Assembly (NCBI RefSeq): GCF_001642725.1
Contig: NZ_LSUQ01000001.1
Coordinates: 116,992-136,991 of the forward strand
Length of the DNA stretch: 20,000 nt
Source of the DNA: Ferroacidibacillus organovorans
GTDB lineage: Bacteria > Bacillota > Bacilli > Alicyclobacillales > SLC66
Direction: 5' to 3'
Below the pieces are notes generated by a model. The model was not told where the DNA came from. It was given only the letters and a program-made list of their open reading frames with translations, and did no database searches. A program made the position numbers and the translations under genes. The first letter of the stretch is position 1, and each line of letters begins with the position of its first letter. This document shows, in pieces, positions 1-20,000 of this stretch.

Positions 1-2
1 AA

Positions 3-167
3 GAGGTATTGAGCGCCCTTGAGGATGATCATGAATTCCTTTTAGAAGGCGGCGTCTTTGACAGAGATTTCATTCAAACGTGGATTGAGTTGAAGCGTAC
101 GACGGAGATTCAACCCCTCTCTATGCGCCCACATCCGCATGAGTTTCAAATGTATCTGGATCTCTAA
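3..167 (+). CDS. glnA: Glutamine synthetase type I, C-terminal fragment (gene begins left of window)
   Basis: Manual translation from position 3: EVLSALEDDHEFLLEGGVFDRDFIQTWIELKRTTEIQPLSMRPHPHEFQMYLDL*, TAA at 165-167. Matches the GSI C-terminal pattern FL..GGVF....I..I..K......RPHP.EF..Y. Not in ORF track. Confidence 0.9.
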   Translation, partial: EVLSALEDDHEFLLEGGVFDRDFIQTWIELKRTTEIQPLSMRPHPHEFQMYLDL

Positions 168-182
168 GTGGCTCGTACATTC

Positions 183-217
183 AAAAAAGATGAGAAGTAG
201 GATGCTTCCCCTTTTTT
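183..217 (+). terminator. Possible intrinsic terminator after glnA
   Basis: AAAAAAG..GAAGTA-GGA-TGCTTC-CCC-TTTTTT: short stem with one G-U pair, flanked by A and T tracts. Confidence 0.45.
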
Positions 218-257
218 GTACCTGCATTTGATGATTTGACGGTGCAACGCACCGATG

Positions 258-286
258 TTGGAGCAATTGCATCCCCATGATACACT
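258..286 (+). promoter_or_regulatory. Putative sigma-A promoter for nfo-mtnE
   Basis: TTGGAG (258-263), 17 nt spacer, TACACT (281-286) with extended TGn. Confidence 0.4.
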
Positions 287-357
287 GTGCGTGTTCGCGA
301 CAACGTTGCGAGCACGCTCTTTTGTGATCAAACCTTTCAAGATCGGTGGTGGAGAAA

Positions 358-1221
358 ATGCGTTTAGGTGCCAATGTATCAATTGCCAAAACAGGGCTGC
401 TGCGCGCGGTTGAAGAATCGATCTCCTATGAAGCGGACACGTATATGATTTACACGAGGAGCAATCGCGGGGGACCAGCGCGCGACATCGAAACATTCCA
501 TCGAGATCAGGCGTATGAAATGATGGCGACACATCACCTCGCCGACCCTGTTGTCCATCTCTCGTATCTCGTCAATCTTGCGAGCGTCAAGCCTGAAACC
601 TACGCGTATGGTGTCGAGGTTTTGCGTGAAGAGATCAAGCGTGTGTCCTATCTCGGCTTTCGCTACATCGTGATGCACCCGGGCAGTCATGTGGGCATTG
701 GCGCAGAGAGTGGCATCAAGCGCATTGCAGAAGGACTGAATGAAATTCTTGATGGTACGGAAGACGTGTTTCTGTGTCTTGAGACAATGGCAGGCGATGG
801 ATCCAAGGTTGGAAATTCACTTGAAGAAATTGCAGAGATTATCTCTCTCGTACAGCAGCGTGATAAAATGGCTGTCTGTATCGACACGTGCCACAACTAT
901 AGTTACGGTTATGATATCGTGAATGACTTCGATGGATTCCTGCAAAAGTTCGATGACCTACTCGGCCTTTCACTTTTAAAAGTGGCGCACATCAATGATT
1001 CCAAAACCCCCTTTGGCTCACACAAGGATCGGCACGCAAACATAGGTCGTGGATCGATTGGTGTGGACGCACTTCGGCGGATCGTGCGCCATCCTATTCT
1101 CGCCGAGATCCCACTCATACTTGAAACACCAGGTGGGCACTACAAGCAGGAGATTGCTTTGTTGCGCGGACTTACCGAAGATTTACCTGAAGATGCGGAT
1201 GACAAGGGAGAATCCGCGTGA
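358..1221 (+). CDS. nfo: Endonuclease IV (AP endonuclease)
   Basis: Zn-ligand motifs VHLSYLVN, VMHPG, LETMAG, DTCH, HINDS, DRH and LETP. ATG 358 follows GGTGGAG RBS; the track start at 346 overlaps that RBS. Confidence 0.93.
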   Translation: MRLGANVSIAKTGLLRAVEESISYEADTYMIYTRSNRGGPARDIETFHRDQAYEMMATHHLADPVVHLSYLVNLASVKPETYAYGVEVLREEIKRVSYLGFRYIVMHPGSHVGIGAESGIKRIAEGLNEILDGTEDVFLCLETMAGDGSKVGNSLEEIAEIISLVQQRDKMAVCIDTCHNYSYGYDIVNDFDGFLQKFDDLLGLSLLKVAHINDSKTPFGSHKDRHANIGRGSIGVDALRRIVRHPILAEIPLILETPGGHYKQEIALLRGLTEDLPEDADDKGESA

Positions 1222-2393
1222 TGACGCAGGCTGAGCGGATGAATCGACTGCCGAAGCAATTCTTTGCCACGCTGACAAGAAAAGTGGCAGAACTTCAAAA
1301 AAGCGCACCAGATTTGATCAATTTAGGGCAAGGCAATCCCGACCAACCAACCCCGCCGCACATTGTTGACGCGCTCTGTGAAGCGGCGCGCGATCCAGTG
1401 AACCATCGATACGGATCTTTTCGCGGAGAGTCCTATTTAAGAGAAGCCATTTGCTCGTACTATGAGCGAGAATTTGGCGTTTCTCTCGATCCTGCGCGAG
1501 AAGTGGCCATTCTGTTTGGTGGAAAGGCGGGTCTTGTCGAAGTCAGCCAATGTATTTTAAATGAAGGGGATCTCGCGCTCGTTCCTGACCCTGGGTATCC
1601 AGATTATCAATCGGGGGTCGCACTGGCCGGCGCTCATATGGAATACATGCCGCTGTTGCGAGAGAATGATTTTTTGCCTGACTATCGGAGCATTGATGAA
1701 GAAGTGGCGCGGCGAGCGAAACTGATGTTTTTAAACTACCCGAACAATCCTACGGCAGCGGTGGCAACTCCTGACTTCTTTGAAGAGACGGTCCGTTTTG
1801 CGAAACGAAGCCACACGGTGGTGGTTCACGACTTTGCATACGGCGCGATTGGGTTCTCCGAAAAACCTGTCAGTTTTCTCGCGACAAAAGGCGCAAAGGA
1901 TGTTGGGATTGAAGTCTATACACTTTCGAAAACGTACAACATGGCCGGTTGGCGTGTGGGATTTGCCCTTGGACGAGAAGATGTGATCGAAAGCCTCAAT
2001 CTGTACCAGGACCACGCGTATGTTTCGCTTTTTGGCGCGATCCAGCGGGCGGCAGCGGTAGCGCTTACCGAATCGCAAGCATCGGTGCGGGAGCTTGTTG
2101 ATCTCTACCGAAAGAGACGAGACAGGTTTTTGCAAACGCTCAGCGATCAAGGGGTGCCCGTTTTGCAGTCGCAAGGATCGTTTTTTGTATGGCTCCCTGT
2201 TCCTGAAGGCGTTTCATCCGAATCGTTTACAGATCAACTCCTCTATGACGAACATGTCGCTGTGGCTGCCGGAAACGGCTTTGGCCGCTACGGAGAAGGG
2301 TATGTTCGCATCGGTTTGTTGACGGATGAGACTCGCCTATACGCTGCGGCTCTACGAATTGCGCGCATGTACCACCGCGCGGCGAGAGGATAG
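1218..2393 (+). CDS. mtnE: PLP-dependent class I/II aminotransferase, MtnE (methionine-salvage transaminase)-like
   Basis: LPKQFFA.L..KV, INLGQGNPDQPTP, LFGGKAGLVE, LNYPNNPT, HDFAYG, TLSKTYNMAGWRVG and GFG.YGEGYVR closely follow B. subtilis MtnE/YkrV as recalled. GTGA overlap with the nfo stop. Confidence 0.8.
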   Translation: MMTQAERMNRLPKQFFATLTRKVAELQKSAPDLINLGQGNPDQPTPPHIVDALCEAARDPVNHRYGSFRGESYLREAICSYYEREFGVSLDPAREVAILFGGKAGLVEVSQCILNEGDLALVPDPGYPDYQSGVALAGAHMEYMPLLRENDFLPDYRSIDEEVARRAKLMFLNYPNNPTAAVATPDFFEETVRFAKRSHTVVVHDFAYGAIGFSEKPVSFLATKGAKDVGIEVYTLSKTYNMAGWRVGFALGREDVIESLNLYQDHAYVSLFGAIQRAAAVALTESQASVRELVDLYRKRRDRFLQTLSDQGVPVLQSQGSFFVWLPVPEGVSSESFTDQLLYDEHVAVAAGNGFGRYGEGYVRIGLLTDETRLYAAALRIARMYHRAARG

Positions 2394-2409
2394 ATCAATC
2401 CCATCGATG

Positions 2410-3048
2410 TCACGGGTGTTCGTATCCTTCCCCTAACTGTGTGGGGCGACGGAAGCGGTCTGCGAGTTGGATAAGCCATAGACGGTGGTAGGGCTCAATA
2501 AAGAGTACGGGCTCTACGCGTCGATCAAGCCCTGGTTCTATTTTATATTGCCAAATGGTTGTGCGCGTGGTTGCACCCTCGTTCATGCGCACACCCATGT
2601 GTACGGAATCGCGATAGCCGTTTTTATAAGAAATGAGATTCAGCTGTCCGTGAAGCTCATTCACGAGAAAGCGAAAACGTGCGCTGCGCAAGACAGGCGC
2701 TTTGATCCACGGCGTCAAGCCGTCTTTTCCAGTGCGAAATCGCTGTTCTGTTTCAAGAACGACGACTTCTGCGTCTGGGAGAGGCTTTAAGGTTCGGCCG
2801 TCGATGACTTTAACGCGAAGATCACCATATTTTTGTCCAGGAACGACAGGGTCATAACCCGATGATCCACGTGGTGGATCATGTCGCGGCGCAGGCGTTG
2901 GTTTGGGAACGGATTGGTTTGTGTCGGGCGCGCTGTTCCCAGAAGCCGCCAATGCGCTTGATGTCGTTACAAGGGATAGCGAAAAGAGAGCAAAGGCTGT
3001 GCAGAGTGGCAATGCTAAGCGTTTACCTTGCAGGCGCACCAGTCTCAT
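2410..3048 (-). CDS. Secreted hypothetical protein (signal peptide, Pro-rich linker, carboxypeptidase-regulatory-like beta domain)
   Basis: Basic N-terminus plus hydrophobic stretch ending in ALA; V.DG.T.KPL..A.V.V....T..DG pattern. ATGA overlap with the upstream gene. Confidence 0.7.
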   Translation of the reverse strand: MRLVRLQGKRLALPLCTAFALFSLSLVTTSSALAASGNSAPDTNQSVPKPTPAPRHDPPRGSSGYDPVVPGQKYGDLRVKVIDGRTLKPLPDAEVVVLETEQRFRTGKDGLTPWIKAPVLRSARFRFLVNELHGQLNLISYKNGYRDSVHMGVRMNEGATTRTTIWQYKIEPGLDRRVEPVLFIEPYHRLWLIQLADRFRRPTQLGEGYEHP

Positions 3049-3710
3049 CCTTTCCCGACGCCGGGGATCTGAACGAGAGATCGTCCGACATAATAAAATT
3101 GGAGAATTTGCAAGAAGTCACGGCCTTGGGAAGCTAAAAATTGGGTCCCCCACTGTGACATTTTTTGCGAATTGCGATATTGCCAGTTGGGGCTATTTTC
3201 ATAACCAGCGCGATAGTTTAATTCAAAGATTTCACCGCTTGGTTGAACAAATGCAAGGGGGCGTGTGCGATAGTACGCGCGATCGGTTGCATCCTGGTCT
3301 GAAAAAGCTTTGTAGGTTTGAAAGTTGACCGTGTTATCGACATCAAAGGTGAAACCGCCTACGGTCACGGGGTGAAGATGGTGGTACCAAGCGAACATCT
3401 TTACGGCGATGGCTCCTGACTCAAGTGATGCGGGGTGCCAAGATGGAAACCATTCATTTGGAATGACATCGCGACAGTACTGGTCGAAGTTGACTGTGGA
3501 AACATAAATGATGCGCCCGCGCGGATCGGGCTCACCAGACATATTGTTTTCTCGAATGGCGACGCGAATCATACTTGGAAATCCGGATTGTCCGATCAAA
3601 GAGATCTGCGCGTGAGCGATGTTGTGAGATGCGTTAAAAAGAGCCACCACAGTGCCGATCAGCGTCAATGCGCTGAGCAATCGAAGAGGAAACCACGCGC
3701 GATGCACCAA
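3045..3710 (-). CDS. Compact SpoIID/LytB-domain protein (putative lytic transglycosylase) with signal peptide
   Basis: FDQYCRDVIPNEW..SW...SL..GAIAVK.FA, FDV.NT.NFQ.Y, MSQWG...LA.QG.....IL.FYY. GGAGG at 3723-3719 favours TTG 3710 as start. Confidence 0.8.
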   Translation of the reverse strand: MVHRAWFPLRLLSALTLIGTVVALFNASHNIAHAQISLIGQSGFPSMIRVAIRENNMSGEPDPRGRIIYVSTVNFDQYCRDVIPNEWFPSWHPASLESGAIAVKMFAWYHHLHPVTVGGFTFDVDNTVNFQTYKAFSDQDATDRAYYRTRPLAFVQPSGEIFELNYRAGYENSPNWQYRNSQKMSQWGTQFLASQGRDFLQILQFYYVGRSLVQIPGVGKG

Positions 3711-3861
3711 CAGGAACACCTCCAGCGATCAATGTGAGAAAAGATAGGTACAATGCTGTGTACTTATCCATTCCCAACTCGCAGAAGATCATGCACCCTT
3801 TGAGAAATTGCGTTGAATCGTTACAATGAGAGCAGGCAAGGATGAAGGGTGGGACAAAAAA

Positions 3862-4434
3862 GTGGAACGTTTAAACTTGACGGGTGTCAATAAACACAAA
3901 GCGCCTGATGCGCTCTCAAACCTCTCTGCTGTATTGATTGATCGAGACGGTGTTCGCATCGATAATGCCGCGATTCACGGTAAGAGCAAAGTTGAGCGAG
4001 GCATTACGTGGGTGACTGACACGGACGATATCCCAGAACCTCAGCGCATTGCGTTAGTTTGGGTGACACTTCATCGCGAGATTCTTGGCCTTGGGATTCA
4101 CGGATTGGCGGCTTCTATTTTTTACGTTGATTCAGAAGCAGGTTTGGGTTATAAAAATTTGGCTGATCAAGTGAACAAGATGGACAGCGCAGTCAAAGGA
4201 AAAATTCAGCTTGACATGCTTACAGAAGCAGAAATGAAGCAACTCGGCGCTTTTCTGATGGCACAACGAGAAGAACTCTGGGTCAATGCGTCAGAGGCGG
4301 TGTGGGCAAATTGGCTTACTGAGGAGCAATACAAGCCGATGAAGCTCATGCGAATTGAGGCGGAAAAAGATCGCGAACGCATTCGCCGTGAGGCAGAGCG
4401 AGAGCGTTCCGAAGGGATGAACGAACACAAGTAA
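3862..4434 (+). CDS. ywhD: YwhD family protein
   Basis: L.NLSAV.ID, A.H.KS.VERGI, LVWVT and GYK.L...VN.MD motifs. GTG 3862 preferred because a TTGAGA/TACAAT promoter-like site (3800-3827) overlaps ATG 3826. Confidence 0.75.
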   Translation: MERLNLTGVNKHKAPDALSNLSAVLIDRDGVRIDNAAIHGKSKVERGITWVTDTDDIPEPQRIALVWVTLHREILGLGIHGLAASIFYVDSEAGLGYKNLADQVNKMDSAVKGKIQLDMLTEAEMKQLGAFLMAQREELWVNASEAVWANWLTEEQYKPMKLMRIEAEKDRERIRREAERERSEGMNEHK

Positions 4435-4467
4435 ACGCATCGTTGCAGACAGGATGGGATTGTCCAG

Positions 4468-5922
4468 TTGTCGAATCAGCAAGATACACCTCTTTTTACT
4501 GCGCTGCGCAAACACGCAGAGCGTCAGCCGCTCCAATTTCACATTCCAGGACACAAGACTGGTCTTGCGATGGATCCTGAATTTCGCGATTTTATGGGGC
4601 AAAATGCCCTCTCCATTGACTTGATCAATATCGGCCCGCTCGATGATCTGATGCATCCGACCGGGATCATCGCTGAGGCGCAAGCGCTCGCGGCGGAAGC
4701 GTTTGGCGCAGACGCCACCTATTTTTCTGTGCAGGGCACGAGCGGGGCGATCATGGCCATGATTTTGTCTGTGGTCGGACCTGGCGACGAAATTCTCGTG
4801 CCGCGAAACATTCATAAATCCGTCTTGTCGGCAATCATCCTTTCCGGCGCGCGCCCGTTTTTCTTGCAGCCAGAGGTCGATCTTCATCTCGGCATTGCGC
4901 ATGGCTTGCGCTTGGAAACGGTGATCGCGGGGCTTGACGCGCACCCAAACGCAAAAGCTGTATTAGTAATCAATCCCACCTATTTTGGTGTCGCGACGGA
5001 TCTGCGTTCGATCGTTCACGTCGCCCATGCGCGTGGCGTACTGGTGCTCGTCGATGAGGCGCACGGTGTTCATACGTATTTCCACGAAGCGTTACCCGAT
5101 TCGGCGATGCAAGCGGGCTGTGACCTCTCTGCGACGAGTGTTCATAAACTGGGCGGATCACTCACACAGAGTTCTGTATTGAATGTGCGCGAAGGTCTTG
5201 TGCGGGCACGCCACGTTCACTCCATACTATCGATGCTCCACACCACGTCGACGTCCTATCTGCTGTTGGCATCCCTTGACGCGGCGCGTCGCCAGCTAGC
5301 GGTACACGGGAGAGGACGGATTGCAAACGCGATTACTCTTGCGGAGGACGCCCGCCTGCGAATCAATGAGATTGAGGGGCTCTATTGTTTTGGACGCGAA
5401 ATTTTACAGTCTTCCGCGACGTTTGCGTTCGATCCGCTTAAACTCACGATTCGCGTCGCGGATATCGGGATCTCTGGGTATGAGGTAGAAGGAATTTTGC
5501 GTGATCACTATAACATTGAAGTCGAGATGTCTGATCTGTACAACATCCTATGCATTATTTCGTTCGGGGACACGGAGTCAAGCGTAGCGCAACTCATTCA
5601 CGCGCTGCGTGATCTCGTTGAAATTGAGCGGCTGCGAACCCATGTCCCGCGAAAAATTGTCGTCCCGTCGACGCCGCGCCTTGCCATGCCGCCGCGTGAC
5701 GCATTCTATGCAGATTCTGAAGTTGTCACGCTGCGTGAAGCGATTGGGCGAACCATTGCCGACATGATCATGGTCTATCCACCCGGCATACCGATTTTAC
5801 TCCCGGGCGAGATCGTCACACTCGATAATGTGCAATATATTGAAGAAAATCTCGCTGAGGGGCTGCCTGTACAGGGACCTGATGATCCATCGATTCAAAC
5901 GGTTCGTGTCGTTCGCGAGTAA
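4468..5922 (+). CDS. speA: Arginine decarboxylase (Orn/Lys/Arg decarboxylase class I)
   Basis: QFHIPGHK, FSVQGTSGAIM, PRNIHKS, DEAHG, ATSVHKLGGSLTQSS (PLP lysine), TTSTSYLLLASLD, YPPGIP; very similar to B. subtilis SpeA as recalled. TTG start. Confidence 0.88.
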   Translation: MSNQQDTPLFTALRKHAERQPLQFHIPGHKTGLAMDPEFRDFMGQNALSIDLINIGPLDDLMHPTGIIAEAQALAAEAFGADATYFSVQGTSGAIMAMILSVVGPGDEILVPRNIHKSVLSAIILSGARPFFLQPEVDLHLGIAHGLRLETVIAGLDAHPNAKAVLVINPTYFGVATDLRSIVHVAHARGVLVLVDEAHGVHTYFHEALPDSAMQAGCDLSATSVHKLGGSLTQSSVLNVREGLVRARHVHSILSMLHTTSTSYLLLASLDAARRQLAVHGRGRIANAITLAEDARLRINEIEGLYCFGREILQSSATFAFDPLKLTIRVADIGISGYEVEGILRDHYNIEVEMSDLYNILCIISFGDTESSVAQLIHALRDLVEIERLRTHVPRKIVVPSTPRLAMPPRDAFYADSEVVTLREAIGRTIADMIMVYPPGIPILLPGEIVTLDNVQYIEENLAEGLPVQGPDDPSIQTVRVVRE

Positions 5923-5946
5923 TTTCGGGTTGGCTGCGATTTCCTG

Positions 5947-5975
5947 GTGACAGCGTTCGACAAAAATCGTAAACT
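5947..5975 (+). promoter_or_regulatory. Putative sigma-A promoter of the riboswitch leader with an internal Spo0A box
   Basis: GTGACA, 17 nt, TAAACT places +1 just before the riboswitch. TTCGACA (reverse complement of TGTCGAA) at 5956-5962. Confidence 0.45.
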
Positions 5976-5984
5976 ATAAAAATA

Positions 5985-6103
5985 GCATAGCCGAATCACT
6001 TGAAGAGAGTGTACGGAGGACCCATGTAGTTGGGGTGAACTTTGCATTGATGCAAAGCGGGACGACCTTCTCCCGAACCCGTCAGCTAACTCCGGAGGCG
6101 TGG
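5985..6103 (+). ncRNA. c-di-AMP (ydaO/yuaA) riboswitch
   Basis: Conserved blocks GCCGAATC..GTACGGAGGA..GGGGTGAA..GGGA..TCCCGAACCCGTCAGCTAACTCCGGAGGCG; CTTTGCAT/ATGCAAAG stem; lies upstream of a cell-wall enzyme, the typical context. Confidence 0.93.
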
Positions 6104-6114
6104 GAGGAAATCGT

Positions 6115-6912
6115 TTGACATACGAAATTTTTAAACGGTTGTCAGCTGCTACGCTGACAGTTGGTTCTTTTCTTATGTTTTTTGGTGGTGACGCAACCAG
6201 TATGGCGGCGACGCTTCCAGCGGCACCATACACTGTTAAGGCGGGGGATACGCCTCTTTCAATCGCTCACCTCACTGGCTTTAGTGTTTCTCGTTTTGAT
6301 TTGGTCAATCACCTCGCTGGTCCGAGTGCGCGTTTGATTCCAGGTGAAAAAGTGGCGCTCCCATTTTTGTATCGTGTGTCATCTGGCGATACACTCTCTT
6401 ATCTTGCGCAGCATTACGGCACGACGGTCGCGCGGATCATGGCATTGAACCACCTGCACAGCTCGTTGATTTACGCGGGGCAGACACTGCTTTTCGCGCG
6501 AGGAAGTGCCGCTGTTCAGCATGTTGCACATCCGCTCGTTTTTCGAGCGGCGAATGTCTCGTCCCATGTTGCACCTGCACCAACACCCGCAAAACAAGGA
6601 CTGGGGACGTTTTTGGCCAGCGCCTATGATCCGTCCGTCTCTTCGAATGGGCCGTGGGGTGCGGTTGACTATTTTGGACAACCCCTCAAGTTCGGGGATG
6701 TCGCGGTCGACCCGAGTGTCATACCACTTGGCTCAACGCTTTATATCAGCGGTTACTCAGATCCGGCGCTGCCGGCTGGTGGATTTTATGCAAAAGCGGT
6801 GGATACAGGCGGCGCAATCAAGGGAAAACGAATCGATGTGTTCTTGCCAACCTATACCGCTGCCATGAACTTTGGGTTGGAGAATGTCAGTGTCTCCATC
6901 GTTCGAAAGTAA
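6115..6912 (+). CDS. Secreted LysM-LysM-3D domain protein (YocH/Sps-like peptidoglycan lytic enzyme)
   Basis: Signal peptide, two LysM (YTVKAGDT, YRVSSGDTL), 3D domain (ASAY, VAVDPSVIPLGS, A.DTGGAIKGKRIDVF). TTG 6115 follows GGGAGG at 6102-6107. Confidence 0.9.
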   Translation: MTYEIFKRLSAATLTVGSFLMFFGGDATSMAATLPAAPYTVKAGDTPLSIAHLTGFSVSRFDLVNHLAGPSARLIPGEKVALPFLYRVSSGDTLSYLAQHYGTTVARIMALNHLHSSLIYAGQTLLFARGSAAVQHVAHPLVFRAANVSSHVAPAPTPAKQGLGTFLASAYDPSVSSNGPWGAVDYFGQPLKFGDVAVDPSVIPLGSTLYISGYSDPALPAGGFYAKAVDTGGAIKGKRIDVFLPTYTAAMNFGLENVSVSIVRK

Positions 6913-6933
6913 GGGTGTCTAAGACGGATTGGT

Positions 6934-6979
6934 TTGAAACGCGCGTGCCCGCTCCGTTATACTGACTGAGTAAACGGAG
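6934..6979 (+). promoter_or_regulatory. Putative bcp promoter overlapping a hairpin that may terminate the LysM-3D gene
   Basis: TTGAAA, 18 nt, TATACT (6958-6963). Hairpin CTCCGTT-A-TACT/AGTA-AACGGAG followed by GTTGTTATT. Confidence 0.5.
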
Positions 6980-7008
6980 GTTGTTATTCCACAGTCGGGA
7001 GGTACGTT

Positions 7009-7461
7009 ATGCCAATCATGTCTGGACAAGCCCCTACGTTTCAACTCGCTGCGACTGGTGAGCGGAACGTTTCGCTTGAATCGTATGTGGGGAAAACCGT
7101 GGTTCTCTTTTTCTATCCAAAAGATGACACACCAGGCTGAACCACGGAAGCGACCGGTTTTCGCGATCAGTATGAGCTGTTCGTCGAAAAAGGGGTTGCC
7201 GTGCTCGGTGTGAGCACTGATTCGATCGCGTCTCACGAAAAGTTTGCCGCGAAATACCAATTGCCATTTCCATTGCTTTCCGATCCTGACGCAGCGATTT
7301 GTAAAGCCTATGAGGTGTATGTCGAAAAAAACATGTATGGTAAAAAGTACATGGGCATTGAACGCACCACATTTGTGATCGATGGGGAAGGTCAGATTGC
7401 GAGAGTCTATCCTAAAGTGAAAGTGGATGGACACGCAGAAAAGGTTCTTGCAGATCTATAA
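7009..7461 (+). CDS. bcp: BCP/PrxQ peroxiredoxin with in-frame TGA at the peroxidatic Cys (candidate selenoprotein)
   Basis: GGGAGGT RBS and ATG 7009: MPIMSGQAPTFQLAATGERNVSLESYVGKTVVLFFYPKDDTPG*TTEATGFRDQYELF..., continuing in frame into the track ORF 7201-7461 (LGVSTD, PLLSD, ERTTFVID). TGA at 7138-7140 is codon 44 of 150. Confidence 0.9.
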
Positions 7462-7469
7462 ATACGCTT

Positions 7470-7526
7470 AAAACCCCACATCTCGGGCCATGCTGATGAG
7501 GATGGCCTAGAGAAGGTGGGGTTTTT
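7470..7526 (+). terminator. Long hairpin terminator after bcp
   Basis: AAAACCCCAC/GTGGGGTTTT, TCTC/GAGA and GGGCCAT/ATGGCCT arms ending in a T run. Confidence 0.75.
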
Positions 7527-7821
7527 ACGCGAAATCGGCCGTTCATAATGATTTCGGTGATGGTTATTTGTGTGTCATTTGTTCCACATGCGACACTTGT
7601 TAACGTGAGCCAAAGCATAGGGCGGGATGTGTCAGATCTCGAAATCAAAGCTTGGAACGCAGCGCAAAGAGATGGTATTTTTCGAGTGATGCAGCTGCAA
7701 ATTCAGAAAATCACCAAACTGGCGGTGCAATCGCATTTTTAGGTCACGGATTTTGAAGCAATGGGTGCTCCATTCGGTGTATACTTGTCGTAATCGTATT
7801 CGCTGAAAGGAGCATTCATTC

Positions 7822-8169
7822 ATGGTTACACTTACAGAACAAGCTGCAGACAAAGTCAAATCGATGTTGAGCGATTCTGAGGATGCCGGACTTCGCATCG
7901 TGATCAAACCGGGTGGTTGCTCGGGGTTTAGTTATGGACTGGCACTGGATGAACGCAAACCGAACGATATCGCAATCATCCAACACGGAGTGAGTGTGTT
8001 TGTCGATGCGGAAAATGAGCGACTCGTCGACGGCGCTCAGATTGACTATCTCGATGATTTGTCGGGAACAGGGTTTTCGATTCACAATCCGAACGCGATA
8101 TCGACGTGCGGGTGCGGGTCGAGTTTTCGCACAAAAGAGGATGCCGGGCAACCGGGTTCGTGTGATTAA
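7822..8169 (+). CDS. iscA: HesB/IscA/SufA-family Fe-S cluster carrier
   Basis: GGCSGFSY and NPNA..TCGCGSSF motifs; AAAGGAG RBS. Confidence 0.92.
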   Translation: MVTLTEQAADKVKSMLSDSEDAGLRIVIKPGGCSGFSYGLALDERKPNDIAIIQHGVSVFVDAENERLVDGAQIDYLDDLSGTGFSIHNPNAISTCGCGSSFRTKEDAGQPGSCD

Positions 8170-8197
8170 AAAAGCGATGATGCTTAAGCATCATCGC
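8168..8197 (-). terminator. Terminator for dedA
   Basis: Perfect 24-bp palindrome GCGATGATGCTTAAGCATCATCGC (8174-8197) with a 5' A tract, which is a U tract on the minus strand. Confidence 0.75.
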
Positions 8198-8200
8198 GGG

Positions 8201-8229
8201 CTGCCGAGTGAATTCTCGGCAGTTTTTTT
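8201..8229 (+). terminator. Terminator for iscA
   Basis: CTGCCGAG-TGAATT-CTCGGCAG followed by T7. Confidence 0.8.
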
Positions 8230-8827
8230 ATCGGCTGTGTCTGCGATTGCGCAGTAAAAAACTGATAAAGAGAACGACGAGTAGCGCCGCGGAAAGGTCT
8301 GTGAAAAGTGTGAAATGAGTTGTAACCGTTTCCCAGTGTTGCCCAAGCGCGTACCCGACGTAGGCGAGAATGGCAACCCAGGGAATGCATCCGATGATTG
8401 TAAAAATCATAAACGTGCTGAGTCGCATCTTGGCGATTCCGGCAGGCAGCGAGATGAAGGTTCGCACAGCAGGTAAAAGCCGACTGATCAATACGGTGAT
8501 TGCGCCGTATTTGGCAAAAAAGCGTTCGGATGATTCAAAGTGACGCTCGGAAAACAAAACATAGCGTCCGTATGAGCGGAGGAAGGCTCGTCCGCCGCGC
8601 AAGCCGATCCAATAGGCCAAGAGTGAACCGATCAAATTGCCGAGCACGCCGGCGATGATCGCGGGCGCAAGACCCATTTCACCGCGAAAAGCGGCATAAC
8701 CCGCAAACGTCATGATCAGTTCGCTTGGGATCGGAATACATGCACTTTCGAGTAACATGGTGAAAAAAACGGCAGCAATCCCGTAGTGACGTACAGCGTG
8801 TTCGAGAGCGAGCGATATGCCGTGCAG
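8228..8827 (-). CDS. DedA family membrane protein, probable CTG start
   Basis: ESACIPIPSE, G..AY..G..GGR, F.KYG, SRLLPAVRTFISLPAG. The frame stays open upstream of ATG 8758 (LHGISLALEHAVRHYGIAAVFFT) to CTG 8827, which is 8 nt from an AAGGGG RBS. Confidence 0.88.
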   Translation of the reverse strand: MHGISLALEHAVRHYGIAAVFFTMLLESACIPIPSELIMTFAGYAAFRGEMGLAPAIIAGVLGNLIGSLLAYWIGLRGGRAFLRSYGRYVLFSERHFESSERFFAKYGAITVLISRLLPAVRTFISLPAGIAKMRLSTFMIFTIIGCIPWVAILAYVGYALGQHWETVTTHFTLFTDLSAALLVVLFISFLLRNRRHSR

Positions 8828-8881
8828 GTTTGTTACCCCTTTCTTTTGACAAAGAAATGGAAATGCGTGTTTAACTTTTTA

Positions 8882-8910
8882 ATGATAGCACAGCCCGAAA
8901 TGGTAGTCTA
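8882..8910 (-). promoter_or_regulatory. Putative sigma-A promoter of dedA
   Basis: Minus strand TAGACT, 17 nt, TATCAT with TGn. Confidence 0.5.
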
Positions 8911-8911
8911 C

Positions 8912-8952
8912 TTGTCCGACGAAAAGCATACATGGTATAGTAAGTCGGACAA
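8912..8952 (+). promoter_or_regulatory. Putative GT2 promoter inside a 9-bp inverted repeat
   Basis: TTGTCC, 18 nt, TATAGT (TGn); arms TTGTCCGAC/GTCGGACAA. Confidence 0.55.
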
Positions 8953-8992
8953 TGAACTTATTTGAGAATGGGTTGACAGAGGAGACTTTCTT

Positions 8993-10234
8993 TTGATTTC
9001 ATGGACCGCCGTATTGACCGTGGCTTTTATCGCGCTGCAAGCCATTACGGGTCTCATTGGTTTGTATCAAGTGGTATTGTCTGTTTTTGGATTGGTGTAT
9101 CGACGAAAACCTCTCGTTCATGAACCTGCGAAGCGATTCGCAGTTTTTGTTGCGGCGCACAATGAAGAACGTGTGATTGCGCCTTTGCTGGAAAATTTGA
9201 AGCGTCTTGACTATCCCCAGTCTATGTATGATGTTTATGTGATTGCTGATAACTGCACAGATCGAACTGCAGAAATTGCGCGCGAACACGGTGTGATTGC
9301 AGAAGAGCGAACGTCAGAAACGGAACGCGGAAAAGGGTATGCGATTCGTTGGATGTTGGAGCGTGTAAAGGAACGCAAGGTTTCATACGACGCAGTCGTG
9401 ATGTTTGACGCTGACAATTTGGTCGGAACCAATTTCTTGCGCGTGATGAACGATCGACTCCTTGATGGACACAAGGTGATTCAAGGGTATCTCGATATTA
9501 AAAATCCGTTGGATTCTTGGGTCAGTGTATCTATGGCGATATCCTATTGGTATACCAATCGCATGTGGCAGCTCTCTCGAAGAAATCTTGGATTGTCGTG
9601 TGCGCTCGGGGGAACGGGACTTTGCATTGATATGCCACTTATCAATCGTCTTGGGTGGGAAGCGACCGGTTTGACGGAGGACGTTGAATTTGGCGCAAAA
9701 TGTGTGGTCGAAGGTATCTACCCCGTGTGGGCGCACGAGGCAAAAGTGTACGATGAAAAACCAATTCTGCTGGTCGCCTCCATGCGTCAGCGTTTGCGTT
9801 GGATGCAAGGCCATTTTAACTGTGCGCAGCAATACATGGGGACGCTGCTTCTCGCGAGTATCAAAGAGAGAAATTTGGCGAAGCTTGACGCGGCGATTTA
9901 TCTTTTTCAACCGATGCGTTTCTTGATTCTCTTTTTGACCGCGTTCATGTTTCTTTTTCAAAACTCAAATCCAGCCATGGTGGCAGGTTTTACGGAACTA
10001 TTACCGACGTGGTTTTGGGCTGTGATCAACCTGTTTATTCTAATTCAAATGCCGCTTGCGATGTTACTTGAGCGCGTCGAGTGGCGTGCGTTTATTGGCC
10101 TGCCACTCTTTCCGTTTTTTATGCTAACTTGGTTTCCGGTTACTGCATTTGCACTGTTTACGCGACGCAATCGCGTGTGGAAACACACTGCTCACACGCG
10201 AGCCATTCAATTTGATGACCTGCGTACGCGTTAG
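8993..10234 (+). CDS. Membrane-embedded processive-type glycosyltransferase family 2
   Basis: AHNEE, ADNCTD, FDADN (DxD), TED and QRLRW (QxxRW); N- and C-terminal TM helices. GAGGAG RBS, TTG start. Confidence 0.9.
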   Translation: MISWTAVLTVAFIALQAITGLIGLYQVVLSVFGLVYRRKPLVHEPAKRFAVFVAAHNEERVIAPLLENLKRLDYPQSMYDVYVIADNCTDRTAEIAREHGVIAEERTSETERGKGYAIRWMLERVKERKVSYDAVVMFDADNLVGTNFLRVMNDRLLDGHKVIQGYLDIKNPLDSWVSVSMAISYWYTNRMWQLSRRNLGLSCALGGTGLCIDMPLINRLGWEATGLTEDVEFGAKCVVEGIYPVWAHEAKVYDEKPILLVASMRQRLRWMQGHFNCAQQYMGTLLLASIKERNLAKLDAAIYLFQPMRFLILFLTAFMFLFQNSNPAMVAGFTELLPTWFWAVINLFILIQMPLAMLLERVEWRAFIGLPLFPFFMLTWFPVTAFALFTRRNRVWKHTAHTRAIQFDDLRTR

Positions 10235-10253
10235 AATTGCTATAGCGATTGTT

Positions 10254-10610
10254 TCACGTAGCCCGTGAAGAAGTGCTTTGGGTGTCGCAACGAGTCTTAG
10301 CGTGATGCGCTGCAAAGGTGAGCAGCGCATCTTCTCCTTTCATTCCGGGTGTAACGCCGATGGTGCGAGCGTGATCGGTTACGGCTTCCAGAGGGGCAGA
10401 GAGTAGGTCTTCGACGGTGCGAACTCCGACTGCGCGTCCCGCAAGAATTTTTCGGTCGTTTAACTTTGTGTTTAGCAGCTCGACATCAAGCGCGCCGCAC
10501 ATGATGTATCCTACTTCATTTTGAATGGTTACGAGTCGCGTCTTAGGCAAATCAACTGTGACGGCGATAAACGTCGTTCCGCTGAGCGTAATTGGGGAAA
10601 TTGTGACCAC
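10254..10610 (-). CDS. yunC: YunC family (DUF1805) protein
   Basis: LPKT, GYIMCGALDV.LLN.KL..R.I.AGRAVGVRT; AAGGAGG RBS, GTG start. Confidence 0.88.
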   Translation of the reverse strand: MVTISPITLSGTTFIAVTVDLPKTRLVTIQNEVGYIMCGALDVELLNTKLNDRKILAGRAVGVRTVEDLLSAPLEAVTDHARTIGVTPGMKGEDALLTFAAHHAKTRCDTQSTSSRAT

Positions 10611-10687
10611 GCGTTATTGCCTCCTTTTTGATACGGTATGATCAGTTTTCCATTGAGGTGCAATTCTTAAAGACAGGATGGGTGAAA

Positions 10688-12448
10688 ATGCAGCGCGTCA
10701 TGCTCACGACACTCAATGCAAAGTATGTTCACTCGTCACTCGCGCTTCGCTACTTGCGTGCGGCGATTGAACAACAGTGCGATGTTGTCATGCGCGAGTT
10801 CACGATCCACGACCCTGTTGAACATGTTTTGGCAAAGATCTATGCAGTCAAACCAGACCTTCTGGGAATCAGTTGCTATATATGGAATATCACGGAGACG
10901 TTGCGTCTGATTCCTTTGGTGAAAAAAGTGCTCCCTGAAACGAAAATCGTTTTGGGAGGTCCAGAAGTGTCCTATGATTCCGTGGAGTTTATGGAACTTC
11001 ACAAAGGGATCGACGTGATTGTCCGCGGAGAGGGAGAGGTGACTCTCCAGAGGCTCCTGCAGTCGTTAGCGTGTGAAAGTTCATTTTCGGCGATTGAGGG
11101 TATTGTTTTTCGGACAAAAGATGGCATCGTCGATACAGGTGCCGCCCGGAAGGTGACATCACTCGATGATCTTCCCACCCCATATGCCAAGGATAGCCTG
11201 CACGAGCTTGATCAACGAATCGTATATTTTGAAGCGAGTCGCGGTTGTCCGTTTTCGTGTCAGTTTTGCCTTTCTTCAATTGAATCGGGCGTGCGCTACT
11301 TCTCGCTTGAGCGTGTCAAAGATGATCTTACACGCTTGGTGGAATACGGGGTGCGCCAGATTAAGTTTGTCGATCGTACGTTTAATCTTCGCAAGGATTA
11401 TGCATTAGAGATTTTTTCTCACGTCTTGTCTCTTTCGGGAGAGACGACGTTTCACTTTGAAATTACGGGAGATATACTAAAATCAGAAGTGGTGTCTTGG
11501 CTTATTGATCACGCGCCACCAGGAAAGTTTAGATTTGAAATTGGAGTGCAATCTACGAGTGATGAGACCAATGCAATCATCAAGCGTCGCCAAGATTTTG
11601 TGAAGTTATCGGAAACGGTATCTCGAATTCGCGATTCCGGTGTGATTCTTCAACATCTGGATCTGATTGCCGGTTTGCCAGAAGAAGACTACAATCGCTT
11701 TGCTCAAACCTTTAATGAGGTGTACGCGCTGCGCCCTGATGAGTTACAACTGGGTTTTTTAAAACTTCTGCGTGGAACGGGATTGCGAAATCGTGCGAAT
11801 CAATACGGATATGTATATATGGATACTGCACCGTATGAGATGTTGGCTAATGCTGTCATGCCGTATGGAGACGTCGTGCGTTTGAAGCGGTTAGAGGATA
11901 TTCTTGAAAAGTATTACAATTCAGGTCGATTTCCACGCTCCATTCCGTACCTATCAAACAAGTGTTTTGCGACACCGTTTGACTTTTATCAGCGCTTTGG
12001 TGATTTTTGGAGTCTTCGAGGGTATGAGCGAATTGGCCATCAAATGCACGATTTATATATTCGTCTCGAAGAATTTTTGCGAGAAGAAAACGTTGTGAAT
12101 GCAACTGCGTATGCGCTGATGCGCGCGGATTATCTCATGAGAGAAAAAATTCGCCCTAAACGCCTCTGGTGGAAGAGATATGTGGATGAAGTGACACTAT
12201 CAACGATGCGTGCGCTAGAACCACCCTTGGCAAAGGGAGAGACGATTGATGCGGTGCTCTTGAAACGCTGTATCGCTGATCGCGTACCTGCTGATGCGGC
12301 GCGTGAGCTAGGTTTGATGGTGGGGGATGTGCGCGGTGAGCTGACGATCATCTATTGCTATCCAAAAGGACTAGGACATCCGACCGTGCATGTGTCGATG
12401 TCAGTAAGTGAAATGGCCGACGATTTTCAGTTGCAGTTTCCATCTTAA
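10688..12448 (+). CDS. B12-binding-domain radical SAM protein (probable DUF4080 C-terminus)
   Basis: TLNAKYVHSSLALRYL, SCYIWN, LGGPEVS, GEGE, RGCPFSCQFC (CxxxCxxC), KFVDRTFN, DLIAGLP. ATG 10688 preferred. Confidence 0.88.
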   Translation: MQRVMLTTLNAKYVHSSLALRYLRAAIEQQCDVVMREFTIHDPVEHVLAKIYAVKPDLLGISCYIWNITETLRLIPLVKKVLPETKIVLGGPEVSYDSVEFMELHKGIDVIVRGEGEVTLQRLLQSLACESSFSAIEGIVFRTKDGIVDTGAARKVTSLDDLPTPYAKDSLHELDQRIVYFEASRGCPFSCQFCLSSIESGVRYFSLERVKDDLTRLVEYGVRQIKFVDRTFNLRKDYALEIFSHVLSLSGETTFHFEITGDILKSEVVSWLIDHAPPGKFRFEIGVQSTSDETNAIIKRRQDFVKLSETVSRIRDSGVILQHLDLIAGLPEEDYNRFAQTFNEVYALRPDELQLGFLKLLRGTGLRNRANQYGYVYMDTAPYEMLANAVMPYGDVVRLKRLEDILEKYYNSGRFPRSIPYLSNKCFATPFDFYQRFGDFWSLRGYERIGHQMHDLYIRLEEFLREENVVNATAYALMRADYLMREKIRPKRLWWKRYVDEVTLSTMRALEPPLAKGETIDAVLLKRCIADRVPADAARELGLMVGDVRGELTIIYCYPKGLGHPTVHVSMSVSEMADDFQLQFPS

Positions 12449-12507
12449 GCATTTGTCAGTTTGGCAATAAGATATGAATGATCGGTTTATACAAAGGAGA
12501 ATGGAAT

Positions 12508-13002
12508 GTGACGTTTTGGATGTCCGTCCTTGGCTTGATGAAAAATCCGGCACTTATGGCTTCGTTGGCTGCCACGGTGGTGGCACAGGTCGTAAAAGTA
12601 CCCATCGCATACGTAACGACCCGCAAATGGGATTTTAGCCAAATGACCTCGACGGGTGGCATGCCGAGCTCTCACTCTGCAGCCGTCTCTTCCCTTGCGA
12701 CAGTCATCGGATTTCACGATGGGACAAAGTCATCCCTTTTTGCAGCGAGTGTGGTTTTTGCCATTATTGTCATGTATGACGCTGCTGGAATTCGTCGTCA
12801 CGCAGGTGAGCAAGCTATTGCATTGAATAAATTAAAAGCGGATATTGGTGAGCTTATTGATCGCAGGTTTGCAGACAGGCGGACAGAGTTGTATCAGCAG
12901 CGCTTGAAGGAAATGTTGGGTCATCAGCCCATTGAAGTATTGATGGGCTGTATTTTAGGCATTCTTTTAGGGAGTATTGTAGCGGCGATCAGTCACGCCT
13001 AG
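12508..13002 (+). CDS. Divergent PAP2 / DUF212 (YuiD-like) membrane protein
   Basis: AQ..K, GGMPSSHSA, VMYDAAGIRRHAG and LKE.LGH.P.EV..G. AAGGAG RBS 8 nt before GTG 12508. Confidence 0.88.
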   Translation: MTFWMSVLGLMKNPALMASLAATVVAQVVKVPIAYVTTRKWDFSQMTSTGGMPSSHSAAVSSLATVIGFHDGTKSSLFAASVVFAIIVMYDAAGIRRHAGEQAIALNKLKADIGELIDRRFADRRTELYQQRLKEMLGHQPIEVLMGCILGILLGSIVAAISHA

Positions 13003-13022
13003 TACACTGAGGAGGGCGTCCC

Positions 13023-13202
13023 ATGCAGTTTGTGCCAAGCGATTTGCGAACCATAAAAAAGGCGCTGTCCGTCGCCGTTTTAAAAGGTGAAACAGACGAA
13101 GAGCGCCGCCAGTTTCAGCATCTTCTTGATCAAATGACACATGTCTCAGAAGTCGTAAAGGATGGATTCCTTTACGACTACAATGACAATCGCCCGCTGT
13201 AA
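13023..13202 (+). CDS. Small hypothetical protein (59 aa)
   Basis: GAGGAGGG RBS, then MQFVPSDLRTIKKALSVAVLKGETDEERRQFQHLLDQMTHVSEVVKDGFLYDYNDNRPL*. Fills the gap exactly; shorter than any ORF in the track. Confidence 0.75.
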   Translation: MQFVPSDLRTIKKALSVAVLKGETDEERRQFQHLLDQMTHVSEVVKDGFLYDYNDNRPL

Positions 13203-13203
13203 A

Positions 13204-13491
13204 CTAGGAATCCTCACGATCTTCTCCAATCGAGAAGATCGTTTCGTTTAACACATCACGATTGATTTTTTTGATCACTTGAGAGATTGCCAGCGTTTGA
13301 TTGGCAACTTCCGAACTTCCATAGATGACCATTCGCTCCTCATAGGTGGGTGTGCCGATTGCATAGCAGACACCACTTTGTTGCTCAAACGCTTCGATTT
13401 GGTACTCTTTGTTCTGAATCCGATACACAAACATCTCTTTCTTTAACAAGAATGCGTCGTTTTGCAGTTCGATTGTTTTCCAGGATTCCAT
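13204..13491 (-). CDS. Hypothetical protein (95 aa)
   Basis: GGAGG RBS before ATG 13491 (MESWKTIELQ...); fills the intergenic space. Confidence 0.7.
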   Translation of the reverse strand: MESWKTIELQNDAFLLKKEMFVYRIQNKEYQIEAFEQQSGVCYAIGTPTYEERMVIYGSSEVANQTLAISQVIKKINRDVLNETIFSIGEDREDS

Positions 13492-13516
13492 ACATTTTCC
13501 TCCGTTTCTCTCCAAA

Positions 13517-13999
13517 TTAAAGAAAACGCGTCTCAATTCCGCGTATCGTGAACAAAAGCAATCCTAAAAGTGTTAGGATCATAGTAAAGACGATGAGCCC
13601 CATTGAGATTCCATGGTAGAAGAAAAATTGTTTCAACACGGGAGTCATAGGGCCTGCGAAGTTAGGTATTCTCAATCTTGCCGCGTTCATCGCCGGGAGA
13701 AGAACCATGTCGCTAAACGCCAAAAAAAGTGTAGATAGCCACGCGCTGCTGATAAAGATTCGCCGCGAGATGTAGCGATGCGATGGCCAAGGTATGAACC
13801 CAGTGCATACGCTCGCAATCAGCGAAGAGATTCCTGTGAAGCGATAAAACGATGGAAACAAATGTGCGAGAACGGTTCCCGCTGACTGGAGCGTAAGGCT
13901 GGCAAAGATGGTCTCAGCGACGATGAGAGAAAAGAATACCATCGCGCCGAGTGACAAAGCGGTTGCTAAAGAATAAATTGATCTTGAAGTCGATTGCAC
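13517..13999 (-). CDS. Four-TM membrane protein, DUF4149/TMEM205-like
   Basis: G..FF...VA..IF..L....AG......FP..Y and F...HG.S patterns; AAGGGG RBS before GTG 13999. Confidence 0.7.
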   Translation of the reverse strand: MQSTSRSIYSLATALSLGAMVFFSLIVAETIFASLTLQSAGTVLAHLFPSFYRFTGISSLIASVCTGFIPWPSHRYISRRIFISSAWLSTLFLAFSDMVLLPAMNAARLRIPNFAGPMTPVLKQFFFYHGISMGLIVFTMILTLLGLLLFTIRGIETRFL

Positions 14000-14049
14000 G
14001 CTATAATCCCCTTTGATGGATGAGTCAGTCATAAAGGTGTGAAAACGTC

Positions 14050-14850
14050 ATGGCATCATGGAAAAATCTAACCCCGTGGTTCGTCATTGGAGCGACGGTT
14101 GTCACGCTGACAGGGTGTGGAAGCCAAAATTCTGCAGGTGGGATCCCATCGTCACAACCGCTGCCTCCAAGTACGTCTCATTCTACCACACCGTCGACAG
14201 GGACGACATTGGCACAGGGAGGCGCCCCAACGACCGGGTCTACTTCGCCGAGTTCAACGACGACTACGTCTGGAACGACTTCGGGTACCTCCGTGACGAC
14301 GGGTACCACGACAACAACAGGCACGATTGCGAGCGGTCAACCTTCCGGGAGTACGGTGCCTGGAACTTCTGGCAGTTCAGTTGGCACAGGTACGGTGGCG
14401 GGCAGTTCTACGAGTGGAACGACGCTTACGACCATGCAGGTCGGTGCAGGGAGTTCGAATCCATTTGTTCCGGTTTCGAGTCAGATTTCAGATATTTATG
14501 TACCTGCCAACTGGGTGCTTCATACTGATTCGCTAGGTGAGGGCGGGAACATTTATCGTCTCATTAACTCGGCGCAACCTGCAGAACATCTTGTCGAGGT
14601 TGTTCAGTCTTCTGCGCGCGATCTGGCAGGATTTATGAGTCAAATTTCTCAAGGCGCCAATGCGCATTATGTGATTCCTCAACAGGTGATCGAATACGCG
14701 ATTCCAAACCCTAATCTTCCCTATGAAGATCGAGGTATTGTCGCAAATCTTAGCAACGGAGGCTCGATACGTCTCGATGTGTATCTGCCTTCGAATGAAC
14801 AGGCTGTGGCACAAAAAATTATCGCGAGTTTTATCAAACCGTTAACCTGA
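14050..14850 (+). CDS. Lipoprotein with a long Ser/Thr/Gly-rich linker and an unknown C-terminal domain
   Basis: Lipobox LTGC; ~100-aa low-complexity S/T region; AAAGGTG RBS; TTGATC/TATAAT promoter-like site at 13978-14007. Confidence 0.8.
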   Translation: MASWKNLTPWFVIGATVVTLTGCGSQNSAGGIPSSQPLPPSTSHSTTPSTGTTLAQGGAPTTGSTSPSSTTTTSGTTSGTSVTTGTTTTTGTIASGQPSGSTVPGTSGSSVGTGTVAGSSTSGTTLTTMQVGAGSSNPFVPVSSQISDIYVPANWVLHTDSLGEGGNIYRLINSAQPAEHLVEVVQSSARDLAGFMSQISQGANAHYVIPQQVIEYAIPNPNLPYEDRGIVANLSNGGSIRLDVYLPSNEQAVAQKIIASFIKPLT

Positions 14851-14857
14851 TTGAAAC

Positions 14858-14898
14858 AAAAAAGAGGCCGACTCCTAACGAAGAGTCGGCCTCTTTTT
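14858..14898. terminator. Bidirectional intrinsic terminator
   Basis: AAAAAGAGGCCGACTC / GAGTCGGCCTCTTTTT between convergent genes. Confidence 0.9.
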
Positions 14899-14912
14899 AT
14901 GCCCTCAAAGGG

Positions 14913-15779
14913 TTAAGCAAACTCCCTCATCAGCTCATCAAACATACTCTGATCCATCTCGAGGTTTGAGTTGAGATAGGCTTCTTGCGGATAATTTTGT
15001 ACGAGATCTTCAAAGACCGGCTTTTTCTCATCCTTGAAAATAAGCCCTGTGCACAATCCATCCGTTTCCATGACTTTAGCGATTGCCGACGCGCGATCGG
15101 TTGGATTGTAATCGGGAAATTGATCAAGTGAAACCGTGTGTTCCTTGAACCACTCGTACGTGTTTACTTTGTTATAGGTGACACAAGGGCTGAACACGTT
15201 GATTAAGCTGAACCCTTTATGCTCAATTCCACCCTGAATCAATTCTGTCAGTTGATTGACATCTGATGAGAATCCTTGGGCTAGATATGTGATGCCTGCA
15301 GACAATGCAATCTGTAAAGGACTGATCGCATTCTCGATATTTCCCGCGGGTGTGGTTTTCGCCTTGAATCCAAATGCTGATGTGGGGGAGTGCTGTCCTT
15401 TTGTTAGACCGTAGATTTGATTGTCCATTACGACATACGTGATGTCCATGTTGCGTCGTACGGCGTGCATAAAATGTCCGAGTCCAATGCCGAATCCGTC
15501 GCCGTCTCCGCCAGATGCGAGTACAGTCAGGTTGCGATTGGCAAGCTTTACACCCTGCGCGATGGGGAGAGAGCGTCCATGCACACCGTGAAATCCATAC
15601 ACATTCAAATAACCGCAAATTCGTCCAGAACATCCGATCCCTGAAATGAGCGCAACATTTTCAGGCTCAAGGTTTAAGTTTCCGAGAGCACGCTGCATGG
15701 AGGCCTGAACGGCAAAGTCGCCACAACCTGGGCACCAGTTAGGACGTACATTGTTACGAAACTCTTTTACCGTTGCCAT
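14913..15779 (-). CDS. 2-oxoacid:ferredoxin oxidoreductase beta subunit
   Basis: WCPGCG, SGIGCS, HGR, GGDGD (TPP-binding), NQIYGLTKGQ.SPT, SPCVTYN. Confidence 0.93.
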   Translation of the reverse strand: MATVKEFRNNVRPNWCPGCGDFAVQASMQRALGNLNLEPENVALISGIGCSGRICGYLNVYGFHGVHGRSLPIAQGVKLANRNLTVLASGGDGDGFGIGLGHFMHAVRRNMDITYVVMDNQIYGLTKGQHSPTSAFGFKAKTTPAGNIENAISPLQIALSAGITYLAQGFSSDVNQLTELIQGGIEHKGFSLINVFSPCVTYNKVNTYEWFKEHTVSLDQFPDYNPTDRASAIAKVMETDGLCTGLIFKDEKKPVFEDLVQNYPQEAYLNSNLEMDQSMFDELMREFA

Positions 15780-17521
15780 GCAATCATCGATCCTTTCACG
15801 TGAGCCTCAATTTCTTTAGGCAAAAAGGGTGTGCCGTCAAACTTCAGATGGCTTGAAAATTCGCTGTGATTCAATCCAAAGAAACGCATGAGATGATAGA
15901 GTTGGCCTGTCGCGTTTGACTCAAAAACGATGACTTGTTTCACGCCATCCATGTACGCTTGAAGAGAAGCTACTGGAAATGGAGAGATGACGTGAACATG
16001 AGCGTGACCGACGCGCGCGCCCTGTTCGCGCAGTCGCGTAGCAGCCTCGCTGATCGGCCCGATTGAAGATCCAACACCAACCAAAAGGATGTCTGGGTTT
16101 TGATCCCCTTCGTAGGTTGTGCTGTTAGGCAATTCAACGCCCTCAAATTTGTTCAGACGCTTTTTCATCATTTGCACGTGGTTGGATGTTCCTTCATCAG
16201 GGCGCCCTACCTCGTTGTGCTCAACGCCCGTGACGTGATGAATGCCGCCTTTTTGACCAGGGAATACACGGGGAGACACACCGTTTTTTGTTCGCTCAAA
16301 GCGCTTGAAAAGTTGGCCTGGCTCCATCTGTGCCAATTGCTCTTGCGTTGCGAGCAAACCGCGATCGATCTTTACTTGATCGTGCGCGAATTTTTCTACT
16401 GATTGACTGGCGAGCGAAAGTGCCAGGTCTGTCATGATGATGACAGGGCACTGATAAACCTCTGCGTAATTGAACGCTTCAACAGCCGCATAAAAACATT
16501 CTTCAGCCGTCGCTGGGGTCAGCACAACCTTCTGAATTTCACCGTGCGTCCCAAACATGGCTTGATACATATCGCTTTGCTCGTGTTTTGTAGGAAGTCC
16601 GGTGCTAGGTCCGCCGCGCTGCGTGTCAACGATGACGACAGGCTGTTCGGTCATTCCGGCGAGACCCAATGCCTCCATCATGAGCGAAAAACCTGGCCCT
16701 GACGTCGCTGTAAGCGTTCGTGCGCCCGCATAGGAGGCCCCGATCGTCATATTGAGTGCCGCGATTTCGTCTTCTGTTTGAACAACGACACCGCCGACTT
16801 TAGGAAGCTTTTTAATCAGATATTCCATCACGTCAGAAGCCGGAGTGATCGGGTATGCGGGCATGACGCGTACGCCGGCTGCAAGTGCTCCGAATGCGAT
16901 TGCGTCATTTCCAATCATGAGCAGGTGTTCGTCCGGGGTTGGTGACGCGAGCGCAAAGTCAGGAAAAGCTACATTCTGAGCCTTCATTGCGTCGTAACCG
17001 GCCATGACAGCCGCTTGGTTTTGCTCAACAATTTTCTGGCTTTTGCGTCCAAAAAGGCTTTGAAGAACGGGTGTGCAAAAATCAGGCGAGAGCCCCATCA
17101 CAAACGCGGTTGCACCGAGAGCCACCATATTTTTCATAATGGCAGCACCGTTTTGTTCGGCGATTTTCGTAAAGGGGATGGCAAATAGCAAGACATCGCT
17201 CGCCGTATTTTCTGGGAGAACGGGATTGAATTTTGCGTCACCAATCACAACGCCGCCTATGCGAAGCTCATGTGCGTTCAGGTCAATGGTTTCCTGGTCG
17301 AACGCGACGAGGATATCGAGTTGGTCGGCACTTGAATGCTTCTGTTTGGTGCTTACGCGGACCTTGTCGTTCGTATGGCCACCTTTAATTCGGGAAGAAA
17401 AATGTCTGTAAGAGTAAATATAGTACCCCATGCGATTGAGCGAGGTGGCAAACGTTTTGCCTGTGGAATCGATCCCTTCACCTTGCTGACCGCCAACTTT
17501 CCACGATAGTTCTTGCAACAT
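15767..17521 (-). CDS. 2-oxoacid:acceptor oxidoreductase alpha subunit
   Basis: WKVGGQQGEG, YPITP, EDEIAA, TSGPG, QRGGPSTGLPT. AAAGGAG RBS; start is ATG 17521 or 17530, not 17677. Confidence 0.93.
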   Translation of the reverse strand: MLQELSWKVGGQQGEGIDSTGKTFATSLNRMGYYIYSYRHFSSRIKGGHTNDKVRVSTKQKHSSADQLDILVAFDQETIDLNAHELRIGGVVIGDAKFNPVLPENTASDVLLFAIPFTKIAEQNGAAIMKNMVALGATAFVMGLSPDFCTPVLQSLFGRKSQKIVEQNQAAVMAGYDAMKAQNVAFPDFALASPTPDEHLLMIGNDAIAFGALAAGVRVMPAYPITPASDVMEYLIKKLPKVGGVVVQTEDEIAALNMTIGASYAGARTLTATSGPGFSLMMEALGLAGMTEQPVVIVDTQRGGPSTGLPTKHEQSDMYQAMFGTHGEIQKVVLTPATAEECFYAAVEAFNYAEVYQCPVIIMTDLALSLASQSVEKFAHDQVKIDRGLLATQEQLAQMEPGQLFKRFERTKNGVSPRVFPGQKGGIHHVTGVEHNEVGRPDEGTSNHVQMMKKRLNKFEGVELPNSTTYEGDQNPDILLVGVGSSIGPISEAATRLREQGARVGHAHVHVISPFPVASLQAYMDGVKQVIVFESNATGQLYHLMRFFGLNHSEFSSHLKFDGTPFLPKEIEAHVKGSMIAWQR

Positions 17522-17561
17522 GTGCGTCATGCACTCCTTTCGCGCCCGTGTAGCGCGCGTA

Positions 17562-18521
17562 TCAATGTCGAAACGTGTCAGCGAGCGCTGCGCGCAGCAG
17601 ATTGACGGATGCGACATCAGGTTGAAACACAAACTCAATGACGTGCTGTTTGCGTTTGCAATAGGCCTCAATCTCACGCCGTCGTCCAGGCGATACGATC
17701 AAGGCATCCTGTGAACCGACAAACGCCCTTACCCGTTCTGCATCCGCATCCGTATGAACGCTGACGTGCAACTCTTCTAGACGAGCCTGACGGAGCGCGT
17801 TGAGCACCTTACCCGCGAAATTTTCGCTTTTACAGATAAGGCCGACGCGCTTTTCCTGAGGAATGCGTGCAACTTTTACGATCGTCTCAAGCTCAGGGTC
17901 AAGTGACACAGCGATAACTTGCTGAGAGGATCCGATGAGTTGTTGCACTTCGTCAAGATGGAAAAATGTCGTGATCACAAGTCGGGCGCGTTCGAGAATC
18001 GAGCGCTCTTTTTGAGATGCATCTTTCAACTCTTCCAACAAGAGTGGCGTGATGTGAATACCGCCAAACTCGAGTTTGCGTGAGAAGTATTCGACTTGTT
18101 CACGGTTGCATTCAATAAAGACGACTTGAACATCATGCAAAAGCGCAGCCTTTTGCTGCGCGCGCTTTGTTGCGATGTCGACAAATTCCTCAATTGAAAA
18201 GCCGAGTTGAAGTCCCTCTTCTAATGCGACGTCAATGACTTTCGACAACAAATCGCGTCGATTTTCAAAACGCACTTTGTCATCGCGATCGCAAATAAAA
18301 GTACCGCGCCCTTGAATCGATACGAGGATTCCGTCAGCCTCCAGGTCTTGGTATGCCTGGCTGACCGTATTGCGACTTACTCCGAGGCGTTCTGACAACT
18401 CGCGTTCGGTTGGCAGTTGTTCGCCTGGTTTGCGGACGCCAGATTGAACATCCGATAAAATGTTATTCTTGACTTGGACATAGAGCGGGATGCCGTTTTT
18501 CCGAATCAATGCTGTGTCCAC
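17562..18521 (-). CDS. GntR-family transcriptional regulator with a long C-terminal effector region
   Basis: PLY.QVK, PGEQLPTERELSERLGVSRNTV..AY..LE..G....QGRGTF; AGGAGG RBS, GTG start. Confidence 0.9.
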   Translation of the reverse strand: MDTALIRKNGIPLYVQVKNNILSDVQSGVRKPGEQLPTERELSERLGVSRNTVSQAYQDLEADGILVSIQGRGTFICDRDDKVRFENRRDLLSKVIDVALEEGLQLGFSIEEFVDIATKRAQQKAALLHDVQVVFIECNREQVEYFSRKLEFGGIHITPLLLEELKDASQKERSILERARLVITTFFHLDEVQQLIGSSQQVIAVSLDPELETIVKVARIPQEKRVGLICKSENFAGKVLNALRQARLEELHVSVHTDADAERVRAFVGSQDALIVSPGRRREIEAYCKRKQHVIEFVFQPDVASVNLLRAALADTFRH

Positions 18522-18551
18522 GTCATCCCCTCCTGGCGTTCCCTACAGAAA

Positions 18552-18608
18552 GGTGGATCAATCCACCAATCCATTTTCTTACCCTCTCATTATACTCCAG
18601 AGAGGGTA
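18552..18608. promoter_or_regulatory. Divergent gntR/yutE control region with two inverted repeats
   Basis: GGTGGAT-CA-ATCCACC (18552-18567). TACCCTCTC/GAGAGGGTA (18580-18608) encloses a minus-strand TATAAT. Confidence 0.55.
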
Positions 18609-18660
18609 GATGAAAAGGGAATTGCCTATGGATTTGCAAAAAAATATTGGAGGAATGTGT

Positions 18661-19110
18661 GTGTTTATTACTGGAGAGGTCAAGAAACGGCTCGCGGCGT
18701 TGAGCCAATTGATCTGTCAGTACGCAAGGGATTTGGAACGGTCTCAGGCAGCACGGAAATCGACTTCTGACGAGGTCATGCGCAGATTGTTCGACTACGC
18801 GAGTGTGCGCTGCATTCACGGAATGATCGAGGCGTTTGCGGATTCGGGCAATCAGTTGATCGATGCCCTGGTCATGCGAGATCCAGCGAGTTACCGAGAT
18901 ATTATCGAGATTCTCGGAGATGAATCGGTCATTCCTCGTGAGACCGTTCTCGTTCTTGGGGAAATGATGGAGAAACGCCGCCAACTGATTGATTCTTTTT
19001 CAAAAATCGATCAAGAGATTGAGTCGATTGAACGCATCGTCCCGCAAATCGTGCAGGCTGCGCTTGCGATGAACGACTATGTTCAATCTAATTCACAAGA
19101 AATCGATTGA
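18661..19110 (+). CDS. yutE: YutE-like DUF86 (HEPN-fold) protein
   Basis: IE...D.GN.LID..VMRDP.SY.DI..IL.DE.VI matches B. subtilis YutE as recalled; GGAGG 7 nt before GTG 18661. Confidence 0.8.
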   Translation: MFITGEVKKRLAALSQLICQYARDLERSQAARKSTSDEVMRRLFDYASVRCIHGMIEAFADSGNQLIDALVMRDPASYRDIIEILGDESVIPRETVLVLGEMMEKRRQLIDSFSKIDQEIESIERIVPQIVQAALAMNDYVQSNSQEID

Positions 19111-19149
19111 CGGTAGGTTCGCATTTGATTGAAACAAACTGTTTGGCGC

Positions 19150-19812
19150 TTAAGGCGCCATGTCGTCGCTATGCGCCGTCTCGAAAACATAGACTTTGAC
19201 ATGATGTTTTACGCCGAAGATTCGAGCGTCTTCATCGCTCGAAAAAAAGACGTCGATATGTTTTCCTTTAATAGCGCCACCCACATCCTCCGCTACGCGA
19301 TACCCCACGCCGTCGATATAGACGAGCGAGCCGAGTGGAATCAAGCGTGGGTCTACGGCGATGGTGTGACGAGGTTTAGCGCGTTTGCCAGTGGCGGTGA
19401 TTCCGTAGCCTGGATCACCTGGGTGTTTGCCTGTTGATTCAAAACCAGGGCCGTATGCGGTTAATTGACAGTCATACGTACTCTTTACAGAAATGGAACC
19501 CGCCTTCGCCACGACGTCCATCACAGGGGCGAGTGAGACCATGGTGGCGACGGATGGAGCAGTCGTTTGTTCACGTTTATGTCTACGTCTAGACCGATCT
19601 GTAGAGTGAGGATGGACCGCCGCTACGTTGTGCGCGTTCATGTATTGCGTTCGTGTGACGCTCTTTTGTAAAGTGGAGCGATGCGCCGCCGCTTGATCGC
19701 GCACTGAACTGTGAACGGTGGGATACGCATGCGTAACCTCGGGTACAGATAATACCGTGGCAATCGAGAGTAGTGTTCTCAATGCCACGGCACGTATGGA
19801 AACCATGAACAA
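19150..19812 (-). CDS. Secreted 3D-domain protein
   Basis: Signal peptide; LTAY, GITATG, IAVDPRLIPLGS.VYI.G.G...AEDVGGAIKGKHIDVF. Start is TTG 19812 or ATG 19806. Confidence 0.88.
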   Translation of the reverse strand: MFMVSIRAVALRTLLSIATVLSVPEVTHAYPTVHSSVRDQAAAHRSTLQKSVTRTQYMNAHNVAAVHPHSTDRSRRRHKREQTTAPSVATMVSLAPVMDVVAKAGSISVKSTYDCQLTAYGPGFESTGKHPGDPGYGITATGKRAKPRHTIAVDPRLIPLGSLVYIDGVGYRVAEDVGGAIKGKHIDVFFSSDEDARIFGVKHHVKVYVFETAHSDDMAP

Positions 19813-19847
19813 ACATCACCCCTTCGGAGGATTTGAGATGCCGACAC

Positions 19848-19878
19848 TAACCTTTCCCTAGGATTGAGCGAAATATGC
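19848..19878 (-). promoter_or_regulatory. Possible sigma-F/G-type promoter of the 3D gene
   Basis: Minus strand GCATA, 15 nt, GGGAAAGGTTA, resembling GYATA-N15-GGnnAnAnT. Confidence 0.35.
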
Positions 19879-19923
19879 ATACCCAGAAAAAGTCGGTAAA
19901 AGCGCCTTAATTTACAAACTCGA

Positions 19924-20000
19924 TTTTTTAATAAAAGGTTTGACATGATGCGCGAGGGGTGATATATTACTCCTTGTCGCCGCGAGGCTGACACGAAGAA
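19924..20000 (+). promoter_or_regulatory. Strong sigma-A promoter and leader start, rrn/tRNA-operon-like
   Basis: AT-rich UP element, TTGACA (19940-19945), 17 nt, TATATT (19963-19968) with TGn, predicted G start ~19976 followed by a GTCGCC-GCGA-GGC hairpin. Confidence 0.65.

Follow-up and report, generated by a model that had tools for sequence, protein, structure and literature searches.

A single TGA codon interrupts an otherwise intact peroxiredoxin gene of the bcp/prxQ type (7009..7461, + strand) at exactly the position where the peroxidatic cysteine is expected, and the locus therefore raises the question of whether this codon is read through and, if so, as what. The original prediction, made from the letters of the window (the whole stretch of 20,000 nucleotides analyzed here), was that the UGA is translated as selenocysteine (Sec), or else as Cys or Trp by another route, and that a genome devoid of selA, selB, selC and selD would point to a non-canonical recoding mechanism. 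Taken together, the orthologues of the gene, the selection acting on it and the decoding genes of its genome indicate that it very probably encodes a canonical selenoprotein, in which Sec would be inserted at peroxidatic residue 44 by the ordinary SelA/SelB/SelC/SelD pathway.

The bcp/prxQ reading frame and its predicted product

The frame opens with ATG at 7009 and closes with TAA at 7459-7461, spanning 150 codons plus the stop. Its sole in-frame stop is the TGA at 7138-7140 (+), codon 44, which is predicted to be read as Sec and which in the read-through translation lies in the context FYPKDDTPG-U-TTEATGF. Gene calling with translation table 11 yields two pieces, a stub of 43 codons and an ORF of 86 codons starting from GTG 7201, because the TGA at codon 44 interrupts the frame. 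As had been anticipated for this gene, the two fragments are also its public face, with the 43-aa N-terminal and 86-aa C-terminal pieces filed in public collections as separate predicted proteins. The 120 best homologues listed reach at most 66% identity, and none of them is a near-identical full-length protein. Among the matches listed from public protein collections, the closest named homologues belong to Kyrpidia and to Alicyclobacillaceae metagenome bins, and a search of genome contigs for related loci returned only uninterrupted Cys-form relatives, distributed over many phyla and including one Alicyclobacillus record. The lineage thus probably lies within the order of these organisms or close to it.

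Three flanking signals had been proposed for the gene. The ribosome-binding site is present as a Shine-Dalgarno-like GGGAGG (6997..7002, +), read from the sequence, which precedes the ATG at 7009 by 5 nt. The promoter-like site can be located as a sigma-70-like candidate, TTGAAA-18-TATACT (6934..6963, +), that matches the consensus at 10 of 12 positions; it is weak evidence, however, because two such sites occur in the region where 0.9 would be expected. The terminator was not called by a simple scan of the region 3′ of the gene, but it is plausible because direct folding shows a long terminator-like hairpin ending in TTTTT (7470..7526, +; -40.3 kcal/mol, z -7.58).

Directly upstream of the bcp gene is a unit composed of a c-di-AMP riboswitch (RF00379; 5979-6115, +; 86.9 bits, gathering score 38) and, behind it, an ORF (6100-6912, +) encoding a LysM plus 3D-domain protein, likely a cell-wall hydrolase. 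The bcp gene appears to form a separate unit. Further along the window are a gene for a B12-binding radical SAM protein with a DUF4080 domain (10628-12448, +) and a pair of genes for 2-oxoacid:ferredoxin oxidoreductase subunits (14913-17677, - strand; POR_N/POR and TPP_enzyme_C/PFO_beta_C), the latter accompanied by a GntR-family regulator (17562-18521).

Judged by its sequence, the gene product is an AhpC/TSA thioredoxin-fold peroxiredoxin of the BCP/PrxQ type. Profile scores of the read-through protein were obtained with C standing in for U at the TGA. Scored in this way, residues 7-132 match positions 4-123 of the 124 positions of the Pfam AhpC-TSA profile (PF00578) with an E value of 1e-41, and the protein lies barely above the cut-off of the NCBIfam BCP equivalog NF006960 (thioredoxin-dependent thiol peroxidase; 141.4 bits, cut-off 140). 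It is below the cut-off of NF053650 (PrxQ, Deinococcus type; 165.1 vs 260) and far below that of the PrxU selenoperoxiredoxin equivalog NF040737 (64.4 bits, cut-off 270). Solved BCP structures (5iiz, 3gkk and 5enu) align with it end to end, over residues 6-149, with E values from 2.5e-42 to 7.8e-42. The peroxidatic motif PxxxTxxC/U, as given in PMC13188914, is present as P37-KDD-T41-PG-U44. The claim of a 150-codon bcp gene whose only interruption is a TGA at the peroxidatic Cys position is thus borne out.

Distribution of the TGA codon and the decoding machinery

Orthologues were sought in 41 genomes belonging to two families (f1 and f2) of one order, namely the source genome (G000; 3.03 Mb in 98 contigs, 96.8% complete) and 40 relatives. 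An orthologue was found in 39 of them. The peroxidatic codon is TGA in 15, the source genome included, and TGC or TGT in the other 24; TGA at this codon is accordingly conserved in 14 further genomes, spanning nine genera, and is aligned with Cys elsewhere, the pattern that a comparison with relatives had been expected to reveal if the codon is functional. The form of the gene follows the presence of selA, which was detected in all 15 TGA-form genomes as opposed to 5 of the 24 with the Cys form. Within family f2 (22 genomes), the four selA-positive genomes are exactly the four with the TGA form. One of the selA-negative Cys-form genomes (G018) is only 60% complete.

A tree of the 39 orthologues, computed with the catalytic column masked, needs five changes between Sec and Cys (bootstrap range 4-6), of which at least two are forced by well-supported branches. 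The TGA form may also extend beyond these genomes. In a class-wide sample of 301 genomes, at least 12 single-TGA matches occur, counted among the 150 matches listed with 108 further ones beyond them, and five of these lie outside the order, the latter being counted by the single TGA alone, whatever its position.

The search for Sec genes in the source genome, which had been put forward as a check, returned selA, selB, selD and tRNA-Sec, all above curated cut-offs. The scores are 567.4 bits for selA (cut-off 268), 372.5 bits for selB (cut-off 242, with model positions 2-577 of 581 covered), 387.9 bits for selD (cut-off 125) and 63.3 bits for tRNA-Sec (Rfam RF01852, gathering score 47). The profile matches to selA and selD are adjacent on contig C34 (7351-8721 and 8759-9679, respectively), selD lying directly downstream, while selB is found on contig C4 and tRNA-Sec on contig C21. 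With selA, selB, selC and selD all present, the non-canonical route that had been suggested in the event of their absence is excluded, and the bcp TGA reveals no new recoding mechanism.

The genome appears to use the Sec trait at other loci as well, which favors the canonical reading, since several other frames have a single TGA of their own. The selD gene contains a single in-frame TGA, at nt 8789 of contig C34 in the motif SGUGCK, so that SelD is itself a selenoprotein candidate. On contig C93, a TGA at nt 1334 (L054) falls at the peroxidatic position of an AhpC/TSA-like frame, in AFYPLDWTPVU (TxxU); this frame is probably a second Sec-peroxiredoxin, its predicted protein being 39% identical to the bcp product. 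On contig C53, a TGA at nt 13791 (L057) lies in a Prx-like frame with the sequence GTWUPNC (UxxC), which matches the motif of the known "Prx-like thiol:disulfide oxidoreductase" selenoproteins.

One explanation that competes with Sec insertion is that UGA-44 is read as Trp or Cys by a near-cognate tRNA, a suppressor tRNA or a reassigned code. Low-level read-through of UGA by tRNA-Trp is known in bacteria, and the hairpin described below could in principle stimulate read-through of this kind. Even so, we consider this explanation very improbable. According to aragorn, tRNA-Sec is the only tRNA of the source genome with a UCA anticodon, and the anticodon of its tRNA-Trp is CCA. The code itself does not appear to be reassigned, because TGA is the commonest stop, closing 705 of the 1466 open frames that are at least 300 codons long, and because the RF2 gene prfB is present (519 bits). 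Furthermore, the TGA forms are confined to genomes that possess selA, and a Trp at the peroxidatic position would make a dead enzyme, which is at odds with the strong purifying selection past the TGA (see below). The suggestion that Cys or Trp is inserted in some other way therefore finds no support, and Sec insertion by the ordinary pathway is the reading carried forward here.

Selection around the TGA and a candidate SECIS hairpin

Selection was computed for the source genome paired with a congener (G001). The 104 codons after the UGA show 40 synonymous and 7 non-synonymous differences (omega 0.028), and the 43 codons before it have an omega of 0.148; the segment that a stop would leave untranslated carries the stronger constraint. 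The reality of the TGA was assessed in Logan contigs that span the whole 901-base stretch; they come from the probable source sample and, in addition, from three other studies. None of the sequencing runs listed as containing the stretch is an RNA run. The contigs of the three other studies (X5, X6, with a word depth of 253, and X7; mine-drainage, unspecified and sediment metagenomes) share six differences from the window, none of them at 7138-7140, and those that fall within the gene, at 7032 and 7230, are both third-position synonymous. Since the TGA is intact in contigs (rather than reads) of three other studies, assembly error is excluded.

These results bear on the possibility that the gene is a Cys-type BCP in which a nonsense mutation of recent date, or a mistake in sequencing or assembly, has left only a 43-residue stub to be made. 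Such a history would account for the two fragments given by table-11 calling and filed publicly as separate proteins. It is nevertheless most unlikely, given a TGA shared at the same codon by other genera and retained in independent contigs, purifying selection that continues downstream of it, and a genome in which a second BCP orthologue was not found, the next matches being 33-39% identical. Hardly more credible is the idea that there are two functional units, the 43-residue peptide and, after a restart at the in-frame GTG 7201 that opens the 86-codon ORF, a C-terminal protein, as the 20 codons from the TGA to 7201 are under purifying selection and their protein sequence is conserved across all orthologues, the 86-residue piece is without the active site, and a thioredoxin fold that aligns whole-length with solved BCP structures would be split. 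In favor of translation of the UGA as Sec, as originally predicted, the pairing of TGA with Cys, the purifying selection, the Sec machinery and the independent assemblies all agree.

A candidate bacterial SECIS hairpin, to which SelB would bind, is found within the coding sequence at 7150..7199 (+; MFE -22.7 kcal/mol, z -2.47). It begins 12 nt past the U of the UGA, and its 4-nt apical loop, AUGA, lies 31 nt past the UGA. The register is the same in each of the 15 TGA forms, all of which fold a hairpin here. An RNAalifold consensus contains nine pairs in the TGA forms, four of them with compensatory changes, as compared with no pairs in the 24 Cys forms. This nine-pair core, which was derived from the very sequences it was tested on, is paired in 86.5% of cells in the TGA forms versus 60.6% on the Cys alignment, and in 29-51% of cells when the partners are slid by one to three columns. 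MFE z averages -3.0 among the TGA forms and -0.5 among the Cys forms, a contrast that is overstated by Mann-Whitney p values because the genomes are kin. Synonymous divergence is consistent with such an element: between G000 and G001, dS rises from 0.154 in the first 20 codons past the UGA to 1.684 over the 84 that follow, and two further genome pairs differ in the same direction. A drop of this kind is predicted by an RNA constraint overlaid on the coding sequence.

The bSECIS model set out in PMC13188914 specifies a UGA-to-loop distance of 16-37 nt, an upper stem of 4-16 bp, a 3-9 nt loop and an MFE of -7.5 kcal/mol or lower; it also asks for G at position one or two of the apical loop, and the same source states that some bSECIS elements fail the model. 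The hairpin of the source genome is within the published limits for loop size, UGA-to-loop distance and MFE, and in its MFE loop, AUGA, the G is third rather than first or second. Only a fold that costs about 10 kcal/mol relative to the MFE fold (-15.1 vs -25.5 kcal/mol) satisfies the four published constraints together. As implemented in our own script, the model is passed by 10 of the 15 TGA forms and by 19 of the 24 Cys forms, and it was dropped as evidence. As the model does not discriminate between the two forms, the SECIS call is based on the comparative evidence. At gathering thresholds, Rfam places no RNA family at the UGA; its only match in the window is the c-di-AMP riboswitch, which is located elsewhere.

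One Cys form also folds strongly. In G018 (L064:639-704), a hairpin in the SECIS register has a z of -5.0 and an MFE of -21.7 kcal/mol, and it may be a fossil SECIS left by a change from Sec to Cys. A selA gene was not found in this genome, at the 60% completeness noted above.

Predicted catalysis and relation to known selenoproteins

In the proposed pathway, SelA would turn serylated tRNA-Sec into Sec-tRNA-Sec with selenophosphate supplied by SelD, and SelB, bound to the hairpin at 7150-7199, would bring the charged tRNA to the ribosome at UGA-44. The selenolate of Sec44 would then attack the peroxide and become a selenenic acid. Because Cys is absent from both positions where BCPs carry a resolving Cys, the oxidized Sec is most likely resolved by a thiol from outside the protein, for instance that of thioredoxin, in a cycle of the "1-Cys type." What we infer for this enzyme is that Sec is inserted and that SelB binds the hairpin, along with the identity of its substrate, a peroxide, and of its reductant.

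The first of these positions is five residues past Sec44, where, as originally pointed out, Thr (Thr49) replaces the usual resolving Cys. At the second, an Ala stands opposite the Cys in the SHDNFCAKQ segment of chain 5iox_A, a Cys that we take to be the resolving one of that enzyme. 2-Cys BCPs typically have their resolving Cys either at +5 or within the helix that follows; this is not a requirement for membership, and 1-Cys BCPs exist. The +5 Cys is absent from all family-f1 orthologues, Sec and Cys forms alike, and is present in most family-f2 forms. The Sec form of G032 (L059:612-677) is the only TGA form with a Cys five residues past Sec (UTKEAC); there an intramolecular selenenylsulfide could form, unlike in the family-f1 forms. 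Another cysteine, Cys98 (window 7300-7302, in AICKAY), lies 54 residues past Sec and is kept in 36 of the 39 orthologues as well as in the aligned solved BCPs. Its equivalent in E. coli BCP is presumably not catalytic.

Peroxiredoxins with Sec are already known, and the bcp/prxQ gene described here adds to that family. Peroxiredoxins with a TxxU motif (PF00578) are an established bacterial selenoprotein family (PMC13188914, PMC1794560); PMC13188914 counts them among the experimentally supported prokaryotic selenoproteins, citing Sohling et al. (2001) for the founding member, the peroxiredoxin of Eubacterium acidaminophilum, and Table 1 of PMC1794560 has 12 bacterial Sec-peroxiredoxins with five inferred Cys-to-Sec events. 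The gene product resembles this family in its AhpC/TSA fold, in the placement of Sec at the peroxidatic position of PxxxTxxU, in its predicted decoding by SelA, SelB, SelC and SelD, in having a SECIS element (here a candidate) within the coding sequence, and in the sporadic exchange of Sec and Cys among close relatives. It differs from the founding PrxU in falling within the BCP/PrxQ subfamily, as the NF040737 score indicates.

With the Cys-type BCP/PrxQ enzymes (5iiz, 3gkk and 5enu), the protein shares the FYPKD-TPG-C-TxE motif and a conserved GIER(S/T)TF segment. It departs from them in having Sec for the peroxidatic Cys, Thr49 at +5, and Ala opposite the 5iox_A Cys. The Prx-like thiol:disulfide oxidoreductase selenoproteins have the same Pfam domain and likewise carry Sec in a redox motif, but this motif is UxxC instead of the TxxU of the bcp product; they represent another subfamily and, by motif, are not peroxidases. 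Among the papers listed in our literature search, none names a Sec-containing BCP/PrxQ. Surveys pool the subfamilies as "Prx," and their supplementary tables may list some.

The main value of the finding is a correction to annotation, in that an antioxidant enzyme is publicly filed as two meaningless fragments. The same mis-filing probably affects the 14 TGA-form orthologues and the other selenoprotein candidates of the source genome. In this clade, a single enzyme that is small and well understood occurs in closely related Sec and Cys forms whose distribution follows selA, and such Sec/Cys pairs are useful for comparing catalysis and for training selenoprotein finders. A broader reading, for and against which we see an even balance, is that BCP/PrxQ in this lineage has switched several times between Cys and Sec in step with the Sec machinery, and that the forms of family f1, which lack a resolving Cys, are "1-Sec" enzymes. 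If this is true, and if the lineage shares the aerobic, acid-loving habit suggested by its closest named relatives, these genes would constitute a natural matched series of Sec and Cys enzymes, with which one could ask what selenium buys a peroxiredoxin outside anaerobes.
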